Source of the DNA: Promethearchaeota archaeon | GTDB taxonomy: Archaea; Asgardarchaeota; Lokiarchaeia; Sigyniarchaeales; SOKP01 | Length of the DNA stretch: 64,000 nucleotides | Direction: 5' to 3' | NCBI GenBank assembly: GCA_030599585.1 | Contig: JAUVNS010000012.1 | Span: 64,001-128,000, forward strand | Shown: in pieces, positions 1 to 64,000 of the stretch | Layout of the letters: each line of letters opens with the position of its first letter | Numbering within the stretch: the stretch's first letter is position 1 | Translations under genes and position numbers: made by a program | The notes under the pieces: model-generated | Databases searched by the model: none | What the model was told of the DNA's origin: nothing | Seen by the model: the letters and a program-made list of their open reading frames with translations, nothing else

Positions 1-178
1 CTGGAAAGCGACTATCTTCATTTAATTCAAGTACAGAGAGATTGCATTTTATTAGTGCTTCTACATATTTTGAATGCTGTAGTAAAGCCCTTTGATAATC
101 AGGCTTTCCTAAATTGGATGTAGAAATCCCAAATTGAAAATTTTTGCATGGTTTCCTGACTATTGCATGTTTAAACAT
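1..178 (-). CDS. Dimethylarginine dimethylaminohydrolase (DDAH)/amidinotransferase family, 5' part (runs off window start)
   Basis: Manual translation from ATG at 178: MFKHAIVRKPCKNFQFGISTSNLGKPDYQRALLQHSKYVEALIKCNLSVLELNEDSRFP, matching the DDAH N-terminus pattern (AIVRxP...GxPDY..AL.QH..Y..AL...FP). Not in the ORF track. Confidence 0.8.
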   Translation of the reverse strand, partial: MFKHAIVRKPCKNFQFGISTSNLGKPDYQRALLQHSKYVEALIKCNLSVLELNEDSRFP

Positions 179-317
179 AATTTTAACAATTTATTTATAC
201 ACTTTATTTGAATTTTTATTTGTTTAGCTTTAACTACAGATAATTCTTATTAAGTTTAATTTTCTTGTGTAAAGAAACAGAGTTATATAAATTTCATAAA
301 TAATTTTATTAAATGAT

Positions 318-1424
318 ATGCTGAAGGTTGGAATTATTGGAACGGGGGTCATTTTCGATTTAAATGTTCTTGGATACTTGAATAATAAAGATGTTGAAAT
401 TACAAGCTTATGCAATAGAACTATAGATAAAGCTAAAGCTAAAATTAAAAAATTCAATCTACATAAGGATACCCGAATATATTCTGACTACAAAAAAATG
501 CTAGATAATGAACAATTAGATTTAATAGAGATTTTACTTCCCCATCATCTCCACGCAGATGCTACTATTTATGCTGCTAAAAAAGGAATTAAGGCAATAT
601 CGGTCCAAAAGCCTATGGCTTTAAATCTTGAACAGGCAGACGAAATGATCGAAGAGTGTAAAAAATCTCAATCAATATTATCAATCTATGAAAATTTCAT
701 GTTTGCTCCACATATTTTAAAAGCTAAAGAGCTATTAGATGCAGATTACATTGGTGATCCGTCCTCAATTCGAATTAAAACTGCTATGGGTGCTACGGGA
801 GGTTGGAAAGTTCCAGAAAGTGCTAACGAATGGAGAAAAGATCCAGATATGATTGGTGGTACCGAAAAAGGTTCGCCTGTTTTATTAGATAACGGTTGGC
901 ACGCTTTTGTTTTGGCATCCTGGTTTTTTGGAGAAGAAATCGAAAAAGTATTTGCCTGGACAGGTAATTATAAAGGTTTAGATGCACCAGCTTATGTGAT
1001 GTTCAAATATAAGCAAAGTAGAGAACATGTAGTACCTCAATATGGACATATGGAATTTTCTCTGATGCCAGAGATGCAAATTCCCTCTAAATATTATCCG
1101 ACAGACGAATTTATAGAAATCATTGCAAGTAGGGGCATAATGAAAATTAACCAAGGGACATCTTTAGGAAACTTGATGTCAAATTCAAAAATTTTTGCTC
1201 CTATCGTCATAATTCGAGACGGAAAAGTAGAAACTTACGAAAATTTTGACAATGATTGGAAAAATAGCTTTATAGGAGCCACGAAACATTTAATAGATGT
1301 TGCTAAAGGCATAAAAGAACCAATATTATCTGGAGAAGATGCGAGAGAGATTCTAAAATTTAATTTAGCAGCAATAAAATCAACTCAAATAAGCAAAGAG
1401 GTTGTAATTGACAGCTTTATTTAG
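318..1424 (+). CDS. Gfo/Idh/MocA family NAD(P)-dependent oxidoreductase
   Basis: N-terminal Rossmann VGIIGTG, P..LH motif, VQKP (EKP-like) motif, LLDNGWH catalytic region. Confidence 0.9.
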   Translation: MLKVGIIGTGVIFDLNVLGYLNNKDVEITSLCNRTIDKAKAKIKKFNLHKDTRIYSDYKKMLDNEQLDLIEILLPHHLHADATIYAAKKGIKAISVQKPMALNLEQADEMIEECKKSQSILSIYENFMFAPHILKAKELLDADYIGDPSSIRIKTAMGATGGWKVPESANEWRKDPDMIGGTEKGSPVLLDNGWHAFVLASWFFGEEIEKVFAWTGNYKGLDAPAYVMFKYKQSREHVVPQYGHMEFSLMPEMQIPSKYYPTDEFIEIIASRGIMKINQGTSLGNLMSNSKIFAPIVIIRDGKVETYENFDNDWKNSFIGATKHLIDVAKGIKEPILSGEDAREILKFNLAAIKSTQISKEVVIDSFI

Positions 1425-1444
1425 TAAAATTATTTGAATAAAGA

Positions 1445-2701
1445 CTAGCGATCGTATTGATATCTAAATATTTTATTTTCTAATCCCTTTTTTATGCCTT
1501 CTTTCAAATCTTTACGAGATCTTCTATAATACTTGATCATTCCAGAATCGTCTAAGTCTTTTGGTGTTTCTACGATACAGGATTGATTTTTCTCGTTTTC
1601 TGAGGTGATTTCGTTCCAATTAACTTCCTCCTTTCTTTGCTGAGAGATAAAAGGCATTTTAGCAAAAATACACAAATTTCTCCCTTGTTCTCCAGTATAT
1701 ATGGGATCAGTTCCTTTTTTAATCGCGTCAATAAAATGTTCCGTTGAATTTATGAAAGAATAACGCCAGTCGCGAGGTAAATCTTCGCCGTAAACATTAA
1801 CTTTTCCATTGCTATAAACTACAATGGGAGGATTTTGCGGAGTTTTAGATATAATATTTCCTCCCGAAGTACATTGGTTAATCCACATCATCCCTTTCGT
1901 TCCGGATATTTCGATGAATTCATCGCAATTGTAGTAATTACTCGGATAATAAAGATTAGGAGCGAGAGTAAATTGCATTGAACCAAATTTTGGAGGATCA
2001 CTGTCGCTTTTGTTTGGATATTTCCAGAAAATTATGCTTGGTGAATCCATGAAGGTTGCAAAATAATCTATCCAACTATAGACCTTTTCAACTCTTTCTT
2101 GACCCATTAACCACAAGGCCATAGAAAATTTGTGAATTCCATCGTCGTATATCCAAGTGCCTCCTCCACATGTATCTACATTTATACGCCAAATTTCCGA
2201 TTTAAGGCCAACATGCATACTAGGACCTCCTGTACCAATGGTATTTATCCTGAAATTTAAAAGCTCTCCAATTACTCCATTATCTAATAACTCTTTTGCT
2301 TTCAAATAAACGGGATAAAATCTAAAATTTTCGAATAGTTTAAGCGTAACTCCTTCGTCCTTGCAAACTGAAATCATTTTTTCGCAGCCTGTAATAGTAT
2401 GTGCCATCGGTTTTTGTACAGATATTCCAGAAACTCCCGCTTTTGCGCAATATTCCGTCATGGGAGCGTGAAGGTTGTGAGGCGTGAGTATCTCTACAAT
2501 ATCTAAATCTTCACGATCTATCATTTCTTTGTAATTAAGGTAGATTTTCGTTGTGCGTAATCCCCATCTTTCCAACTTTTTGCCAGCTGTTTTAATATCA
2601 ATATCGCTTACAGCTACTAGATCGGCGTCTTGCGAGCGAATGTATCCTAACACGTTTAGATTTGCAATATCGCCTGTGCCAATAATTCCAACTTTTAGCA
2701 T
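1445..2701 (-). CDS. Gfo/Idh/MocA family oxidoreductase (paralog of 318..1424)
   Basis: MLKVGIIGTG, TPHNLH, VQKPMA, ENFRF, YDDGIH. Confidence 0.9.
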   Translation of the reverse strand: MLKVGIIGTGDIANLNVLGYIRSQDADLVAVSDIDIKTAGKKLERWGLRTTKIYLNYKEMIDREDLDIVEILTPHNLHAPMTEYCAKAGVSGISVQKPMAHTITGCEKMISVCKDEGVTLKLFENFRFYPVYLKAKELLDNGVIGELLNFRINTIGTGGPSMHVGLKSEIWRINVDTCGGGTWIYDDGIHKFSMALWLMGQERVEKVYSWIDYFATFMDSPSIIFWKYPNKSDSDPPKFGSMQFTLAPNLYYPSNYYNCDEFIEISGTKGMMWINQCTSGGNIISKTPQNPPIVVYSNGKVNVYGEDLPRDWRYSFINSTEHFIDAIKKGTDPIYTGEQGRNLCIFAKMPFISQQRKEEVNWNEITSENEKNQSCIVETPKDLDDSGMIKYYRRSRKDLKEGIKKGLENKIFRYQYDR

Positions 2702-2920
2702 TTTCTAAAATTACAGATAAATTACAGATTATTTGTTTTAATTTGCTCAAAATTAAAAAGTTTTAGATGAAGGTTAACCACCTTCCAATCTATCAGAATC
2801 ATATTATCTTAATATTTTTAGTATATGAAGCGACAAAAAATAAACCTTTAAATAAACTAACAAAGAAATCTAAACTATAGTCTCATTATTGTATTAATTA
2901 ATATAAGGTTGAAATAAAAA

Positions 2921-3349
2921 ATGGTTGACGAAAATTTAGTAAAAGAGTTAAAAGAAATGAGAGAAAAGGGTCCTAGTAAACCCTCAGATGCTCTCAAAAT
3001 GTACGAATTTGTTAAGCAAATGGTTGATGAAAGCGAGGATTTAAAAGAAGAACTAGATGACATTGATACCATGGTTGTTCAACTCATAGTTACAGACGCT
3101 GATTTTAAATATTGGGTAAAATTGGGGGACGGGAAAGTGGATTATGGAGAGGGAGATGGTGATGATCCGAGTGTTACCATGTCTGCAACAGGTGCAACTT
3201 GGTCAGGGCTGTCCTCTGGTGAGATGGACTCAACTAGCGCTTATATGTCAGGTGATTTAGTAATAGACGGAAACTTGCAAGATGCAATCGCCTATGGAGA
3301 GATCCTCGCTATTGCTATGGAGGAAGGCGCGCAATATTTTGAGAAGTAA
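2921..3349 (+). CDS. SCP2 sterol/lipid-binding domain protein
   Basis: C-terminal SCP2 signature (G.MD...AYMSG.L.I.GN...A); acidic 142 aa. Confidence 0.85.
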   Translation: MVDENLVKELKEMREKGPSKPSDALKMYEFVKQMVDESEDLKEELDDIDTMVVQLIVTDADFKYWVKLGDGKVDYGEGDGDDPSVTMSATGATWSGLSSGEMDSTSAYMSGDLVIDGNLQDAIAYGEILAIAMEEGAQYFEK

Positions 3350-3455
3350 ACCTCCAGCTACGCAGAATTACGAATTTTTTTTTTTCTATTTTTAACGCAA
3401 GAATTTTCAAGTTAAAGTAAAAAATTAAGAATTTAGTAAAAAAATATCTTATAAT

Positions 3456-5510
3456 TTATTCCAAATAATCAATTTCTCCTTGGAGTCGAATATCTCTCGA
3501 AGAACTTCCGACTAGTATATTGAAAGCACCAGTTTCAACAACCCAAGAATTGACTGCTTCGTCATAAAAGGAAAGATCCTCTTTTTTCAACTCAAATATA
3601 ACTGTTTTTGTTTCGTTGGGATGTAGAGAGACTTTTTCAAACCTTTTTAACTCTTTGGTTGGCCTTTCTATGCTTGATTTAACATCTTGTATGTATAATT
3701 GAACAATTTCCTTTCCTTCAATTTTTCCGGAGTTAGTGACATCAATGGATACTTTAATTACATCATTATTTTTTATTTTTTTCTTGTCAATCATTAAGTT
3801 TTCGTAACTGAAAGAGGTGTACGATAAACCGAAACCAAACGGGAAAAGTGGTTCAATACTTTTCTTATCAAAATGGCGATAACCAACAAATATACCCTCG
3901 TCATAAAACACCTTGTCATCACCTGGAAATGTTCTTTTAGAAACATGGGCGGGCGAATCTGATAATTTTTTTGGAAAAGTTAGTGTTAGTTTTCCAGAAG
4001 GATTGGTGTCCCCAAAAATTACGCTTGCAATCGCTCTTCCAGCTTCCATACCTCCATACCATGCTTCAACAACAGAAGATACATTATCTATCCAGCTATT
4101 CATGGCTATTGGGCTTCCGTTGATTAGAACTATAATCGTATTAGCACACTCATTCGCAGTTTTTTGTATTAGTTCAATCTGTTCGCTAGGTAATTCAAAG
4201 GATTTCTTATCTTCGCCCTCAGCGTCCATACCGGGGTTATGATTTAATCCAGCAAATATAATTGTTGCATCAGCTTCTGATGGTATTTTCGTGAGTTCTA
4301 CTTGGTTCAAACATTTTTCCTTTAATCCATCAAGAGGACTAATCTTGTAAGGAGGATAATTAATCGAACTACCCCCGCTAGACATAATATCATCTCCCTC
4401 TGTTCTTAAGTTTGCGTTCGGACCAAGCACAGCAATTTTTTTTATTTCATTAATGTTTAATGGTAAACTGGCGTTATCGTTTTTCAAGAGGACAATTCCT
4501 TCTTCTGTAATCTTACGTGCTATTGCTTGATGTTCCGGAGTATTTCTACTACCTTTAGGTACTGCTTTCTCATCGTCGTACAATCCAACAAGAAACATAA
4601 CTCTAATTAATCTTCTAATGTTATCATTCAGATCTTCTTCCGTGAATCCTCCTTCCTGAAAGGCTTTTCTCATATTTGTCTTGTTATATTTTTTTGCAGT
4701 AGGCATCTCAAGAGAGAGTCCAGCCTTAACGCATTCTGCAGTACTTGTAGAAGCAGTTGCATTCCAATCAGAGACGGTAAATCCTCTAAAACCCCATTCT
4801 TCTATCAATCTTTCTTTCAATAAATTGACATTTTCCGATCCATAGATTCCATTTACCTTGTTATAACATGTCATAAAAGACCACGCATCTGCTTCCAGAA
4901 CTGTTGCTTTGAAAGCGGGCAGGTATATTTCTTGCAATGCTCTCTCGCTTACTTCGGTACTAACCGTAAATCTGTTTGTTTCTTGATTATTGCATACAAA
5001 ATGTTTCACACAAGCTGCTATTCTTTGACTTTGAATTCCTTTAACAGTAGCTACCGCTAGAATCTTGTTTAAGTAGGGATCTTCTGTTTGATATTCAAAA
5101 GTTCTACCATTCATTGGAGTTCTTTGAATATTAATTCCAGGAGCTAATAACATATGCGCCCCAACATCTCGAACCTCTTCCCCCACTGCTTTTCCAAATT
5201 CATATGAAAGATTTGGATTCCATGTGGCAGCCCTACATATAGCGGAAGGGAAGTATGTGGATTTTATTTCTCCCAAAGTGTCAGCTCGAACGCCGTGAGG
5301 TCCATCGTACATGGTGAAAGGTTTAACACCTAATCTTTTAATAGGTTTCGTATGCCACATTCGCCTACCTGAACTTAATTTAAATTTCTCCTCTAATGTC
5401 AATCTCCCTAATAAATCCTCAACTCTTTTTTCTAAATCAAGATTCTTGTCCATAAATGGGAATCTTTGAATTTGGTCTTCTGAATATTTTTCGCTCATTT
5501 TCGTTACCAC
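3456..5510 (-). CDS. Glycoside hydrolase family 3 beta-glucosidase (GH3 N + C + Fn3-like)
   Basis: DGPHGVR, PGINIQRTP..GR.FEY.TEDP, KHFVCN, SDW nucleophile motif, VGYRHF, FPFGFGLSYT; start may be the ATG of MSEKYS. Confidence 0.95.
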   Translation of the reverse strand: MVTKMSEKYSEDQIQRFPFMDKNLDLEKRVEDLLGRLTLEEKFKLSSGRRMWHTKPIKRLGVKPFTMYDGPHGVRADTLGEIKSTYFPSAICRAATWNPNLSYEFGKAVGEEVRDVGAHMLLAPGINIQRTPMNGRTFEYQTEDPYLNKILAVATVKGIQSQRIAACVKHFVCNNQETNRFTVSTEVSERALQEIYLPAFKATVLEADAWSFMTCYNKVNGIYGSENVNLLKERLIEEWGFRGFTVSDWNATASTSTAECVKAGLSLEMPTAKKYNKTNMRKAFQEGGFTEEDLNDNIRRLIRVMFLVGLYDDEKAVPKGSRNTPEHQAIARKITEEGIVLLKNDNASLPLNINEIKKIAVLGPNANLRTEGDDIMSSGGSSINYPPYKISPLDGLKEKCLNQVELTKIPSEADATIIFAGLNHNPGMDAEGEDKKSFELPSEQIELIQKTANECANTIIVLINGSPIAMNSWIDNVSSVVEAWYGGMEAGRAIASVIFGDTNPSGKLTLTFPKKLSDSPAHVSKRTFPGDDKVFYDEGIFVGYRHFDKKSIEPLFPFGFGLSYTSFSYENLMIDKKKIKNNDVIKVSIDVTNSGKIEGKEIVQLYIQDVKSSIERPTKELKRFEKVSLHPNETKTVIFELKKEDLSFYDEAVNSWVVETGAFNILVGSSSRDIRLQGEIDYLE

Positions 5511-5684
5511 TACCTAATACTTTAATTTTAAAATACAGAATAAAAAATAACTTTATCTGAATGAAAAAATTTATGATTTTATCAATATCACTCTTAATAC
5601 TATAAAGAATAGGATTTTGTTTTTAATAAATTAAAATCTTACTCGTTTAAAATAAAAAAAAAATTTAAAACGGAACTGAATGCT

Positions 5685-6425
5685 ATGACTATTCTATTAG
5701 ATTTATTGATTCTATTAATAACATTTATCTATGTGTTAGCTACTATTCTAATACCCGTCCAATTGAAAAAAAGAGACAAAATTACTAAATTTCAAGCTCG
5801 TAAAGCCGTACACCTATTTGCTGGGTTAGCAGTTTTATCAGCACCTTATTATTCCTGGTCATGGTGGGCTGTAATACTCGCTGGTTCAATGACACTTTTA
5901 ACTCTTCTTAGCTCAAAAAAAAGCGGCGTAAAACAATTAAAAGACTTGTACGATTCAATTGGAGAAGAAGCAGAAGAAAAAGTAGGTTATCTACAGGGAC
6001 CATTTCATTATTGCCTTTCAATTACATTATTGATTACGATTTTTGTTATTTTTGCGCCAGATCAGATGTATTTCCCAATTGCGGGAATTCTCTTGATGAT
6101 CATTTCAGATACGCTCGCATCGATCGTTGGTAAAAAATACGGTAAAAGAAAAATTAATCTCCCTTGGTTAAAGACTACTCGATCTTTAGAAGGCTCTATA
6201 GCTTTTTTTATTAGCGGTTTTATACTTTGCTTCTTTGCGTTCACCTTTTTAGGTGTTTCAAATCCTATAACACAAGTACATCTCTCACTTGGAGTTGCTC
6301 TATTATATTCACTAATTACTAGTGCTTTGGCGACCGTAATTGAATTAATCTCTCCATCGACATGGGACGATTTAACAATCCCTATTGCAACTGTGATATG
6401 TGTGTTCTTATTAACTCTAATTTAA
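5685..6425 (+). CDS. CTP-dependent prenol/dolichol/phytol kinase family membrane protein (SEC59/DGK1/VTE5-like)
   Basis: Multi-TM; RK.VH, D.LASIVG..YG, (K/R)SLEGS, DDLTIP motifs. Confidence 0.85.
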   Translation: MTILLDLLILLITFIYVLATILIPVQLKKRDKITKFQARKAVHLFAGLAVLSAPYYSWSWWAVILAGSMTLLTLLSSKKSGVKQLKDLYDSIGEEAEEKVGYLQGPFHYCLSITLLITIFVIFAPDQMYFPIAGILLMIISDTLASIVGKKYGKRKINLPWLKTTRSLEGSIAFFISGFILCFFAFTFLGVSNPITQVHLSLGVALLYSLITSALATVIELISPSTWDDLTIPIATVICVFLLTLI

Positions 6426-6454
6426 TCACTATTCTTATTTTTACTTAGATACTT

Positions 6455-7849
6455 ATGGAAAATTTAGATAAAAATTTTGATGTCATCGTCGTTGGAGCCG
6501 GAACTGGAGGGAGTATCGCTGCTCGGTTTGTATCCGAAAAAGGTTTAAAAGTCTGTCTTATTGATCGAAAAGATAAGAAAGACATTGGCAATAAAATATG
6601 TGGTGATGCTGTTGGAAACGAGATCTTTGATTTCCTGAAGATTAATCATCCGAAAAATGACGAGTTTTCTTGTCGAATTAAGGGTGCTAAATTATACTCA
6701 CCAGATCAAAAGAAATGCATTGATTTAACTGATCCAAAACAAGCGGGTTACATCATAAATAGATTAGAATTTGGACAACGATTACTTAACGAAGCTATTA
6801 ATTCAGGAGTAGATCAATTCCTAGATAAAACAATAGTTTTGGATTTGCTATATGACAAAAACATAGTGAATGGAGTAAATATAAAACTCAGTAGTGGTGA
6901 AAAAGTAGACCTACATTCCAAAATTTTGATAGATGCATCTGGATTCTACTCCCCTCTAAGAAAAAGAGCACGCGGTATGTTGGTTGAGAAAGAAATATCG
7001 AAAGAAGACAGTATCTTATGTTATAGAGAAATTGTTAAATTTTCCCCACATGATCTGAAAATTAAAAATCCGGATTATATTACAATAATAATAAATCAAG
7101 AGAAAGCACCAGGCGGTTACATATGGTACTTTCCTAAAAACGAATCCTCTGTCAATATTGGTTTAGGAACATATATGTCCATGAAAGGTAACGTAAAATC
7201 ACTATACCGACAAAATGTTTTTAACGAGTTTATAAAAACTTCTACATACGAAATTGTATCCTCTGGTGGTGGTGTAGTACCTGTCCGAAGGCCTTTATGG
7301 TCTTGCGCAGACGATGGAATTATGTTTATTGGGGATGCCGCTTGCCAAGTTAACCCCCTCCACGGTGGTGGCATCGATCCTTCAATGAGAGGTGGTTTTT
7401 TTGCTGCTAAAACTGCTGTAGCCGCAATTGAAAAAGAAGATTTCTCCATCAAAGCATTATGGAACTATAATTATCGTGTTATGACTAGTTTTGGAGCTGA
7501 ATTCGCTTCCTTAGATTTGTTACGAATGACGCTACAGGTCTTATCTAACGAAGAATTAAATTTTGCGTTAAAGCAAGACTTATTTAGCGGTAAAGAAATT
7601 CTCGAAATCTCTTCAACTGGAGAATTTGAACTCCCCTTACTCAGTATGGTAAGCAAAGCGTTCAAAGGGATTACTAAACCAAATTTATTGCTAGATTTGA
7701 ATTATTTAAGAATACGAATGAATGAAATTTCTAAATTATACAAGAATTTTCCCACGGATATTAATCAATTCGACGAATGGAAAAATCGTGCCATTCAGAT
7801 ATATGATAAGATCAAGAAAATGTTAATTAATACAAAAAAAAATAAATAA
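6455..7849 (+). CDS. Digeranylgeranylglycerophospholipid reductase (geranylgeranyl reductase family)
   Basis: GAGTGG FAD motif, K.CGDA, PGGY.W.FP, GDAA.QVNPLHGGGI; operon with GGGPS/DGGGPS. Confidence 0.9.
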   Translation: MENLDKNFDVIVVGAGTGGSIAARFVSEKGLKVCLIDRKDKKDIGNKICGDAVGNEIFDFLKINHPKNDEFSCRIKGAKLYSPDQKKCIDLTDPKQAGYIINRLEFGQRLLNEAINSGVDQFLDKTIVLDLLYDKNIVNGVNIKLSSGEKVDLHSKILIDASGFYSPLRKRARGMLVEKEISKEDSILCYREIVKFSPHDLKIKNPDYITIIINQEKAPGGYIWYFPKNESSVNIGLGTYMSMKGNVKSLYRQNVFNEFIKTSTYEIVSSGGGVVPVRRPLWSCADDGIMFIGDAACQVNPLHGGGIDPSMRGGFFAAKTAVAAIEKEDFSIKALWNYNYRVMTSFGAEFASLDLLRMTLQVLSNEELNFALKQDLFSGKEILEISSTGEFELPLLSMVSKAFKGITKPNLLLDLNYLRIRMNEISKLYKNFPTDINQFDEWKNRAIQIYDKIKKMLINTKKNK

Positions 7850-7876
7850 ATGATAATAAGTAAATAATTATAATAA

Positions 7877-8674
7877 GTGAATTTTATGACAAGCACCTAC
7901 GAATATCTAATAAATAAGATAAATCAAGATGGCACGCTCCACTTCTCTTTAATAGATCCTGATCCCACCAAACAAAGCCCTTCTAAAGCGGGAAGAATGG
8001 CGCTTTTCGCTGAACAAGCTGGAACCGATGCCATTTTAATTGGTGGAAGCACGGTATTTGACCAAAAATTCGTCGATGCGACAATTTTGGCCATAAAAGA
8101 AAAAGTTAAATTACCTATTATAATTTTTCCTGGGGGTGTTGCCAATCTTTCAAAAGAAGCGGATGCAATCTTATTTATGTCGATATTAAATTCAGAAGAC
8201 CCTTATTTTATAGTAGGCCAGCAAGCGCTTGCCTCCTATACTGTAAAAATGGCAAATCTCGAAATTTTATCTACCGGATACTTAATTGTAGAACCTGGTG
8301 GCACTGCTGGTTGGATAAGTAGGGCTAAACTACTTCCAAGAAAAAAACCTAAATTAACAGCAGCATATGCATTAGCTGCAGAATATTTTGGTTTCAAGTT
8401 TATATATCTAGAAGCTGGTTCAGGTAGCGAAAGAATGCCATCAGAAATTATTAGACTATGTTCAAGTATTTTAAATATTCCGATAATTGTGGGAGGCGGG
8501 GTAAGTTCTAAAGAAGATGCAAGAAGTTTTGTTGAAGCAGGAGCAGATATCATCGTAATGGGAACATTTATAGAAAATCAAATTTTAAAGGACGATGGGA
8601 ACGCCTTAAAAGCAATTATCGATGAAATAAAAGAATCCAGCAAAAATCGTAAAAAGAATTATAGTCTAAAATAA
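7877..8674 (+). CDS. Geranylgeranylglyceryl phosphate synthase (GGGPS)
   Basis: LIDPD, GTDAILIGGS, IIFPG, YLEAGSG, IVGGG motifs. Confidence 0.95.
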   Translation: MNFMTSTYEYLINKINQDGTLHFSLIDPDPTKQSPSKAGRMALFAEQAGTDAILIGGSTVFDQKFVDATILAIKEKVKLPIIIFPGGVANLSKEADAILFMSILNSEDPYFIVGQQALASYTVKMANLEILSTGYLIVEPGGTAGWISRAKLLPRKKPKLTAAYALAAEYFGFKFIYLEAGSGSERMPSEIIRLCSSILNIPIIVGGGVSSKEDARSFVEAGADIIVMGTFIENQILKDDGNALKAIIDEIKESSKNRKKNYSLK

Positions 8675-8694
8675 AAAAAATTACATTCTAATCT

Positions 8695-9567
8695 ATGAAG
8701 TTTAAAGACGCTATTGAGATAGCTCGACCTATTAATTGTTTAATGGGAGCTTTGACCGTAGTTATCGGTCTATTAAATACGCGGTTAAACGTACCCCCTG
8801 AGAAATTAATGATAAATATCATTCTAGGCGTTTTTATGTATATTTTCCTCGCAGCTTCAACCAATATTATCAATGATATTTACGATATCGAAATTGATAA
8901 AGTAAATAGACCAGAACGTCCTATTCCAAGAGGTTCAATAAGTTTAAAACAAGCTAAAGAATTATCTATTCTTTATCTTATCATCGCAATAATTCTGAGC
9001 CTACTAAATACTCTCATTTTTAGCTTAACCCTGATAAATTTAGCATTAGTATCTTTCTTCGGGTTTATCGGTTGGGTCTATGCAAAGTGGGGAAAGCGAA
9101 GCGGCTTTATTGGAAATGTCATCGTAGGTATTTCTTATTCGATTGGATTAGTTTATGGAGGGTATTTAAATGGCCCAATTATCCCTTCATATATCTTATT
9201 TTTCTTTTTAACCGCATTCTCTCTTTTAGTGGCTCGAGAGATTATAAAAGGCTGCGAAGACATAGAAGGAGATAAGATTCAAGGGGTTAAAACGTTAGCA
9301 ATTAAAATCGGAATTAAGGCTTCTAGAACTATATCAGTAATATTTGCCCTTTCAGCGATACTCTTTTTTATTTTACCAGTATTTACAAATATACTCAACA
9401 AATTCCTTTTCATTATTTTCATGGTTATTGGTTTAATCGAAGTAGGATACACGATTCTTCTAATGCTTACTTCTGATTTAAAACAAGAAGATTTAAAGAA
9501 AATCAGCTTATTACTAAAAATAGGAATGCTTTTAGGATTAATTGCTTTCTTATTTGCTAGTTTGTAG
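8695..9567 (+). CDS. Digeranylgeranylglyceryl phosphate synthase (UbiA family, DGGGPS)
   Basis: RP.N, NDIYDIEIDKVNRPERPIPRG, REIIKGCEDIEGD; multi-TM; follows GGGPS. Confidence 0.93.
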   Translation: MKFKDAIEIARPINCLMGALTVVIGLLNTRLNVPPEKLMINIILGVFMYIFLAASTNIINDIYDIEIDKVNRPERPIPRGSISLKQAKELSILYLIIAIILSLLNTLIFSLTLINLALVSFFGFIGWVYAKWGKRSGFIGNVIVGISYSIGLVYGGYLNGPIIPSYILFFFLTAFSLLVAREIIKGCEDIEGDKIQGVKTLAIKIGIKASRTISVIFALSAILFFILPVFTNILNKFLFIIFMVIGLIEVGYTILLMLTSDLKQEDLKKISLLLKIGMLLGLIAFLFASL

Positions 9568-9609
9568 CTTATTTCTTAGAAATATGCAGTTTTAGAGCCG
9601 TTAAAATAT

Positions 9610-11049
9610 TCAAACCTTTTGAGTTGCTTTATAATCGCCAATCATTTCAATAATATCTATTACACTCCCATTTTCAATCAAAGCTTTCAAACGCTTCTTT
9701 TTCTCTATTTCAAGTTCATAAGGGAACGTCTCAATTATTTTCCTAACTTGGGTCAGTCCAAGATATTTTCTTGTATAATTTGCGTTAGAGTATTTATATG
9801 TTGTTAGAAATTCGCTATCCAACTTCTCTCTAAAATGTTCCAATAGGATATTGAAGTAATTCCGTAATAGAAGCTGATCGTTAAAAGTTAATTCTGGAGT
9901 AAGAAATACCTGTATAGGATGGGTGCGATAAGTATTTCCAGACACATAAATCCCATCAACTCCAAAATGTTCCTTAATAATTCCTAATCCTGCTCTTCCA
10001 TCAATTGATCCCGTATCAACAGTTCGGGCGTAAAGAATATTTCTATGCAACATCTCTTGTAAATTTTTGTTTACTTTGAGAATCAACTTTCTATAATGAG
10101 TATTTTCATATTTATTAGCATCGATGACAGAGATCTCAAATGGGCCTGAATTTTTTAAAACTTCATCGTGCTGTAAATAATATCTAATTTTTAATGGATT
10201 ATGCGTAGCATGCTCTTCTAAAAATTCATCAAAATCAGAACCTGCTCGATATTTATATTTCGGGGTTAAGTGATATTCTCTGTTCAAAAATTTGTTTTTC
10301 TTTTTAAATTTAATAGCTTTGAAAGATTGAATTTCATCCTTTTGTTGCGTTTTTCTATTAAAGAAACTAATACAAATGTTTGTTCCCGTAAACTCAAACA
10401 TACTAGTTTCAAATATAATCATTTTTGCTATTACATAATATTTTAAAAAATCCTGCCGAACTTTATTAGAAACAGATGCACCAAATAAGAAATTAGAGGG
10501 AATAACATAGATTAGATTAACTATCTTGTTGCGTAAATCATTAATCATAGCAATTTGATATAAATCCTGATATCCTGCATTCTCGTTTTTAAAATAGTCC
10601 AAATAATTTTGGGTTTCTTTGTGCTTCTTTATGTATCCTAAATATAAGTATGGTGGATTTGTTATGTGAAATATAGGAAATTTCTTACGCTTTATTATCT
10701 GAGGAAAACTTTCTAGATTATCGCGTAATTTAATATTTGTACGTGCAATCTCACCAGAAATGCCATATGATTCAGCATTAGAAATACATCTTTTAACCAT
10801 TTCCTCTTGTACATCAGCTAAAAAAATATGATCCTTGAAAAAAGTTTCTCGCTCATCGGACGGAATTTCTCTCAGTATTGGTAAGATTAAGTTGCCCTCT
10901 CCGGCGTATAGGTCTGTCCAAAGATATTCCCAAAGATTCGTTTTTATTTCGGGAAGAATATATTTATAAAAAATATCTAAGGATGTCAAGTGTTGACCAT
11001 ACTTGCGTCTGTTCGCTTTTTTCTCGATATCTTGTGTTTTATTCCCCAT
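9610..11049 (-). CDS. N6-adenine DNA methyltransferase (gamma-class motif order), apparently orphan
   Basis: GQHLT (motif X), DLYAGEGNL (motif I), ITNPPY (motif IV), YQDLY, IPSNFL. Confidence 0.85.
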   Translation of the reverse strand: MGNKTQDIEKKANRRKYGQHLTSLDIFYKYILPEIKTNLWEYLWTDLYAGEGNLILPILREIPSDERETFFKDHIFLADVQEEMVKRCISNAESYGISGEIARTNIKLRDNLESFPQIIKRKKFPIFHITNPPYLYLGYIKKHKETQNYLDYFKNENAGYQDLYQIAMINDLRNKIVNLIYVIPSNFLFGASVSNKVRQDFLKYYVIAKMIIFETSMFEFTGTNICISFFNRKTQQKDEIQSFKAIKFKKKNKFLNREYHLTPKYKYRAGSDFDEFLEEHATHNPLKIRYYLQHDEVLKNSGPFEISVIDANKYENTHYRKLILKVNKNLQEMLHRNILYARTVDTGSIDGRAGLGIIKEHFGVDGIYVSGNTYRTHPIQVFLTPELTFNDQLLLRNYFNILLEHFREKLDSEFLTTYKYSNANYTRKYLGLTQVRKIIETFPYELEIEKKKRLKALIENGSVIDIIEMIGDYKATQKV

Positions 11050-11225
11050 TTTTAAATATAATATTATGTTTTTAGCTATTTTTTAATCTAATAGGTTTTA
11101 GAAAGAATTAAGTTTAAACTCGAAAATTGGTCTCCATTTTTTTTAATAGAATATTAGCATTAGTTTATTATAAAAATATTGAATTAATGTCAATTAAAAA
11201 TGATTAAATAATAACGTGAAATAAT

Positions 11226-12470
11226 ATGAGTGAAACCGAGAACAAAGTTGTAAAGAACTATATCGCTCAAGTTAAACAAAAACTTCCTGAATGGTTAAAA
11301 TGGAAGGACGATGAATTAAAAGACGTACTTGAGGATTTAAAAGCGCAATTATATGGTGAAGCACGAACTATTTCTCAAGGCGAAGAATTAACTGACGCAG
11401 ATTTACAAGAAGCGATCCGTAGAATGGGTACACCGGAAAGTATAGCTAAATTGTACAAAAACCGTGGCACACCCAAATTCTTTCTTACGCAGGAACTTTT
11501 TGATTTTTACTTAAGATCGTTGTTTTTCTTCTTTGGAATTGTTATTTTTATTAACATCATTGTAGGGGTTTTCCAATTCTTTTTTAGAGCATGGTGGGAA
11601 GTTTTAGGCGGAATTCTATCTGGTATTTGGATCGGTTGCCTTATAGCCGCCATCGTAATAACAATCGTTTTTGTTTACTTTTCGATGGAAGGATTTTTAC
11701 CAGAAGATTTTGGAATTATACCTAGACGCTTAGCGATTCTATTCCCTTTTAGCTTTACTGAAGAATACATGGATGAAACAAGAGCTTATACTAAACAACG
11801 CATAGAAGAAGCTAAGTTACTTGGAAAAGAAAAGCTCGCAGAAGCAAAAATACGAATAGAGGAGAAATTCGCTGATAAGAGAATTCAAAGAGAAGAGAAG
11901 CGAGTCGAAGCTAAAATACTTCGGAAACAAAAATTAGAAGAAGCAAAGGCATTAAGAAAGCAAAAATTAAAGGAAGCCAAGGAGAAAAGGGCGTTTAAAA
12001 AAACTCAACCTATCACAATTGGTGAATTAATATTTGGCACTACAGCCGGAATAATTTTCGGCTTACTTCTGATACTCCAACCTTTTTCAGTCACGGGGTT
12101 GATGCAACCAGCTTTCTTAAATTGGCTTTATTACTTTGGGCTTTTGATTTTCGTGAGTGGACTAATTAGTTTGATTAGGCTCGTAATCGGAGTTAGTAAT
12201 TATACAGGTCAACAAATTTTCCTAGTAATTGGAGCTCTTTACAAGCTTTCATACGTCCCATTGTTTGTATTTCTCCTTAACGAACCGCAGATTTTTCCAA
12301 TATATATGTTTTCAGGAGGAGTTATATCTTCCATACCATCTGATCCGTCAAGTATTATCTTCATTATATATTTCGGGGTAATAATTTTAATAATTGTAGG
12401 TATTTTTGGTGGTATGATCGGGAATTTTGTGAAAGTTGGAAAGTATTCCAAACTAAAAAAGGCTTATTAA
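11226..12470 (+). CDS. HAAS-domain membrane protein with charged coiled-coil insert
   Basis: N-terminal Y+..+...LP....++.DL..+...A+..MGTP..+A pattern followed by TM helices; paralog of 12608..13633. Confidence 0.75.
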   Translation: MSETENKVVKNYIAQVKQKLPEWLKWKDDELKDVLEDLKAQLYGEARTISQGEELTDADLQEAIRRMGTPESIAKLYKNRGTPKFFLTQELFDFYLRSLFFFFGIVIFINIIVGVFQFFFRAWWEVLGGILSGIWIGCLIAAIVITIVFVYFSMEGFLPEDFGIIPRRLAILFPFSFTEEYMDETRAYTKQRIEEAKLLGKEKLAEAKIRIEEKFADKRIQREEKRVEAKILRKQKLEEAKALRKQKLKEAKEKRAFKKTQPITIGELIFGTTAGIIFGLLLILQPFSVTGLMQPAFLNWLYYFGLLIFVSGLISLIRLVIGVSNYTGQQIFLVIGALYKLSYVPLFVFLLNEPQIFPIYMFSGGVISSIPSDPSSIIFIIYFGVIILIIVGIFGGMIGNFVKVGKYSKLKKAY

Positions 12471-12607
12471 AGCCTTCCTTTTTTTTATTTTAATATAATT
12501 TTAATGATAAATTCTATCAACTAATAGATGAGCTTAGATTTTCTATTAATATAATACGAAGAAGTTCAATTAAATACGATAAATAAAAAGAAAAAAAAAG
12601 TTATTTA

Positions 12608-13633
12608 TTATTTATATTTCTGTATCTTAAAGATGTTGTAGATATTTTCGATTGTTGTTAGGCATGTAATCGCGATAATAACGCTAATAATTGCTCTATA
12701 TTCGTCATAAAACTCTACAGAAATCCCAACATGTATCCATGGTTCTGAAAAGAATGGAAAAATCTCAGGACGATTCATTAAAATAACTAAAAGTGGAATT
12801 ACTGAGAGTTTAAGAGGAATTATTATTGCATGCAACACCTGGTGAGTCTTAGGTCGACGATTACCAATTATTCCCCTAGATATATCTAAAGAACCTTCAA
12901 GCATTGTAATTAACCCAAAAATTCTTAAAATCATTAAGAAATCGGGGAAAAACATGTATGTAGGGAAAGGTTGGGATAAAAGGACGATGCCAAATATTAG
13001 GCCAATTCCTCCACCTATAATTTCCCCTGCTGGCTTAATGAAAGGTTTTAAGGGTTGTTTTAGAGTTTGAGAAGCGGGAACTTCCTCTTCAATTTCTTGT
13101 TCCCTTAATTGTTTCATTAATTTTTGTTCTTTTTTAGACTTAAAATCTTCGGGAAAATATCCCTCGTGAGATAAAGCGACGAATACAATAGTAACTATTG
13201 TAAAGGAAAGGAGCAGACCTGATTGAATTCCCGTAATAAGCCCTCCGATTAAGGATCCAAATGAACCGTTTCCTGTGAAAAAACTCACTATTAACCCAAT
13301 TATAACCAATGCTACAATAACAGCGAAAACTGCAGAAAGTGCTTTGATGTATAAAGGCCATAATTCTTTAGTTATATAGTATTTAGGCTCTCCACGTCGT
13401 TTATACTCTTTTACGATATTCTGAGGCGTACCCATGTGATCAATTGCTAACTTAACCGATTTTTCATCAGGTTGGCCAGTTTCTGAAAGTTCTGCCGCTT
13501 TACTCCATAGATGCTCTTCCAAATCCGCCAAAATCTCTTTATGCTCTTTCTTGTCTTTAAGCCATTCAGGAAGATTCTTCCCAATTTCCTTTATATATTC
13601 TTTCACGGAATATTCCATGCTATTTTCATTCAT
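12608..13633 (-). CDS. HAAS-domain membrane protein (PadR partner)
   Basis: YIKEIGKNLP...ILADLEEHL...AIDHMGTPQNIV then TM helices; overlaps padR stop. Confidence 0.8.
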   Translation of the reverse strand: MNENSMEYSVKEYIKEIGKNLPEWLKDKKEHKEILADLEEHLWSKAAELSETGQPDEKSVKLAIDHMGTPQNIVKEYKRRGEPKYYITKELWPLYIKALSAVFAVIVALVIIGLIVSFFTGNGSFGSLIGGLITGIQSGLLLSFTIVTIVFVALSHEGYFPEDFKSKKEQKLMKQLREQEIEEEVPASQTLKQPLKPFIKPAGEIIGGGIGLIFGIVLLSQPFPTYMFFPDFLMILRIFGLITMLEGSLDISRGIIGNRRPKTHQVLHAIIIPLKLSVIPLLVILMNRPEIFPFFSEPWIHVGISVEFYDEYRAIISVIIAITCLTTIENIYNIFKIQKYK

Positions 13634-14159
13634 TTTTTAAACCTCTTTCATCTAATTCTTTTTCTATATAGTGCCCACATACGTCGCAATATTTTGCTTC
13701 TAAATTTTGGATATCAATTTTATTGGCACATGCGGGGCAATAAAGATATTTGTTTTGTTTTAAATGGACACTAACATCGAATAATGGTGCGATTGCTTCG
13801 GTTAGTTTCGAATAAAACCCTGATAAATAATTGTATATTTTCTCCCCGTAAACTGTAATGTAGTAGAATTTTCTCTTCCTTCCTTCTTCTTCTCTTTCAG
13901 ATTTTATTATTCTATCGCCTTCAAGTTTTCTTAATATAGGATAAAGCGTGCCTTCTTCAATTATTAGCATATTATGCGTTTGCTCTAGAAGGTCTTTGGA
14001 GATTTGATATCCGTGTACGCCAGTTTTTCCATATTGACTGATTATCGATAATATACTAAGCGTTGAAGTACCTCGATTTATTTCGGATTCAAACTTGGAA
14101 GCATATTCTTGGAACTCAGTGTCCATTCCTTTTACTTTTTTTATCAATTTTTGTAGCAC
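13626..14159 (-). CDS. PadR family transcriptional regulator with C-terminal zinc ribbon
   Basis: HGYQI, EGTLYPILRKLE, RKFYYIT..G; C-terminal CPAC...CDVC. Alternative start ATG at 14126. Confidence 0.92.
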   Translation of the reverse strand: MLQKLIKKVKGMDTEFQEYASKFESEINRGTSTLSILSIISQYGKTGVHGYQISKDLLEQTHNMLIIEEGTLYPILRKLEGDRIIKSEREEEGRKRKFYYITVYGEKIYNYLSGFYSKLTEAIAPLFDVSVHLKQNKYLYCPACANKIDIQNLEAKYCDVCGHYIEKELDERGLKNE

Positions 14160-14198
14160 CTTTTTTCAAAATAGTATTTATTTTATAGTATCTTATCA

Positions 14199-14219
14199 AT
14201 ACTATATCTGATATAGTAT
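14199..14219. promoter_or_regulatory. Perfect inverted repeat, candidate PadR operator next to the padR TATA box
   Basis: ATACTATATC-T-GATATAGTAT (10-bp arms) abutting TTTATATA on the minus strand (14217-14224); extra ATAGTAT half-sites at 14171 and 14185. Confidence 0.7.
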
Positions 14220-14296
14220 ATAAATCTTGGTATTGTTTATATTTTCTAAAATAAAAATTTATTACTCACCATATTTTCTAAAGAATTAGAATAACG

Positions 14297-15130
14297 ATGG
14301 AATTGTCCAAGAATCTGAGAGGTAAGCTTGAGAATCTTACATCCTTCTTAAGAGATAGAGAAGTAATCGTTGCATTTTCTGGAGGAGTTGACAGCAGTTT
14401 ATTAGCGTTTCTTTCAAATAAATTCGCTAAAAGAGCATTACTTGTAACCGAAAAATCAATCCTTTATCCTGATGAGGAGATTAGATTGACTAGCGAATTT
14501 GCAAAAAAATACAGCATAACCCATTTGATAATTGAGCGTGATCCTTTAAAAGATGAAAATTTTAAAGTCAATCCTAAAAATCGGTGTTACATTTGTAAAA
14601 CAGGCTTATATAAGGACATCATAAAAATTAAGGAAGAGAAGGATTTTGATATAATATTAGATGGGTCAAATATAGACGATTTATCAGATTATAGGCCAGG
14701 AATGCAAGCTCTGAGAGAGTTAAATATTACCACTCCTTATATAGATTTCAAAATAAACAAACAAGAGATTAGAGAGTTATGCAAATACTTTGATTTAGAA
14801 GTTCAGTCGAAACCTTCAATGGCCTGTTTTTCGTCGCGTATACCCTACGATCAAGATATCAACGAGGAGAAATTAGAAATGATTAGAGAGGCTGAAAAAT
14901 TTTTGAGAAATTCATACAATTTAAACCAGTTACGAGTCAGACTCCACGAAGGAAAACTAGCACGAATCGAGCTTATGCCTGAGGATATTATGAAAGTTAT
15001 GACCGATAAAAACATTGAAAAAATTAAAACTAAATTCAAACAATTAGGATTTTGCTACATTACGATTGATTTAGAAGGATTTCGGTCTGGATCACTAAAT
15101 GAAGTCTTCATTTTTAATGGAGTAGATTAA
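14297..15130 (+). CDS. larE: LarE-like ATP-dependent sulfur transferase (PP-loop)
   Basis: AFSGGVDS PP-loop, RCY.CK, DG.N.DD..DYRPG, ACFSSRIPY, RVR.H, GFRSGSLN. Confidence 0.88.
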   Translation: MELSKNLRGKLENLTSFLRDREVIVAFSGGVDSSLLAFLSNKFAKRALLVTEKSILYPDEEIRLTSEFAKKYSITHLIIERDPLKDENFKVNPKNRCYICKTGLYKDIIKIKEEKDFDIILDGSNIDDLSDYRPGMQALRELNITTPYIDFKINKQEIRELCKYFDLEVQSKPSMACFSSRIPYDQDINEEKLEMIREAEKFLRNSYNLNQLRVRLHEGKLARIELMPEDIMKVMTDKNIEKIKTKFKQLGFCYITIDLEGFRSGSLNEVFIFNGVD

Positions 15131-15132
15131 AT

Positions 15133-15990
15133 TTAATGACTTCTTCTAAAATATCCCGCATAAAAAATTACAGCTCCGAGCATACCAAAAAGATCAAAAA
15201 TATACCAGGCACTACTAAAACCAACAATAATAGTAGGAACACTACCAAATGTTTCTGTAAAAATAATACTTGATGATATTCCTTTTGCAATAAAATTAAT
15301 TATTACTAAGAACAATAACATATACTTTCCTTTTAATTTCAACCTAAAAAAATACCAGTATTTATTAGGGCTATCCAGTAGAAGAAACACATTCACTCCA
15401 AGTAACCCTCCTGAAGCTAAACCAATAGGAAAATAAAATATTATGATATTAATATAAGGAATATACATACTCATTAATAGGTTAATTAAACCACCTAAAA
15501 CAGAACAAGCTACAAATAAAAATAACAAAAATTTTGGACCGTATTTATTTTCAATAGTTCTAATAAAATAGTAAGAACAGACTAACAATATGATAAAATA
15601 AGCTAATTCGATTGGGTTAGCAAAGTAAATAACGAAAATTGAGGTGAATATAGTCCAAATAAATGAATCGGAATAAAAACCAGAAGTAAAATGGCTTATA
15701 CACATATAATACGGATAAAAGTAAGCAATTATCGAGGAAATAACTAATACTGCATATAAAACGAGCGTTCCGATAAAAAATCTTTCTCCTTGTACACCTA
15801 TGTCTCTATTTCTACTAAATTTTTCCCTTTTTCGTTGTTTCTCCTTAATTCGCTTTTTCTGATATTTAACATCAAAACTACAGTCATGATTTTCTGGTAA
15901 TCGGTGTTTACCACAAAAATTACCCCCACAATAGCTACATTTAAAGGGTAATGCTCCGGCTTTTTCACCACAAAATTCACAATAAGACAA
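15133..15990 (-). CDS. AN1-type zinc finger fused to rhomboid-like membrane domain (probable pseudoprotease)
   Basis: CEFC...LPFKCSYCGGNFCGKHRLPENHDC (AN1), then ~6 TMs with WTIFTS, E..YG...L and LASG; TM6 His appears replaced (FDLFG). Confidence 0.8.
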   Translation of the reverse strand: MSYCEFCGEKAGALPFKCSYCGGNFCGKHRLPENHDCSFDVKYQKKRIKEKQRKREKFSRNRDIGVQGERFFIGTLVLYAVLVISSIIAYFYPYYMCISHFTSGFYSDSFIWTIFTSIFVIYFANPIELAYFIILLVCSYYFIRTIENKYGPKFLLFLFVACSVLGGLINLLMSMYIPYINIIIFYFPIGLASGGLLGVNVFLLLDSPNKYWYFFRLKLKGKYMLLFLVIINFIAKGISSSIIFTETFGSVPTIIVGFSSAWYIFDLFGMLGAVIFYAGYFRRSH

Positions 15991-16138
15991 ATGATGTCTC
16001 CAAGGTTAATTTTTGAAAAAATTTCTATTTATGTCTTTAATTATATTTCGATTTAAATCTTTTTAAATCTTATTGATGTTTTAAATTTTGAAATAAATCT
16101 TAAGTAGGTATGATTAAAATATAAAGTATAAGGAAGTT

Positions 16139-17533
16139 TTAGGCATTTAAAAGACTCTGCTTTCTAATGTGATCAATTATTTTTTTTCTCTTTTTCAAAG
16201 CTTCTATAGCTGCGTTTTCGATTTTTTTCTCCATTTCTAGCTTCATTTCAGGAGTTTCTTCCCCTATTTCTTGTTTAATTTTAGTGTAAGCCGATTCTCG
16301 AAATTTGGGAAGAATTGATTTTTTCACTTCTCCTTCGTAAATCATATTTACTTGTTTAGAATTGTCTACATAACCAATTTCTGCGCATTTAATATTTCTC
16401 GATGCCAAATCACTAATTATTTGTTCCGATATACTCTCTTCGCAGTAAATTAGAAGCGCATCTAACGATACACCTAAGTAATCAACTCCTACTTTTTTTA
16501 ATAATTCTAACACGGCAGGATTAACAAGCTCTCTTACTCGCTGCTCATAGATTGTTACTCCAGATTTCGCTTCGTAGTTAATTTCGTATAAATCTCCCCT
16601 AAGACCCCCGTTTGTGACGTCACACATTGCCCTTATGTCGCTAAGATATTCTTTTTTTAACAAAACATTACAAGCCTCTAGGAATTTAACATTCATCGTT
16701 TCGTTTACGACATTATGATTTCCCGAATATATGGCTGTTGTGGTTATCGTTCCACCTCCGGCGCCCTCAGTCATTAATATTTTATCTCCAACTTGAATGT
16801 TGCGTCTCGCCAATAATTTGTTTCGAGCAACACCAACCGCACTAATTCCGCCCACTAATCTATTCCCAATAACCATATCCCCCCCTATCCTTAAAGTTGA
16901 ACCAGCAGTTATTGGCACTCCTGATATCTCGGCAACTGCGGAAATTCCCGCCATAAAATCAAACAATTTTCCTACATCTGCGTCATCTGCTAAATGAACA
17001 TCAATCATAATGGAAATTGGTTCTGCTCCCTTAACGTACAAATCTCGCAAACAAGCTCGAGTAACATGAAAACCACAAACGAACGGAAAATCACTAAGGC
17101 GACTATGGATTCCCTCCATTTTTGAGACAATAATAATATTATCAGTTCCACTAAAATTACTCATGTCAGATAAATTAACCGCTCCCGCGTCATCTAAAGA
17201 TGTTGGTGATAAAAATGGTTTTTTTTTAGTTTCTGATAATTCTGCAAGTAATTTATGAACAAAAAAATCCCCTACTCCTCGACAACCAACTCCTTGCTTT
17301 CCAACACTCACATTTGCCATATTAATATCTAATAATTCTTTAATAAACGGTTCTGATATTTTAGAGATATCACTTGTTTTACACTCTGTTAATATGGCGT
17401 TTGCCAATGTATACGCTGACTCTTTGTTGATGTCCTTAAAATCAGTGTATTCTTGAACTAGCCTTTCAAGGATTTCTTCATCAGTTTTATTTTGCGTTAT
17501 TAACCTTCTTGTTAAACCTTCTAAATCACTCAA
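16139..17533 (-). CDS. AIR synthase-related (PurM-like) archaeal protein
   Basis: GVGCRG.GDFFVH, DDAG, G.HSRLS.FPF..GFH..RA.LRD, GSTLRIGGD, DVTNGG.RGD. Confidence 0.88.
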   Translation of the reverse strand: MSDLEGLTRRLITQNKTDEEILERLVQEYTDFKDINKESAYTLANAILTECKTSDISKISEPFIKELLDINMANVSVGKQGVGCRGVGDFFVHKLLAELSETKKKPFLSPTSLDDAGAVNLSDMSNFSGTDNIIIVSKMEGIHSRLSDFPFVCGFHVTRACLRDLYVKGAEPISIMIDVHLADDADVGKLFDFMAGISAVAEISGVPITAGSTLRIGGDMVIGNRLVGGISAVGVARNKLLARRNIQVGDKILMTEGAGGGTITTTAIYSGNHNVVNETMNVKFLEACNVLLKKEYLSDIRAMCDVTNGGLRGDLYEINYEAKSGVTIYEQRVRELVNPAVLELLKKVGVDYLGVSLDALLIYCEESISEQIISDLASRNIKCAEIGYVDNSKQVNMIYEGEVKKSILPKFRESAYTKIKQEIGEETPEMKLEMEKKIENAAIEALKKRKKIIDHIRKQSLLNA

Positions 17534-17913
17534 TAATTAACACCTTTTAGTAGTCTTCAAAAATGGATATAAATTAATCATTTACAGTGCTTATAAGAAT
17601 GATAGAAATAATAAGCTTTTTGTACTGTTTGTCGAAGAATAGAATTTTCTAAATGTTTTATGAATAAAAATAATTTATTGCTTTTAACAAGCAAAATTAA
17701 TTTCATAACTCTATTAAAAATTAAAGCCAATAACGATATATATCTTAGAAATTATTTAATATCTAAAGATTTAATTGTTAATTTCAAAGAATTTAGAGCT
17801 ACCAATCCAATTTAAAAAGATTTTTTATGCTTAATTAATTATAACTAAAATATTTAAATTGCGCTGAATTATCTTTTAATTGACACTAGTGATTATAATA
17901 CCATTGAATTAAA

Positions 17914-18210
17914 ATGTCTAAAAAATCAATTAATAGCAAAGCAAATAAAAACCTTAACACTTCTCTCATAAAATGCTTAACTGAATGTGAGAAGGGGGAA
18001 GAAGTTGTTGTACTACGTGTAAATGCAGGTCGTAATGCAAAAACTCGACTTGCTAATCTAGGCGTTGTTCCGGGTGTAAAAATAAGAAAAACTAAAAATG
18101 CACCTTTCAAGGGACCATTAGAAATAATCGTAAAAGGCTCTTCGTTAGTTATAGGGAGGGGCTTGGCTTCTAAAATTATAGTAGAATGTAATGGAGCTTG
18201 TTTAACCTAA
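17914..18210 (+). CDS. feoA: Ferrous iron transport protein A
   Basis: RLANLGVVPG...APFKGP...V.G....GRGLA; precedes feoB. Confidence 0.93.
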   Translation: MSKKSINSKANKNLNTSLIKCLTECEKGEEVVVLRVNAGRNAKTRLANLGVVPGVKIRKTKNAPFKGPLEIIVKGSSLVIGRGLASKIIVECNGACLT

Positions 18211-18282
18211 TTTTGGATACAAATTAAGGTAAAAATCATTTAAAATTGTAATTTATCTTACAATAAGAACAGTGTGTAAATA

Positions 18283-20493
18283 ATGAGTTGTCATTCGCCA
18301 AAGAATAAATCTAAAAATGAACTAAAGTTCAAAGACACAATAAACATCGCTCTGGCAGGCAATCCAAACGTTGGTAAATCCGTGATTTTTAATCAACTTA
18401 CCGGTCTTAGTCAAACAATCGGAAATTGGCCTGGAAAAACCGTTGAACGAATGGAAGGTCGTTTAGAATTTTTAGGTTATCATTTTAATATTGTAGATTT
18501 ACCTGGGATATACTCTCTTTCAACATATTCCTTAGAAGAAATAGTAAGTAGAGAATTTGTTATATCCGATGAAGTCGATATTATCATAAATGTTATCGAT
18601 GCTACAAATTTAGAGCGAAATCTATTTTTTACATTTCAATTGCTAGAATTAAAGATACCAATGATTCTAGCTATAAATCAGATGGATATATTACGAAGAA
18701 GGAACATCGATTTAGATTTTAAAGAACTAGAACGGATTTTTAAATTACCTGTTCTTCCTGTGGTAGCAGTTCATGGAACGGGGGTCCATCAACTATTAGA
18801 AGAGGCAATTGAGTTGGTAGTGTATCGTCGTCCTCACCGCCATTCTAGAGGAAAACGGTTAATAGAATCGAAATATCACAGTCGTCCTCGCCCTCACCCT
18901 CATTCTAGAAGAAAGCGATCAATTGAATCTAAGCATCGTGGACGCCATTATTATCGCGTAGAGCATGTTCTCAAAAAATTTGAATCTAAGGGAGCAATAA
19001 AAAAAAACTTCACATTTCCAGAATTGCATCAGATAACATCTTTCGGAAAAGAAGTAGAATTAAAAATTTTAAGCTTAATTGAAAAGATAAATAGTTATGA
19101 GCAAATAGTATCGTCATGTAATTACCCCTCAAGGTTTTTAGCGATAAAACTATTGGAAAGAGATCGTGAGGTTATAAAAATATTTACGGACAATGAAGAA
19201 GGAAAAGTAATTATCGAATTATCTCAAAAATATCGAGAGGAGCTTGAAAATATACACGGTGAAGATATTAATACAATTATATCGTCAGAAATTTACAGCA
19301 ATATTAAGAAAATTATAGATTTAGTCCTCAGAACTAAGATGAAAAGAAGTAGGAAAAGGAGAACTCTTGCTGATTTTTTCGACCATCTCACAACCCATTC
19401 TATTTTTGGCTACATTATTTTAGTTGTTGTTTTATTTGGGATTTACTTCTTCACTTTTTCCTTAGGAGATTTCTTTGCTGAAATTATAGATAATATTTTC
19501 ATGATTTTGAACGACATCGTTTACATAAATTATGATGCTGATAATAATTTAGTTAAGATATTTTGGGACGGTGGAGTAGGAGGGATTGCTGGTGCCATTG
19601 GAGGTGTTTTAGTTTATGTCGTTCCGTTTTTTTTAGTTATAGAAATTCTACAAGACTCGGGTTATTTACCAAGAGCCGCGTTTTTAATGGATAGATTAAT
19701 GCACTCACTCGGAGTCCACGGAAAAACGATTATACCAATGATTTTAGGTTTTGGTTGTAATGTTCCGGCATGTGCGGGATGTAGAATAATGGAAACTGAA
19801 AGAGAGAAAAAAATATCTATAGCTCTTACTTCTCTTGTACCGTGCGCGGCGGCAATGACCGTCGTTTTAGGGTTGGTAGGGCGATATTTAGGATTTTATT
19901 GGGTATTAACATTATTTCTGATTAATTTTTTTGTTATTTTTGTGGTGGGGCGAATCTTGAATAAAACGTTACCTGGTCAATGTACAGAACTAATAATGGA
20001 AATGCATGAATATCGATTACCTAATTATGCTGTCATTTTTAAACAAACATGGGTTCGAACCAAAGAATTTATATTTAAAGCTATGCCCATAATGGTAGTA
20101 CTCGGAATAGTTTTAGAAATTTTATTAATATTCAACGCTTTAGAGCCAATAAATGTTATTTTGAGCCCTGTCACGGTATTTTGGTTGGGGCTACCAGCTA
20201 TAACTGGCGTGTTCTTAATATATGGAATTTTAAGGAAAGAGTTAACCTTGGTTCTCTTATCGATTTTAGCTAATTCTTTAAATGTTACCCTTTTAGAATT
20301 ATTAACTCCAATTCAAATGGTTGTATTTTCGATGGTTACGATGCTCTACGTACCATGCTTCGCAACTGTAATTATTCTTGCAAAACAGGTAAATTGGAAA
20401 TATGCTATTCAGATATCTCTTTTAGAGATATTTTTGGCATTGCTTGTTGGTGGAATTATTAATTTTGGATTTTTCCTGGTGACAAGCTTCTAA
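18283..20493 (+). CDS. feoB: Ferrous iron transport protein B
   Basis: GNPNVGKS, NWPGKTVE, DLPGIYSL, DSGYLPR, GFGCNVPA, LYVPC. Confidence 0.97.
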   Translation: MSCHSPKNKSKNELKFKDTINIALAGNPNVGKSVIFNQLTGLSQTIGNWPGKTVERMEGRLEFLGYHFNIVDLPGIYSLSTYSLEEIVSREFVISDEVDIIINVIDATNLERNLFFTFQLLELKIPMILAINQMDILRRRNIDLDFKELERIFKLPVLPVVAVHGTGVHQLLEEAIELVVYRRPHRHSRGKRLIESKYHSRPRPHPHSRRKRSIESKHRGRHYYRVEHVLKKFESKGAIKKNFTFPELHQITSFGKEVELKILSLIEKINSYEQIVSSCNYPSRFLAIKLLERDREVIKIFTDNEEGKVIIELSQKYREELENIHGEDINTIISSEIYSNIKKIIDLVLRTKMKRSRKRRTLADFFDHLTTHSIFGYIILVVVLFGIYFFTFSLGDFFAEIIDNIFMILNDIVYINYDADNNLVKIFWDGGVGGIAGAIGGVLVYVVPFFLVIEILQDSGYLPRAAFLMDRLMHSLGVHGKTIIPMILGFGCNVPACAGCRIMETEREKKISIALTSLVPCAAAMTVVLGLVGRYLGFYWVLTLFLINFFVIFVVGRILNKTLPGQCTELIMEMHEYRLPNYAVIFKQTWVRTKEFIFKAMPIMVVLGIVLEILLIFNALEPINVILSPVTVFWLGLPAITGVFLIYGILRKELTLVLLSILANSLNVTLLELLTPIQMVVFSMVTMLYVPCFATVIILAKQVNWKYAIQISLLEIFLALLVGGIINFGFFLVTSF

Positions 20494-20587
20494 AACGATT
20501 ATTACAAAATTCGTAATTATATCATATTTAAATTATTTTAAAAATTCTTATCCGTAGCTCCAAATTTTTTTAAAATATTGAAGCAAA

Positions 20588-21604
20588 ATGGTAAAATGTA
20601 GAATTACAACACCATGTAGGATCCACCTTTCTCTAATCGACGAAAACGGATATCTTGGTCGAGTTGATGGTGGAATCGGCCTTATGTTAGATAGACCTAA
20701 TGTAATATTTGAAGCTTCTAATAACGCAGAGGAGTTTCAAATTGAAGCTCATAAATACTATCGTGAATCGATTGAAGTCATTAATGAGCAAGCTTCAAAG
20801 GTTTTTAAAGCATTCAATATCAATAATAAGAACTTTCACTTCAAATTAAAGAGATACTTTCCAAGCCATGTAGGATTAGGATCTAAAACTCAACTCTCAT
20901 TAGCCATAGCAGTAGCGATAACTAAATTAAAAGATATTAATAATGTTTCTGTGGAAGAATTGACAAAACTTGTAAATAGAGGTGGAACGTCAGGAATTGG
21001 ATGGAGAGGATTTGAAAAAGGTGGCTTTATTGTTGATGCTGGCCATGAATTTGGAAAAGGTAAAGAAAAAGAAACATTTCTCCCTTCTTCAGCTTCAAAA
21101 TCTGCTAATCCCGCACTTACTATTTTACGATACAAAATTCCTGAACACTGGAGATTTGTTCTAGTAATCCCAAATGTAAAGAAAGGAGCCTATGGAGATG
21201 AAGAAGTTAGCATTTTTCAGAGACATGCTCCTATCCCAAGAGAGGAAGTGAACGAAGTGTCTCATCAGATTCTAATGAAATTAGTTCCCGGAGTTATTCG
21301 AAAAGATTTAGTGAGTTTTGGTGAAGGTTTAAAAAGAATACAGAATATTGGATTCAAAAAAATTGAAATCTCTCTCCAACATGAGATTGTAAAAGACGTT
21401 CTAACATTTTTTGAAGATTATGGGGTTAAAGCTTACGGAATGTCTTCATTTGGACCTAGCGTAGTAGGAATCGTAGAATCTGACGATGAAGCAAATAAAC
21501 TTTTAAAAGCGGCTCAGATGCGTGTAAACGGTGTTGGTGGACACATTTACCTATGCAAACCTAATAATCACGGAGCAAAAATAGAAATTGTAGATGATTT
21601 TTAA
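20588..21604 (+). CDS. mptG: Beta-ribofuranosylaminobenzene 5'-phosphate (RFAP) synthase, GHMP family
   Basis: P.RIH.SLID..G..GRVDGG.G, HVGLGS.TQL.LA, RGGTSGIG, GGFIVD.GH, GMSSFGP. Confidence 0.92.
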   Translation: MVKCRITTPCRIHLSLIDENGYLGRVDGGIGLMLDRPNVIFEASNNAEEFQIEAHKYYRESIEVINEQASKVFKAFNINNKNFHFKLKRYFPSHVGLGSKTQLSLAIAVAITKLKDINNVSVEELTKLVNRGGTSGIGWRGFEKGGFIVDAGHEFGKGKEKETFLPSSASKSANPALTILRYKIPEHWRFVLVIPNVKKGAYGDEEVSIFQRHAPIPREEVNEVSHQILMKLVPGVIRKDLVSFGEGLKRIQNIGFKKIEISLQHEIVKDVLTFFEDYGVKAYGMSSFGPSVVGIVESDDEANKLLKAAQMRVNGVGGHIYLCKPNNHGAKIEIVDDF

Positions 21605-21999
21605 TGTCTAATAACAAACATAATGCATATTTTCCTCCTGATTTAAGTGATGGAGAAAGAGCAAGCTTTGAAATAGGTATAAAGTTAGGGGCACTTTATC
21701 ATATTCTATGTGGGATGCCAATTTCCTCGAATTCTAGCGTTATTGATTCTATTGAAAAAGGTATCGAAGCGTCCATCTCATGCCAACCATATGTTAAATT
21801 TGTTAAAGTTAATATTAATCGTAAACAAATTCAAGGAGATAAGTCTTCTGAATTTGAATACGATGAAATTACCGGGAAACACATCCAAGCTAAAGTTGTT
21901 CTAGATTTCAGATCTGTAGAAATCATAGCAAAAATAGAATGGATTGAAGAACTCAAGTACCCTTTGATGTTTATTGAGAAAATATCAAAAAAAATCTAA
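21604..21999 (+). CDS. mptD: Archaeal dihydroneopterin aldolase (MptD family)
   Basis: ERA.FE.GIKLGALYH..G.P, QPYV, L.YPLM; translationally coupled to RFAP synthase. Confidence 0.88.
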   Translation: MSNNKHNAYFPPDLSDGERASFEIGIKLGALYHILCGMPISSNSSVIDSIEKGIEASISCQPYVKFVKVNINRKQIQGDKSSEFEYDEITGKHIQAKVVLDFRSVEIIAKIEWIEELKYPLMFIEKISKKI

Positions 22000-22745
22000 C
22001 TCTCTAAACTACTAACATAGTCTTTAACATATTCAATTGCTTTCAAAGCGCTTGTATTTTTTCCAAATCTTAGTACCTCACTAACATTTTCTTCAATTTT
22101 ATATTTAATCTTATTGAATACGGTTTTATCTTTTTTTTCTTTGGCGACATATAATTTTGTAGCTAAAATGATAGTTTCCAATGTAAGGTTTTCTGCTCTA
22201 TTATATAGTTTAAATGATTCTTTAAATTTTTCGTAAGAAATTACAGATAAACTTATTTCAACTAACTCCACCTGTCCTAAACTATCAATCTTTACGACTT
22301 GATTTTTATTCGTTGCTACGCACGAGATAATAGCCCACGCTTGATTTAAATATGGCAAATGAATAACATTATCTTGTGTAATTCCTTTAAAAATTGCCTT
22401 ATGCTCGTTTTTCACATCAAATGGATATAAATTATAATGGCGTTCCGTAAATGTCTCGATACTACTAGAAATATAATTACCTTTTAAAGATGCTATTGCA
22501 TAAAGAAAGATGTCATCAACAAAATTTAAAATAATTAATTTCGTGCTATCGAGATTTTTATATGTAGTCGTATTTGGGAATGGCCAAATTTTTATTGTAT
22601 TATTTTCCAACAATCTTATACCCATAGCGGCAGTGTTTGAAACTATTTTATTATTCTTTATAGAATAAGTTGTAGCTAAAACTTCATATAAATAGTTCAT
22701 TTCCAGACCTATAGATGCAAGGTCTCCTTGAAAATTGGATGGCAT
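21996..22745 (-). CDS. DUF447 family protein (methanopterin-associated)
   Basis: YEV.ATT...N.A.MG, T.TY.NL, NRAE...LE..I.AT; pterin gene context. Confidence 0.75.
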   Translation of the reverse strand: MPSNFQGDLASIGLEMNYLYEVLATTYSIKNNKIVSNTAAMGIRLLENNTIKIWPFPNTTTYKNLDSTKLIILNFVDDIFLYAIASLKGNYISSSIETFTERHYNLYPFDVKNEHKAIFKGITQDNVIHLPYLNQAWAIISCVATNKNQVVKIDSLGQVELVEISLSVISYEKFKESFKLYNRAENLTLETIILATKLYVAKEKKDKTVFNKIKYKIEENVSEVLRFGKNTSALKAIEYVKDYVSSLES

Positions 22746-22920
22746 TACCTTTAATCATACAAATTCTTAGTTGTATAAGTAAGAATATATCCAAGCTCTT
22801 TAATATTTTATAAAAATTTAATCACATTTATACCTCGAACAAGAAGCATTAAAAATTAATAAAAATAAAAAGAATTGTTGAACTTTAATTATAAGCAAAA
22901 CAACTAGAGCTTGATTTTCA

Positions 22921-24012
22921 TTGATTAAGGTATTAGGAATCGACCCTGGCTCATTAACGTGGGATTTTTTCGCTTTAGAAGGTAAGCAAGTTATCTTAGA
23001 TATTTCAATTTCTACAAAAGAAGTGATAGAAGAACCTTCTAGAGCGATTTCGATCATAAAATCAATAAAAAATCTTGATTTAATCGTAGCACCAAGCGGT
23101 TTTGGATTACCACTAAAAAATGTTAAGGATATTACCGAAAAAGATATTTTTTTAACACTTTTAAAATTTGACAAAAAGGAGAGGGAACAATTAGTTGGAT
23201 TAGGGGAAGTTCTTCGATTAATGAAAGCAGAAAATCTTCCTGGAATCATTGTTCCCGGAGTTAAACATCTACCTACAATCCCTCGATATCGTAAAATAAA
23301 CAAAATCGATATGGGAACGGCAGATAAGCTTTGTACCGTCGTTACGGGAATTAGAGATCAAATAGACCGTTTAAAAATGCAACCTGCAAACACTAATTTC
23401 ATCATGGTTGAACTTGGATTTGGTTTCACAGCAGTTTTAGCAATAGAAAACGGACAGGTGATCGATGGGATTGGGGGTTCTAACATTATGGGTTTTAAAG
23501 CTTGTGGGAATCTTGATGGAGAATTAGCTTATTTAATTAAAGATATTAAGAAAAACATCATATACGGAGGAGGATTGTCCTCAATATCAGGGCATGGCGA
23601 TTTAACCTTTGACCAATTTACGAAATTAGTTAAAAATGACCCTCAAACAAGATTGGCTTTTCACGCTTACATTTCTGATTTAATCAAGGCAATTTATGCT
23701 ATATCATCCTCTTTTTCGAATAAGGATCAAATAACTGAGATATTATTAGCTGGAAGAGGATCGAATAATCATATTATTAAAGACGAAATCGCTACTAGTT
23801 TAGAAGGTTTGTTTACCGTTAATTTAATGCGAACCTATGGTAGCATTTCAAAACACGCAGCTCAAGGTGCTGCTTTTATTGCTAATGGACTTCTTGGTGG
23901 AGAATTTGCCCCTATCGTAAACAATCTGAAAATCAAAGAAGCTAAGGGTTCCGTTTTAGACGATATATATGTTTCTTTCGATAAAAACAAACTATTGAGT
24001 GATTTAAATTAA
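22921..24012 (+). CDS. DUF1464 family ASKHA/butyrate-kinase-like protein
   Basis: GIDPGS, PSGFGLP, PGVKHLPTIP..RK.NKIDMGTADK, G.VIDGIGG, LDGE.AY, AAQGAA.IA. Confidence 0.85.
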   Translation: MIKVLGIDPGSLTWDFFALEGKQVILDISISTKEVIEEPSRAISIIKSIKNLDLIVAPSGFGLPLKNVKDITEKDIFLTLLKFDKKEREQLVGLGEVLRLMKAENLPGIIVPGVKHLPTIPRYRKINKIDMGTADKLCTVVTGIRDQIDRLKMQPANTNFIMVELGFGFTAVLAIENGQVIDGIGGSNIMGFKACGNLDGELAYLIKDIKKNIIYGGGLSSISGHGDLTFDQFTKLVKNDPQTRLAFHAYISDLIKAIYAISSSFSNKDQITEILLAGRGSNNHIIKDEIATSLEGLFTVNLMRTYGSISKHAAQGAAFIANGLLGGEFAPIVNNLKIKEAKGSVLDDIYVSFDKNKLLSDLN

Positions 24013-25582
24013 AAATATTTTAATTATAACTGGTCAAAGTAGTTATTCAATTATTGAAAAAGTTATTTCTCCTATTAAATATCACAGAATTAAAGTTTAT
24101 AAAGCTCCAGTAACAATTTCTGCCTTTATTTCAGAAACTCTAGTTGAAGATATAATTAAAGAAATAACTATTCAAGATTATGATTTGATTTTACTCCCTG
24201 GATTTATACAGTGGGACACCACTAAATTAGAGAAATTAAATTCGATCGCAATTAGAAAAGGTCCAGAGTTTGCTTCAGATCTCCCTATGGTTTTGAAACA
24301 CTTAGACGCTCTTAAACTCTCTAATTCTACTCCCGCAAATAAAATATTGGAACTCTCAAGCGAACAAGAATACGAAGAAATCCTAAAAGAACAGTTAGAA
24401 CTTGCCAGAGATAACATAGATTCCAACACATTCTTTTTAAATGATAAAACCTCAAATCTAATGATTGGACCTATGCTTCCACCTCCGATTATTGCTGAAA
24501 TAGTAAATTGCCCAGAAAAGAATGATCAAGCAATACTTAGAAAAGTAAAGCATTACATAGAATCTGGTGCTGATATAATTGATATTGGATGCGTCGCAAA
24601 CAAACCATCTCCTGACAGGGTAAAAAATATTGTTAAACTTATACGAAATAAGTTTAGTGTTTTAATTAGTGTCGATTCAATGGAAAAAAGTGAAATATTG
24701 GCTGCTGTTGATGAAGGCATTGACATGATCCTAAGTTTTGATCTTGGAAATTATAAGGATTTCTTAGGTATTCCTAGGGATATACCTATTGTAATATTAC
24801 CAACAAACATTAAATCCGCCTATTTCCCTAAAGAACCAGAAGTAAGAGTTAAAAATTTGTTTAAATTAACGGAAGAATTGAGACAGGAAGGATTTAAAAA
24901 ATTAATTGCCGATCCATTATTAGAAACTCCCATCGTTCCAGGGATTTGCAATTCTCTGGAAGCATATTTCTTATATAAAAAGCAAGTATTAAAAGAAGAA
25001 AAGAAGAAATTGGAATTACCTCTATTCTTTGGAATTTCAAACGTAGTAGAGCTAATGGATATAGATTCAGTGGGCGTAAATGGATTGTTAGCAAGCATCG
25101 CAATTGAGTTAGATATGGGTATATTATTTACAGTTGAACACAGTGCTAAATTAATGGATGGAGTAAGAGAACTAAAAGAGAGCGTGAAACTAAATTACAT
25201 CTCAAAATTTAAAAAAACACCTCCAATAAATCATGGAATTAGCGTATTTAAAGCTAAAGGTAAGACGAGTCAAAAACTTCCAGAAATTGATACCAGAAAC
25301 GCAGTAGCTATCAAAGAATCTGTTTCTGATTATGTACCAGACAAAAATGGATACTTTAAGTTTTATGTGAATTACTATACTAAAGAAATTTACGTATTAT
25401 TTTTTTCTAATGATAATAATCTTCTCAAAACTTTAATAGGAAATAACGCTGAAACACTTAGCAAAAAAGTTCTTGAATTAAAATTAACAAATAATTTAAC
25501 CCATATTAATTATATTGGAAGAGAATTAGCAAAAGCAGAATTATGTCTCTTTTTAGGAAAACCATATATCCAAGATGAATAA
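24008..25582 (+). CDS. Dihydropteroate synthase-like protein (N-terminal domain + pterin-binding barrel + DUF4346-like C-terminus); probable ATT start
   Basis: AEI, GADIIDIG, SVDS, ADP.L, G.SNV.ELMD.DS.G.N, H..Y.G.EL.KAE....GK.Y.QD. Frame is open upstream of the tracked TTG (24185) to 24008: IKNILIITGQ... Confidence 0.85.
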   Translation: MKNILIITGQSSYSIIEKVISPIKYHRIKVYKAPVTISAFISETLVEDIIKEITIQDYDLILLPGFIQWDTTKLEKLNSIAIRKGPEFASDLPMVLKHLDALKLSNSTPANKILELSSEQEYEEILKEQLELARDNIDSNTFFLNDKTSNLMIGPMLPPPIIAEIVNCPEKNDQAILRKVKHYIESGADIIDIGCVANKPSPDRVKNIVKLIRNKFSVLISVDSMEKSEILAAVDEGIDMILSFDLGNYKDFLGIPRDIPIVILPTNIKSAYFPKEPEVRVKNLFKLTEELRQEGFKKLIADPLLETPIVPGICNSLEAYFLYKKQVLKEEKKKLELPLFFGISNVVELMDIDSVGVNGLLASIAIELDMGILFTVEHSAKLMDGVRELKESVKLNYISKFKKTPPINHGISVFKAKGKTSQKLPEIDTRNAVAIKESVSDYVPDKNGYFKFYVNYYTKEIYVLFFSNDNNLLKTLIGNNAETLSKKVLELKLTNNLTHINYIGRELAKAELCLFLGKPYIQDE

Positions 25583-25800
25583 AAAAAACAATGTTTCAAT
25601 ATGCGAAACAATTTCCTAAAGTCCATACCAGGTAAATATTTTTCTAATTTTTAAAAATAGTAAAAAGCGTTAAGATTTAATCGTTTAAGAAGCCTATCAT
25701 CAATTAACGCAAATTAAACAATAAATTATAATTTATAAAAAAAATCCTTAAAGTTCAGTAGCTTTAATAATAAATTACCTAAATAAATCGAATTGAAAGA

Positions 25801-26241
25801 ATGATGAAAAGAAATATAAATTTTGTTAATAGAAAGATAAGGAAATTGAATCTTACAAGTAGACCCACTCGAAAATTATATAGAAAATTTGATCAATCAA
25901 TCTCTCCAGCTGGGTCAACTAAATACGATGAACTTGTGAAATCATTAAGAGAAAATCCTAATTTAAACGCTAAGAATTTCCATCAAACGCTTGACAAAGA
26001 AACAAAGAAGATATTTCCTCGTTTAACAGTAGAGGAATTTGATGTTGCAAAATTTGTTGCATTACAAAAGTATATAGAACAACTTGAAGAGGACTTAGCA
26101 GAAATGGGCGATGATGCTCAACTGGGAAATATTGATTTACAAAACGCCTTACAGAAACAGCAGCAAACGCTTCAATTGCTTTCCAATGTTTCTAAAATGC
26201 TTCATGACACAAGCATGGCAGTGATACGCAAGATCGGATAA
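25801..26241 (+). CDS. Hypothetical protein with C-terminal amphipathic helix resembling T3SS needle/filament subunit termini
   Basis: C-terminus DDAQLGNIDLQNALQKQQQTLQLLSNVSKMLHDTSMAVIRKIG. Confidence 0.6.
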   Translation: MMKRNINFVNRKIRKLNLTSRPTRKLYRKFDQSISPAGSTKYDELVKSLRENPNLNAKNFHQTLDKETKKIFPRLTVEEFDVAKFVALQKYIEQLEEDLAEMGDDAQLGNIDLQNALQKQQQTLQLLSNVSKMLHDTSMAVIRKIG

Positions 26242-26318
26242 TGAAATGCCAAAGTAGTGGACAAACCTTTTATACAAGACGAATAATATTAAATGAAAAA
26301 AAAGAGAGATTGCATTTT

Positions 26319-26609
26319 TTAAATAATCTCGAAGCATGTCTTTAAATCCATGCCGGGGACTAATAATGGAGTTAGTTTTGCGCTAGTTTTTGCTAAATTA
26401 GCCATATGTGTTTTCATTGCTTCCCCACTTTCATATTTTTCGTAGAATAAGATTTTGTTTTTGTTATCCTTGCCTTTAACAGTGTGAGGGATATATTCTA
26501 AAGTTCCTGATTCAGACGCTTTTACTTGTAAAGCCATTTCTTTTAAAACTTCTTTTGCTTCTTCCATTTTTCCTTCTTTTACTTCAACTATCGCTATGAG
26601 TGTTACCAT
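26319..26609 (-). CDS. Antibiotic biosynthesis monooxygenase (ABM/YgiN-like) protein
   Basis: VK.GK.EE, E.GTL.Y, FYE.Y.S.EA...H pattern; 96 aa. Confidence 0.85.
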   Translation of the reverse strand: MVTLIAIVEVKEGKMEEAKEVLKEMALQVKASESGTLEYIPHTVKGKDNKNKILFYEKYESGEAMKTHMANLAKTSAKLTPLLVPGMDLKTCFEII

Positions 26610-26768
26610 TTTTATTTATCCTCGTTATCTAATTTAAAATTACGTAATTAAGTGAAAAATCCATTTAAGTAAAAGTATCCTAAAATAATTATACCTTAAA
26701 CCTATCTTAAATTATTATCAATTGAAGTATTACTTAATAAAAGATAAGAAAGTATTAGGAAAGAAATC

Positions 26769-28631
26769 ATGATTCCAAAAAAGATGGATATCTATCTTCG
26801 AGAGCACCTTCCGGAAGCTACTCTAAAAAATAGACTTAAAAAAGATAACGGAAAATGTTATCTAGAATTTACTAACACTGACGAGCACCTTCTATCAAGG
26901 TTGGGAATTGTAAGCGATAGACTCGGCCCCCAACTTGTAGCCTGTATCTGGGACGAGAGCTCCCAATTAGAAATTGGGGGGTATTTAGTAGTTGATAATC
27001 TCTCAATGGGAAGGCCCTCAATGGGGGGCATTAGAATGTTACCAGAGATTACTCCCGCTGATATACATAACTTAGCTCGAGGTATGACTCTAAAAAACGC
27101 AGCTGCTAACCTTCCTTATGGGGGGGGAAAATCAGGCATTGTGGCTGAGAGAACCATCTCGTCTGAAGAGCACGACAAAGTCGTTAGCGGTTTTGCCCAT
27201 TTGATACGACAATATAAAGATATTTATGTTCCAGGCCCAGATGTTGGAACTAAAGATGCTGATATGAAATTAGTTGCTATAGAAAATGGATTGGATAGCG
27301 CTGTATCTAAACCAGCTGATATGGGTGGTAATCGAATTGATGAATTAGGCGCTGCTGCGGGAGGAGTTGTAATTGCGTTGCAAACTTTGTTGAAAATTAT
27401 GCCGCGATTGAGAGTTCTCCCTCAATTTGCTAATTTAGAAATACCTGAAGGAAGCGATATTACGGTAATCATTCAAGGCTTTGGAGCTGTTGGAGCACAT
27501 GCCTCACGCATACTGAAAGAACGAATTTCTGAGGCTAACGTAATAGGTATTAGTGATTTAGAAGGTTATTTATTTAACGAAAATGGGCTTCCAATTGACG
27601 AACTTTTTGGTTTATGGAAAAACATAGGTTTAGTTACTAATACATATTTTGAAGATAAGATTGCACCCGATGGATATAAACATCCAACCAAATTTTCAAC
27701 AAATGCTAACAACTTACTTCTTGAGAACGCATTCTGTTTGGTACCTGCTGCTCCAATATTTAATTATTTAGGCGTACGCTCATCTGATAATGCATCGATG
27801 TTAGTAGATCGAATGGGAAAATGGTCTGTAATTATCGAAGGTGCAAATACATACTCTCCAGATCCCAATAGAAAGGCAGCTAGAACTCGCATGGAACAAT
27901 TAGTATATGGAGAAAAAGGCGTGATGATAGCTAACGATTATTTAGTTAATTCGGGAGGAGTAATATTTGCTGCTCAAGAACATGTTATCAAAACACCTGA
28001 CAACCTTCAAATACCAGACGAATTATTAGGAAATCGCGAAGCTGTAGAAAAATGGCTAAAGGATCACGAAGATAACTTTGCTGAACTATCGAAACAACGC
28101 TTAATAGCGGGAGAGGAATATAGAGAAAACGTTATTCACCATAACATGATTGAACTAGTTGATTTATTAGCAGGTAACCCAGACATGTTACCTTGTACAG
28201 CTGCTCAGCGAGTAAGCATCCAACGACTTTCCGCTAAAGAAAGTCAACGAACTGCTAAGGATATAATGGTTTCGCTTCCAACCATAGATGTGAATAGTAG
28301 CATACAAGATGCCGCAAAATTAATGATAGATGAAAATAGTGGTATAGTTGCCGTTCTCTCAGAAGGTAAACTTATAGGAGTTGCAACCGATTGGGATATT
28401 ACAGAAGCAGTTTCCTCTAATAGTTGTGATGTTAAACTTGATAGAATTATGACTAAAGATGTTATTACAGCTTCTCCGGATTATACGATGCTAGACATTG
28501 TACGTGAATTAGAACAATATCAAATATCTGCTATGCCAGTTGTTAAGGACGGAAATGTTTTAGGAAAAGTAAGTTCGGACTTAATTACACAACGTTACGT
28601 CTTAAGTCTTTTACAAGATCACAGAATTTAG
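26769..28631 (+). CDS. Glu/Leu/Phe/Val dehydrogenase fused to C-terminal CBS pair
   Basis: GGIR, LARGMTLK, GGGKSG, GPDVGT, QGFGAVG, EGAN, D.LVNSGGV; two CBS repeats at the C-terminus. Confidence 0.9.
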   Translation: MIPKKMDIYLREHLPEATLKNRLKKDNGKCYLEFTNTDEHLLSRLGIVSDRLGPQLVACIWDESSQLEIGGYLVVDNLSMGRPSMGGIRMLPEITPADIHNLARGMTLKNAAANLPYGGGKSGIVAERTISSEEHDKVVSGFAHLIRQYKDIYVPGPDVGTKDADMKLVAIENGLDSAVSKPADMGGNRIDELGAAAGGVVIALQTLLKIMPRLRVLPQFANLEIPEGSDITVIIQGFGAVGAHASRILKERISEANVIGISDLEGYLFNENGLPIDELFGLWKNIGLVTNTYFEDKIAPDGYKHPTKFSTNANNLLLENAFCLVPAAPIFNYLGVRSSDNASMLVDRMGKWSVIIEGANTYSPDPNRKAARTRMEQLVYGEKGVMIANDYLVNSGGVIFAAQEHVIKTPDNLQIPDELLGNREAVEKWLKDHEDNFAELSKQRLIAGEEYRENVIHHNMIELVDLLAGNPDMLPCTAAQRVSIQRLSAKESQRTAKDIMVSLPTIDVNSSIQDAAKLMIDENSGIVAVLSEGKLIGVATDWDITEAVSSNSCDVKLDRIMTKDVITASPDYTMLDIVRELEQYQISAMPVVKDGNVLGKVSSDLITQRYVLSLLQDHRI

Positions 28632-29728
28632 TGAAATTTTAAGATATTATACAACGTATCTCTCTGTGCTGGGCGTTTTCCCGCAGCTTTAATAATTTCA
28701 ATTATTTCCTCTGGAGATAAGTACTCTCCAAATTCCGCACCTGCACTTTTTGATATATTTTCTTCCATTAGTGTCCCAGAAAAATCGTTTACTCCATAAT
28801 TAAGAGATACTTGAGCAAATTTTGGACCCAATTTAACCCAAGAACATTGAATATTCTCAATGTAATTGTTGAAAAAAATTCGTGCTACTGCAAATAATTT
28901 TAAATCTGCCATTCCATAACTGGGTTTTAGAGGAAATTTTGTTAGCTTAGATAAAAGTGGTTTTTCACTAACGAATGGTAAAGGAACAAATTCGGTAAAA
29001 CCAGAGGTTTCTTTCTGAAGGTTCCTTAACACTTCAAGATGTTCTATTCTATCGTGTAAATCTTCAATATGTCCATACATCATAGTTGAAGTTGTAGGGA
29101 TGCCAAGATTATGGGCGGATTTTATCACATCAATCCATTGAGATGTAGTTATTTTATTTGGACATATAATTCTCCTAATTTTATCCACCAAAATTTCAGC
29201 AGCAGTTCCAGGCATAGAATCTAACCCGGCTTTTTTTAAATCTTTTAAAACATTTTGAACTGAAGTTTCATATATTTTTGCCATATGAAATACTTCTTGA
29301 GGGGAAAATGCGTGTGTGTGCATGTTAGAATCAACTTCCTTTACATTTTTCAGAATTTCTAAGTAGTAATCAAAATTAAGCTCAGGATTTATCCCTCCTT
29401 GAATACAAACCTCTGTGCACCCCACTTTTTTCGCTTCAATAATATCATCTCTTATTTCGTCTTGAGTTTTTAAAAAACTCTCCTTATTTTTATTTGAAAC
29501 GCTAAAGGAGCAAAATTTACATCCTTGATAACAAACATTTGTAAAATTAATGTTACGGTTAACAACAAACGTTACGAGATTATCTTTCTTCTCATAACAA
29601 ATACGATCTGAGACTTGTTGTAGGGCTGTGAAATCCTTACCTGTAAGTTTTAGAAGAGTTAAAGCTTCTTCTGTATTAATTTCGACTGAATCTTCAGCTT
29701 TTTTAAGAATCTGTTTTATTTCCGACAT
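28628..29728 (-). CDS. cofH: FO synthase subunit 2 (radical SAM)
   Basis: VVNRNINFTNVC...C.FCSF, SMPGTAAEIL, TMMYGH, GFTEFVPLPF, IQ.SWVKLG, GTLMEENIS..AG; adjacent to cofG. Confidence 0.93.
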   Translation of the reverse strand: MSEIKQILKKAEDSVEINTEEALTLLKLTGKDFTALQQVSDRICYEKKDNLVTFVVNRNINFTNVCYQGCKFCSFSVSNKNKESFLKTQDEIRDDIIEAKKVGCTEVCIQGGINPELNFDYYLEILKNVKEVDSNMHTHAFSPQEVFHMAKIYETSVQNVLKDLKKAGLDSMPGTAAEILVDKIRRIICPNKITTSQWIDVIKSAHNLGIPTTSTMMYGHIEDLHDRIEHLEVLRNLQKETSGFTEFVPLPFVSEKPLLSKLTKFPLKPSYGMADLKLFAVARIFFNNYIENIQCSWVKLGPKFAQVSLNYGVNDFSGTLMEENISKSAGAEFGEYLSPEEIIEIIKAAGKRPAQRDTLYNILKFH

Positions 29729-30833
29729 TTTTATTTATATTATCAATCGTTTTTTTAATATTTTCTGGACAAAAACCATGTTTATTTATGTATTTCTTAT
29801 ATATAGGAAGCCTTTCCCTAAGTTTATACCCGTTACTTTCGCATATCTTTTCTAAGTGGTCAATTTCTGGCCAGGTATGGTTTGGGTTAATGTAATCTAA
29901 TGTAAAAGGAGATATGCCTCCAAAATCATCAATTCCCATTTCTAAGGCTTCTTTCTCGTAATTTTGAATTAAGTTAGGTGGAACTTGAATAGCGATGTCA
30001 TTTCCAAATATTATTTTTGCAATCCCAGCAGTTTTGAGAGTTTTTTTAATAGATATTAGGTTATTTGGATGATACTTTATTCCCATTTTGTTTGTAAAAT
30101 TCTGTATTATAACTTCTTGGATATGATTATATTCAAGATTGATTTCTTTAATTAATAGGAGATCCCTCACGCGATCTGAAAACTTTTCCCCAATTCCTAA
30201 GAGTAAACCTGTTGTGAAAGGAATTTTCAATTTTCCCGCGTTTATAATGTGGTTAATTCTATTTTCTGGAGTTTTACCAGGTGAATTTTCGTGAACTCCA
30301 CCAATTTTAGAAAGAGATTCACAAGTACTTTCAATCATCAATCCCATACTAGCGTTACATTCCTTTAAGCTTTTCAATTGCCTATATGTGAGCATCCCTA
30401 TATTCGTATGAGGTAATAGATTTACACCCAATAATTTTTCGCTTAAATTTCTTACAAAATGAAAGAAATCATTAAATTTTCTTTTTTCTAATTCTTTTTG
30501 GACTTCTTTGAAACTATCGGGAAATTCACCTGACATTAATAAAGCTTCTGTACATCCATATCTTATAGCAGTTTGAATAAAATCCTTAATCGTATCCTCT
30601 TTAATTAATACAACATTGTCTTTCTTATTTTCTTTAGGTATATTTTGATTATAAAAACAATATCCGCATTGATTCTGGCAAAAATTTGAAAGGGAAAGTG
30701 TAAAGTTTTTGGAAAAAGTTATAATATTTTGTTCTTCTCTTGGTAACTCCTTTTTTATACTTACAATTTTTTCTCTAAGCTTGTTAATTGATAAATTTTT
30801 CAGCTCTTCTATTTTCTTTGAATCATCCATCAT
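29703..30833 (-). CDS. cofG: FO synthase subunit 1 (radical SAM)
   Basis: ITFSKN..C.N.CGYC, LLPHTN.G, ASMGLM.E, IPFTTG.L.GIGE, IQEVIIQNF, Q.PPNL, D.GGISP.T.D..NP...WP. Confidence 0.93.
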   Translation of the reverse strand: MMDDSKKIEELKNLSINKLREKIVSIKKELPREEQNIITFSKNFTLSLSNFCQNQCGYCFYNQNIPKENKKDNVVLIKEDTIKDFIQTAIRYGCTEALLMSGEFPDSFKEVQKELEKRKFNDFFHFVRNLSEKLLGVNLLPHTNIGMLTYRQLKSLKECNASMGLMIESTCESLSKIGGVHENSPGKTPENRINHIINAGKLKIPFTTGLLLGIGEKFSDRVRDLLLIKEINLEYNHIQEVIIQNFTNKMGIKYHPNNLISIKKTLKTAGIAKIIFGNDIAIQVPPNLIQNYEKEALEMGIDDFGGISPFTLDYINPNHTWPEIDHLEKICESNGYKLRERLPIYKKYINKHGFCPENIKKTIDNINKNVGNKTDS

Positions 30834-31510
30834 TCTTCTTTTTTATAGTTAAGAGTTACATAGTTATTTCTACTACTCACATTAGATAACAAATATCTTG
30901 GGCTCTCAATCATTTTTGCAAATCCCTCTCCTTCTACTAAGCTTACAGCATCTTTACCTCCAGCCATCCAAGGCGCAATTGCAATTCTAATCTCATCTAC
31001 TAAATTATTTTTTATAAAACTCCAATTTAAATTGCCTCCGCCTTCTAAAAGAATTCGCTTTACGCCCTTATGGTATAGAATGGGCATTAAATTAACGACA
31101 TCAACTCTACGCCCTTTTCCTGATTGTATAATTTCAATATTTTTAGATTCGAATTCTTTAATCTTCTCGATTGGAGCATTTTCAGTTGTTACTATTATGG
31201 TGGGATAAATTTCAGGTTTAAAAGTTACTACATTTGATTCAATTGGTATTGAAAGCGTGCTATCTAATATTATACGAAAATACCCTTTATGTTCATAAAA
31301 TTTTATGTGTAGTTTTGGATTATCCAGAATAATTGACCCTTTACCAACCATTATAGCATCCACTTCAGTGCGAAGTTTGTGAACCGCTTTCCAATCGCCT
31401 TCGTCTGAAATATCTGGATCTCCATTTTTAGTGGCAATTTTTCCATCGATTGTCATAGCAGCACTCAAAATTACGTAGGGTCGTTTATTTCCTTTCAAAT
31501 TCCACCACAC
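30830..31510 (-). CDS. arfC: 2,5-diamino-6-(ribosylamino)-4(3H)-pyrimidinone 5'-phosphate reductase (archaeal RibD-C/Rib7)
   Basis: RPYV....AMT.DGKIA, VH.LR...DAIMVG, DNP.L, LLEGGG.LN.S; true start possibly TTG at 31498. Confidence 0.88.
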   Translation of the reverse strand: MWWNLKGNKRPYVILSAAMTIDGKIATKNGDPDISDEGDWKAVHKLRTEVDAIMVGKGSIILDNPKLHIKFYEHKGYFRIILDSTLSIPIESNVVTFKPEIYPTIIVTTENAPIEKIKEFESKNIEIIQSGKGRRVDVVNLMPILYHKGVKRILLEGGGNLNWSFIKNNLVDEIRIAIAPWMAGGKDAVSLVEGEGFAKMIESPRYLLSNVSSRNNYVTLNYKKEE

Positions 31511-32657
31511 CTTTAATGTAAGTCTTTTTTATATTCTCTGATCTAGTTCTTTGAACAATAATGTTGTAAATACTTTCAGAATCAATCTTATACGTATAAT
31601 AATTAGGGTTAGAAAGGTCAACTATAAAGAAATCAGCATATTTTCCTACTGAAATTGATCCGTATTCTTTTTCTAATCCCAAATTTCTAGCAGCAGTAAT
31701 GGTAACCATTTCTAGTAGCTCTTTTGAGGAAAAATTCTTACAATCCTTATGAACGGCTAATACTCGGGAAATTCTATATAAATATCGCATTTCTTCGAAT
31801 AAGTCAATATTGTTAGCCATTACATTATCAGTACCAAGACTAATTGGGATTCCAAGATCACAAATCTCATTTATTGGCGGAAATCCACTTCCAAAATAAC
31901 CGTTACATCTAGGACATAAGACCAGAGAGATGTTATTTTTTTTAAGTCTTTCCAAATCATCTTTTCTGTAATGAGTTCCATGTATAATGACGTCAATCAG
32001 CTGATCATTTATAATTTGATTGAAGCGTATCTCGTCTCTCGAGAGTTCAGCATCGTGAGTCGCAACAATTTTGTCTAAATATTCTCTCTTCAAACTTCTG
32101 ATAATTTCTTTGTTTTCCGAAGATAATTGATCGTAGCTTGCAAATCCCAGACCATCAGCACTTTTAAGAACGGGTTCAACTTCTGTTGTATCATAAAATC
32201 TTCCCAAGATGCGATAGTTAATCGGAGAATTTTGTAATGCTTCTTTTAAAAGGGCAATGCCAGTTAATCCATTTTCTCTAAAGTCGAAAAACATAGTTAT
32301 ACCGCTTGCGAGCATTTCTAATGCAGCCTCTCTTATTCCATGCATTTTTATTTCTTTTGAGGTTTTACTTAGTAATACATGTTTGATTCCATTTGGAGGA
32401 GCAACCGTTTCTATTAAATCTTTATTAAATCCCTGTTCTTTTGCAAAGCTATCACATATGTGAACATGGGAATTGATAAATCCAGGGATCAATAGGGATA
32501 TCTGTTTTTGTTTGGAGAGGGTGATATACTCTTCAATATTATCGTAGAATAAGTCTGTGATCTTTCCATTATCATCTAATTCTATTGAAATATTCTTCTT
32601 TAATTCTAATCTATCTCCAATCAAACCAAAGTTACTGCGAATGGTGGTGTTAGACAT
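31485..32657 (-). CDS. Metal-dependent amidohydrolase (archaeal chlorohydrolase-like family)
   Basis: PGFINSHVHICDS, VAPPNGIKH, DFRE.G, CPR.N, LGTDNVM, G.I..GK.AD. Confidence 0.88.
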   Translation of the reverse strand: MSNTTIRSNFGLIGDRLELKKNISIELDDNGKITDLFYDNIEEYITLSKQKQISLLIPGFINSHVHICDSFAKEQGFNKDLIETVAPPNGIKHVLLSKTSKEIKMHGIREAALEMLASGITMFFDFRENGLTGIALLKEALQNSPINYRILGRFYDTTEVEPVLKSADGLGFASYDQLSSENKEIIRSLKREYLDKIVATHDAELSRDEIRFNQIINDQLIDVIIHGTHYRKDDLERLKKNNISLVLCPRCNGYFGSGFPPINEICDLGIPISLGTDNVMANNIDLFEEMRYLYRISRVLAVHKDCKNFSSKELLEMVTITAARNLGLEKEYGSISVGKYADFFIVDLSNPNYYTYKIDSESIYNIIVQRTRSENIKKTYIKGVVEFERK

Positions 32658-32723
32658 AGGATACTCAAACTTTTTTGTTCATTCTATTAAAAAGAATTAC
32701 CATTAACGACGATAAGGGCATAT

Positions 32724-33281
32724 TTAGATTTTTAGAAGTTCTAACGCCTCTGATCTGGTAGTAGGATTTGTTTTAAAAATACCTTTTATTGCTGATGTTA
32801 TCATTATAGGGTTAGATTGCTTTACACCTCTCATTATCTCACATAAGTGAGTTCCTTTTACGATAACCATCACACCTCTCGGTTTTAAAGCACAGTCCAT
32901 TAAATAATTAGCAATATCATCAGTCATTTTTTCCTGAACATTTAACCGATGTGTAAAATAATTAACGACCCTTACGAATTTTGAAATTCCTAGAAGAAAT
33001 TCTCCAGGCATATATACGATATCAACTGTACCATAAAATGGTAGTATGTGGTGTTCACACATGCTGTAAAATTGAATACCTTTTGATACTATAATCTCAC
33101 TATACTGCGCTTTAAAGATCTTTATAACTTTATCTAAATCCAGCTGATATCCGTCAAAAATTTCACTGTACGAGTTAGCTACTCGTCTTGGAGTTTCTAT
33201 CGTTGCTGGTCTTAATTCGTCATTGCCTTCAATTTCTTTAATAAGTTCGGATATTAGTTCTTGAACTCTTTCTTTATTCAT
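32724..33281 (-). CDS. folE: GTP cyclohydrolase IA
   Basis: ETP.RVA, SMCEHH.LPF.G, G.SK..R, R..VQE, H.C..MRGV. Confidence 0.93.
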   Translation of the reverse strand: MNKERVQELISELIKEIEGNDELRPATIETPRRVANSYSEIFDGYQLDLDKVIKIFKAQYSEIIVSKGIQFYSMCEHHILPFYGTVDIVYMPGEFLLGISKFVRVVNYFTHRLNVQEKMTDDIANYLMDCALKPRGVMVIVKGTHLCEIMRGVKQSNPIMITSAIKGIFKTNPTTRSEALELLKI

Positions 33282-33428
33282 TTTTTGAATTACTCTCTTT
33301 TTTAACTAATATATATTGAAATTTAAGAAAATATAAATAAATACTAGAATTAGCTAAAATTCGTCAAAGAATTAAAAAAGACTTTGAGCGTTTAATTTCT
33401 TTATTTTCAAGCTTGATCTTACTGTTTA

Positions 33429-34550
33429 TTATTTCTTCTTTAGGAATTGCTTATAAATTAGCACATAGTTTTTTACACTCACTACTTTAGGATTACGCCT
33501 AAAACTAGATGGGATAGGAGTGCTACAACGGGAACAGAGGTTTGAAGTCCGCATCCAATCTTTAAATTCATCAGCGTGGGAAGGATACCTACACTTTGGA
33601 CACACAACTACTCCCCGTCCTCTATCTTCAGGAAGTTTTGGTAATTTAAAACAAAAGATGCACTTAAAATCCTCTAACGTTAAATACGATGCCCTTGGCC
33701 TAAAATTAGTCAGATTTCGAACCTTTGGAGTCGATTTGACTTTAGTTGTACGAGAAATATTTGAAGTTTTAGTTCTAGTAGTTTGTCTACGTGATGTGGG
33801 TGTTATTCTTGATGATTTAGTTCTTGAGCTTGATGTACGCGTAGTTGTCCTAGTAGAGGGAGTTGGATTAGTGACCCTCGTTGTCCGTACACGTTGTCTC
33901 TGTGTTGTAGGTGAGGTCAAATTATTAATCGTTCTAGTACGGTTTGCAATATAATCACGAGTTAATGTTGGTAATGATGAGCTTGTACTAGCAAATCCAA
34001 ACACTATTACTATTAAAATTGTAGCTAATAATAGAAGTAAGAGATTCAAATCCAATGGAAAACTTTCGTTAACGCTGTAAAAACTTATCCAATAGGTTAA
34101 AATGAAAATTAAAACAGAGAAGGATAGAATATATCCCAAGGTTCTCGCTTTTACTGCTTTTGTTCCAAAATATATTACGTTGTATTTTTTAAAACAGCGA
34201 TATAGAGAGTAAGAGCCAAATATTATAAAAGGAAAAGCAAAAATAAGGCTCCATAAACTAAAATATAGACCTCCAAGTAGATTCTCTCCTAATACTCCTG
34301 TGTAAAAACCCCAAATAGAATAAAAAATTCCAATACCTAAAGGAACAATGACAAAAAATGCGGTATTATGTGGTGAATTAAACTCACGGTGACGTTTAAT
34401 GTTTTCAAATATTTTTAATGTAAAAATTAACCATAACCCAATTAATAACCAAGTTGCAAAATTAGTAAAAGAATAAGTGAGCAAACCATGAATTACACCA
34501 ATAATCAGAAATGCGGTAAATATTATTGTTAAAATTTTATTTTTAACCAT
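33429..34550 (-). CDS. Six-TM membrane protein with Thr/Arg/Ser-rich linker and C-terminal RING-like zinc finger (putative E3 ligase)
   Basis: Six hydrophobic segments; C-x2-C-x16-C-x2-C-x4-H-x2-E-x3-W-x6-C-x2-C; last gene of the Ubl-E1-E2-JAMM run. Confidence 0.7.
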   Translation of the reverse strand: MVKNKILTIIFTAFLIIGVIHGLLTYSFTNFATWLLIGLWLIFTLKIFENIKRHREFNSPHNTAFFVIVPLGIGIFYSIWGFYTGVLGENLLGGLYFSLWSLIFAFPFIIFGSYSLYRCFKKYNVIYFGTKAVKARTLGYILSFSVLIFILTYWISFYSVNESFPLDLNLLLLLLATILIVIVFGFASTSSSLPTLTRDYIANRTRTINNLTSPTTQRQRVRTTRVTNPTPSTRTTTRTSSSRTKSSRITPTSRRQTTRTKTSNISRTTKVKSTPKVRNLTNFRPRASYLTLEDFKCIFCFKLPKLPEDRGRGVVVCPKCRYPSHADEFKDWMRTSNLCSRCSTPIPSSFRRNPKVVSVKNYVLIYKQFLKKK

Positions 34551-34581
34551 GATTTGATATCACCAAAGATGTTTTTTATCT

Positions 34582-35406
34582 TTATTCATCATATTCTAAA
34601 TATGCTGGTTTTCCATGAATAATTGGGTTCATGAATTCCAAAATTTCTGGTAACATTCTCACATCTAAATGCCCCTTAATATCAAAAGGCACTGAGAACC
34701 ACTTCCGAGTTTTAAAATTTGCGCGATAAATTTCAAAACCAAAAGATTTCCCGTTAATTTGATATGGATCGATGACGAGTGCTACAGCTTTATTCCACAA
34801 TTTCTGATACCTTGCCTGAGTTCCTAAATCTTCTCTTGACATGAAGCAGCCGTAACTCGGATGGGAATGATACCAGCCTGTAATAAAAAGCCCCTTTTTT
34901 TTAATATCTCTGAAAGCTCTCACATAATTCTTATAATCCTTTATTTCAGCATAAACCGCGGTCCCATGTCCCATTGGATAAGCATCCTCCAAGTGTAAGA
35001 CTCCTTTAGCACTATCATAGTTCCCTGCGAGTAAACCTATTACTTCCACCCAATCATCTCTAGGTATTTTAGAATTAGCATATTTTAAAGAATGGCTCGC
35101 GATCTTAAGAATTGCTTTTGTAGTGATAGCTATCTTAGCTTTAGTTCTCTCGTTACTAGCTACAGTTTTTACTGGTTCCATGGGGATGGGTTCAAGTTTG
35201 ACTTTATTTGAATGAATAATCGGCTTCGCTTTGATAATCTCAGTTGTTATTTCTTCTTGTAATTCTTCTAATTGTAACTCAGTGTATACTTCTTCAAGTA
35301 ATTCTTTTTTAATTTTCTCTTTAATTTTTTGTTTTATAGCATCTCTGATTGATTCGCTATTCTTTTCATCGATATTCATTCTAGGTTCACCATTTATCCT
35401 TGGCAT
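34582..35406 (-). CDS. JAMM/MPN+ metalloprotease (Rpn11/CSN5-like deubiquitinase)
   Basis: EVIGLL, GWYHSHP..G..MS..D..TQ..YQ, ALVIDP. Confidence 0.93.
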   Translation of the reverse strand: MPRINGEPRMNIDEKNSESIRDAIKQKIKEKIKKELLEEVYTELQLEELQEEITTEIIKAKPIIHSNKVKLEPIPMEPVKTVASNERTKAKIAITTKAILKIASHSLKYANSKIPRDDWVEVIGLLAGNYDSAKGVLHLEDAYPMGHGTAVYAEIKDYKNYVRAFRDIKKKGLFITGWYHSHPSYGCFMSREDLGTQARYQKLWNKAVALVIDPYQINGKSFGFEIYRANFKTRKWFSVPFDIKGHLDVRMLPEILEFMNPIIHGKPAYLEYDE

Positions 35407-35914
35407 ACTTCTTTACTAAATTTTTAACTTTTTTATCAAAAAATTTCGGATTTTTCATCATTTCTATAGCTGCTTTTTTATTAAACACATCAGTCGGATT
35501 AACATATTTTCCTCGAGTGTTTAACATAGCAATTATTGCATGAACAACTGTAACCGCTGTTTTTGAAGGACTCCATCCTCCTTTTTTGCCAATTAGAGAC
35601 GGATCTACTAAAGCTAAGCAAATATTTCTTTGTCCTTTATATTCACTTGGCTTTGGCCAAAAATTTGGGTGCCATATTGGAGTATGCAATCTAACAAAAG
35701 GAGGCTGTTTAGGATATTGAATGGGAAACCTCATTTCTAATTTAAACAATCCTCCAGCATAGGCAGTGCCTTTAGGGCCTTTAATCAATACAGCTAAGTG
35801 ATCGATACTCTTTTTTTTTGGATTAAATGGCTTCAATTGAATAATAGTACCCTGTTTTAGCAACTTTTTTAGTCCCGCAAAATCTCGGGAAACTCGACTA
35901 CTTCTTATACTCAT
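35387..35914 (-). CDS. Ubiquitin-conjugating enzyme E2 (UBC fold)
   Basis: GP.GT.Y.GG.F...FP..YP..PP....T.IWHPN, NICL catalytic Cys, WSP. Confidence 0.93.
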   Translation of the reverse strand: MSIRSSRVSRDFAGLKKLLKQGTIIQLKPFNPKKKSIDHLAVLIKGPKGTAYAGGLFKLEMRFPIQYPKQPPFVRLHTPIWHPNFWPKPSEYKGQRNICLALVDPSLIGKKGGWSPSKTAVTVVHAIIAMLNTRGKYVNPTDVFNKKAAIEMMKNPKFFDKKVKNLVKKYAKDKW

Positions 35915-35969
35915 ATTCTTAACCCCGTTTTTTTTATTATATTTTAAAATTATGTTTTGAATTAAATTA

Positions 35970-37202
35970 TTATTTAATTTTTAAGGTTACATGAATTTCT
36001 CCGCCTTTAAACCCCGCAACGGTTAGAAATTCGTAATTCCTTAAATTATTTTGAGTTGGGTTTTGCTCTAAATCTAAAACAATAATATCATTAAAATCCA
36101 ATAGAGTTATTATCGGTTCAAATTCAGAATCCAATTCAAATCCATTTCTTTCTAGCGTATTAATTATATTTACGCAAGGTGAACTATCTCTCATTTTAAT
36201 GGAAACTCGTCTTGCACTTTTACCACATTGAGAACATTCTGGATTTCTCTTCTTTTCAATGTGGTGTAATTTCATAGTCATCGCATTAAATATAATGTAA
36301 TTTTTGATGGGCTCACCTAAGCCCTTGTGACCTTTTTCCCAATGAAGGATTTTAACCGCTTCATGAGATTGTAATGCTGAAATAGTTGCGTTAATCGTAA
36401 TGATGCCAGGATCGTGGCGATCAATAATTTTTACGATATCATCTTCAGTATATTCAGGTAAAAAATTATGCTTTATTACATACTCATTCGCAACTTTTTG
36501 AATAAATCTAATATCTTCGATATTTTTAGGATTCGGATCTTTATCAAATTTCTCTTTAAAGGCCATATCCCCTTTAAAAACGCAATGAATTCTTTTTCGA
36601 GGGATACCAACTACTGTACAAGCTGCCATATCATCATTTTGGATGTCGGGTAATGGATTACATTCATAACATGCATTTTGAAATGGAAATATCGTATATA
36701 CATGACCATAATAACCAGAAACCCCTCCATCTACCAAAGGTTTCTTAAATCTAATGCATTGAGCGTTTAAGTTCAACCTTGCATTCATTGAATCAAGACC
36801 TCCAATTACAACATCTGAAGCGTGATAGAGTGCTGGATTTAATCTTTCTAAGGATGTATGATACCCTTTAACAATAATATTAGGATTAATTTCGACCAAT
36901 TTTCTAGCAGCAATAAATGCTTTAGGTTCTCCTAACTTTGCTCCAGCAAAGAGAATTTGACGATTCAGGTTAGAATGTTCAATTATATCAATATCAACAA
37001 GATCTATATGACCAACGCCCAACATACTTAAATTCTTGGCAATTTCACATCCCAAACCACCAACCCCAGCGATTAACACTCTTGAATTTTTAACTAATTT
37101 CTGGGACCAACCTTCTAAACGAAATTGGCGATCGTATAAGTCTCTCTCTTCTTCTGACATTCCTTTTGTAAAAAAATCTGAATCCTTATGCAATATTATC
37201 AC
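35970..37202 (-). CDS. Ubiquitin-like activating enzyme E1 (ThiF fold with Uba2/Uba3-like catalytic Cys region)
   Basis: YDRQ, GVGGLGCE.AKNL, D.D.IE.SNLNRQ.LF, GLDS..AR, CYEC, ACTVVGIPR...HC, C..C. Confidence 0.93.
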   Translation of the reverse strand: MIILHKDSDFFTKGMSEEERDLYDRQFRLEGWSQKLVKNSRVLIAGVGGLGCEIAKNLSMLGVGHIDLVDIDIIEHSNLNRQILFAGAKLGEPKAFIAARKLVEINPNIIVKGYHTSLERLNPALYHASDVVIGGLDSMNARLNLNAQCIRFKKPLVDGGVSGYYGHVYTIFPFQNACYECNPLPDIQNDDMAACTVVGIPRKRIHCVFKGDMAFKEKFDKDPNPKNIEDIRFIQKVANEYVIKHNFLPEYTEDDIVKIIDRHDPGIITINATISALQSHEAVKILHWEKGHKGLGEPIKNYIIFNAMTMKLHHIEKKRNPECSQCGKSARRVSIKMRDSSPCVNIINTLERNGFELDSEFEPIITLLDFNDIIVLDLEQNPTQNNLRNYEFLTVAGFKGGEIHVTLKIK

Positions 37203-37282
37203 CTTTAATATTAATCAAAAAAATAAAAAAATTGAAGGGCTTAATGCCCTTATCATATATTATATTTTATGAAAAGAATTAT

Positions 37283-37615
37283 TTAAAAGTATCCAGCTGT
37301 ACTCGCTGGGATCAAAAGAATATCGTCGCCGTTACTAACACTATAGTCTTTTAACTGGCTACCTTCATCCATTGTTACGCCACCAGAACTAATGTGAAAG
37401 TCATCTGGATCAAGTCCAAATAAATTTCCAAGCGTTTGTTTGATATCACTTATGTTATTTGCGTCGTTTACAGTCAACTTTTCCTTCTTTTCACCAGGAC
37501 CAATAGTTGACATGAAATATAAAGTCAATTTTTTGCCTGTTGAGGGAACTTTGCTTGATGGGGTTTTAGAGCTAACTGGTTCTAATTCCTCATCAAAATC
37601 TTCATCAAAACTCAT
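37283..37615 (-). CDS. Ubiquitin-like modifier 1 (acidic N-tail; C-terminus ...STAG-YF)
   Basis: Beta-grasp pattern (ISDIK..L....GL......L..GG..MD....LKDY.V.NGD.I.L); first gene of the E1/E2/JAMM operon. Confidence 0.85.
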   Translation of the reverse strand: MSFDEDFDEELEPVSSKTPSSKVPSTGKKLTLYFMSTIGPGEKKEKLTVNDANNISDIKQTLGNLFGLDPDDFHISSGGVTMDEGSQLKDYSVSNGDDILLIPASTAGYF

Positions 37616-37876
37616 TCAAATCACTCCTTTATTTTTTTAATTTAAGTTTTTTTTTAAAACTTAATAATATCACGTTAAAATGATATTAAAAAACCCATTG
37701 GAATGATTTTGAAGTTTTTTGAGTTTTGTTTAAAATGTGAGTATCCATGTTAAAAAACCTAATATAATATATTTATAAATTAAATGAATGTCTATCAATA
37801 TATATAAATAGGAAAATATCGTTTTAGAGAGAAGATTTGATAAAATATATCAGTTAATTCAACCCGTTAAAATAAA

Positions 37877-38560
37877 ATGCTTATGAACACTCCGGATAAC
37901 CTTCAATCTATTGTTTGTGATATCATAAAGGAATATCTAAAAAAGAAACCTTTCTTTTCAATAGAAGATATAGTGGTGTTCATCGCTAATAGAGTGAGAT
38001 CGAATCCTAATCTAAATAGGAACAGCATTGAACTCATTATTAAAAATCTTATAAAAAAAAGAATTCTGATCCCTGGAACCAAATTAATGAAGAATAATAT
38101 AATAGAATTACCAATACGAAACGAAATTTACAACCATATTAAGAAACACCCATCGAACATTAATGAAATAATGAAAGCAATCAATATTGGAAGCAACCAA
38201 GCGCTCTGGCATTTGTCCACGTTAGAGAAGTTTAGATTTACGCGATCAAAAAAAATCAATAATCAAAGAATGATTTTTGAATATGAATCTAATCCCGATC
38301 TAGATGAGTTGTATTACTATTTGAAACAGGATGTTGTGCAAGATATTATCAACCTTCTGAAAGAAGAACACAAAACCTTTAAAATCACGGAAATAGCTGC
38401 GAATTTAAAAAGAAATTACAATACTGTAAAGAAATATCTTGAAATATTAAGAAATCTGAAAATAATAAAAATTGAAAAAAATAAAAAAAGAGTTCTATAT
38501 AGAATAGACCTAGAGAAATATGACAATCTCAAGAAATCAATTATTGATAATGAACTATAA
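37877..38560 (+). CDS. Multi-winged-helix transcriptional regulator (ArsR-like repeats)
   Basis: R.EIY..I...P...EI.......Q..WHL..LE and ITEIA..L...YNTV.KYL..L patterns; divergent from the Ubl operon. Confidence 0.75.
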   Translation: MLMNTPDNLQSIVCDIIKEYLKKKPFFSIEDIVVFIANRVRSNPNLNRNSIELIIKNLIKKRILIPGTKLMKNNIIELPIRNEIYNHIKKHPSNINEIMKAINIGSNQALWHLSTLEKFRFTRSKKINNQRMIFEYESNPDLDELYYYLKQDVVQDIINLLKEEHKTFKITEIAANLKRNYNTVKKYLEILRNLKIIKIEKNKKRVLYRIDLEKYDNLKKSIIDNEL

Positions 38561-38639
38561 AAATTACGAATTTATACCAATTGAATTTATAAAATTAGAT
38601 AATAATTAGAAAATTAGATAATACTTTAATCAAAAAATC

Positions 38640-39434
38640 ATGAAGAAAAAATATAGAGTTTTAAATATTATAACTCTTTATGTTGTTTTCGCTTTAATCT
38701 ATTTGACTTTCTTCCTATTACAACTAGATAGTTTACCATTATTCCTCTTTCTAACTATTGGGAGTGTTGCTGTATTATCGACAGGTACGATCTATACCGT
38801 CGTTCAATATAAAAGCAGCCCAGCGAAGAGGATAAAAAAAGACAAATATTATCAAAAGCCAAAATCTATCAAAAGAACTTCGAGTGAACTGATTGAGGAT
38901 TACCTTGAAGCTATGCCATTAATAGATCAATACGCTGACACCACTGAAACCTTTGAAAATATTGATTCAATCGATGATTATATTTTTACTTTTTTCACTC
39001 AGGAAGTATTAGATAAAATCGATTTGTTAGGGTTTTCAAAAATGGATAAAATCTTTTTTATCAGAGAGATGTTGTATTTTGATGCTGATGAGAGAAAGCA
39101 ACTTATTGATGATATTTTGAAAAATAAAGATTTAATTGACGAACAGATAACATACAACCCTCCATTAACCACAATTGGAATGGATGATAAAGTTCGCGTT
39201 TATGTAAGATCCTTAGTCGAACCGGGGGAGAGAACCAAAATCATCATTATTGAAACCTCCGAATTAATAGATATAATCAAGGAGCAAGTTGGAATTCTTT
39301 TTGATTATAGTTTGGAAGATTTTCATTTATCTTCGGGGGGAATTCTCCTTTCCACAGAAAAGCAAATAAAGGACTATTTTATTGACGATGATGACGAAAT
39401 TGCTCTGATTCCGTCGAGAAAAAAAGATAAATAG
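38640..39434 (+). CDS. Two-TM membrane protein with C-terminal ubiquitin-like domain lacking terminal Gly
   Basis: Two N-terminal TMs; last ~80 aa align with the neighbouring Ubls (PGE, DFHLSSGG, KDY, D.I.LIP) but end SRKKDK. Confidence 0.8.
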   Translation: MKKKYRVLNIITLYVVFALIYLTFFLLQLDSLPLFLFLTIGSVAVLSTGTIYTVVQYKSSPAKRIKKDKYYQKPKSIKRTSSELIEDYLEAMPLIDQYADTTETFENIDSIDDYIFTFFTQEVLDKIDLLGFSKMDKIFFIREMLYFDADERKQLIDDILKNKDLIDEQITYNPPLTTIGMDDKVRVYVRSLVEPGERTKIIIIETSELIDIIKEQVGILFDYSLEDFHLSSGGILLSTEKQIKDYFIDDDDEIALIPSRKKDK

Positions 39435-39450
39435 AATGAGATTTTTTTTC

Positions 39451-41109
39451 CTAGAGATTTCTAATTTCTTGAAACCTACTAATAACCCATTTTTTATCCA
39501 AGGCAGCTATGAATGGTGCAAACCGAGGACCCCTTGTTCTTCCAAGAAACAATTGATAGAGTAGTTCAAAGAATTGATTCATATCCTTACGATTTATTTC
39601 TGCTTCTTCTCGTAAGGTTATCATTTTTTGTTTTATATCTTCCTCAGTCCAGTTTGTTTCTTCGAGTGCTTGTCCAAGATCTAAAACAAAGTTACGTATC
39701 TTTTCGTTATACTGCCTTAAAACAACTGGCGAAACGTGTTTGCTTAATTGTATTCTGAGATGTTTTGGAGAATATTCTGATATTACCCAATTCTTAGCCA
39801 GATTTAATCTTTTTTGAATATGATCAGTAATCTCCTTTGATGGGCTTTCTTTTAACTTTTCTGTTGCTATTAATTTTTCAATAACTTGTTCAGTTCCCTT
39901 TTGGTCAGGAGTTACTAGTTGGGAATGAATAAGAGCAGTTTGATAGTCAAATTGGAATCCTCTATATTCTGGGATGTCATTATAAAACGCAATTTCATAA
40001 CTCCTTTGAATTGTATGAAGTTCTGCTGAATCGGTAAATGATTCTATTTTATGATAGATTCTCTGGGCTCGATCGTATTCTGCAATATAACTCGGGATCT
40101 TATCTAAACCCAGAATAATGCGTCTTTTTGGAGGTGTTTTGAGATATTTATATTTCAATACTTCTGGTTCAGCATATTCTAACCATTTTGTTGGTGTGAA
40201 CCCGATGAAACCTGAGCTTGTCATATCTCCAAAATCTTTTCGACCTTCTGAATAGCCAACCCATTCATTCCAAAATCCATATGGCCCTTTATGATTTAGG
40301 ACAGATTCTAGAACTTCAATACAACTATCACGGGATCCTCCTGGTGTAGCATGGTCCTTTCCATACGGTTCAAAATGTATATCCAGAACGTACCATATTG
40401 CCAACCATTCAAGCCGCCAAGTTAATTTTCCCTTGCTAATATCTGACCATCCGTCGTTCTTGCATTCATCACAGAAATAATGAACTTGGTAGGTATCAAG
40501 ATTAACTTCCAAAGCTTTTGTTGTACCTATTCGATTACAATGCTGACATAGTGGATTAATGGGAATCCAATTCTCGGGAAAAGGATTTTCTTTACGAAAT
40601 TTATTTAAGATTTCTCGAACCTTGTCCTTTTTGTTAATAAGCTCGATTACTACATTTTTCATTCTCTCCTGCTGATATAATTCATGAGTTCTGATGATCT
40701 GAATGCCTCGTCCAAATTTGGGCATTGGTACTCCAAAATCTTTCCAATAATAATCCACCCAGGTTTCTTTTTGATTGTTAGGAGAAGGAACATCGATTAA
40801 ACGCCAGTTAATAAATTCTTTTGCTTTCTCCAGATCTGGAAACGCATTTAATTGAGCAAGTTTCCCCTTCCATGGGTCTGATGTATAGAGAATTAAATTG
40901 TGTGTGGCTTGATATCCCCGATTTTGGAGTTCATTTACAATCGCATTCGCAAGAACAATCTCTCCTCTTAAGCGTCCGATGTGTTGTTGACCAGATACAG
41001 AAATTCCACAATTGCAATTAAAATCTTTTATTCCTAGCCAATTCTTTATTAGATCGGATGTTAATTTATCTATCCAATGCTGAGGTTGTATCTTTGGCTT
41101 CTCTGTCAT
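39451..41109 (-). CDS. lysS: Lysyl-tRNA synthetase, class I
   Basis: SG..HIG..RG, C..C, GKL.WR.EW...W, EPYGKDHA..GGS, MTSSG, GPR. Confidence 0.95.
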   Translation of the reverse strand: MTEKPKIQPQHWIDKLTSDLIKNWLGIKDFNCNCGISVSGQQHIGRLRGEIVLANAIVNELQNRGYQATHNLILYTSDPWKGKLAQLNAFPDLEKAKEFINWRLIDVPSPNNQKETWVDYYWKDFGVPMPKFGRGIQIIRTHELYQQERMKNVVIELINKKDKVREILNKFRKENPFPENWIPINPLCQHCNRIGTTKALEVNLDTYQVHYFCDECKNDGWSDISKGKLTWRLEWLAIWYVLDIHFEPYGKDHATPGGSRDSCIEVLESVLNHKGPYGFWNEWVGYSEGRKDFGDMTSSGFIGFTPTKWLEYAEPEVLKYKYLKTPPKRRIILGLDKIPSYIAEYDRAQRIYHKIESFTDSAELHTIQRSYEIAFYNDIPEYRGFQFDYQTALIHSQLVTPDQKGTEQVIEKLIATEKLKESPSKEITDHIQKRLNLAKNWVISEYSPKHLRIQLSKHVSPVVLRQYNEKIRNFVLDLGQALEETNWTEEDIKQKMITLREEAEINRKDMNQFFELLYQLFLGRTRGPRFAPFIAALDKKWVISRFQEIRNL

Positions 41110-41242
41110 TCTTACTTATCACTTTGAGATAGATGATTATTTATAATAATGAAGAATAAAAGAAAAATTTAATTGGAACTTGTTTTGGTGAGAGTTTCGT
41201 TTTCTGTTTTACTAGTGTTTTTATAAAGTCCTTCCAACTTAT

Positions 41243-41629
41243 TCAACCAGCAATGCTAGCTGGAATTAATAATATATCATCTCCATCAGCTACATTGTAA
41301 TCGTTAAGGTTAGAGAATTCATCCATGGTAACTCCCCCTGAAGACAAATGAAAATCAGATGGATCTAAAGCAAATAAATTCGCTACAGTATCTTTGATGT
41401 CTCCAATTTTATTCCCTGTGAATACAAGCAATTTTTGTTTTTTCTCCCCTGGTCCTATAGTGGATAGAAAAAAAACTGAAATCTTTTTTCCTTCAGGAGA
41501 CTTTTTGCGTTCTGGGGTCTTAACTCTAAAATCTTTTGTAGGGTGCTTTGAAGACGGATCGTCAAAATCTTCATCTAAGCTTTCATCAAAATCCTCATCG
41601 AATTCTTCGTCGAACTCCTCTTCATCCAT
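41243..41629 (-). CDS. Ubiquitin-like modifier 2 (long acidic N-tail; mature C-terminus ...SIAG)
   Basis: Close paralog of 37283..37615 (STIGPGEKK, DFHLSSGGVTMDE, GDDILLIPAS.AG). Confidence 0.85.
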   Translation of the reverse strand: MDEEEFDEEFDEDFDESLDEDFDDPSSKHPTKDFRVKTPERKKSPEGKKISVFFLSTIGPGEKKQKLLVFTGNKIGDIKDTVANLFALDPSDFHLSSGGVTMDEFSNLNDYNVADGDDILLIPASIAG

Positions 41630-41807
41630 TGCTTAACACCATAAATTTAGATTATTAAATTTTATATTTCTTTTAAAAATTAATGAAATTTATGTTATAT
41701 AAATAGACTTCACAACACCAATTAATTTCTCAAATTGAAATTACAAACACTTTAGAAATCGAATCAATATAATATTAGTAATAAATTATGTAAGGTTAAG
41801 AACTGCC

Positions 41808-42911
41808 ATGAAGGAAAAACCTATTCCTAAGTATCAAATTCGAGAAAAAACGCCCGAAGAGCAACTAGAACCCATCCCTAATGCGAAATTACTTAAAAAA
41901 ATTAAGGAAGAAAGAATTAAATTAAATAAAGAGAAAACTGAATGGGAACGAATTATTAATAAAATTGAAGGGTCTCAAGATAATATTCAAGATTTAGAAA
42001 AAAAAAGAAAAGAAAAAGAACTTCAAGTGAGAGATCTCCAAAACAAACACGAAAAACTAAAAACTAAATTAGATAATATGAGAAACGAAATAAAAGAAAG
42101 TAAATATAATCTCAATGCAAAAGAAAGGGAGTTAGACCAGAAAAATGCCGACTTAGAGCAATATAAAGAGAGATTAGACGGAATAAGAGGCGAATTAGAA
42201 AGCGAGAAGAAATACATAGAAAAAGAAAAAGAAAAAGCAAAAGACAGAATTAAAGAAATAAAAACCAAGTTACCCGGAATGGAACGGAGAGAGAATGCGT
42301 TAGAGAGAACAATCGAAAAGTTGGAAAACAATTTAATGGATTTACGAAACGAAGGTAAAAGCTTAACGAGAGAGAGAGATAACCTAAACAAAGAAATCAA
42401 TAGTTTGAGAAGAGAGATAATAGATGAAAAAAATCGAATTGATAATGAGAAAAGAAGATTAAAAGATGAAAAGGAAAAGGTTCGCTATAAGAAAAAAGAC
42501 TTAAGTCTTCAAGCTCGTGATATTGAGAAAAAAAAAGAGAAATTGGGAAAATTTAAAGAGAATGTAAACCACGACGTAAGAGATTTAGAAAGAAAGAAAA
42601 AAGGGCACGAGGCAAGGTTAAAAGAATTAGACCGGAAAGTACCCAAAGCTGAAGATACTTATTTTTCACTAGAACACAAAATTAATAATTCAGAGAATAA
42701 ATTGAAAAATTTAAAAACCGAAATAAAAAAATTGGAAAAGGAAAAATCGAAAATTGAGGATGATAAATTTTCAATTAGAAAGGAGAGGCAAAGATTAGAC
42801 AGTGATAAAGAGAGATTTCTTAGAGAAAAGAAAAGTTTTGAGAGAGAATTAAAAAAGGCAAAAGAAATACCAAAATATAAAATCAAATCAAAAACTCCTT
42901 CGAGATATTAA
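41808..42911 (+). CDS. Long coiled-coil protein with matching terminal motifs
   Basis: ~310 aa K/E/R/L heptad region flanked by IPKYQIREKTP and IPKYKIKSKTP. Confidence 0.75.
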   Translation: MKEKPIPKYQIREKTPEEQLEPIPNAKLLKKIKEERIKLNKEKTEWERIINKIEGSQDNIQDLEKKRKEKELQVRDLQNKHEKLKTKLDNMRNEIKESKYNLNAKERELDQKNADLEQYKERLDGIRGELESEKKYIEKEKEKAKDRIKEIKTKLPGMERRENALERTIEKLENNLMDLRNEGKSLTRERDNLNKEINSLRREIIDEKNRIDNEKRRLKDEKEKVRYKKKDLSLQARDIEKKKEKLGKFKENVNHDVRDLERKKKGHEARLKELDRKVPKAEDTYFSLEHKINNSENKLKNLKTEIKKLEKEKSKIEDDKFSIRKERQRLDSDKERFLREKKSFERELKKAKEIPKYKIKSKTPSRY

Positions 42912-42919
42912 TCAGTTAA

Positions 42920-43969
42920 GTGGGGGGACTTATGAAGATTCCAAAAGGAATTGAAGGCGATTACCTTGAAATAAAAGAAAACCACCTTTTTTTCGATATA
43001 AAAGGGTATCACCACCCCCAAGACCGAAAAATTTGTTTTTTAAGATTTTACCCCGATCAAAATGGGGATAGAATAAAGGAAGGCAAGAAGTATAAAAAAA
43101 TCTATTCCTTGGATGATAGATATCTGAAAGTAAGAGAAGAATACCCGCAATATCTTTTTTTTTCAAACGAACTTGATTTAGAACTCCAAGGCGTTAAAAT
43201 CGGAGACATTAAAAAAATATACACCCCAAGGGATTATTACTATACGCTAATCACGAAGAAACAATTAGTAGGGGTCGAATTAGCTTTAGTACAATTGTGC
43301 GAGTTGTTTATTAAGAAATGTAAAGTGGATGAGAACTTAATAGGAATATCTGGATCACCCATGGTCGGATTAAATAAAGAAAAGACTGATTTAGATATAT
43401 TAATATATGGTACTCGCGAGAGCTTAGAATTTCAAAACAATTTAAAAAAGATCTTTAGTGTATCAAAGGGTTTAAGGAAGTATAGTGCACAAGAATATAA
43501 AACTCACTACAATTGGAGATTTGGAGGATCTAGCTTTAACTTTGAGAATTTTCTTAAAAGTGAAAAAAGAAAACTCCATCAAGGGAAATATAATGGAACT
43601 GATTTTTTTATTCGGTATATTAAAAGCCCGGAAGATTGGAAAGGAAATTTTTACGATTACCAATTTAAGAATCTAGGAAGGATTGAAATACAAGCAAAGA
43701 TTGTAGATTCATCTGATTCCATTTTTACTCCCTGCTCTTATAAAATTAAATGTAAAGAAATCATGGATAAAAATCTTATTGTGAATAGCATAAATTTAAA
43801 CGATATTACTGAAATCAACTCCTTTCGCGGGAGGTTTTGTGAACACGCTAAGGATGGAGAAAGCGTATTAGTTAAAGGAAAACTAGAAGAAGTAATTTTC
43901 AAAGGTAACCAAAAACATCTAAGAATTTTACTCACGGATCAAACTCAAGATATTTTTTGCGTAATATAG
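42920..43969 (+). CDS. Predicted nucleotidyltransferase (COG1665-like)
   Basis: EGDY, F..KG..HP, G.SGS..VG.....DLD...YG, SFRGRFCE.A..GE...V.G..E. Confidence 0.8.
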   Translation: MGGLMKIPKGIEGDYLEIKENHLFFDIKGYHHPQDRKICFLRFYPDQNGDRIKEGKKYKKIYSLDDRYLKVREEYPQYLFFSNELDLELQGVKIGDIKKIYTPRDYYYTLITKKQLVGVELALVQLCELFIKKCKVDENLIGISGSPMVGLNKEKTDLDILIYGTRESLEFQNNLKKIFSVSKGLRKYSAQEYKTHYNWRFGGSSFNFENFLKSEKRKLHQGKYNGTDFFIRYIKSPEDWKGNFYDYQFKNLGRIEIQAKIVDSSDSIFTPCSYKIKCKEIMDKNLIVNSINLNDITEINSFRGRFCEHAKDGESVLVKGKLEEVIFKGNQKHLRILLTDQTQDIFCVI

Positions 43970-44071
43970 CTTTAACTATCTTACTAAACATAAAGAAGCG
44001 CTTTTTTTCCTAAAACAAAAAAAATAATAGGAACAAATCATTATTTTTATAAGACATACCTAATTTTTAAA

Positions 44072-45142
44072 ATGATTGAGAGATATAAAAAGTCCGCAGA
44101 ATTAGACCCGAAAGACGCAGACGCGTGGATTAACCTCGGGGACGCTTATTACGACGAAAAACTTTTTGATGAAGCTGTAAAAGCATATAAGAAATCAATT
44201 GAACTTATTCCCTATTTTTCAGAAGTATGGAATAATTTAGGCTTGGCGCTCAGTATGATACAAAAGTTCGAAGAAGCTATTGAATGTTATCAAGAAGCGC
44301 TTAAAATCGAACCTGACGACGCAATTTCTTACTATAACATGGGATTTGCATATGAGGATTTAGAAGATTACGAGAATGCGTTAAAATATTATAAAATCGC
44401 ATTAGAGTATGAACCAAGCTACTCAGATGTGTGGAATAATATTGCTTTAATTTATCGAGAAAAAGAACAATATGATGAAGCAATAATATGCTACAAAAAA
44501 GCGATAAAAATCAACCCAGATGAGCTGATGTTATATAACAATCTAGCTATCATCTATTATGATAACCAGAACTTCGAGGAAGCCATAAAAATTTACAAAA
44601 AAGCTATTGATCTTAATCCCAACAATGCGGAATTGTGGTTTGATTTAGGTGACATTGCCTATGAACAAAACGATTACGAATTGGCAATAAACTGTTATAT
44701 AAAAGCAACTGAACTTAACCCTCAATTCATTGAAGCTTGGAATAATTTAGGATTATCCTACACCTTTACGGAAGAATATGAAAAATCTGTCAAGTGCTAT
44801 GAAGAAGCACTAAGTTTGCAGTCTGATGACCCAGTTCTTTACGAAAATTTAGCGTTTAGCTTTAGTGCTTTAAATGATTTTGATAATGCCATTTTATATT
44901 ACCAAAACACTCTTAGAATCGATCCTGAGAATATCAATGCGCTTAAGAAATTAGGTCGCATTTATTGCGATGTGAGAAAAAACTATAAAGAGGCAATAAA
45001 ACATTTCAATCAGATTGTCGCTTTGGATCCTTCCGAATTAGATTTTTGGGAATCAGCTGTAAGTTGTCACGAAAACCTAGGAAATTTTGAAAAAGCTAAA
45101 GAATGGAGCGAAAAAGGGTCTAGACTAAAAGCAAATGATTAA
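44072..45142 (+). CDS. Tetratricopeptide repeat protein (~10 TPRs)
   Basis: 34-aa repeats W.NLG..Y......EA...Y..A....P. Confidence 0.95.
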   Translation: MIERYKKSAELDPKDADAWINLGDAYYDEKLFDEAVKAYKKSIELIPYFSEVWNNLGLALSMIQKFEEAIECYQEALKIEPDDAISYYNMGFAYEDLEDYENALKYYKIALEYEPSYSDVWNNIALIYREKEQYDEAIICYKKAIKINPDELMLYNNLAIIYYDNQNFEEAIKIYKKAIDLNPNNAELWFDLGDIAYEQNDYELAINCYIKATELNPQFIEAWNNLGLSYTFTEEYEKSVKCYEEALSLQSDDPVLYENLAFSFSALNDFDNAILYYQNTLRIDPENINALKKLGRIYCDVRKNYKEAIKHFNQIVALDPSELDFWESAVSCHENLGNFEKAKEWSEKGSRLKAND

Positions 45143-45169
45143 TAATCTATTCTAGTTTTAAATTTACTA

Positions 45170-45223
45170 ATGGATTCATTTAATGCTGACTTACACATCC
45201 ATTCACCTCATTCAAATTTATGA
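45170..45223 (+). pseudogene. 5' stub of endonuclease Q-family gene (island left boundary)
   Basis: Translates MDSFNADLHIHSPHSNL*, versus MNSYNCDLHIHSHHSIG at 50938; upstream sequence also similar (gttttaaatttactaATG vs gtttaagtttaactaATG). Confidence 0.8.
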
Positions 45224-45499
45224 GATCTTTCAATAAAATGCTGTAAAATCAGAATAAATCAACATTACAATCTTTGTAGATTTTCTTATGGAAAGCTTGC
45301 ATTATTTTCGTTACTATTTATCCCTTCCTTAAATGGATTCAGTCTAAGTTTTATATATTATATTTTAATCAAGTTTACTTTACTTTACTTTACATAGATA
45401 TTGTAAACCATAATACTGTATCATGATTTAACAACTATCTTTAAATAAAAGAACAATTTTATATATAATATGAATTTTTAGTTTATTCTATTATGCGAA

Positions 45500-46063
45500 A
45501 TGACTCCTATATGGACTGACAAAGAAGTTAGCGATCTTAAAGAGAATTACCCTAAAGTATCTTGGGATGAATTGTTAAACTTAATTCCAAAGAGAACAAA
45601 AGGAGCAATTAAGAAAAAAGCCTCGGAATTACAATTAAAAAAAAATACGAATGTTAAATGGACTAAAGAGGAAGAAAATTGCGTAGAAGATTATTTAAAA
45701 GGAAAGATCGAATTTCACAGATTAAGGGCTCTATTACCAAATAGATCTACCCAATCAATTAACTTAAGAGGAAGAGAAGTGAGCAAAAAACTAGACATTG
45801 GTTTCTGTCGTTATTGTGGTAAATTTTCGAGTGGTGATTCTCAAGAACTAAACACTCATCGATTACAATGTATTAAAAATCCAAAGAGTGATAATTATGT
45901 AAAACCTTATGGTTTTGATGTGGCTATGAATTATGCAAAAAAGCATAGTGGTTTGCTAGACGAGTTTGCTGATTTATCAGGGATTTTATTTGGATATTCA
46001 ACTAAAGAAGTCGCAGATTATTGCTTAGAAGAAAGATTAAAAAAATATGATTTAATAAAATAA
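45500..46063 (+). CDS. Myb/SANT-like tandem repeat protein with C2HC zinc finger
   Basis: WTDKE...L...RT..AI..KA..L.L and WTKEE...LPNRS..SI repeats; CRYC...H...C. Confidence 0.65.
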   Translation: MTPIWTDKEVSDLKENYPKVSWDELLNLIPKRTKGAIKKKASELQLKKNTNVKWTKEEENCVEDYLKGKIEFHRLRALLPNRSTQSINLRGREVSKKLDIGFCRYCGKFSSGDSQELNTHRLQCIKNPKSDNYVKPYGFDVAMNYAKKHSGLLDEFADLSGILFGYSTKEVADYCLEERLKKYDLIK

Positions 46064-46176
46064 TAAATTTATCAAAATACGCTTTTCTACGTTTTTACAT
46101 GTATTTCTTATGCTTTACGAAGAATATGTTAAGACTACAAGGATATAAAGTTAATTAAAAAAATGTGTGAAAGGAA

Positions 46177-46470
46177 GTGAGTGAAAAAATGTATAGGGAA
46201 GGATTTAAAGAAATATTAAATTTTTATCTGAAGATAAAAAAAAAAGACCAAGCTAATTTAGAAAGAGTTTTAAAGGAAAATGATGAGATAAATATACCGT
46301 ATTGTATTAGATGTCTGTGTAGTACCTTGATTCAAATAAAATATAATGAACTAATTTTGGATGGCGTATCGATTATTGAAGCAACAGATTTCTTAATGGA
46401 CACTTCTAATTGGAAAAAAACTACGGAAGAAATAAGAACAAAATTTAATGTTCCGAAAAGCGTTTCATAA
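46177..46470 (+). CDS. Hypothetical protein
   Basis: 97-aa ORF with AAGGAAG upstream of GTG; no recognised family. Confidence 0.5.
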   Translation: MSEKMYREGFKEILNFYLKIKKKDQANLERVLKENDEINIPYCIRCLCSTLIQIKYNELILDGVSIIEATDFLMDTSNWKKTTEEIRTKFNVPKSVS

Positions 46471-46630
46471 ATTTTATTTATCAAAACGGGAACTCTAAAG
46501 GCATATAATCCCAATTCTCCAAAACAAGACTTACAAAAGGAATAATATCAAAAAATAATATTTCTTTAAATGTGGTATAAAATGAAAGACAGGGAAATAA
46601 ATAGAAAATATCCTAGTATAACCATAGAAA

Positions 46631-47238
46631 TTAATGCGTAATATCTAAATGATGTGAAAGATCTTCGACTTTCTCGGTTTTAAAATCGCAAAAGGGGCAT
46701 TTAAATTTCTCCCATAACACTCTAATTGATTTTATATGCGTGTTCCAAACATGATCACGGACAGGACTTCGATCTTTAGATTCAGGATTACGCGCATCTC
46801 TTTGATAATTAGATAAAATGTCACAATAAGGACATTCCTCGTGTTCCACTATATGTTTAATTTTTATTATATGCGTATTCCAGATATGATCACGCACGAG
46901 ACTTCTATATTCTGATTTATATTCGCAATAAGGACATCCATACAACCCTACAATAATCGCATGATCATGAGTCAAATGATGCAATAAATCTTCTTTCTCT
47001 TTTACTGCAAAACCATTAAGACCGCTATCACAAATAAAGCAAACATACTTTGGTTGTTCTAATGCTTCTAATGCTTCTTGATAAGTTCTTTGGAGGTGCC
47101 TTCATCTTGAAAAGGCGGTATACCGACATCGTGTCTATGATATAAATGAGCTTTTAAGGATTCTTTTTTTTTTGATGCAAAACCATAAAATTTAAAGGGA
47201 CATACATAATAAACTTGATTTAAGTCAAACTCTCTCAT
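46631..47238 (-). pseudogene. Tandem C2H2 zinc-finger protein, split by one frameshift near 47080-47105
   Basis: ATG 47238 (AGGT SD) MREFDLNQVYYVCPF...LKAHLYHRH...; a second frame continues YVCFIC...LLHHLTHDH into the tracked ORF with CPYC...HIWNTH, CPYC...HVWNTH, CPFC...HLDITH. Confidence 0.7.
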
Positions 47239-47474
47239 TTAAATTAACCTAAGTTATGAATTTTTGTTGTTAAAGATATTAACACACATTATATTTAAAG
47301 CGCGAACGGGTAGAGTGATTAGTGAATTAAGATCAAGCAAATTCAGAATTTAGCATTAAAATTTTTCCCATTATATTTAGGGTATTCTTAAAATAAGAAA
47401 TAGAGATGGGAAATGTATCGCGAAGGAAACCGAAGGAGTTTTCCTTGTAAAATAAACAAGTATAATATTAAATC

Positions 47475-49559
47475 TTAAATCGCAATAACTTTCCCGATAA
47501 CTTTTTTAACGAACTTTTTACCAATCGTTTTAAGCCCCTTTTTAACCAAGTCTTTCATGGTAATATTTCCTGCCTTATAGTCCTGGTACGCGTCCTTAAT
47601 CTTTACCCAGTCTGAAGCGAGACGATCCTTAAGATACGACTCGATATCTTCTTGATTATTAAGGATAACTTCAATTTGCGAAGTGTATTCCTTGATAAGC
47701 TCGGTATCGCTCTTGATGTCGTCTAGTTTAATGCTGAAGTCTCTAAGTAAATCGGTAACTTTTTCAGCTCTATCGCTCATCGCTTTTACGACTAATTTAG
47801 AACCTTCCTCTGCTTTTTGGACCGCAACCGAAAGAGCGACGTCTTGTTTGTCGTATAACCCTTCAGCAAACGCTTCAAACATGAAGTAATTTTCGTTCTG
47901 AGTCGCCTGAATGTTTTTTAGTAAAGCAAAATTACAATTCTTTACGACTTGCTCAATTTTTGCTTCTAATGCGGTAATATCAAGATCGCTATCAATAATT
48001 AACTTCTTATCTTCCATAAATTGCGTTTTCATGTCAAACTCTTGCTTACTGATTTCCTTGGGAGTGAGAAGGTTACAAACGTAACAGATTTCAAATGGTT
48101 CAATATGTGAAGATTGTTGCGTGCCTGTTGGGTCAGTATATGATACGATTCCCTCAACAGTATCACCTACGCAACTCTCTGTTCCCATTAACTTGAATGT
48201 AGGACTTTCAAGTGAGCCCGGTTTTAACATATCGATTTTGTATTTGTCCTTATCGGCGGTTAATCCTCCCGGAATTGACGTAAGAAGAATCTGGATGTTG
48301 TTTATGACCAATTCAGAATTATTTTTAACTTTTACTTTGTAAAAAAAGACGCTCTGATCTCCCTCAACTTTCCAATCCCCGCCTCTTAATACATCTATCT
48401 TTTTTTTATTAAATGCCGTAGAAGATAAGGCCGAGAAAGCATCTATTACAGGAGTGGGGGGTTTAACAGCAGATGGTTCTTTAAATATAATCGTATTTCC
48501 CTTGATTTGACCATATAATTGTTTATTATATATCATATATTCTAGTAAATCTCCTAAATCGCTTAAATCGATACCGGTCTTATCTTGAATCCTTTTAAAT
48601 TTCAATTCTTTATATATTGAAGTTGAATTGGTGATGAACTCGGTTGTATCCTTCTTGATTTTTTCTAAATTTTCTTTATATAATCTTTCCTTCTCTCTTT
48701 CTTTTTCTAATCTTTCTTGTTTTTTTCTTTCTTTCTCTAATCTTTCTTGTTTTTTTCTTTTCTTTTGACAATATTGAAGAAACTTTTGAGGTTGAATGGC
48801 ATACCCGAATTTTCCTTTCAAACCTCTTAATTCCTTAATAATCGCTTCCGGTATAATATTCCCTCCAAGATAGACGAATTTTAAGTCCGTGAGTTTGTCC
48901 AATCCCCTTATCTCGGTAATTTGATTATTGTAAAGATTTAACGTTTGTAGATACGCGAGTTTGTCCAAATCCTTTATCTCGGTAATTTGATTGTTGTCAA
49001 AAAATAACCCTATTAAGTTCGTGAGAGCGTCCAAGCCCTTTATCTCAGTAATTTGATTTTTGGAAAGATGCAACAGTTGTAAGTTCGTGAGGGCGTCCAA
49101 GCCTTTTATCTCGGTAATTTGATTATCGCCAAGAAATAACTTTTGTAAGTTCGTGAGTTTGTCCAAGCCCTTTATCTCGTTAATTTGATTATCGGCCAGA
49201 TGTAATTTTTGTAAGTTCATGAGTTTGTCCAAGCCCTTTATCTCGTTAATTTGATTATTGTGAAGATTTAACGTTTGTAAGTTCGTGAGTTTGTCCAAGC
49301 CCTTTATCTCGTTAATTTGATTATTGTGAAGATTTAACGTTTGTAAGTTCGTGAGTTTGTCCAAGCCCTTTATCTCGGTAATTTGATTAACGGCAAGAAA
49401 GGGTACACCTCTTGTGCTTCCTAAGTCTAACTTTTGTAAGTTCGCAAGGGCGTCCAAGCCCTTTATCTCGGTAACGTCTTTAATTCCCTTAGAATTTAAA
49501 TCTAACATTCCGTCCTTAACTTCTATTTTCTCTCCTTTAACTACGACATAGGACGCCAT
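47475..49559 (-). CDS. SDS22-like LRR protein with coiled coil, PCI/WH-like segment and C-terminal Ig-like/alpha-beta domains
   Basis: 22-aa LRR consensus LxxLxLxxNQIxEIKGLDxLTN (~9 repeats); downstream domain calls are pattern-based. Confidence 0.85.
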   Translation of the reverse strand: MASYVVVKGEKIEVKDGMLDLNSKGIKDVTEIKGLDALANLQKLDLGSTRGVPFLAVNQITEIKGLDKLTNLQTLNLHNNQINEIKGLDKLTNLQTLNLHNNQINEIKGLDKLMNLQKLHLADNQINEIKGLDKLTNLQKLFLGDNQITEIKGLDALTNLQLLHLSKNQITEIKGLDALTNLIGLFFDNNQITEIKDLDKLAYLQTLNLYNNQITEIRGLDKLTDLKFVYLGGNIIPEAIIKELRGLKGKFGYAIQPQKFLQYCQKKRKKQERLEKERKKQERLEKEREKERLYKENLEKIKKDTTEFITNSTSIYKELKFKRIQDKTGIDLSDLGDLLEYMIYNKQLYGQIKGNTIIFKEPSAVKPPTPVIDAFSALSSTAFNKKKIDVLRGGDWKVEGDQSVFFYKVKVKNNSELVINNIQILLTSIPGGLTADKDKYKIDMLKPGSLESPTFKLMGTESCVGDTVEGIVSYTDPTGTQQSSHIEPFEICYVCNLLTPKEISKQEFDMKTQFMEDKKLIIDSDLDITALEAKIEQVVKNCNFALLKNIQATQNENYFMFEAFAEGLYDKQDVALSVAVQKAEEGSKLVVKAMSDRAEKVTDLLRDFSIKLDDIKSDTELIKEYTSQIEVILNNQEDIESYLKDRLASDWVKIKDAYQDYKAGNITMKDLVKKGLKTIGKKFVKKVIGKVIAI
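48880..49480. repeat. 66-bp coding tandem repeat (LRR units), several near-identical at DNA level
   Basis: Recurrent gtaagttcgtgagtttgtccaagccctttatctcg(g/t)taatttgatta; boundaries approximate. Confidence 0.9.
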
Positions 49560-49968
49560 TTTAATTTACCTGCCTATTCAACTTCTTCTCTCTAAAACGG
49601 TATACTTATTTTTTCTTCTTTAGTACATGCCCACTATTCTCTCTTAACTGCTGTATCATTAATTGTTTTTAGTACGGATGTTTTATCTCATAACTCATAT
49701 TTAAACATTTGTTACTTTTCCTTAGATTTTATATAACCAAGTATAATGCAACTTCCATTATTACATTTATTTTAATCGATATCAATTCTTGGAAACATTT
49801 AAATACCAATTCTAAGATAAAAAATTAGAAAAATTAAATTCAGGATTTTTCATCAAAAATTATCGATTATTAATAAAAAAGGTGGAATTTACGACGTTTC
49901 CTAACAAATCTTTTTGTAGGTTTGTCTTTTATTTGCTATAAATCCCCCAGTTTAAAAAGTATTCAAAT

Positions 49969-50442
49969 TTAATCTTTAAAAAAATCATCTAGCGATTTAG
50001 AAACCAAAAAAGCGAAGAAGGGCTGAAGATCAACGTATGCTAATGCTTGTTGCATGTCTCCATCTACCACTAAATTATCTGACATATAAACTTCAACGAA
50101 TTTGTCATATGGAGGTAATTTCCAATCTGGCAAGTCTATCTCGCTAGAGAATATTTTTGACCACATTGCACTTGTTAAAGATACGGTAGCGCTTGGATCG
50201 TTAACCATTCCTTCACCACAATCTATCCATCTATCCTCCATTTTTAACCAATATTCATAATCTGCGTCCGTAATTACGAGCTGAACCGCTATTGCACAAG
50301 CGTCTTCTAATTCCCAATATATTTCCTCGCTTTTCTTAGCCATCTGCTTAACAAACTCGCATATTTTAAAACCATCAGACGGTTTACTTACGCCTTTTTT
50401 TCTTATTTCTTTTATTTCTTCTATTAAATTCGAGTCAACCAT
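49969..50442 (-). CDS. SCP2-domain protein, diverged paralog of 2921..3349
   Basis: MVDSNL.EE.KE.R.KG.SKPSD..K..EFVKQM, VQL..TDAD..YW.K, YMS..LV.DG..Q.A.AY. Confidence 0.85.
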   Translation of the reverse strand: MVDSNLIEEIKEIRKKGVSKPSDGFKICEFVKQMAKKSEEIYWELEDACAIAVQLVITDADYEYWLKMEDRWIDCGEGMVNDPSATVSLTSAMWSKIFSSEIDLPDWKLPPYDKFVEVYMSDNLVVDGDMQQALAYVDLQPFFAFLVSKSLDDFFKD

Positions 50443-50621
50443 TTTTTATTTCGACCTTATATCAGTGCATTAATGTGATTATAGATTAGATTACTTTTTT
50501 AATTTATTTTAATATAATATCTTTTATCAACAAAAAGTGAGAATTATCACTCACCGGAAACTTTGAAAAATAAACTTTCCAATTTATTTCTGCTAATTAC
50601 AATTTCTGTATGAAAGTTTTT

Positions 50622-50684
50622 TTTCCAGTTTATTATGGAAAATTTCCAGTTTATTTTGGAAAATTTCCAGTTTATTATGGAAAA
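50622..50684. repeat. 3 x 21-bp tandem repeat, each unit palindromic (TTTCCA-N8-TGGAAA)
   Basis: tttccagtttattatggaaaa / tttccagtttattttggaaaa / tttccagtttattatggaaaa. Confidence 0.9.
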
Positions 50685-50937
50685 TTACAAATCTTTTGAC
50701 GAAAACATCAATTACAACTTTGCTTATAGCAATTGCTGGTCTAGTCGTATTGCGGACGCATTCGAGATAGACGAATTCGAAAAATCTTTTAAGCTTATTT
50801 CTCAATACTTCCAGAAAGCAGAGAAAGGAGGCGATGATAAAAAATGAGAGAATATAAAATTCTTTTAATCATAAGTTTAACACAATTTCTATTTAAGAGC
50901 AAATACTATTTAACGGATTAGGGTTTAAGTTTAACTA

Positions 50938-52248
50938 ATGAATTCTTACAACTGTGACCTTCATATACACTCCCATCATTCGATCGGAACCTCTAAAAAT
51001 CTTAATTTAGATACTATAGCTCAAACATCCAAAAAGAAGGGGCTTCATATCCTTGGGACGGGCGATGTCTTACAGCCCGATTGGCTAAAATATTTAGAAA
51101 AAAATCTGAGACAAGATAGGGATGGGGCTTTTTCTTATAAAGGCATTAACTTTATTCTTCAGAGCGAACTTGAAGATCAAGAAAGTATCCATGAACTAGT
51201 TTTTTTCCCCGATTTTTCAACCGTAAGAGAAGTCCAAAAAAAGCTTGAACCATATTCAAAAAATATTTTGGGTGAATGGGGTGGTCGCCCAAGAGTAAAT
51301 TTACCTCCTCCGGAACTAGTTGATATCATTACTGATTTTGGAGCAATGATAGGTCCTGCTCATGCTTTTACTCCATTTAGAGCAATTTTTCGCCAAAATA
51401 AATACGCAACTCTCGAACAATGCTATCAAGATGCCGTTAAAAAAGTTAAATTTTTAGAATTAGGGCTCTCTGCTAATACAGATTTAGCTGATAAATTAGA
51501 TTCTCTTAAAAACGTATCTTTTCTAAGCAATAGCGATGCGCACTCTGAAAGTCCCCGCTCTTTAGGTAGAGAATTCAACAAAATAAAAATGGAAGACCCT
51601 TCGTTTGATGAACTAGTATTAGCCTTAGAAAGGAAAAATCAGCGCAAAATTGAATTAAACGTAGGACTTAACCCGAAGTTGGGAAAATATTATAATATGT
51701 TCTGCAACAAATGTAGAAGGAGAGTAATGTTCGGTAAATCAGAAAAAACTGGAGATACTCTTTTTAATGAATATACTATTTCAGAAGAATTCATAAAAAT
51801 CGTATCAGAAAACCCTGTAAATGCGAGAAAAGAATACATAAACAATGTTTCCAAAGGGAAAATTGTGTGTCCTGCGTGTAAAGAAAAAATTAACAAAAAC
51901 ATCAAAATTAAATTAGGAGTCAGTGAAAGAATAGATGTTATATCTACCTCAGACGAACCAATACATCCAAATCATCGGCCTCCATACATCAATGCGGTTC
52001 CTTTAATAGATATAATTCGCGCGGTTAAAAAAATTAAGAGCACTAACAGTGTAACAGTTTTAAGATTTTATGATAAAATGTTAAATGCACTAGGCACCGA
52101 ATTTGATATTTTAATTGATATAGAAATTGAAGAAATCAAAAAATTTGACGAAAAAATTGCCACAATTATCGAAGCAATAAGAAATAATAAAGTTGAATAC
52201 ACCCCTGGTGGAGGTGGGACTTATGGACAAATTCAACTCGAACTATAA
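50938..52248 (+). CDS. Endonuclease Q family (PHP domain + Zn ribbon)
   Basis: DLHIHS, KG....GTGD, GRP, GPAHAFTP, ELGLSA, SNSDAHS, GREFN, LGKY, C..C...C..C, LGV..R, H..RPPY, PGGGG.YG. Confidence 0.9.
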   Translation: MNSYNCDLHIHSHHSIGTSKNLNLDTIAQTSKKKGLHILGTGDVLQPDWLKYLEKNLRQDRDGAFSYKGINFILQSELEDQESIHELVFFPDFSTVREVQKKLEPYSKNILGEWGGRPRVNLPPPELVDIITDFGAMIGPAHAFTPFRAIFRQNKYATLEQCYQDAVKKVKFLELGLSANTDLADKLDSLKNVSFLSNSDAHSESPRSLGREFNKIKMEDPSFDELVLALERKNQRKIELNVGLNPKLGKYYNMFCNKCRRRVMFGKSEKTGDTLFNEYTISEEFIKIVSENPVNARKEYINNVSKGKIVCPACKEKINKNIKIKLGVSERIDVISTSDEPIHPNHRPPYINAVPLIDIIRAVKKIKSTNSVTVLRFYDKMLNALGTEFDILIDIEIEEIKKFDEKIATIIEAIRNNKVEYTPGGGGTYGQIQLEL

Positions 52249-52317
52249 CTTTCTAAAGAATAATTTAAATTGCTGTAAATAAAAAAGGCTTAGTTAATAT
52301 AAAAATTAAAATTTTGG

Positions 52318-52584
52318 CTATATTTCAAACTCTAAATTAAGATTTAAAAGTTCTCCACATTTAGAGCAAGTCATGAAATCAAAAATTTTAAACGCTACAA
52401 CCATAAGCTCTAAATCTTTTCTAGGAAATCGATTTTTAAACTTTTTTAGATAATCTCCGGAAGGACAGCTAATGATCGCTCGGACGTTAATTATGTCCTC
52501 CACTTCTGGACTATCAAAAGCTTGTTCAGTTGTATTCTTATTCATTTCAATTTCCATAAAATCAACCCCGAGCATATAAGACAT
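52318..52584 (-). CDS. Small hypothetical protein, possible zinc ribbon
   Basis: CPSG...CSKCGE; 88 aa. Confidence 0.6.
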   Translation of the reverse strand: MSYMLGVDFMEIEMNKNTTEQAFDSPEVEDIINVRAIISCPSGDYLKKFKNRFPRKDLELMVVAFKIFDFMTCSKCGELLNLNLEFEI

Positions 52585-52762
52585 GAAAGTTCAGTCATAT
52601 AAATTTATCTATATCGAAATATGTCCTTTTTATCACACGAACAAGTTGAAATTAGATGGTTATTCAGTGTTACCTAAATAACACCTATATTAATAATATT
52701 AATTTTGATATGTATTATTAGCGTATTATATAGCTAATTACTCCATATTATGGTAATGATTA

Positions 52763-53905
52763 ATGGAAAACGATGAATTTGATCTAAGCAATATAGTAAA
52801 ATCGCGTGACTCAGTTAGGACAAGGTTTAATGAGATAGCGCGTCAAAATGTTAAATCAGCTAATGTGTCAAATCTAGATGACGACACTTATCTAGCAGAT
52901 CTGCTAAAAGTTTTAAAAATTAAGTCTTTAGTTGTTGGAGTCGGTGGAGCGGGGAATAATACCGTATCAAGAATGCTCGACGTTGAGTCTGATTGGATCG
53001 AGACCCTCACTATTAATACTGATGCTCACGATTTATATTACTCAAATTCTAACAAGAAACTTTTAATCGGAAAAGAGATTTGCAACGGACTAGGGTCTGG
53101 TAACGATCCTAGCATTGGTACTGCGGCTGCCGAAGAAGATGTAGATCGCCTTTCTCAAGTGTTAAACGCTGACGTAGTTTTCCTTACTTTTGGCTTGGGA
53201 GGTGGCACCGGTACTGGAGCAGCACCTATTATTGCTCGCGAAGCGAAAAAAAATAATGCCACGGTTGTGTCGTTTTGTTCCGTTCCTTTTAGATCTGAAG
53301 GAGTTGAACGAAGTTTAAGAGCAAGAAAAGGTCTTGAGGAACTTATGAAATATAGTGACACGTTAATCCCTATCCCAAACGATAATCTTCTCCGTTTTAA
53401 CCAAAAACTTCCTGTTCTAGCTGGTTTTAAAATAATGGATGAAGTATTAATTCGATCCATTAAAGAAATAATAAATTTGATAAATAACTGTGGTTTGATT
53501 AATATTGATTACGCAGATGTTAGAAAAGTGTTAGAAAAAAAGGGAAATTATCCTTCTGGGCTAATAGGTATTACAGAATCTATGGGAGAAGAAGTTGATC
53601 TAATAAGAAAGGCTAAACTAGCATTACACAATCCTCTTTTAGAACCTGATACAAAAAAAGTAGACAAATGCATAGTTTCTGTTTCTGGCGATCATCGGTT
53701 ATCCCTATCAAAAATAGACAAAGTTATCTCAACAATTTCCAACGAAATTCCAGAAACAGCGTCTCTTAAATTCGGAACTTCCTTAAATCCAGCTCTCGGA
53801 TCTAAAATTAGGATTATGGCGTTAGGTCGAGGCCCAATCTCGCCGTACGTTCAAGCGGCAATAGATGGGACTGAATTTCCACACTCTAACATAAGCCAAC
53901 TTTAA
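52763..53905 (+). CDS. ftsZ: Cell division GTPase FtsZ
   Basis: GVGGAGNN, NTDA, GLGGGTGTG tubulin signature, PF..EG, PNDNL, T7 loop NIDYADV. Confidence 0.95.
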   Translation: MENDEFDLSNIVKSRDSVRTRFNEIARQNVKSANVSNLDDDTYLADLLKVLKIKSLVVGVGGAGNNTVSRMLDVESDWIETLTINTDAHDLYYSNSNKKLLIGKEICNGLGSGNDPSIGTAAAEEDVDRLSQVLNADVVFLTFGLGGGTGTGAAPIIAREAKKNNATVVSFCSVPFRSEGVERSLRARKGLEELMKYSDTLIPIPNDNLLRFNQKLPVLAGFKIMDEVLIRSIKEIINLINNCGLINIDYADVRKVLEKKGNYPSGLIGITESMGEEVDLIRKAKLALHNPLLEPDTKKVDKCIVSVSGDHRLSLSKIDKVISTISNEIPETASLKFGTSLNPALGSKIRIMALGRGPISPYVQAAIDGTEFPHSNISQL

Positions 53906-53992
53906 TAATATTCTATACAATATCAGAATCTAATAATCTTTTTTCATCCTTCCATAACCTTTTTTTTAAAAAATCCTTATAATTCATATTAA

Positions 53993-54463
53993 TTGCATCA
54001 AGGTGAATCTATAATAGGAAATAAAATGCCTGAAGAAGATTTAAAAAAAGTAATCCGCGATTTTTTAGACAAAAGAAAGATACTCGTACTCTGTACTTGT
54101 TTAGATAATACGCCTCGCGCAACTCCTATGGATTTTTACATGGATAAGAAATCTAATGATTTTAATATATATGTAGGACCTGCTCCTGGGAGAAAAGTAA
54201 AAAATATCGAAGAAAATCCAAATGTCAGTATTGGAATATATACGCCAATGGACACGGGTAAAATACAGGGTATGCAAATTACCGCATCCGGGAAAGAAAG
54301 GCTGATCTTTTTAAAGGAAGGGGATAAAGAATTTGATAAGGTTCAAAAAATAGTGCGGGGAAAAAGAAAGCTTCTCTTGAAGATCATTCCAGAGAAAATT
54401 GAACTTCTCGATTATGATTTTATAAAAGATGGATATTCACGCCTTCAATATTTAGATTTCTAG
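53993..54463 (+). CDS. Pyridoxamine 5'-phosphate oxidase-like flavin-binding protein
   Basis: L.T...P.A.PM, KV.NI..NP.VS..I, GMQI; start probably the ATG of MPEEDL. Confidence 0.75.
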   Translation: MHQGESIIGNKMPEEDLKKVIRDFLDKRKILVLCTCLDNTPRATPMDFYMDKKSNDFNIYVGPAPGRKVKNIEENPNVSIGIYTPMDTGKIQGMQITASGKERLIFLKEGDKEFDKVQKIVRGKRKLLLKIIPEKIELLDYDFIKDGYSRLQYLDF

Positions 54464-54550
54464 TAAAATTAAATCTCTATTTAGAATTTCTTAAGAGTAA
54501 AAGCACAGTTATATTTTTAAGCCCTATTTACTTTATTTTATGTATAATTA

Positions 54551-54701
54551 CGGATGTGGATGTTATGAATGAAAAATCTAAATTTTTAGTTTCAACACCA
54601 AATTTCATAGAGATCATATCCGAGATTATTATTCAGTAAAATCCTTTTCCTCGTGAAACGATTTTCGAAAGAAATATCCACATCCCGTTTCACAGAGAAA
54701 A
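54551..54701 (+). promoter_or_regulatory. Structured ileS leader (candidate attenuator)
   Basis: 54552-54564 pairs with 54673-54685 (13 bp, one GU); 54653-54660 pairs with 54686-54693 (8 bp, extendable); GAAA tetraloop hairpin 54663-54674; TATA-like TTTTTAAG near 54514. Confidence 0.6.
54565..54639 (+). CDS. Putative Ile-rich leader peptide of ileS (MNEKSKFLVSTPNFIEIISEIIIQ)
   Basis: 24-codon uORF with 6 Ile in the last 10 codons, SD-like GGATGTG upstream, ending ~130 nt before the ileS ATG. Confidence 0.65.
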   Translation: MNEKSKFLVSTPNFIEIISEIIIQ

Positions 54702-54768
54702 TTAGAACATTTATACGCTTTTAAACTAAAATTTCAGATAGATACAATAACAACATGAGGTTAGTTAT

Positions 54769-57624
54769 ATGTCATATATTAAAAAGGAAGAAGAAATAAT
54801 TCAGTTTTGGAAAGAAAACAAGATATTCGAAAAGAGCGTCGAGTATAGATCAAAAAACCCCCCGTACATATTTTACGATGGGCCTCCATTTGCCACAGGG
54901 TTACCCCATTATGGAAACATATTAAGTATCGTAACAAAAGATGTATTTCCAAGGTATTGGACAATGAAAAATCATCGTTGCGAAAGAAGATGGGGATGGG
55001 ATTGTCACGGGCTCCCTATAGAAAGCATTTGCGAACGAGAATTAAAAATAAAGCAGAAGAACGAAATTTACGAGATGGGATTAAGTGAATTTAACGAATT
55101 CTGCAGATCGAAAGTTCTATGGTACGCCAATGAATGGAAAAATACCGTTGATCGGATGGGTAAATGGATAGAATTTGATAATGCTTATAAAACAATGGAT
55201 AATTCGTATATGGAAACGATTTGGTTTATATTTAAGAAGATATATGATGAAGGATATGTCTATAAAGGCAAAAAAGTTCTTCTCTATTGCCCTAGATGCG
55301 AAACCCCACTCTCAAATTTTGAAATATCTATGGATAACAGCTACAAGGACATTACCGAAAAATCTGTTATAGCGAAGTTCAAATTAAAGGGTGATTCAAA
55401 TACATATTTACTTGCTTGGAGTACCACGCCATGGACATTAATTGGTAATATAGCGTTAGCAGTAAATAGTAAACTTGATTATGTAAAAGTTAGGGTTGGA
55501 GAGGAATTTTTGATTTTAATAAAAACTAGAATAGATTTAATAGGCGAGAATTATGAAATAGTTGATAATTTTAAAGGAGAATCTTTACTCAATAAACCTT
55601 ATGAACCGTTGTATCAAGTTTCTGTTGATACTGAGAAAGTAGGTCATTTTATTATTGATGGTGGCGAAGAAGTCTTATCAGATGAAGGTACGGGAATAGT
55701 ACATATGGCTATTTATGGTGAATTTGATTACAAAATGATTAATAAGTACGATATGCCGATAATCCAGCATATTGATAAACAAGGTAAATTATCTGACGGT
55801 CCTGATGACTGGAAAGGTATGTGGTTTAAAGATGTCGATAAAGTGGTACTAAATGATTTAAATAGTCGAAATCTTTTATTTGATACAGAAGACTACACTC
55901 ACTCTTATCCTTTCTGTTATAGATGTGATACACCTCTAATTTATAACGCACTTGATGCTTGGTTCATAGAAATTCAGAAAATAAAGGCTAGGCTTCTAAA
56001 AACTAATGAGCGAATCAATTGGTATCCTAAAGAAGTTACGAAAAGATACAAATACATAATAGAAACTGCTCCTGATTGGTGTATATCGAGAAATCGATTT
56101 TGGGCTACAGCGATGCCAATATGGACATGCGTGCATTGTAATACAATTAAAGTAATCGGTTCTGTAAATGAACTTCAAGCCCACGCAATCGAGATTGTTG
56201 ATGATAATCTAGATCTACACAGGCACATCGTAGATGATATTCATTTGAAATGTTCTGAATGTGGAAATATAATGAACCGCATACCTGAAGTTTTTGATTG
56301 CTGGCTCGAATCGGGCTCAATGCCGTTTGCTGCAAAGCATTACCCTTTTGAGAATGTTGACTGGTTCAAGCACAATTTCCCTAGTGATTTTGTGTCAGAA
56401 TATATTGGACAAACGAGGGCTTGGTTCTACTACATGCATGTAATCTCAATTCTGATGTTTGATGAGATCCCGTTTAAAAATGTCGTAGTAAATGGTAATA
56501 TACTCGCTGAAGATGGAGCCAAAATGTCAAAATCAAAAAAAAATTTTGCTGAACCGTCTCTAATAATAGGAAGATACGGAGCTGACGCCTTAAGGATTTA
56601 TCTTATGGCGTCCCAGTTAATGCGAGCAAAAGATTTAAACTTTAAAGAAGAAAGCGTTAAGCAAATCTATCGAAGATTTAATTTACTATTGTTTAATGTT
56701 CTAAAATTTTATTCTTTATTTGAGATTAACAATTTATCTGTAGAAAACTCCAATTCAGAGCATATTTTAGATAAGTGGATTCTAAATTTAGTGAATGATC
56801 TTACTCTGGATGTGACTCAGCGATTAGATGACTACGATACTCAGGAAACAAGCAAGTTAATTATTAATTTCGTTGAAGAATTATCAACTTGGTACATCAA
56901 AAATAGTAGAACTAGATTTAAAAGCGAAATAATAAGCGAAAAGCTAGCAGCGATGAATACCTTGACATACGTACTTCACGTTTTGTCGAAAATCATAGCA
57001 CCAATAACGCCCTTCATTTCTGAAATGATATATCAGAAATTGAAGGAAAGAAATTTAGTAAAATACGAATCCGTGCATTTAGACCTATGGCCAGATTTTG
57101 ATCAAAGTTTATCCGTTCCAAATCTACAGACTAAAATGAATTTAACTAAGGAAATAGTTCAAAAATCTTTGGAATTAAGAGAAAAGGTCAAAATACCTTT
57201 ACGACAACCGCTGAAAAAGATTGTGCTGAAAGGAGTAAGTTTGGACGATGAATTTTTAGATTTAATTAAAAAAGCATTAAATGTGAAAGAAGTTTTAATA
57301 AAAAATGAAGATGCATCTGAATTAACTGTAGAATTGGATACAGAAATCACGAGAGAACTGAAACTAGAAGGAATAGCTAGAAACTTGATAAGAAATATTA
57401 ATAATCACAGGAAGAAAATGAAGCTATCGACGAAAAATAGAATAAGATTATATCTAAATGCTGAAGACGATGATATTTTAGAAGCCATATCTAAACACCA
57501 AAACTACATCAAAAAAATGGTACAAGCAGAAGTAATTTTTAATAAGATAGATAATAATAGAGATATTAAGACATTTAAAGTAAACCAAAGCGAAGTTTCA
57601 ACTTATCTCGAGGTAATAACTTAA
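54769..57624 (+). CDS. ileS: Isoleucyl-tRNA synthetase, type 2 (IleRS2)
   Basis: FYDGPPFATGLPHYGN, GWDCHGLP, WSTTPWTL, DWCISRNR.W, DCW.ESGSMP, GQTRAWFY, KMSKS; type-2 C-terminus LDT.IT.EL..EG.AR. Confidence 0.97.
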   Translation: MSYIKKEEEIIQFWKENKIFEKSVEYRSKNPPYIFYDGPPFATGLPHYGNILSIVTKDVFPRYWTMKNHRCERRWGWDCHGLPIESICERELKIKQKNEIYEMGLSEFNEFCRSKVLWYANEWKNTVDRMGKWIEFDNAYKTMDNSYMETIWFIFKKIYDEGYVYKGKKVLLYCPRCETPLSNFEISMDNSYKDITEKSVIAKFKLKGDSNTYLLAWSTTPWTLIGNIALAVNSKLDYVKVRVGEEFLILIKTRIDLIGENYEIVDNFKGESLLNKPYEPLYQVSVDTEKVGHFIIDGGEEVLSDEGTGIVHMAIYGEFDYKMINKYDMPIIQHIDKQGKLSDGPDDWKGMWFKDVDKVVLNDLNSRNLLFDTEDYTHSYPFCYRCDTPLIYNALDAWFIEIQKIKARLLKTNERINWYPKEVTKRYKYIIETAPDWCISRNRFWATAMPIWTCVHCNTIKVIGSVNELQAHAIEIVDDNLDLHRHIVDDIHLKCSECGNIMNRIPEVFDCWLESGSMPFAAKHYPFENVDWFKHNFPSDFVSEYIGQTRAWFYYMHVISILMFDEIPFKNVVVNGNILAEDGAKMSKSKKNFAEPSLIIGRYGADALRIYLMASQLMRAKDLNFKEESVKQIYRRFNLLLFNVLKFYSLFEINNLSVENSNSEHILDKWILNLVNDLTLDVTQRLDDYDTQETSKLIINFVEELSTWYIKNSRTRFKSEIISEKLAAMNTLTYVLHVLSKIIAPITPFISEMIYQKLKERNLVKYESVHLDLWPDFDQSLSVPNLQTKMNLTKEIVQKSLELREKVKIPLRQPLKKIVLKGVSLDDEFLDLIKKALNVKEVLIKNEDASELTVELDTEITRELKLEGIARNLIRNINNHRKKMKLSTKNRIRLYLNAEDDDILEAISKHQNYIKKMVQAEVIFNKIDNNRDIKTFKVNQSEVSTYLEVIT

Positions 57625-57660
57625 TATAGCCAACGCATAATCAAATGTAATAATTTGGCT

Positions 57661-59316
57661 TTAGCTGTTGTTGGATAAAAATTTTTTTATTTTTTCTTCA
57701 ATATATTCTTTTAACAAATAGTAAGGTAAATCTCCACTTCTAAGAATAGTATCATGAAAGAACTTTAGACTGAATTTATCCCCCATTTTTTCTTCCACCT
57801 CCCGTCGTAAATCTTCAATTAAGAGCTTTCCAACGAGATACGACAGTTCATATCCTGGAATAGATGTAAAATCTAATATCGCTGCTATAGCTGCTGTTTC
57901 TTCCGTTGCTAAAACATTCATTAACATTTGACTAGCATCTAACATTGTTCGTTGTTTACAGTGTAATTGGATGTCCAATATTAGATCCATAGCGTATTGT
58001 AACTGGAATCCCGAAATTAATTGCTGAGATTTCACAGGATCGTTATAAAATCCTTCTTGTAACATCATTTCCTCGCAATATACTGCCCATCCTTCTGTAG
58101 TTTCACTAGCTACTCCTAGATCAGAAGTAACTCCTAATAATCGAATGGGAGGAGCAAATCCATTACTGCAAACAAAATCCAAATGGTGTCCAGGATAAGC
58201 TTCATGAACCATTAAATGAGATATTAGGGTATAAGAAAGTCGTTCTTTTTGTGTAGGGCTAATCATAAAAATTCCAGGTTGTTCTCCACTATAATAAGGT
58301 GGTTCATAATATGCTGCAGTAACAATACTTGGGATAAGGTGGGGAGGAGTTTCTATGATAACCAACTTCTCTTGAGGAATGGAAACAAGATCATGGGATT
58401 CTACGAACTCTTTTGCTCGTTTTGCTTCAATCCGAGTGTACTCAAAGACATCTTGAAAAGTAGGAATCAGATCTTCTTTAAAAAAAGCTTCAATTGCCTC
58501 GTTAAGGGTTTTCGTAGGATATAACTCCTTGGTAATTTGTTTTATTTTTTTAAAAGCAGAACTAAATAACTTATTTCCTTTTTTTAAGAGTGTTTTTCGA
58601 TCCCAAGGAAGTTTCCGTAAACTCAACATTACATCGAATTTTTCAGGTCCTAAAGCCCAGGCAAAATCATCGTCATCTACGGGTAAACTTTTTATCCATT
58701 CTATATGAGCTTGGATGTGTGGTTGAACCTCTTTAATGGTTTTTAGCAATCTACTTTTCACAGATTCGGTAACTTCTGATGGTTCATTGTAAGCTTCAGT
58801 AACCGTTTGTAAAAATTTGGGAGTTTTTTGAATTTGCTCTAAAGCCAAATCTCTCCATACTAGTGGAATTGGAGCCTTATCGAAACGGGATTGAAATTCC
58901 TCTAAATATTTAGGTAAATGGGTTAAGTGGGTGATGATTGCTTCTGCTACACTAGTAACTGGTCCCTTTCGTTGGAATAAGAGAAAGGAAATCTCTTGAA
59001 AATATGCTAATCCATTGGGGTGTTTTTTCCATAAGGGAAACGCCTTGTGCATGAACAAGTTGATATTGTGAAAATAGCTCATTGTTTTTAGTGATATTTG
59101 ATTTTCGAAATTTAATTTTTTACCATCTAATTGCTTAAGCTCATCAATCCATTCGCTAAAAAACTTAAGATTCTCTACAATATGTTCTTTCGTTCCTGAT
59201 TCTACTACTCTTTCATATTCTTCCTTGCCTAACTTGACAGCAATTCTTGCGTTATGCTCAAAGAATTCTTCCATACCTCTAGTGACTATAATATCGAATT
59301 TTTGGTCTTCATTCAT
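57661..59316 (-). CDS. DUF885 family putative metallopeptidase
   Basis: HEAYPGHH, EGWA.Y.E, PG...SY..G, F.LK.FHD..L..G. Confidence 0.9.
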   Translation of the reverse strand: MNEDQKFDIIVTRGMEEFFEHNARIAVKLGKEEYERVVESGTKEHIVENLKFFSEWIDELKQLDGKKLNFENQISLKTMSYFHNINLFMHKAFPLWKKHPNGLAYFQEISFLLFQRKGPVTSVAEAIITHLTHLPKYLEEFQSRFDKAPIPLVWRDLALEQIQKTPKFLQTVTEAYNEPSEVTESVKSRLLKTIKEVQPHIQAHIEWIKSLPVDDDDFAWALGPEKFDVMLSLRKLPWDRKTLLKKGNKLFSSAFKKIKQITKELYPTKTLNEAIEAFFKEDLIPTFQDVFEYTRIEAKRAKEFVESHDLVSIPQEKLVIIETPPHLIPSIVTAAYYEPPYYSGEQPGIFMISPTQKERLSYTLISHLMVHEAYPGHHLDFVCSNGFAPPIRLLGVTSDLGVASETTEGWAVYCEEMMLQEGFYNDPVKSQQLISGFQLQYAMDLILDIQLHCKQRTMLDASQMLMNVLATEETAAIAAILDFTSIPGYELSYLVGKLLIEDLRREVEEKMGDKFSLKFFHDTILRSGDLPYYLLKEYIEEKIKKFLSNNS

Positions 59317-59433
59317 TATCTAATCATCTCATTTACGAATTGGATTTATTATTAAAGGTTAATTGCGTTAGATTCAAACATAACAGAGAAAAAAAAAAAT
59401 TTGTTGTTATATTTTAAATGTTAATTTTTAAAA

Positions 59434-59742
59434 CTATTTCTTTAAAAATTCTTTAATGGCATCCTCAGCTTCCGTAAGTAACTCCACTTTATATGTATAT
59501 CCTTCTACAGAAGCATAAAAGCTATATCTTTTAGCTAAAGCAGCCATACTTTCAACGATTTTATCATCTGGACACTCATATACCGCGTATGACTTTAGGC
59601 CTTCATCAGTTATTTGTGCGATCCAATTTTCTACCTTTTTAAGGAAGTCAGGGTAAGCAGGCTTGTCAGTTCTCATATATGTTTTGACAGATTCGTTCAA
59701 CTTATGGTGAGGGGTTTTTCCAACTATCATAATTTTTACCAT
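59434..59742 (-). CDS. Small hypothetical protein
   Basis: 102-aa ORF with GAGTGA SD-like site upstream; no confident family. Confidence 0.65.
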   Translation of the reverse strand: MVKIMIVGKTPHHKLNESVKTYMRTDKPAYPDFLKKVENWIAQITDEGLKSYAVYECPDDKIVESMAALAKRYSFYASVEGYTYKVELLTEAEDAIKEFLKK

Positions 59743-59940
59743 ATTGTTTTCACTCTTTTAACTATTTTTTAATTTTGGATTCGAAATGTTAAGAAATAAT
59801 ATGAGAATTCTCTATAAAAACTTTAACAATTTCGTCAAAAAACCATTATGGTTATGTGGTAACACCTTTCAAATTTGAAGGACTTAATTTAGAGAAAAAG
59901 ATTTTAGGAAAACATTAATTGTATAAATTAATAATATCAG

Positions 59941-62928
59941 ATGATCATCAATACTTCTCTTTTGATTAACATGTTATCCGATGAAGATAGAACGCAATTA
60001 AAAAGCGCCATTAACGATAAAGAGCTCAAAAAAATATTTAAAACAATAGCATCAAAGAATCCTGATGAATTTTTTCCAACCCAAGAACTTAGGCAATTGG
60101 GATACATAAGAAAGCAATGCGAATGTTGTGGTACTTATTTCTGGACCACCATCCGTGAAAGGAAAGTATGTGGAGAGCCCGTATGTTCTGGTGGTTTTCA
60201 AGTCACAGAAAACAACCCCGTTAAAAAAAAACTGTCATATATAGGTGTTTGGGAAAAAATTGTCGAAGTACTTGAGCCGAGGGGGTACGTCCCTATTAAA
60301 AGGTACCCATGCGTAGCAAGATGGGACCCCACTTCAGAATTCACTATAGCCTCAATTTCTGCTTTTCAACCTTATGTTATTACGGGTGAAGTTGAGCCCC
60401 CTGCAAAAAAGTTAATAATCCCTCAATTTTGTTTAAGATTTAACGATATTGAAAATGTAGGATTGACCGGTTCACATAATACAGGGTTCGTAATGATAGG
60501 ACAGCACGTTTTCGTGCCACCTGAAGAGTGGAACCAAGGAGAACTCTTTTTAGATATTCATGCTTTTATCCACGAAGGCGTAGGTTTACCTAAACAAGAA
60601 ATCACGATTCACGAAGACAGTTGGGCAGGAGGTGGCTCCTTTGGATGCAGTCTTGAATTTTTTAGTCGAGGTGTTGAATTGTTCAATCAAGTATATACTA
60701 TGTTCGAGCAAACTCCAGATGGACCCCAAGAGCTGAATATAAAAGTTTTAGATATGGGGATGGGTCACGAGCGTGTAGCATGGTTCTCCCAAGGAACCCC
60801 AAACATTTACGAAGCAACATTTCCAGATGTTATCTCTAAATTAAAAGACATTACTAAAGTTAAAACACATTTTGAGTTGTATAACGAATTTTCAAGGTAT
60901 TCAGCTTACTTAAACATAGACGAAGTAGACGACATGGATGCTGCCTGGGAGAAAGTAGGAACTGAGCTTAAAATAGATGTAAATGAGCTAAAAAAAAAGA
61001 TTTTACCTATGACAGCACTATATTCCATCGCTGATCATGCGAGAACTTTATTGTTTGCAATTAACGATGGAAAACTCCCTTCTAATGTAGGTGGTGGATA
61101 TAATCTTAGAGTTATTTTAAGGCGCGCTCTAAACTTTATCGATAAATTCGGTTGGGATATTGAAATTTCGGACGTTTGCAATTGGCACGCGAAAGAACTG
61201 AAGGGCCTATTTCCAGAAGTTTCTGGACGGTTAGATGAAATAAAGAAGATTTTGAACGTAGAAAAAGAGAAGTATTATACTACAAGAAGAAAAGCAAGTA
61301 AAATGTTAGAAAAATTACTTGCCAAGGGAGATATTTCGACCGAAACATTGATAGAAATTTATGATTCCAGAGGAATAAATCCAGAGATGGTTAAAGACGC
61401 TGCGACCAAATTTGGCAAAAAAATCAAAATTCCTGACAATTTTTATAGTTTAGTAGTAGAAAGGCACGAAAATAAGGAAAAGATCAACGCTATATCTGAC
61501 GAAATCAAGCTAGATTTAAGCAATGTTTTAGAAACCAAATCTCTTTACTATTACGATTATACCAAGACATCTAACAATGCTAAAGTTTTAAAACTAGTTG
61601 GAAACAATGTGGTCCTTGATCAATCCGTTGCATATCCTACTTCAGGTGGTCAATTGCACGATATTGGAACAATAAACGGTCAAAAATTCAATAGTGTGTT
61701 GAAGCAAGGTAATTACATTATTCACGTTTTATCTGAAAAACCTAAATTCAAAGAAGGAGAGATGGTAAAAGTTGAAGTTGATAAAAAATGGCGTACGCAA
61801 CTTTCTCAACATCATACTGCTACTCATATTGTAAATGCTGCAGCTCGATTTGTATTAGGGAGCCATATTAATCAAGCTGGAGCTAAGAAGACTATGAAAC
61901 ATTCCAACTTGGACATTACCCATTACGAACAAATTTCTCGAGAAGATTTATTAAAAATAGAAAAAAAAGCAAATGAAATTGTTGATAGCGCAATTGATAT
62001 GAAACTATTTTTTCTTCCCCGCTCTGAAGCTGAGCAAAAATATGGTATGGCAATTTACCAAGGAGGTGCTGTTCCTGGAAAAAACATTAGAATCGTTGAG
62101 ATTCCAGGTGTGGATGTGGAAGCTTGTGGTGGGACGCACTTGAATAACACTTCTGAGGCAGGAAGAATTAAAATAATTAAAACTCAAAAAATTCAAGATG
62201 GTATCGTGAGATTGACCTTTACTGCAGGATCTGCCACTAAGGAACTTGAAGCAGAAGAATCTCAAAACTTAACCCAATTACAATCATTCTTGGACATTCC
62301 TCAAAATAAGATCGTAGGGAGAGTTGAAGAATTACTAACTAAGTGGAAAAACTTAAATAAAGCATTACAGACCGGAAAACTTGATGAAACGGATATGGTT
62401 CTGAATTCAAGTAATATAATTGAAGTGGAAATCTTAACTGAATTATCTCGAATTCTAAATACTAAAATAGAAGATATTTACTCGAAAGTAAAAAAATTAT
62501 ACGACGAATGGAACGGTGCTAAGGCAAAATTAAAAGAAGTGGAAAACTTACTTGACGAAAAATTTATCGATACTCTTATAAAATCAGCTTTTTCACTAAA
62601 CGAGTCTAAAATGATTCTTAAATCCTTTGAAAATCTTACTCCAAACGATCTTAAGAATCTAAGCGTGAAAATTCTCCGTAAATCTGAAGATTTAAACACA
62701 ATTTTTATCAATAAAGATGAGAAAGGTATAACTATAATTGGAATGGTAGGAAAAGGGCTTTTAAAAAGTTCCGACTTCAATATGGGAAATTTTGTGAAAA
62801 ATATCGCTTCGAGATACAACGGTAAGGGTGGTGGCAAGGTTGATTATGGGCAAATATTTATCGGGGATAAGGAATTAAATGTTGAAGATCTGGTTAACCA
62901 CATAAAAGAGGAACTAATAAATAGTTAA
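59941..62928 (+). CDS. alaS: Alanyl-tRNA synthetase (archaeal type)
   Basis: C..CG..FW, YP.VARW, ASI..FQP, Q.CLRFND..NVG.TG.H, DMGMG.ER, PSNVGGGYNLR, HHTATH, ACGGTH, GGG; start may be 59971. Confidence 0.97.
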   Translation: MIINTSLLINMLSDEDRTQLKSAINDKELKKIFKTIASKNPDEFFPTQELRQLGYIRKQCECCGTYFWTTIRERKVCGEPVCSGGFQVTENNPVKKKLSYIGVWEKIVEVLEPRGYVPIKRYPCVARWDPTSEFTIASISAFQPYVITGEVEPPAKKLIIPQFCLRFNDIENVGLTGSHNTGFVMIGQHVFVPPEEWNQGELFLDIHAFIHEGVGLPKQEITIHEDSWAGGGSFGCSLEFFSRGVELFNQVYTMFEQTPDGPQELNIKVLDMGMGHERVAWFSQGTPNIYEATFPDVISKLKDITKVKTHFELYNEFSRYSAYLNIDEVDDMDAAWEKVGTELKIDVNELKKKILPMTALYSIADHARTLLFAINDGKLPSNVGGGYNLRVILRRALNFIDKFGWDIEISDVCNWHAKELKGLFPEVSGRLDEIKKILNVEKEKYYTTRRKASKMLEKLLAKGDISTETLIEIYDSRGINPEMVKDAATKFGKKIKIPDNFYSLVVERHENKEKINAISDEIKLDLSNVLETKSLYYYDYTKTSNNAKVLKLVGNNVVLDQSVAYPTSGGQLHDIGTINGQKFNSVLKQGNYIIHVLSEKPKFKEGEMVKVEVDKKWRTQLSQHHTATHIVNAAARFVLGSHINQAGAKKTMKHSNLDITHYEQISREDLLKIEKKANEIVDSAIDMKLFFLPRSEAEQKYGMAIYQGGAVPGKNIRIVEIPGVDVEACGGTHLNNTSEAGRIKIIKTQKIQDGIVRLTFTAGSATKELEAEESQNLTQLQSFLDIPQNKIVGRVEELLTKWKNLNKALQTGKLDETDMVLNSSNIIEVEILTELSRILNTKIEDIYSKVKKLYDEWNGAKAKLKEVENLLDEKFIDTLIKSAFSLNESKMILKSFENLTPNDLKNLSVKILRKSEDLNTIFINKDEKGITIIGMVGKGLLKSSDFNMGNFVKNIASRYNGKGGGKVDYGQIFIGDKELNVEDLVNHIKEELINS

Positions 62929-63121
62929 ACTTTTCACAACATCCAATAGAAATTTTTAATAATATAATATATATTTTTCTTTGCATCATGCAAAGTTTGC
63001 CTTCTTCTAACTTCTACTTATATTTTCTATCTATATAGATTCTATATACTATGTCGAAATCGTTTAAATCAAGTTATAATATTATTTTAACTAAGATAAA
63101 AAAGAAAATATGAGATTAAAT

Positions 63122-63286
63122 ATGCTTGAAGTATTATTAGAAAATTCAACAGAAAAAAAGGAAGACAATTCAAAACTCAAGAAGAATCTAACAGAACCCT
63201 CGCTTGAGAAATCTATTGATATTGATAACATGATAGACCTGCTTAATCTCGATATTGTTAAAATATTAAAATATAATAGAATATAA
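63122..63286 (+). CDS. Small hypothetical protein
   Basis: Manual ORF MLEVLLENSTEKKEDNSK...KYNRI*; stop overlaps next ATG (TAATG). Confidence 0.35.
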   Translation: MLEVLLENSTEKKEDNSKLKKNLTEPSLEKSIDIDNMIDLLNLDIVKILKYNRI

Positions 63287-63462
63287 TGGTGAAATTTATA
63301 GTGAAATTAGTATATCAAGAATTTTTATGCCCTGAATGCGGCCAAATTAGGTGGCTAAAGGTTAAAAATATGTGCGTAGATTGTAAAGATAAATTGTTTT
63401 TAGATAAAATATCTCAATCTAGGAAAGTATTACACATTTTTAATGAGCAAATATGTGTATGA
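63286..63462 (+). CDS. Small CPxCG zinc-finger protein (58 aa)
   Basis: MVKFIVKLVYQEFLCPECGQIRWLKVKNMCVDCKDKLF...; below the ORF-track cutoff. Confidence 0.6.
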   Translation: MVKFIVKLVYQEFLCPECGQIRWLKVKNMCVDCKDKLFLDKISQSRKVLHIFNEQICV

Positions 63463-63632
63463 GAAATGGGCAAATTATAGCCTTTTAAACTCATTTTAAG
63501 AGTAATTTTTTTTGTAGCGATTTATTAGTAAAATTTTTCTAAGTGTAAATTAACATTCTTTAATATAGTTTAAAATTTAATGTGCATTAAGATTAAATAA
63601 AAATAATCTAAAATAAGAGTAAATGTGCTAAA

Positions 63633-63722
63633 ATGGTTAACCTCATACAAATAAGCGATTTGCACTATGGTTCTGAGTTTGTGCCTAAAAAAACTTCGGT
63701 AATTCTAGATATTCTTTCTTGA
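63633..63722 (+). pseudogene. 5' stub of a calcineurin-like metallophosphoesterase
   Basis: MVNLIQISDLHYGSEFVPKKTSVILDILS*; only motif I (SDLH) present. Confidence 0.6.
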
Positions 63723-64000
63723 AATTTTCCTTTACGAGTCAAAAATTTGTGGAGCGATCAAGAGATTAATTTATTGCTAAAAAATATCGATCTTAGCGTC
63801 ATTAAATCGTGTTTAATTAGATTTCAAGATAAATCATACCGCGTTTTTTGATAAAGTTAATTTCGTCTTACTACCTAGTGCTAACCCGTATAACTTTTTT
63901 TAGTAAATCTTTTTTGATAAATTTAAAAATCATTCTTGTATGATTTAGTTATATAAGTGTTCTACATTTTTGGTTACTTCAAATTAATTTTTCTTAGATG

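Follow-up and report, generated by a model that had tools for sequence, protein, structure and literature searches.

Gene content and order of the locus

The window analysed is a 64,000-nucleotide stretch of a Promethearchaeota archaeon contig. All the genes of the conjugation locus that a preliminary description had placed there were recovered from the list of open reading frames, and Pfam searches identified JAB, UQ_con and ThiF domains among their products (Table 1). The genes for Ubl1, the E1, the E2, the JAMM protease and a six-TM RING-like protein form a tight operon, with intergenic gaps of 31, -20, 55 and 80 nt counted from the E3 end, and the genes for Ubl2 and TM-UBL lie nearby.

Table 1. 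Features of the Ala-Gly conjugation locus (positions in the window)
Feature	Coordinates	Strand	Description
TM/Zn-finger (putative membrane E3)	33429..34550	-	373 aa; ORF list
JAMM metalloprotease, Rpn11-like	34582..35406	-	274 aa; JAB 1.6e-13
E2, UBC fold	35387..35914	-	175 aa; UQ_con 5.5e-25
E1, canonical type	35970..37202	-	410 aa; ThiF 4.1e-57
Ubl1 modifier precursor	37283..37615	-	110 aa; ends STAG then Tyr-Phe
Winged-helix (ArsR-like) regulator	37877..38560	+	HTH families; divergent from Ubl1
TM-UBL	38640..39434	+	264 aa; two N-terminal TM helices, C-terminal UBL
Ubl2 paralogous modifier	41243..41629	-	128 aa; ends SIAG-stop
Coiled-coil neighbour, Lys/Glu-rich	41808..42911	+	367 aa; synteny

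The same gene order is repeated in about 50 related loci, and therefore the arrangement is not due to chance. These loci retain the coiled-coil neighbour and the position of TM-UBL, the orthologs of Ubl2 adjoin the coiled-coil and TM-UBL genes, and the position of the winged-helix regulator is kept in Loki-class relatives. Four further families of the phylum also have the Ubl-E1-E2-JAMM-RING order. Locus position and gene order are fixed over genera, families and classes, at 50-96% identity, and the catalytic motifs are intact in all orthologs examined (E1, 61/61; E2, 57/57; JAMM, 53/53; RING-like, 52/52).

An alternative is a role in antiviral defence like that of bacterial Bil or CBASS-Cap2-Cap3, with which the locus has four component types in common (Ubl, E1, E2 and JAB), and weak PADLOC matches of the E1 to Cap2 E1-E2 models (4e-15) and of the JAMM to JAB models (4e-4) are consistent with such a role. 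However, these matches fall far below those to ThiF and Uba2 and span the generic adenylation fold only, and PADLOC returned no match for the E2 or the Ubl. Defence islands, moreover, do not share the fixed chromosomal position and gene order seen here, and the genes on the flanks are housekeeping genes. We consider a defence role very unlikely.

The modifiers and their family

Ubl1 has an acidic N-tail (aa 1-27) that includes SKTP; a beta-grasp core follows at aa 29-103, and the C-terminus reads STAG-Tyr-Phe. Ubl2 is 66% identical to it and has a longer, very acidic N-tail, in which 20 of 46 residues are Asp or Glu and 5 are Phe. As the preliminary description had stated, neither modifier has Gly-Gly (Ubl1 ends STAG-YF and Ubl2 ends SIAG-stop), and the AF2 prediction bears out its view of the N-tails as disordered, the core of the Ubl1 model having a pLDDT above 90. 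Matches of the three UBLs to PF00240 are all sub-threshold (1.3e-4, 3e-3 and 8.6e-3). The nearest PDB neighbour of the Ubl1 model is Caldiarchaeum ubiquitin (6FNO, E 6.6e-8), and ubiquitin, ISG15, NEDD8, SUMO and Hub1 make up its first 50 structural matches. In a gapless profile alignment, Ala-Gly falls on ubiquitin Gly75-Gly76.

The proposal of a distinct modifier family held: the signature motifs and the P-x-S-x-A-G C-terminus persist over 72 sequences of 28-94% identity, the latter supplying the sole invariant columns, and the family is large, being present in 192/400 genomes of the phylum. After the invariant Gly the tails vary, and Ala-Gly lies 0-7 residues from the C-terminus in every member of conjugatable type. 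In relatives, the poly-Ubl precursors P0121 and P0122 are composed of complete head-to-tail units with junctions at Ala-Gly, and thus require cleavage after Ala-Gly. Among orthologs placed by synteny, 35/60 of Ubl1 type and 39/49 of Ubl2 type end exactly at Ala-Gly; the remainder of both types end in unrelated tails of 1-7 residues. Since tails vary in both paralogue types, the tail is evolutionarily labile and is no paralogue-specific gate. The earlier proposal of one processing-gated and one constitutive form is thus not upheld, the split not being conserved between the paralogue lineages.

A short motif, [IV]-x-[SE]-K-T-P, is shared by the N-tails of the Ubls and both termini of the coiled-coil neighbour. 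Of 50 orthologs of the latter, 48 carry it N-terminally and 45 C-terminally, against a background frequency of 0.09 per 1000 aa. The motif is rare in the rest of the genome.

The third, membrane-bound UBL noted previously near the operon was recovered as TM-UBL, which joins two TM helices to a UBL domain of the same family. This domain shares 31% identity with Ubl1 and terminates in SRKKDK, without Gly; orthologs (P0128, P0130, P0143 and others) likewise have basic end tails lacking Ala-Gly. Judged by its sequence, TM-UBL is non-conjugatable, the terminal Gly being missing.

The Ala-Gly proteins could all be unconjugated UBL-domain adaptors like TM-UBL, with the operon enzymes serving a Gly-Gly ubiquitin. 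The genome has a separate gene for such a ubiquitin (17% identical to Ubl1), which is solitary on another contig with no enzyme genes beside it, and the family includes long proteins in which the Ubl is fused at the C-terminus; both observations fit adaptors. Yet Ala-Gly is invariant near the end of conjugatable-type members and was lost in the TM-UBL branch, and the poly-Ubl precursors imply that free units are released. A second E1/E2 pair located elsewhere in the genome could serve the Gly-Gly ubiquitin, and the operon is present in some families where a search with this genome's Gly-Gly ubiquitin as query found no such protein. An adaptor function for the family is therefore unlikely. Given the separate Gly-Gly ubiquitin and the second E1/E2 pair, two ubiquitin-like pathways probably operate side by side in this genome, and gene adjacency suggests which modifier pairs with which E1/E2.

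Enzymes and the proposed pathway

The E1 contains the motifs GVGGLGC (46), NLNRQ (78), CYEC (178), CSQC (323) and a catalytic-Cys stretch, CTVVGIPRKRIHC (195), that lines up with that of human Uba2. Its top PDB matches are Uba2 (9e-38), Uba1 (5e-35) and Uba3 (4e-33), the Uba2 score exceeding the other two only marginally. The Uba2/Uba3-like Cys region reported before is accordingly that of a canonical (Uba1/2/3-type) E1. The E2 has HPN (82), with the active-site Cys 17 residues after the His, and matches Ubc15, UBE2R, UBE2T, Ubc13 and Ubc9 in the PDB. The JAMM protein has a charged N-terminal extension and the motifs EVIG (121) and HSHPSYGCFMSRED (180); its closest PDB match is CsRpn11 (1.7e-16), followed by eukaryotic Rpn11 and CSN5.

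These enzymes bear on two further alternatives. The first is that the Ubls carry sulfur, as SAMP, Urm1, MoaD and ThiS do, with protein tagging not their main job: NCBIfam also matches the adenylation domain of the E1 to MoeB/ThiF (1e-40), and archaeal SAMPs serve both roles. Against this, the Ubl gene lies in one conserved transcription unit with the genes for a UBC E2, a RING-like protein and an Rpn11-like protease, the E1 carries the catalytic-Cys insert of canonical E1s and domain searches showed no rhodanese domain in it, the genome carries separate short E1s of MoeB/ThiF type (246-290 aa), and the modifier fold is nearest to ubiquitin, not MoaD/ThiS. We regard this alternative as extremely improbable. 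The second, a single-Gly UFM1-like (or ATG8/ATG12-like) system in place of a ubiquitin-type one, we rate the least probable. The likeness to UFM1 and ATG8 drawn previously stands for the single terminal Gly, and the modifiers have I-P-x4-G spacing; it fails for the remainder. The E1 favours Uba2/Uba1/Uba3 (1e-38 to 1e-33) over Uba5 (7e-14) and Atg7 (8e-10), the E2 belongs to PF00179 (UBC) and has HPN, the protease is a JAMM rather than a UfSP- or Atg4-type Cys protease, and the 50 nearest structures of the modifier are of ubiquitin type, as listed above.

The E3 candidate has six TM helices by hydropathy, a basic linker of ~90 aa rich in Thr, Arg and Ser and, at the C-terminus, a RING-like domain with the ligand pattern C-x2-C-x16-C-x2-C-x4-H-x2-E...W...C-x2-C. 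Only seven invariant Cys/His ligands are present, the eighth position being Glu (or Asp46). The domain (aa 282-373) was modelled by AF2 with a pLDDT of 93, and every top PDB match of the model is a RING or U-box domain, at Z 6.3-8.3, where a Z of 6-8 is middling. Sequence profile matches were led by the IFT144 Zn domain (3e-4), and those to RING proteins are weak, with E of 0.03 or worse (RNF24, 0.028; HRD1, 4). Every ortholog checked has a basic linker, a conserved charge opposite to that of the acidic Ubl tails.

Sequence, comparison and prediction establish which genes are present, how they are ordered and conserved, that their catalytic motifs are intact, and also the ubiquitin-type fold, the invariance of Ala-Gly, the poly-Ubl precursors and the presence in this genome of a separate Gly-Gly ubiquitin and a second E1/E2 pair. 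We conclude, with a probability of roughly 0.75, that the locus encodes a dedicated Asgard ubiquitin-type protein-conjugation pathway whose tag ends in Ala-Gly, and we infer its enzymatic steps, E3 activity and substrates as follows. The Rpn11-like JAMM would first remove the residues beyond Ala-Gly, namely Tyr-Phe in Ubl1, and short tails or the next poly-Ubl unit in relatives; it probably reverses conjugation as well. Next, the terminal Gly would be adenylated by the E1, a compact enzyme of canonical type that is probably homodimeric, and loaded onto its Cys195, from which the UBC-type E2 would accept the Ubl on its own active-site Cys. Finally, the cytoplasmic RING-like domain of the six-TM protein may deliver E2~Ubl to membrane substrates. 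Gene adjacency suggests that one cascade serves both modifiers, Ubl2 being a second substrate for the enzymes of Ubl1. TM-UBL would resemble the modifiers but be membrane-bound and non-conjugatable, and it probably docks a Ubl-binding component.

Comparison with known systems

Resemblance to SUMO lies in the flexible N-terminal tail before a ubiquitin-type beta-grasp and in the SUMO E1 subunit Uba2 as top PDB match of the E1. The psi-K-x-E acceptor motif occurs in the SUMO2/3 tail and in substrates, and a Lys motif shared by the modifier tail and another protein echoes it, its role here being putative. In contrast to SUMO, the Ala-Gly operon is without Gly-Gly, an Aos1-type second E1 subunit and a Ulp-type Cys protease.

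As in Hrd1-HERP (ERAD) and MARCH/Doa10, a protein with several TM helices and a RING-type domain on the cytoplasmic side adjoins a membrane-anchored UBL protein. HRD1 RING is among the weak sequence and fold matches of the E3 candidate, whose spacing, C-x2-C...C-x2-C-x4-H-x2-[E]...W...C-x2-C, we take to resemble the C4HC3 RING-CH pattern. The Loki protein differs in that its RING-like domain is C-terminal and one ligand position is Glu, and a domain search detected no homology of its TM part to Hrd1, MARCH or Doa10. The resemblance to eukaryotic polytopic RING E3s is one of architecture only.

Within the Asgard archaea, ESCRT-linked Gly-Gly ubiquitin systems (Hatano 2022, PMC9192718) and a reconstituted Helarchaeial E1/E2/RING system (bioRxiv 10.1101/2023.07.25.550441) have been described, and a discrete 'Ub region' in Lokiarchaeota was already noted by Hatano et al. 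(PMC9192718). Eukaryote-like E1, E2, RING and ubiquitin are shared with these systems, as are short-tailed pro-forms (e.g. GG-SPKN). Their modifiers, however, end in Gly-Gly and bind UEV/Vps23, whereas here the Gly-Gly ubiquitin is a separate gene and no ESCRT genes were found among the annotated neighbours of the Ala-Gly operon.

[quoted passage not shown] Both loci cluster the five component types, make the modifier as a precursor with a C-terminal tail and have a compact single-gene E1 with a catalytic Cys; CsUb is the nearest structure to Ubl1, and CsRpn11 the nearest PDB sequence to the JAMM. The Loki modifier differs from CsUb in its acidic disordered N-tail with the KTP motif, in the Ser at the position of ubiquitin Ile44 (profile alignment) and in its Ala-Gly end. 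When Ala-Gly was introduced into CsUb (Gly77Ala), processing by CsRpn11 became much slower (PMC5654768, PMC6043591); by analogy, the JAMM and E1 of the Ala-Gly operon would have had to adapt. The Loki E3 candidate is a six-TM membrane protein in place of a small soluble RING, and the locus adds a second Ubl, TM-UBL, the coiled-coil protein and the wHTH regulator. In conclusion, the Ala-Gly operon is no new kind of system, but a widespread variant of ubiquitin's archaeal forerunners.

Operon enzymes and their conserved neighbourhood

Every gene named in the preliminary description of this locus was reproduced by our ORF list. The genes from Ubl1 to the membrane RING-like protein are spaced by 80, 55, -20, and 31 nt, and were therefore considered to form an operon. 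In about 50 loci of the Loki class, the gene order was coiled-coil protein, Ubl2, TM-UBL (a membrane protein with a ubiquitin-like domain), winged-helix (wHTH) regulator, Ubl1, E1, E2, JAMM, and RING-like protein. The series Ubl-E1-E2-JAMM-RING was found again in four other families of the phylum, in two of which the coiled-coil gene was alongside. The lysyl-tRNA synthetase (LysRS) gene was ruled out as a part of the system, since Ubl2 abuts the TM-UBL gene in most relatives; in the window it was inserted at a junction whose content varies. This junction between TM-UBL and Ubl2 is empty in most relatives, and in the nearest one (L050:5021-7040) two genes for TPP-dependent dehydrogenase subunits take the place of LysRS.

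Features of the ubiquitin-like conjugation locus (window coordinates)
Feature	Coordinates	Strand	Remarks
Membrane RING-like protein, 373 aa	33429-34550	-	ORF list
JAMM	34582-35406	-	ORF list
E2	35387-35914	-	ORF list
E1	35970-37202	-	ORF list
Ubl1	37283-37615	-	ORF list; first gene of operon
Winged-helix regulator	37877-38560		Upstream of Ubl1, divergent
TM-UBL, 264 aa	38640-39434		Two TM helices and C-terminal UBL domain; upstream of Ubl1, divergent
Class I LysRS	39451-41109	-	Between TM-UBL gene and Ubl2
Ubl2	41243-41629		Ubl1 paralogue, located past LysRS
Lys/Glu-rich coiled-coil protein	41808-42911		Divergent from Ubl2

Judged by sequence, the E1, E2, and JAMM of the operon are of the ubiquitin type. 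Pfam assigned them to ThiF (4.1e-57), UQ_con (PF00179, 5.5e-25), and JAB (1.6e-13), respectively. The best solved relatives of the E1 were Uba2 (9e-38), Uba1 (5e-35), and Uba3 (4e-33), while MoeB scored 2e-31 and Uba5 7e-14. The protein combines the adenylation domain and catalytic Cys of a canonical E1 with an ATP motif and two CxxC pairs: its segment CTVVGIPRKRIHC, containing Cys195, aligns to the stretch of Uba2 bearing the catalytic Cys, in agreement with the Uba2/Uba3-like Cys region proposed earlier. The E1 motifs were retained in all 61 orthologs, and the C-terminal 75 residues possibly form a ubiquitin-fold domain. The E2 is of the UBC fold, with HPN followed by the active-site Cys (retained in 57/57 orthologs), and matched many eukaryotic E2s. 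The best PDB match of the JAMM was CsRpn11, the JAMM protease of Caldiarchaeum (1.7e-16), followed by eukaryotic Rpn11 and CSN5; its Glu and HxH...S..D motifs aligned and were retained in 53 of 53 orthologs.

The Ala-Gly modifiers and their precursors

The preliminary description had proposed a distinct modifier family without the canonical di-Gly, and both points were borne out. Ubl1 ends in STAG-YF and Ubl2 in SIAG followed by the stop codon, so that both have Ala-Gly; TM-UBL ends in SRKKDK, without Gly. Ubl1 and Ubl2 are 66% identical, and the TM-UBL domain shares 31% identity with Ubl1. When 400 genomes of the phylum were searched with a profile built from the three domains in the window, 192 contained the family, among them 119 of the 134 from the window's own family as well as genomes from other orders and classes; Ubl1 had at least 851 relatives in a set of 5.8 billion proteins. 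When 72 members with 28-94% identity were aligned, the only invariant columns were P103, A107, and G108, with S105 nearly invariant. Thus, these diverse members, like Ubl1 and Ubl2, have Ala-Gly instead of the Gly-Gly end of the Caldiarchaeum-type system.

All three UBLs of the window reached Pfam family PF00240, but below threshold. Aligned to ubiquitin, the family profile was gapless over positions 11-69, and Ala-Gly fell on Gly75-Gly76. In this alignment, with numbering by arithmetic, the DFH[LI]SSGG signature of the family corresponds to ubiquitin residues 40-47, with Ser at the position of Ile44, and the nearly invariant Lys59 corresponds to Lys27. The AF2 model of Ubl1 has a ubiquitin-type beta-grasp at residues 29-103 (pLDDT above 90; order beta-beta-alpha-beta-beta-3(10)-beta), preceded by a disordered N-tail. 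In the HMM and structure searches, which the preliminary description had suggested, the best Foldseek neighbour was CsUb, the ubiquitin of Caldiarchaeum, as bound to Rpn11 in 6FNO (6.6e-8), and the next were ubiquitin, ISG15, SUMO1, NEDD8, and Hub1. PDB entries 8HM1-3 ("putative ubiquitin") scored slightly above ubiquitin against the Ubl profile, but these are Bacteroides ubiquitin homologues and were set aside as not relevant.

The Ala-Gly Ubl was also seen as the C-terminal domain of larger proteins: family members P0127, P0129, P0132-P0135, P0138, P0153, and P0177, and ORFs at L131:11072-12814 (-) and L134:9557-10237 (+). By eye, their N-terminal parts were Zn-ribbon-like, Roadblock/LC7-like, or a P-loop protein of ~570 aa. 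Whole fusion proteins might be conjugated via their Ubl end.

Across the family, 0-7 unconserved residues follow the Gly. Orthologs were sorted by synteny: the exact Ala-Gly end was present in 35/60 Ubl1-type genes (those beside E1) and in 39/49 Ubl2-type genes (those beside the coiled-coil or TM-UBL gene), and the rest of both types carried unrelated tails. This census rejects the earlier proposal that one paralogue is gated by processing and the other constitutive. The difference between the paralogues lies in the N-tail: the median length of Ubl2-type proteins is 136 aa, and the net acidic charge of their tails has a median of 18, compared with 110 aa and 3, respectively, for Ubl1-type proteins.

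An exhaustive search of a representative library revealed head-to-tail poly-Ubl proteins (P0121, P0122, and P0147) with two or three full units, each unit comprising an acidic tail, a KTP motif, a beta-grasp, and STAG; in P0121 and P0122 the last unit is followed by a two-residue cap. As for polyubiquitin, such precursors only make sense if a protease cuts after Ala-Gly. The Rpn11-like JAMM is the sole protease of the operon, and CsRpn11, the nearest relative that has been studied, cleaves both pro-ubiquitin and conjugates (PMC5654768, PMC6043591). In that system, the Gly77Ala mutant of pro-ubiquitin, which has an Ala-Gly end, was cut much more slowly, which suggests that the operon enzymes here would have to be adapted to Ala at the penultimate position.

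The membrane RING-like protein and the KTP motif

The hydropathy profile of the last operon product showed six TM helices, a linker of ~90 aa containing 26 Thr, 17 Arg, and 11 Ser, and a Cys-rich domain. By the positive-inside rule, both ends of the protein are predicted to be cytoplasmic; the TM part matched no Pfam family. In 53 orthologous Cys-rich domains, C16, C19, C36, C39, H44, W51, C58, and C61 were invariant. For the two cross-braced zinc sites expected of a Caldiarchaeum-type RING, this gives just seven invariant Cys/His ligands, besides the nearly invariant Asp46/Glu47, and the sequence E-values were weak. The AF2 model of the domain had a pLDDT of 93, and its top matches in Foldseek and VIA were all RING or U-box E3 domains (Z 6.3-8.3), many of them solved with their E2, including Ring1b/Bmi1, CHIP, TRIM21/25, RNF4, Rad18, and HRD1. 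IFT-A and GATOR2 zinc domains were also among the fold matches. In the sequence search of the PDB, the best match of the domain (window 33432-33707, minus strand) was the C-terminal zinc domain of IFT144/WDR19 (8bda_I, E = 3e-4), above RNF24 (0.028) and other RING-H2 domains. On the strength of the modelled fold, we call the protein RING-like and regard it as a candidate E3.

The coiled-coil neighbour carries the motif [IV]-x-[SE]-K-T-P at both ends: within the first 40 residues in 48/50 orthologs and within the last 25 in 45/50. [KR]-T-P was likewise present in the N-tail of 127 of the 136 small Ubls, mostly as VKSKTP, with KTP having a background of 0.09 per 1000 aa. A genome-wide search for further proteins with the KTP motif, as candidate substrates, found almost none besides the coiled-coil neighbour. 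A 383-aa ORF on another contig of the genome (C32:61832-62983, plus strand) ends in KYQQITEKTP, similar to PKYQIREKTP at the coiled-coil N-terminus, and may be another motif carrier. In every ortholog checked, distant ones among them, the E3 linker was basic (15-27 Lys/Arg versus 1-5 Asp/Glu in 95 residues), while the Ubl tails are acidic, and disordered in the AF2 model, as the preliminary description had held. The KTP motif could hypothetically act as an acceptor or docking motif, and tail and linker could meet through electrostatic contact.

Two probable ubiquitin-type pathways in one genome and comparison with known systems

The same genome encodes, on contig C47 (C47:25945-26232; L135:9946-10236, plus strand), a separate ubiquitin of 96 aa. 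It scores above the Pfam threshold (38.9 bits), ends in QAGG plus a 13-residue tail, and is 17% identical to Ubl1. It is adjoined by a 2929-aa ORF (L135:11051-19840, minus strand). Contig C34 carries a second UBC-type E2 of 169 aa (L136:7407-7916, plus strand), 35% identical to the operon E2, and, 1.7 kb from it, a second canonical-type E1 (L136:9625-11205, minus strand), which is longer (526 aa), shares the CT...P...HC motif, and has a larger insert around the catalytic Cys. This pair probably comprises the enzymes of the Gly-Gly ubiquitin.

The Gly-Gly ubiquitin query matched 147/400 genomes of the phylum: 111 of the 134 from the window's own family, 24 of the 27 that represented the six remaining families in its class, and a single additional family, with 69-98% identity within the class. 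From the distributions of both modifiers, it follows that most Loki-class genomes have a Gly-Gly and an Ala-Gly type. Some families with the Ala-Gly operon had no match to this Gly-Gly query. Conversely, two closed, complete-looking genomes of another family in the same order (G135 and G143, family f3) had the Gly-Gly gene and no match to the Ala-Gly profile at E <= 1e-5; some lineages of the Loki class may have lost the operon. The discrete "Ub region" described in Lokiarchaeota by Hatano et al. (PMC9192718) is probably this Ala-Gly operon. The Asgard ubiquitins that have been published and characterised biochemically have Gly-Gly ends. Our literature search, the coverage of which was incomplete and does not prove absence, found no description of Ala-Gly-ended Asgard Ubls or of Asgard membrane RING ligases.

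Eukaryotes use a number of ubiquitin-like modifiers side by side, all of which have an E1 and an E2 of their own, and the present locus bears on when this diversification began. Together with the Gly-Gly ubiquitin and the second E1/E2 pair, it suggests that two ubiquitin-type pathways are already kept separate in Asgard archaea of the Loki class. The modifier of one of them naturally ends in Ala-Gly, a poor protease substrate in the Caldiarchaeum system. The locus further allows a natural experiment on the recognition of the penultimate residue by E1 and Rpn11, and it shows a polytopic RING-like protein beside a membrane UBL protein in a prokaryote. The system is small, with five soluble-expressible parts and a RING domain, and it is widespread and readily testable in vitro. 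In our most far-reaching reading, to which we give a probability of about 0.15, the Ala-Gly pathway would serve membrane-proximal tagging and differ from the Gly-Gly ubiquitin with its link to ESCRT. At the archaeal membrane, TM-UBL and the polytopic RING-like E3 would make up a module resembling ERAD or MARCH; [IV]-x-[SE]-K-T-P would be the pathway's consensus for acceptor lysines or for docking, a counterpart of psi-K-x-E in SUMO, through which chains could form and the coiled-coil protein could be modified; and the acidic, Phe-rich Ubl tails would contact the basic E3 linker rich in Thr, Arg, and Ser. If true, Asgard archaea would have had, prior to eukaryogenesis, two specialised modifiers of the ubiquitin-like kind, both served by an E1-E2 pair of their own.

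The tests run place the system outside the UFM1, SUMO, SAMP, and defence systems. The UFM1/ATG8-like reading was rejected on the E1, E2, protease, and fold scores: UFM1 uses a Uba5 E1, a Ufc1-type E2 without HPN, and a UfSP Cys protease, whereas here Uba5 scored far behind Uba2, the E2 has HPN, and the protease is a JAMM. SUMO has a Gly-Gly end, a heterodimeric Aos1/Uba2 E1, and a Ulp protease, in contrast to Ala-Gly, one E1 gene, and JAMM here; the likeness is limited to the disordered N-tail and the marginally best Uba2 score. SAMP/Urm1 systems combine a Gly-Gly end with a MoeB/UbaA-type E1 without E2 or E3, whereas here an E2 and a RING-like protein are co-transcribed with an Ala-Gly modifier, and the E1 scored 112.7 bits with the UbaA model, the cut-off of which is 450. 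A defence system of the bacterial Ubl kind (Bil, CBASS Cap2/Cap3) was rejected as well: PADLOC returned only generic adenylation-domain and JAB matches, its models did not match the E2 or Ubl, and the locus has a stable chromosomal setting throughout the class rather than an island-like distribution. To the Hrd1, MARCH, and Doa10 membrane RING ligases, the membrane protein has a possible resemblance in architecture: six TM helices and a RING-like fold were predicted, the TM part matched no Pfam family, and HRD1 RING matches were very weak (E = 4 by sequence, rank 11 by fold). In conclusion, this is a ubiquitin-type conjugation operon closest to that of Caldiarchaeum. The ATP-dependent thioester cascade and isopeptide products that define the Caldiarchaeum type are predicted here, and we infer all mechanistic steps of the pathway. 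It differs from the Caldiarchaeum system in its invariant Ala-Gly end, acidic tails with the KTP motif, changed Ile44-patch position, polytopic RING-like E3 candidate, and membrane UBL partner.

Follow-up and report, generated by a model that had tools for sequence, protein, structure and literature searches.

Gene organization around a predicted membrane-anchored ubiquitin-like protein

We identified a gene encoding a predicted membrane-anchored ubiquitin-like protein, here called mUBL, next to an operon for ubiquitin-like conjugation in a Promethearchaeota archaeon of the Lokiarchaeia (assembly GCA_030599585.1). The window analyzed is a stretch of 64,000 nucleotides (positions 64,001 to 128,000 of contig JAUVNS010000012.1) with a G+C content of ~32%, and all coordinates given below are positions in this window. 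The gene for the ubiquitin-like modifier Ubl1 (37283..37615, minus strand), recognized from its open reading frame and alignment, is the first gene of the operon and its product ends in ..IPASTAG-YF. Genes for an E1 (ThiF), an E2 (UQ_con), a JAMM protease (JAB) and a multi-TM RING-type protein occupy 33429..37202 on the same strand; they were assigned by Pfam and their order is kept in related loci. The multi-TM protein bears a RING-like finger at its C-terminus. A second modifier gene, encoding Ubl2 (41243..41629, minus strand; ending in ..IPASIAG), lies on the other side of mUBL, and its product is 60% identical to Ubl1. In this window a gene for a class-I lysyl-tRNA synthetase, missing from most related loci, lies between mUBL and Ubl2.

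The gene encoding mUBL (38640..39434, plus strand) specifies a protein of 264 amino acids with the layout TM hairpin, basic linker, helical tail domain and C-terminal ubiquitin-like (UBL) domain, as judged from the open reading frame and its translation. It is preceded on the same strand, after a gap of 79 nt, by a gene encoding a 227 amino acid protein with three winged helices (wHTH; 37877..38560), which is transcribed divergently from Ubl1. A sequence-only reading of this DNA had already placed a wHTH gene ahead of mUBL, divergent from the Ubl operon, and the coordinates agree with this. The second ATG of the wHTH gene, at position 37883, is probably its true start, judging from the sequence ATGA(A/G)C, which is conserved at this ATG.

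Two TM helices (amino acids ~7-27 and ~34-55; 38658..38804, plus strand) separated by the loop QLDSLP were delimited from hydropathy, charge and the identity per segment. Hydrophobicity is unbroken over residues 5-55, with values above 1.6 on the Kyte-Doolittle scale in 19-residue windows, and QLDSLP forms the turn. Four lysine or arginine residues are present ahead of the hydrophobic stretch, none in the loop and ten in residues 56-80. This pattern of charge and hydropathy fits an N-in/C-in hairpin, which would leave both termini in the cytoplasm. The first AF2 model of the full-length protein, built with 17 close orthologues, contained helices at residues 2-27 and 32-46 and had a mean pLDDT of 42. 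This poor model was replaced by one covering residues 66-264, for which a mixed alignment of 111 rows was used. Hydropathy, charge distribution and the AF2 helices thus agree on the two N-terminal TM segments that had been proposed earlier.

A word-indexed search returned 401 homologues of mUBL; among the matches listed nearly all are 260-270 amino acids long and few are shorter, and the best 120 of the 401 are 59-94% identical to mUBL. In databases members of this family are named "hypothetical" or "ubiquitin-like domain-containing protein". The TM-TM-tail-UBL architecture is kept over the full length in the orthologues, and 68 alignment columns are invariant among 17 of them. Mean identity per segment is highest in TM2 (89%), followed by the UBL domain (76%), the tail (66%) and the linkers (45-60%). 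Invariant residues in TM2 are G41, S42, V43, L46, S47, T48, T50, I51, Y52 and T53.

The C-terminal domain is a paralogue of the modifiers with a conserved non-conjugatable end

The UBL domain of mUBL (amino acids 184-259; 39189..39416, plus strand) was recognized as a paralogue of Ubl1 and Ubl2 by BLASTP, modeling, fold matches and a tree. BLASTP gave gapless alignments of residues 184-260 with both Ubl1 (36% identity, E 2e-17) and Ubl2 (38% identity, E 1e-15), and every motif quoted in the earlier claim that this domain is colinear with both modifiers is present. In the model of residues 66-264, residues 184-258 have pLDDT values of 86-96 and the secondary structure elements follow the order E-E-H-E-h-E, corresponding to a beta-beta-alpha-beta-beta-(short helix)-beta grasp. 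Foldseek matched the domain to ubiquitin, ISG15, SUMO and Caldiarchaeum ubiquitin with TM scores, taken by the target, of 0.78-0.92 (0.78 for the Caldiarchaeum chain), VIA matched it to ubiquitin-fold proteins with a Z of 14.2 and an rmsd of 1.4 Å over 77 residues, and superposition on Caldiarchaeum ubiquitin (6fno_D) gave an rmsd of 1.6 Å. The structure prediction that had been suggested as a check thus returned a beta-grasp fold. The Pfam family PF00240 matches mUBL below threshold (E 0.003, 17.7 bits, cut-off 25.4), and a precomputed PF00240 match is present on several of its orthologues.

Instead of the S(T/I)AG end of the modifiers, mUBL has the basic end SRKKDK followed by the stop codon (39417..39434, plus strand). 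This replacement, noted in the sequence-only reading, is found in the open reading frame and extends to the orthologues: the terminal glycine is absent from 26 of the 26 orthologue ends read, none of which has any glycine in its last 25 residues. The sequence ..IPAS[TVI]AG is kept by 50 of 50 free Ubls from the same loci. The chain of mUBL ends 1-2 residues beyond the position of Gly76 of ubiquitin, and the terminus is rich in lysine and arginine in all orthologues, with no cysteine nearby. By these features, the C-terminal glycine, exposed or exposable, that defines a type-I UBL for adenylation by E1 is lacking from mUBL, and its conserved TM-TM-tail-UBL architecture makes the protein a type-II UBL (UDP), in which a ubiquitin fold sits inside a larger protein and is not processed for conjugation. 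Positions corresponding to the L8/I44/V70 patch of ubiquitin are L192, L230 and I257, which are hydrophobic and conserved, the correspondence being inferred from the alignment. A tree of UBL domains groups the mUBL copies in a single clade (support 100/99) with a long stem and short inner branches. This shape, in a tree without a resolved root, fits a single fusion of one of the free Ubls followed by fast change and then constraint. The reading of the C-terminal domain as a beta-grasp paralogue of Ubl1 and Ubl2 with a conserved non-conjugatable end is therefore supported, and the features noticed by the sequence-only reading in 38640-39434 were all recovered.

mUBL and its wHTH partner form an accessory unit

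In the other loci examined, 29 of 29 have the wHTH gene, encoding a protein of 220-227 amino acids, immediately ahead of mUBL and in the same orientation, and the pair was also found in two further genera (g5 and g11). Conservation of this pair beside the Ubl operon, proposed earlier as a check, was thus observed in all 29. Ubl1 is divergent from wHTH in most of the related loci in which that flank was read, and Ubl2 follows convergently right behind mUBL in 25 of 27 informative loci. No Ubl2 is present within 1.5 kb of mUBL in the two loci L010 and L022, which may carry an insertion behind mUBL as well.

Full-length mUBL, with 39-94% identity, occurs in four genera of one Lokiarchaeial family. 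In a search of 400 genomes of the phylum, genera g1 and g12 had it in most of their genomes and g5 and g11 in some; outside this family no full-length mUBL was found in these 400 genomes, and the UBL part alone matches free Ubls there. As these genomes are metagenome bins that differ in completeness, absence here means not found in those searched. The gene arrangement in g5 is that of the window. In g11, Ubl1, wHTH and mUBL stay together and the E1, E2 and JAMM genes are not adjacent; the wHTH gene belongs with mUBL and the Ubl1 promoter rather than with the enzyme genes.

In two other genera of this family, g13 and g6, and in one genome of another family, the full RING-JAMM-E2-E1-Ubl operon is present, and no mUBL or wHTH was found there. 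These loci have a single Ubl, and the operon is directly divergent from a gene for a coiled-coil protein, which in the window analyzed here lies beyond Ubl2. Because complete cascades exist without wHTH, mUBL and a second Ubl, these three genes form an accessory unit added to an older cassette. Likewise, since the cascade including its membrane RING protein is complete without mUBL in sister genera, mUBL is an accessory component and not a core scaffold.

The tail domain is shared with receptor-like proteins

The region between the membrane anchor and the UBL domain contains a helical tail domain (amino acids ~81-165; 38880..39134, plus strand) with the motif ..KID.L.LS..EK..FI.EML.L.P.ER..LI..ML, which was modeled as five helices with pLDDT values of 63-82. 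A profile search with mUBL covered 1.8 billion representative proteins, and the matches fall into two modules. Positions 180-260 match free and fused Ubls, and positions 33-165 match the extreme C-termini of proteins that are 150 to more than 2000 residues long. The bodies of these tail-bearing proteins consist of right-handed beta-helix/NosD, WD40 or LamG domains, and several have an N-terminal leader and a single TM helix right ahead of the matched region. A few carry two tails in tandem. Profile matches were obtained to more than 50 proteins with a TM helix and tail, several of them beginning within TM2 of mUBL, and the motif IGS.A..S....Y is common to the TM helix of the tail proteins and TM2. 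The family is recognizable by the IGS.A..S....Y helix, a basic juxtamembrane stretch and the tail motif ..EK..FI.EML.L.P.ER.., all of which are present in mUBL. As the TM motif is shared with TM2, the mobile unit consists of TM helix, basic stretch and tail together. The middle region of mUBL, which the sequence-only reading overlooked, is on these sequence matches an independent mobile domain.

In many of the sister tail proteins, the TM helix and the tail are separated by a C-x2-H...C-P-x-C...C-x2-C...C-W-x-C finger. This zinc finger gave weak RING, B-box and double-zinc-ribbon matches, all under the Pfam cut-off. The tail itself matched no Pfam family at threshold, its profile matched no PDB sequence below E 0.3, and a feature search of the Atlas gave no usable match. 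Sub-threshold Pfam leads were TRI4_N in 9 of 63 tails (best E 9e-4) and Cue1_U7BR in 3 of 63 (E 0.02), neither of which was used for assignment. Fold searches of PDB and Atlas with the 66-264 model were dominated by ubiquitin-fold matches and are informative on the UBL domain, not on the tail. In a literature search of incomplete coverage, neither the tail/wHTH module nor the mUBL protein was found described.

Tail genes are usually paired with wHTH genes

The tail profile identified three tail genes in this genome, namely mUBL and two genes outside the Ubl loci for proteins of ~450 amino acids that consist of a leader, an ectodomain, a TM helix and the tail. Both of the latter precede genes for wHTH paralogues of 226-229 amino acids, overlapping them or separated from them by 9 nt, so that the tail gene adjoins a wHTH paralogue in three of three cases. 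These two paralogues are 27-30% identical to the mUBL-linked wHTH protein over the full length, and in a genome-wide search with it they are the closest paralogues (E 6e-23 and 1e-20; next match 6e-8). Across 21 genomes, a wHTH neighbor is present at nine of nine mUBL genes and at seven of ten other tail genes (16 of 19 in total); two of the three tail genes lacking it are on short contigs. Genomes of 3-5 Mb contain ~3-12 hits to the wHTH family, from which we estimate that adjacency by chance is well under 1% per gene. In two families (f3 and f4) a wHTH gene follows open reading frames of 700-800 codons that end in a degenerate tail motif, once together with a zinc finger. The pairing of tail and wHTH also occurs on two unrelated metagenome contigs, and a third tail gene (P0160) has no wHTH neighbor.

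The wHTH protein was assigned by Pfam HTH families and by profile matches to DNA binders, which are of the ArsR, IclR, Lrs14, MarR and TFE type. Profile searches of Pfam and PDB gave no match to the winged helices of ESCRT-II (EAP30, Vps22/Vps25) and hit DNA-binding HTH families alone. A weak match to Penicillinase_R lies within the third winged helix, and some members of the wHTH family appear to have an N-terminal membrane helix of their own. Co-folding of wHTH and the tail scored about the same as one control (0.42 versus 0.41). The TM helix and tail of mUBL are shared with receptor-like proteins that are usually encoded beside a wHTH paralogue, which points to a signaling or regulatory unit rather than a passive scaffold.

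A conserved element flanks the wHTH gene

Phylogenetic footprinting, by alignment of the Ubl1/wHTH intergenic regions of 23 loci, revealed a block of ~35 nt (37686-37720) that is at least 90% conserved in the 23 loci and is flanked by AT-rich DNA that drifts. Element A (37691..37718, plus strand; core CCATTGGAATGAWTTTGAAGTTTT) was defined in this block, beside the A/T-rich TATA-like sequence of Ubl1. It is unique both in the window and in the genome and is present in 26 of 28 loci. An inverted copy, element B (38560..38583, minus strand), which matches element A at 17 of 24 positions, lies beside a TTTATAAAA box. Element B overlaps the stop codon of wHTH, ~55 nt upstream of the start of mUBL, and was found at the equivalent place in 25 of 29 loci (with at most 6 mismatches) and in the g5 loci as well. 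The conserved element is 24-28 nt long. Elements A and B have the same orientation relative to the transcription of Ubl1 and mUBL, respectively, and an A/T-rich TATA-like sequence follows each of them. The element was not found in loci without wHTH and mUBL or in the two g11 loci that have the pair, and neither the promoter of Ubl2 nor those of the paralogous pairs of receptor and wHTH genes gave a match to it.

The shared element suggests co-regulation of the Ubl1 operon with mUBL, and from its position the wHTH protein would be the obvious candidate for the regulator acting there. Elements A and B could have another origin, as inverted repeats around the wHTH gene.

Possible functions of mUBL

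The reading that we favor, tentatively and without regarding it as established, is that mUBL is a receptor without an ectodomain, in which a pseudo-modifier serves to connect the Ubl machinery with the receptor's own regulator. A receptor-plus-regulator module would have been recruited into the ubiquitin cluster, the membrane helix and cytoplasmic tail of mUBL being derived from a Lokiarchaeial family of surface proteins with their own wHTH regulators. The ectodomain would have been replaced by an N-terminal signal-anchor and a loop of 6 residues, and a copy of the Ubl of the cluster would have been fused behind the tail and lost its conjugatable Ala-Gly end. Such a fixed, uncleavable UBL domain could take the place of the modifier at the membrane. 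A component that recognizes Ubl, such as E1, E2, JAMM, the RING ligase or a Ubl receptor, would dock on it, and the tail domain would relay this docking to the wHTH protein encoded just upstream. The latter may act on the conserved element beside the promoters of the Ubl1 operon and mUBL, so that the wHTH-mUBL pair would set how strongly the conjugation operon is expressed according to the state of the Ubl system at the membrane. We infer the physical contacts, the binding of wHTH to DNA and the direction of regulation. Tail genes without a wHTH neighbor (three of ten, and P0160) and the missing element in g11 count against this explanation. The TRI4_N and Cue1_U7BR leads also count weakly against it, as they would fit a ubiquitin- or E2-binding tail better than a tail that binds a regulator. 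In a broader form of the idea, which we consider rather improbable, a so far undescribed Lokiarchaeial transmembrane family, consisting of a surface protein, TM helix and tail and often a RING-like finger, would control its wHTH proteins via ubiquitin-type chemistry; mUBL would report on the ubiquitin system itself, with a pseudo-ubiquitin replacing ectodomain and RING.

The sequence-only reading had proposed mUBL as a membrane scaffold or decoy that could recruit JAMM, the proteasome or Cdc48, analogous to Herp/Usa1. The beta-grasp paralogue, the non-conjugatable end and the conserved wHTH pair are supported, and the operon that is complete without mUBL speaks against a core role of the Herp/Usa1 type. 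As a scaffold or adaptor, mUBL would act through its UBL domain on the E2 or the multi-TM RING ligase at the membrane, recruiting or modulating it, in the manner of Herp/Usa1, Dsc3/TMUB1 or MUB/UBL3, and the polar TM2 would pack against helices of the ligase. The genes for the multi-TM RING protein, E2 and JAMM share the locus with mUBL, TM2 shows the highest conservation of all segments and contains many invariant Ser, Thr and Tyr residues, the putative hydrophobic patch positions are conserved, and the Cue1_U7BR lead, though weak, is to an E2-binding domain. However, the complete operon including the TM-RING protein exists without mUBL in g13, g6 and the other family, mUBL stays with Ubl1 and wHTH in g11 where the E1, E2 and JAMM genes are not adjacent, and the TM helix and tail were inherited from receptor-like proteins outside Ubl loci. 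This reading is weakened by the cascades that lack mUBL and by the strict pairing with a regulator, for which it offers no explanation, and we regard it as possible but doubtful. It is also compatible with the linkage of mUBL to the wHTH regulator that we favor, as is the next alternative: the three are not mutually exclusive.

In that alternative, the UBL domain is a built-in delivery signal by which mUBL and cargo bound to its tail, for example wHTH, would reach the proteasome or Cdc48 and be turned over or released. Parallels are the UBL-UBA shuttle factors and the ubiquitin/proteasome-dependent processing of the membrane-bound Spt23/Mga2. An intact ubiquitin fold with apparently retained patch positions would suit such a role, as would the apparent N-terminal membrane helix of some wHTH-family members, and the RING-like finger that many sister tail proteins have where mUBL has its UBL domain suggests control of a ubiquitin type. 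Against this, no proteasome or Cdc48 gene was found in the conserved locus and the zinc fingers of the sister proteins score below every Pfam threshold, and we consider the reading unlikely. It would be very surprising if mUBL were a precursor from which cleavage releases a free conjugatable Ubl. The AG-YF extension of Ubl1 does need trimming and a JAMM protease is encoded nearby, but the last 25 residues of all 26 orthologue ends are devoid of glycine, and since the UBL is the C-terminal domain, cleavage ahead of it would yield a domain still without an activatable end. For a chance open reading frame or a decaying duplicate only the diverged sequence of the UBL domain speaks, and 401 homologues of nearly uniform length among those listed, 68 invariant columns in 17 orthologues and conserved synteny make this explanation negligible; that the gene is dead is refuted by its conservation.

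Significance

Non-conjugatable UBLs that organize membrane ligases, such as Herp/Usa1, Dsc3/TMUB1 and the MUBs, are usually assigned to eukaryotic ERAD and Golgi quality control. With mUBL, an Asgard cluster contains a membrane UBL protein that was duplicated from the local modifier and is clearly constrained, which suggests that the division between modifier and docking UBL can arise in archaea. The tail/wHTH pairing and the shared promoter element provide a concrete hypothesis for the regulation of an archaeal ubiquitin operon. They also bring to light a wider Lokiarchaeial family of receptors with regulators, sometimes with a RING-like finger, that is absent from database family descriptions. 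If wHTH proteins are indeed controlled in a ubiquitin-type manner, the module could represent an archaeal forerunner of the ubiquitin-dependent release of transcription factors anchored in membranes, like Spt23/Mga2 or Nrf1, and of integral UBL adaptors for membrane ligases.

Comparison with known systems

The cassette of Ubl, E1, E2, RING and JAMM genes at this locus is like that of other archaeal ubiquitin operons, one of which is reportedly established in Caldiarchaeum subterraneum. For Asgard archaea, ubiquitin operons have been established in work on the Ub-ESCRT system (PMC9192718), and a term search of that paper gave no membrane-anchored member with a UBL domain and no wHTH partner.

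Among eukaryotic proteins, mUBL resembles HERP (HERPUD1)/Usa1 in having a hairpin-type anchor and a cytosolic, non-conjugatable UBL beside a multi-TM RING ligase. HERP and Usa1 belong to the Hrd1 ERAD ligase complex and are membrane proteins with a UBL domain. In mUBL the order is reversed, with the TM segments first and the UBL last, whereas HERP/Usa1 have an N-terminal UBL and a C-terminal hairpin. Furthermore, mUBL has the extra tail domain and a strict wHTH partner and is dispensable for the cascade in sister genera. No match of mUBL to the HERP/Usa1 family was found in Pfam, which recognizes no family in mUBL other than the generic ubiquitin fold. Dsc3/TMUB1 of the Dsc (Tul1) Golgi ligase complex combine a UBL with membrane helices and have a membrane RING ligase as partner. 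A UBL with membrane helices encoded near a membrane RING ligase gene is likewise what mUBL presents, although no sequence relation was detected and the topology and the set of partners differ. MUB/UBL3 proteins bind E2s non-covalently and are anchored by C-terminal prenylation of a CAAX motif. Like mUBL, they hold a non-conjugatable ubiquitin fold permanently at the membrane; the KKDK end of mUBL, in contrast, has neither Cys nor CAAX, and its anchor consists of two N-terminal helices.

A further comparison is with membrane proteins that control a transcription factor. The tail of mUBL is unrelated to the known domains of anti-sigma factors and sensor-proteases, and no protease domain is present. 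The likeness lies in the arrangement: as in anti-sigma/ECF sigma pairs, BlaR1-BlaI and Spt23/Mga2, a membrane protein presents a cytoplasmic domain, and the gene for mUBL adjoins that of a dedicated, predicted DNA-binding protein.

Organization of the mUBL locus

The gene for the three-winged-helix protein (wHTH), the partner of the membrane-anchored, non-conjugatable ubiquitin-like protein (mUBL), is flanked on both sides by a 24-28-nt element that occurs as two inverted copies (37691-37718 on the plus strand and 38560-38583 on the minus strand). An A/T-rich, TATA-like sequence adjoins each copy, one being that of Ubl1 and the other that of mUBL. The element is kept across genera and has no further copies in the genome. 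At the corresponding loci of two g12 genomes (L027 in G190 and L034 in G194), neither copy was detectable at up to 6 mismatches, and no Ubl1 was identified in the 1.5 kb around the wHTH gene; the G190 genome has a Ubl-like match approximately 3.5 kb away from mUBL. At the start of the wHTH ORF (37877-37885), the first ATG is not kept in orthologous loci and the second (37883, ATGAAC) is conserved, so the N-terminus of the protein is probably MNTPD.

A class-I lysyl-tRNA synthetase gene (39451-41109, minus strand) lies between mUBL and Ubl2. As Ubl2 is found directly behind mUBL, in convergent orientation, in 25 of the 27 informative related loci, the synthetase gene looks like a recent local insertion. 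Further downstream, genes encoding a 367-amino-acid coiled-coil protein (41808-42911, plus strand) and a 349-amino-acid protein without a Pfam family (42920-43969, plus strand) are consistently found next to the Ubl gene in divergent orientation. The arrangement is kept even in genomes without mUBL, suggesting that both proteins may functionally be part of the ubiquitin locus. In genus g11 (L073, 10934-11266, and L076, 2754-3188), the gene after Ubl1 is short and matches the multi-TM ligase in its RING end alone; the neighbourhood contains no E1, E2, or JAMM gene.

Paralogous pairs and related domain architectures

The genome that contains the window encodes two paralogous pairs, L039 (contig 21, 243501-244444) and L040 (contig 20, 194687-195620), each consisting of a protein of approximately 450 amino acids (leader, ectodomain, TM, and tail) and a three-winged-helix protein of 226-229 amino acids. 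The two genes within the pairs overlap or are 9 nt apart, and one of the pairs has its own conserved upstream block, distinct from the element at the mUBL locus. Certain wHTH-family members (L061, 2367-3437, and L062, 82-1110, both on the plus strand) have, from their putative starts, approximately 130 extra N-terminal residues including a hydrophobic, TM-like stretch, and may for that reason themselves be membrane-anchored regulators.

Conjugatable Ubls of the Ubl1/2 family, ending in IPSSTAG, are also found fused behind other domains (P0148, P0153, P0158, P0159, P0171, P0174, P0144, P0172, P0169, and P0137). The N-terminal partner is a CPxC zinc-ribbon-type domain with a coiled coil, a HerA-type ATPase or, as judged by eye, possibly a roadblock- or longin-like domain; one protein contains three UBL repeats. 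In conjugation, such a modifier would carry entire domains along.

Many proteins with the tail domain of mUBL contain a zinc finger (C-x2-H/CPxC/CxxC/CWxC) between the TM helix and the tail (P0157, P0161, P0164, P0167, P0185, and L060, 3415-5523, minus strand); in P0176 the finger is placed after the tail. Its likeness to RING and B-box domains stays below Pfam thresholds, and the finger-bearing proteins may represent a family of receptor-like membrane ligases.

Follow-up and report, generated by a model that had tools for sequence, protein, structure and literature searches.

Attenuation by leader peptides is a textbook bacterial mechanism, dependent on coupled transcription and translation. 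E. coli pheM-pheST, ilvL, thrL and trpL are transcription attenuators of this kind, and E. coli tnaC and Salmonella mgtL/mgtA are factor-dependent leader-ORF attenuators. To our knowledge no example of leader-peptide attenuation is known in archaea, and full-text literature searches found no published archaeal leader-peptide attenuator. Background on bacterial leader-peptide attenuators is given elsewhere (PMC1262725, PMC5314783); they include polycysteine leaderless uORF attenuators of mycobacteria (bioRxiv 10.1101/834739) and cys leaders of actinobacteria lacking terminators (PMC1262725). Archaeal transcription terminates at U-tracts with aCPSF1/FttA, and steric competition with a coupled ribosome has been put forward as a hypothesis (PMC8716108, PMC11616081). 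The leader described here, located upstream of an isoleucyl-tRNA synthetase gene of a Promethearchaeota archaeon, is probably a real isoleucine sensor, gated by the ribosome and new for archaea. Coordinates refer to the window, i.e. the whole stretch of 64,000 nucleotides analysed, and all the features lie on the forward strand.

The gene downstream of the leader, ileS2 (54769-57624), encodes a 951-aa isoleucyl-tRNA synthetase, matching the TIGR00392 profile with 806 bits (cut-off 621). Its Shine-Dalgarno (SD) sequence, at 54757-54761, agrees with the core of the SD deduced from the 16S 3' end. The earlier note had called this enzyme IleRS2, and an archaeal-type IleRS1 of 1049 aa, 34% identical to IleRS2, is in fact encoded on a separate contig of the same genome. 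IleRS2 is an imported second synthetase, with DPANN/CPR affinity. The archaeal IleRS is found alongside IleRS2 in some genomes, and is replaced by IleRS2 in others. Near-identical IleRS2 proteins are labelled Lokiarchaeota or Promethearchaeota in public records. ARAGORN, run with introns over the whole genome, returned few and doubtful tRNA calls.

The leader includes a uORF of 24 codons at 54565-54639, ending in ATT ATT ATT CAG TAA. As the earlier note had reported, codons 1-14 contain no Ile, and six Ile fall among the last ten codons. Comparison of orthologous leaders showed that the uORF with its Ile run is kept in every one of them (32/32). The frame is open at all 32 loci, where frames +1 and +2 hold 115 and 75 stops, respectively, and internal indels come in multiples of 3. 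Length is 24 codons at 29 loci, 23 at two and 20 at one, and the start codon is ATG at 31 loci and GTG at the remaining one. All codon positions vary in the N-terminal half, and the peptide is poorly conserved outside the Ile run. The three consecutive ATT codons (54625-54633), plausibly the sensor, are invariant at the nucleotide level, and are followed in all the uORFs by 0-1 codon and then by the stop. Codon choice within the run is peculiar. Over the 32 loci the run includes 98 ATT, 15 ATC, found only at the fourth position, and no ATA; ATA is the commonest Ile codon outside the run in the same uORFs (49, vs 39 ATT and 30 ATC), and genome-wide usage is 0.49 ATT, 0.18 ATC and 0.33 ATA. A single Ile triplet is not rare in this genome, which has 32.6% GC and 9.8% Ile codons. 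The short frame with its cluster of cognate codons is what is expected of an attenuator, and both frame and run are kept at 32/32 loci. The uORF is presumably translated, and ribosomes may stall at the Ile run.

Five RNA segments surround or overlap the uORF. Segment 1 (54551-54564) is the SD-like sequence of the uORF; it lies 6 nt upstream of the AUG and differs by one mismatch from the SD consensus derived from the 16S 3' end of the genome. Its core is invariant at the 32 loci, always 13 nt upstream of the uORF start. Segment 2 (54614-54622) is located within the uORF, 2 nt 5' of the Ile run. Segment 3 (54653-54660) lies 13 nt past the uORF stop, segment 4 (54673-54685, core 54677-85) sits in the loop delimited by segments 3 and 5, and segment 5 (54686-54693) adjoins segment 4 with no linker. 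Spacings are fixed: besides the 13 nt between segment 1 core and AUG, the Ile run falls within four codons of the uORF end, stop included, and the stop codon is 10-13 nt from helix B at 31/32 loci. The two helices described in the earlier note were both found again. Helix A (54552-64/54673-85, segments 1 and 4) has 13 bp including one G-U, helix B (54653-60/54686-93, segments 3 and 5) 8 bp, and the two are interleaved in a pseudoknot topology. Both covary across orthologous leaders: helix A is paired in 99.7% of cells, with two compensatory and two wobble-compatible changes, helix B in 97.6% of cells, with compensatory changes in three pairs, vs only 26-55% in slid controls. The TTTC-GAAA-GAAA tetraloop hairpin (54663-74), also noticed earlier, is present in the window but kept only in the closest relatives. 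Similarly, an ORF beginning in segment 3 (54653-54724) is kept only in the nearest relatives, and was discarded.

A third covarying helix, absent from the earlier note, connects the SD-like segment to the codons of the uORF that immediately precede the Ile run. In this helix C, segment 1 pairs with segment 2 (95.3% of cells paired, compensatory changes in three pairs). Segment 1 can thus pair with either segment 2 or segment 4, the two pairings being mutually exclusive and both covarying. Since the pairing with segment 2 adjoins the Ile run, ribosome position matters; segment 2 is the spot that a ribosome stalled on the Ile codons would occupy. The duplex energies of the two helices are nearly equal (-15.4 kcal/mol for A, -13.7 for C). 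In nascent RNA, when segment 4 is not yet made, helix C is predicted to be dominant at 27/32 loci. Folding with the footprint of a stalled ribosome masked, as envisaged in the earlier note, shifts the predicted structure at nearly all loci to the long-range helix A, whose predicted probability then reaches 0.95 on average. Under a nested equilibrium model, many full-length leaders favour helix A even with no stall, hence the switch must be kinetic. Helices C and A both sequester the SD of the uORF itself, which restricts ribosome loading to a short co-transcriptional time window.

All the features listed in the earlier note lie where it had placed them. On its own the sequence of the window is mildly unusual, with a fold z-score of -2.2 and 6 of 200 shuffles folding equally well. 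The weight of the observation comes from the comparison across loci, rather than from a single sequence. The same motif, uORF and helices occur at 32/32 distinct orthologous ileS2 loci, with protein identities as low as 64%, and in a 33rd locus, a metagenomic orthologue at 65% protein identity. Of the 135 genomes of the family, 38 contain the leader pattern, each a single time, and a reversed control pattern gave 0 matches. Genomes carrying the pattern are essentially those encoding IleRS2; G268 matches with one mismatch. The leader is always on the same strand as ileS2 and directly upstream of it, in a syntenic arrangement in 38 genomes. When the search was extended to the phylum allowing one mismatch, matches outside two genera were about as many as the noise given by the reversed control. 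In the light of these sequence comparisons, the leader is not a chance feature. Nor is it a repeat, a mobile or a miniature inverted-repeat element, since within the 4.85-Mb genome only the locus itself matches. Neither uORF nor motif was found at 75 DPANN/CPR IleRS2 loci, which rules out that the leader was inherited together with the gene, and indicates that the two were not acquired as a mobile pair.

A comparable arrangement precedes a different synthetase gene. In the same genome leuS is preceded by a uORF with a Leu run and by a covarying hairpin, as are its 7 orthologues, and a U-rich tract akin to that of the ileS2 leader is found 3' of the Leu-run uORF. No such leader was found upstream of the IleRS1 and valS genes. 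A genome scan for the same design, with a run of any codon or residue, was passed by the ileS2 locus only; it was too strict for the leuS leader, which was spotted by eye.

The TATA-like sequence noted earlier, TTTTTAAG at 54515-22, 30 nt upstream of helix A, is part of Box 1 (54510-54521), the probable promoter of the leader. Box 1 is kept at 32/32 loci, at -48 to -37 relative to segment 1. The same type of motif is found upstream of tRNA genes and of the IleRS1 gene, and is enriched 30-65 nt upstream of long ORFs in the genome. Its position would probably set the transcription start about 8-12 nt upstream of segment 1. Past the uORF, a U-rich stretch of 10-13 nt separates stop codon and helix B at all loci. 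In the window this pyrimidine/U-rich tract spans 54643-54652, thus 4-13 nt past the stop, and the Ile run ends one codon before the stop; the tract may be a site for the archaeal termination machinery. Helix B is not followed by a classical U-tract, as already remarked in the earlier note, and the sequence next to it is A-rich. No intrinsic terminator was found: T-runs lie 16-62 nt beyond helix B with no conserved hairpin adjacent, and RNAalifold detected no conserved structure in the stretch from helix B to ileS2, nor beside the T-run. Runs of 5-10 T are found at +41 to +62 past segment 5 at 25 loci, and are short (T4-T6) or absent in the subclade of the window. At locus L146 the distance of the T-run is constant relative to the leader, not to the gene. 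In the window an AT-rich block with a T4 run (54709-54725), similar in sequence to Box 1, may act as a weak site of oligo-U termination, as a second promoter (P2) for ileS2, or as both. Since a TATA-like box of the usual type of this genome lies about 45-55 nt upstream of the ileS2 start at most loci, the gene may have its own promoter, and its transcription might then start downstream of the uORF.

We consider it likely that the leader is a cis-acting isoleucine gauge, read by the ribosome, which controls the accessory synthetase IleRS2. In the scheme that we infer, transcription start, direction of control and output step included, transcription would begin a few bases upstream of segment 1, directed by the TATA-like box at 54510-21, and a ribosome would load on the SD-like segment 1 and read the 24-codon uORF. 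When charged tRNA-Ile(GAU) is plentiful, the ribosome would pass the three ATT codons and reach the stop, segment 2 would be uncovered before segment 4 is made, and helix C, the default state, would form. When charged tRNA-Ile is scarce, the ribosome would stall on the ATT run with its footprint over segment 2; segment 1 would remain unpaired up to the appearance of segment 4 in the helix B loop, and helix A would then form, building with helix B a stacked pseudoknot. Stalled ribosome and A+B fold may shield the U-rich RNA past the uORF from the U-tract plus aCPSF1/FttA machinery, and transcription would run into ileS2; in the default state it would stop at the downstream U-rich tracts. By analogy, stalling would presumably turn ileS2 on. 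Given the rest of the model, shielding from termination is the most likely output, though its chance falls somewhat short of even. The full formulation, i.e. an Asgard ribosome-gated transcription attenuation in which a stall and an SD-swapping pseudoknot keep FttA/aCPSF1 off the nascent RNA, and a version retuned to Leu controls leuS, is more tentative, and the chances lie rather against it.

The same sensor might have a post-transcriptional output, an unlikely alternative in which the stall and the A+B pseudoknot protect ileS2 mRNA from 5'-to-3' decay, or alter its translation initiation. The leader has no hairpin-plus-U terminator, and segment 1 is near the predicted 5' end, hence both folds tie up that end. 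Archaea possess 5'-to-3' exonucleases of the RNase J/aCPSF2 type, and stalled ribosomes stabilise ermC mRNA in Bacillus. Effects on initiation, however, are not predicted. The unpaired probability of the ileS2 SD/start region is 0.45, 0.46 and 0.46 in the three leader states, with no change upon masking, and segment 4 pairs with the ileS2 initiation region no better than with control genes (mean percentile 0.26, window 0.53), both tests being based on pseudoknot-free pairing. On these predictions we rejected a direct masking of the ileS2 ribosome site, which, differently from what translational attenuation entails, is not predicted to be sequestered by the leader. Across loci, leader and gene are separated by 75 to about 240 nt, a variation that argues against direct contact. 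Moreover, many leaders are predicted to adopt helix A at equilibrium, and a translational switch of the equilibrium type would leak.

Views in which the ribosome does not gauge isoleucine fare worse. The leader could be an independent small gene travelling with ileS2, either a small RNA or a hydrophobic peptide with a hidden ribosome site, akin to type I toxins, the Ile run being a mere hydrophobic tail. The sequestration of the uORF SD in a metastable and then in a long-range fold recalls toxin mRNAs such as hok and aapA1, and the promoter-like box of its own, the T-run downstream and the second promoter-like box before ileS2 are suited to a separate unit. Yet, the peptide is poorly conserved outside the run, and the run is fixed at the nucleotide level and avoids ATA. 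A variable peptide, encoded in single copy on the same strand, always directly before ileS2 and syntenic with it in 38 genomes, does not correspond to a type I toxin mRNA. In addition, the cognate match recurs in the Leu run before leuS, and nothing alike precedes the DPANN/CPR IleRS2 genes; altogether we regard the small gene as improbable. Even less credible is a direct binding of tRNA-Ile to the RNA fold, in a T-box-like manner, or of IleRS2, in an autoregulation like that of E. coli thrS, the uORF being incidental. Aminoacyl-tRNA synthetase genes are commonly so controlled in bacteria, ileS T-boxes have been described (PMC1262725), and the helices of the leader are kept whatever the peptide sequence. 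An RNA that binds a protein or a tRNA, however, needs neither frame, start, stop position nor ATT run, all of which are kept, and, U-rich tracts aside, conservation is weak in the unpaired RNA outside the segments, so that no obvious binding pocket is seen. A scan of 53900-55100 against Rfam, with E up to 10, ruled out known RNA families, T-box riboswitches included, and returned one chance-level lncRNA match.

If the full formulation is true, the ileS2 and leuS leaders would rank as the first leader-peptide attenuators of archaea, and would show transcription-translation coupling put directly to physiological use in the prokaryotes most closely related to eukaryotes. A conserved, covarying leader with cognate codons before an Asgard aminoacyl-tRNA synthetase gene is a concrete and testable case, which could reveal how archaea, in which the polymerase needs no hairpin to terminate, turn ribosome stalling into gene control, and whether FttA takes the role of Rho. 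The leader would also mark IleRS2 as a conditionally expressed enzyme, and raises the question whether the second IleRS serves in starvation, against a natural IleRS inhibitor, or for a particular tRNA-Ile.

The locus shares with the bacterial attenuators a short ORF with a run of cognate codons just before the stop, and mutually exclusive pairings that would be chosen by ribosome position; as for pheM, the gene plausibly regulated encodes an aminoacyl-tRNA synthetase. In contrast to them, the leader lacks a terminator hairpin with a U-run, the segment that switches partner is its own SD, located upstream of the ribosome, the predicted stalled-state fold is a pseudoknot, and the host is an archaeon, in which RNA polymerase terminates at U-tracts with aCPSF1/FttA. 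As in translational attenuation of the ermC/cat type, stalling in a short leader would re-pair RNA segments, but the segment freed in ermC is the SD of the resistance gene, and no such involvement is predicted for the ileS2 SD. Like the ileS T-box of Firmicutes and Actinobacteria (PMC1262725), the leader would tie IleRS expression to tRNA-Ile charging; unlike the T-box, which binds tRNA directly and has no uORF, it contains a uORF and has no T-box match. The cys leaders of mycobacteria and actinobacteria are similar in that a uORF with a cognate-codon run regulates, or for ileS2 would regulate, the genes downstream with no classical terminator. Those are bacterial, often leaderless, and found at biosynthetic operons, whereas the ileS2 uORF is led by an SD, is part of a three-way RNA switch, and precedes a synthetase gene. 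As in tnaC and mgtL/mgtA, the putative stall site is beside the leader stop, the RNA directly 3' is unstructured, an intrinsic terminator is missing, and the proposed output is to keep a termination factor off the nascent RNA; in the case of ileS2 this factor would be FttA/aCPSF1, not Rho. The ileS2 leader would therefore resemble tnaC or mgtL more than trpL.

The leader preceding ileS2, the gene for an accessory isoleucyl-tRNA synthetase, is a real, conserved, cis-linked element composed of structured RNA and a uORF. Sequence inspection confirmed the uORF described in the earlier note (54565-54639, 24 codons), which has no Ile in codons 1-14 and six in the last 10, and terminates with three ATT, one more codon and TAA. 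The two mutually interleaved helices, helix A (54552-64 with 54673-85, 13 bp, one G-U) and helix B (54653-60 with 54686-93, 8 bp), were found where that note had placed them, as were the TATA-like box 30 nt upstream of helix A and the lack of a U-run after helix B. The minimum free energy of the region, taken alone, is only mildly unusual (z = -2.2 vs shuffles), and a lone Ile triplet is unremarkable, because the genome has 32.6% GC and 9.8% Ile codons. The leader region matches no Rfam family. A repeat element was rejected, since the 4.85-Mb genome holds just one copy of the leader sequence.

Conservation was assessed upstream of the gene at 32 distinct loci orthologous to ileS2 (64-100% protein identity). 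In each of the 32 the SD-like motif is present together with a 20-24-codon uORF, which ends in every case with ATT ATT ATT, 0-1 codon and a stop; the Ile-rich uORF is thus kept in orthologous leaders, as the note had anticipated. In a metagenomic orthologue (65% identity), ~240 nt separate the leader from the gene behind it. A search pattern built from three conserved leader pieces gave exactly one match per genome in 38 of the 135 genomes of the family, and none when reversed as a control. The 38 positive genomes are those holding the enzyme, IleRS2, and one additional IleRS2 genome carries the leader with one mismatch to the pattern. No leader-like element was found before the IleRS2 genes of DPANN and CPR relatives.

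The uORF bears the marks of a reading frame. Across the 32 sequences stops are missing from frame 0, and number 115 and 75 in the other two frames. Internal indels are multiples of three, and the single 1-nt insertion makes a stop right behind the Ile run. The SD-like core has one mismatch to the SD implied by the 16S 3' end of the genome, and the start codon (ATG in 31 loci, GTG in one) always comes 13 nt after the core's first G. Variation in the N-terminal half affects all three codon positions, as would be expected of a leader whose product is immaterial. The terminal run is made of ATT (98) and ATC (15, fourth position only), and never of ATA, the commonest Ile codon elsewhere in the same uORFs; the run would therefore be either limited to the codons that tRNA-Ile(GAU) decodes, or also constrained at the RNA level.

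In the 32-sequence alignment, helix A is paired in 99.7% of cells and shows two compensatory changes and two that are wobble-compatible; helix B is paired in 97.6%, and in three of its pairs both sides have changed. The two-helix scheme of the earlier note, and the covariation foreseen for it, are thus borne out, but a third pairing had been overlooked. In helix C the SD-like segment (54551-64) pairs with uORF codons at 54614-22, 2 nt before the Ile run; 95.3% of cells are paired (26-47% in slid controls), and three pairs are changed on both sides. The SD-like segment hence has two conserved partners that exclude each other and form duplexes of similar stability (on average -13.7 kcal/mol in helix C and -15.4 in helix A). 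One codon lies between the Ile run and the stop, and 10-13 nt separate the stop from helix B. Given these fixed spacings, a ribosome with ATT in the A site is predicted to cover the 54614-22 segment, and one at the stop codon to release it largely and only abut helix B.

Folding predictions agree with this geometry. When the nascent RNA ends before 54673-85, helix C is dominant in 27 of the 32 leaders; when the ribosome footprint on the Ile run is masked, as the note had suggested, helix A reaches a mean predicted probability of 0.95. Many full-length leaders already prefer helix A without masking in a nested model, so that the choice must be kinetic, made during transcription; this would favour a decision taken co-transcriptionally over a translational switch at equilibrium. 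Since 54673-85 and 54686-93 are contiguous and the connecting loops long, helices A and B can, by geometric reasoning, coexist as a stacked pseudoknot.

The Ile run could be a coincidence, or the mere hydrophobic tail of a small peptide. The leuS gene of this genome, located on a different contig, has a leader of its own (G000:C21 ~128622-128900, minus strand; L150:4384-4640): a uORF of 31 codons, Leu-rich towards its end, and at the uORF stop a hairpin that holds a U-rich tract in the loop. Each of the seven leuS orthologues found in the family (L152-L158) has a uORF that finishes in a run of Leu codons, and compensatory changes are seen in the hairpin. IleRS1, the archaeal-type enzyme of the same genome, and valS lack such a leader. 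Because two synthetase genes each carry a run of their own amino acid's codons, either trivial source seems unlikely. We consider it fairly probable that the ileS2 leader is a ribosome-read gauge of Ile for IleRS2.

The identification of the gene as ileS holds: the ORF at 54769-57624 (951 aa) scores 806 bits against TIGR00392 (cut-off 621) and is a bona fide IleRS, moreover an extra copy beside IleRS1 (1049 aa, other contig, 34% identity). Across 400 genomes of the phylum, the 951-aa form is confined to two genera of the window's own family (8/41 and 29/54) and is absent from the other sampled families; near-identical proteins are publicly labelled Lokiarchaeota or Promethearchaeota. The nearest relatives outside are in DPANN archaea (55-58% identity) and CPR/Patescibacteria (40-48%), a distribution that points to horizontal acquisition. 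Both enzymes are present in three genomes checked (the comparison set includes G252, G273, G023 and G000), and IleRS2 alone was recovered with an IleRS1 query in two others, G035 and G036, which have a completeness of 99-100%. IleRS2 is therefore more than a spare: it has taken the place of IleRS1 in some lineages and coexists with it in others. Four DPANN relatives have a gene for tRNA-Ile(UAU) on the same strand as IleRS2, 20-150 nt directly upstream of it (L049:1408-1482, L051:1383-1458, L052:1387-1462, L056:1280-1354), which suggests a link between type 2 IleRS and AUA decoding by the UAU anticodon. In the window's genome, ARAGORN with introns allowed reports a tRNA-Ile(UAU) beside tRNA-Lys(CUU), a doubtful call that contains an 8-nt insert (G000:C4:24081-24181).

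About half of the orthologues have ATT or ATA at the position of the ileS2 ATG (54769-71; L124, L125, L128-L131, L133, L134, L139-L143, L053, L146). These loci also lack an in-frame stop between the old start and an upstream GTG, which lies 9 nt upstream within an SD-like AGGTG; probably the start has moved to GTG, or translation begins at a non-AUG codon. Several ATT-start loci (L125, L124, L128 and others) carry, ~20-45 nt before the start and immediately ahead of the ileS2 SD, an extra mini-ORF (ATG GAT ... stop) 3-7 codons long, which may be a chance product of AT-rich sequence.

How the gauge would act on ileS2 is less clear-cut. Direct masking of the ileS2 ribosome site was rejected, as its predicted accessibility does not differ between the three modelled states; the 54673-85 segment pairs with that site no better than with control genes, and the leader-to-gene distance ranges from 75 to ~240 nt. 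No bacterial-type terminator (hairpin then U's) was found in the leader region. A U-rich tract immediately 3' of the uORF stop is conserved, and loci outside the window's subclade have a run of 5-10 T, 41-62 nt past helix B; at the ~240-nt-spacer locus it holds its distance to the leader, not to the gene. In the window itself this run is weak (T4). The T-run block also resembles the TATA motif of the genome and sits at the usual promoter position, and ileS2 may for this reason have its own promoter, additional or sole. Archaeal termination involves U-tracts recognised jointly with aCPSF1/FttA (PMC8716108); FttA functionally resembles Rho, and a hypothesis of steric competition with a coupled ribosome has been put forward (PMC11616081). 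If the leader is a ribosome-read gauge, its output may, in the model preferred here, be the control of U-tract/FttA-type termination: a stalled ribosome and the A+B fold would shield U-rich leader RNA, allowing read-through into ileS2.

T-box, ermC-type and toxin-mRNA membership were each tested for the ileS2 leader and rejected, and full-text searches of the literature found no archaeal leader-peptide attenuator. The proposed read-through by shielding recalls tnaC and mgtL, and the control of a synthetase gene recalls pheM-pheST. With bacterial leader-peptide attenuators the leader shares the run of cognate codons and alternative pairings between which the ribosome would select. It differs from them in missing the defining terminator, in switching its own SD, and in the stalled-state fold, a putative pseudoknot.
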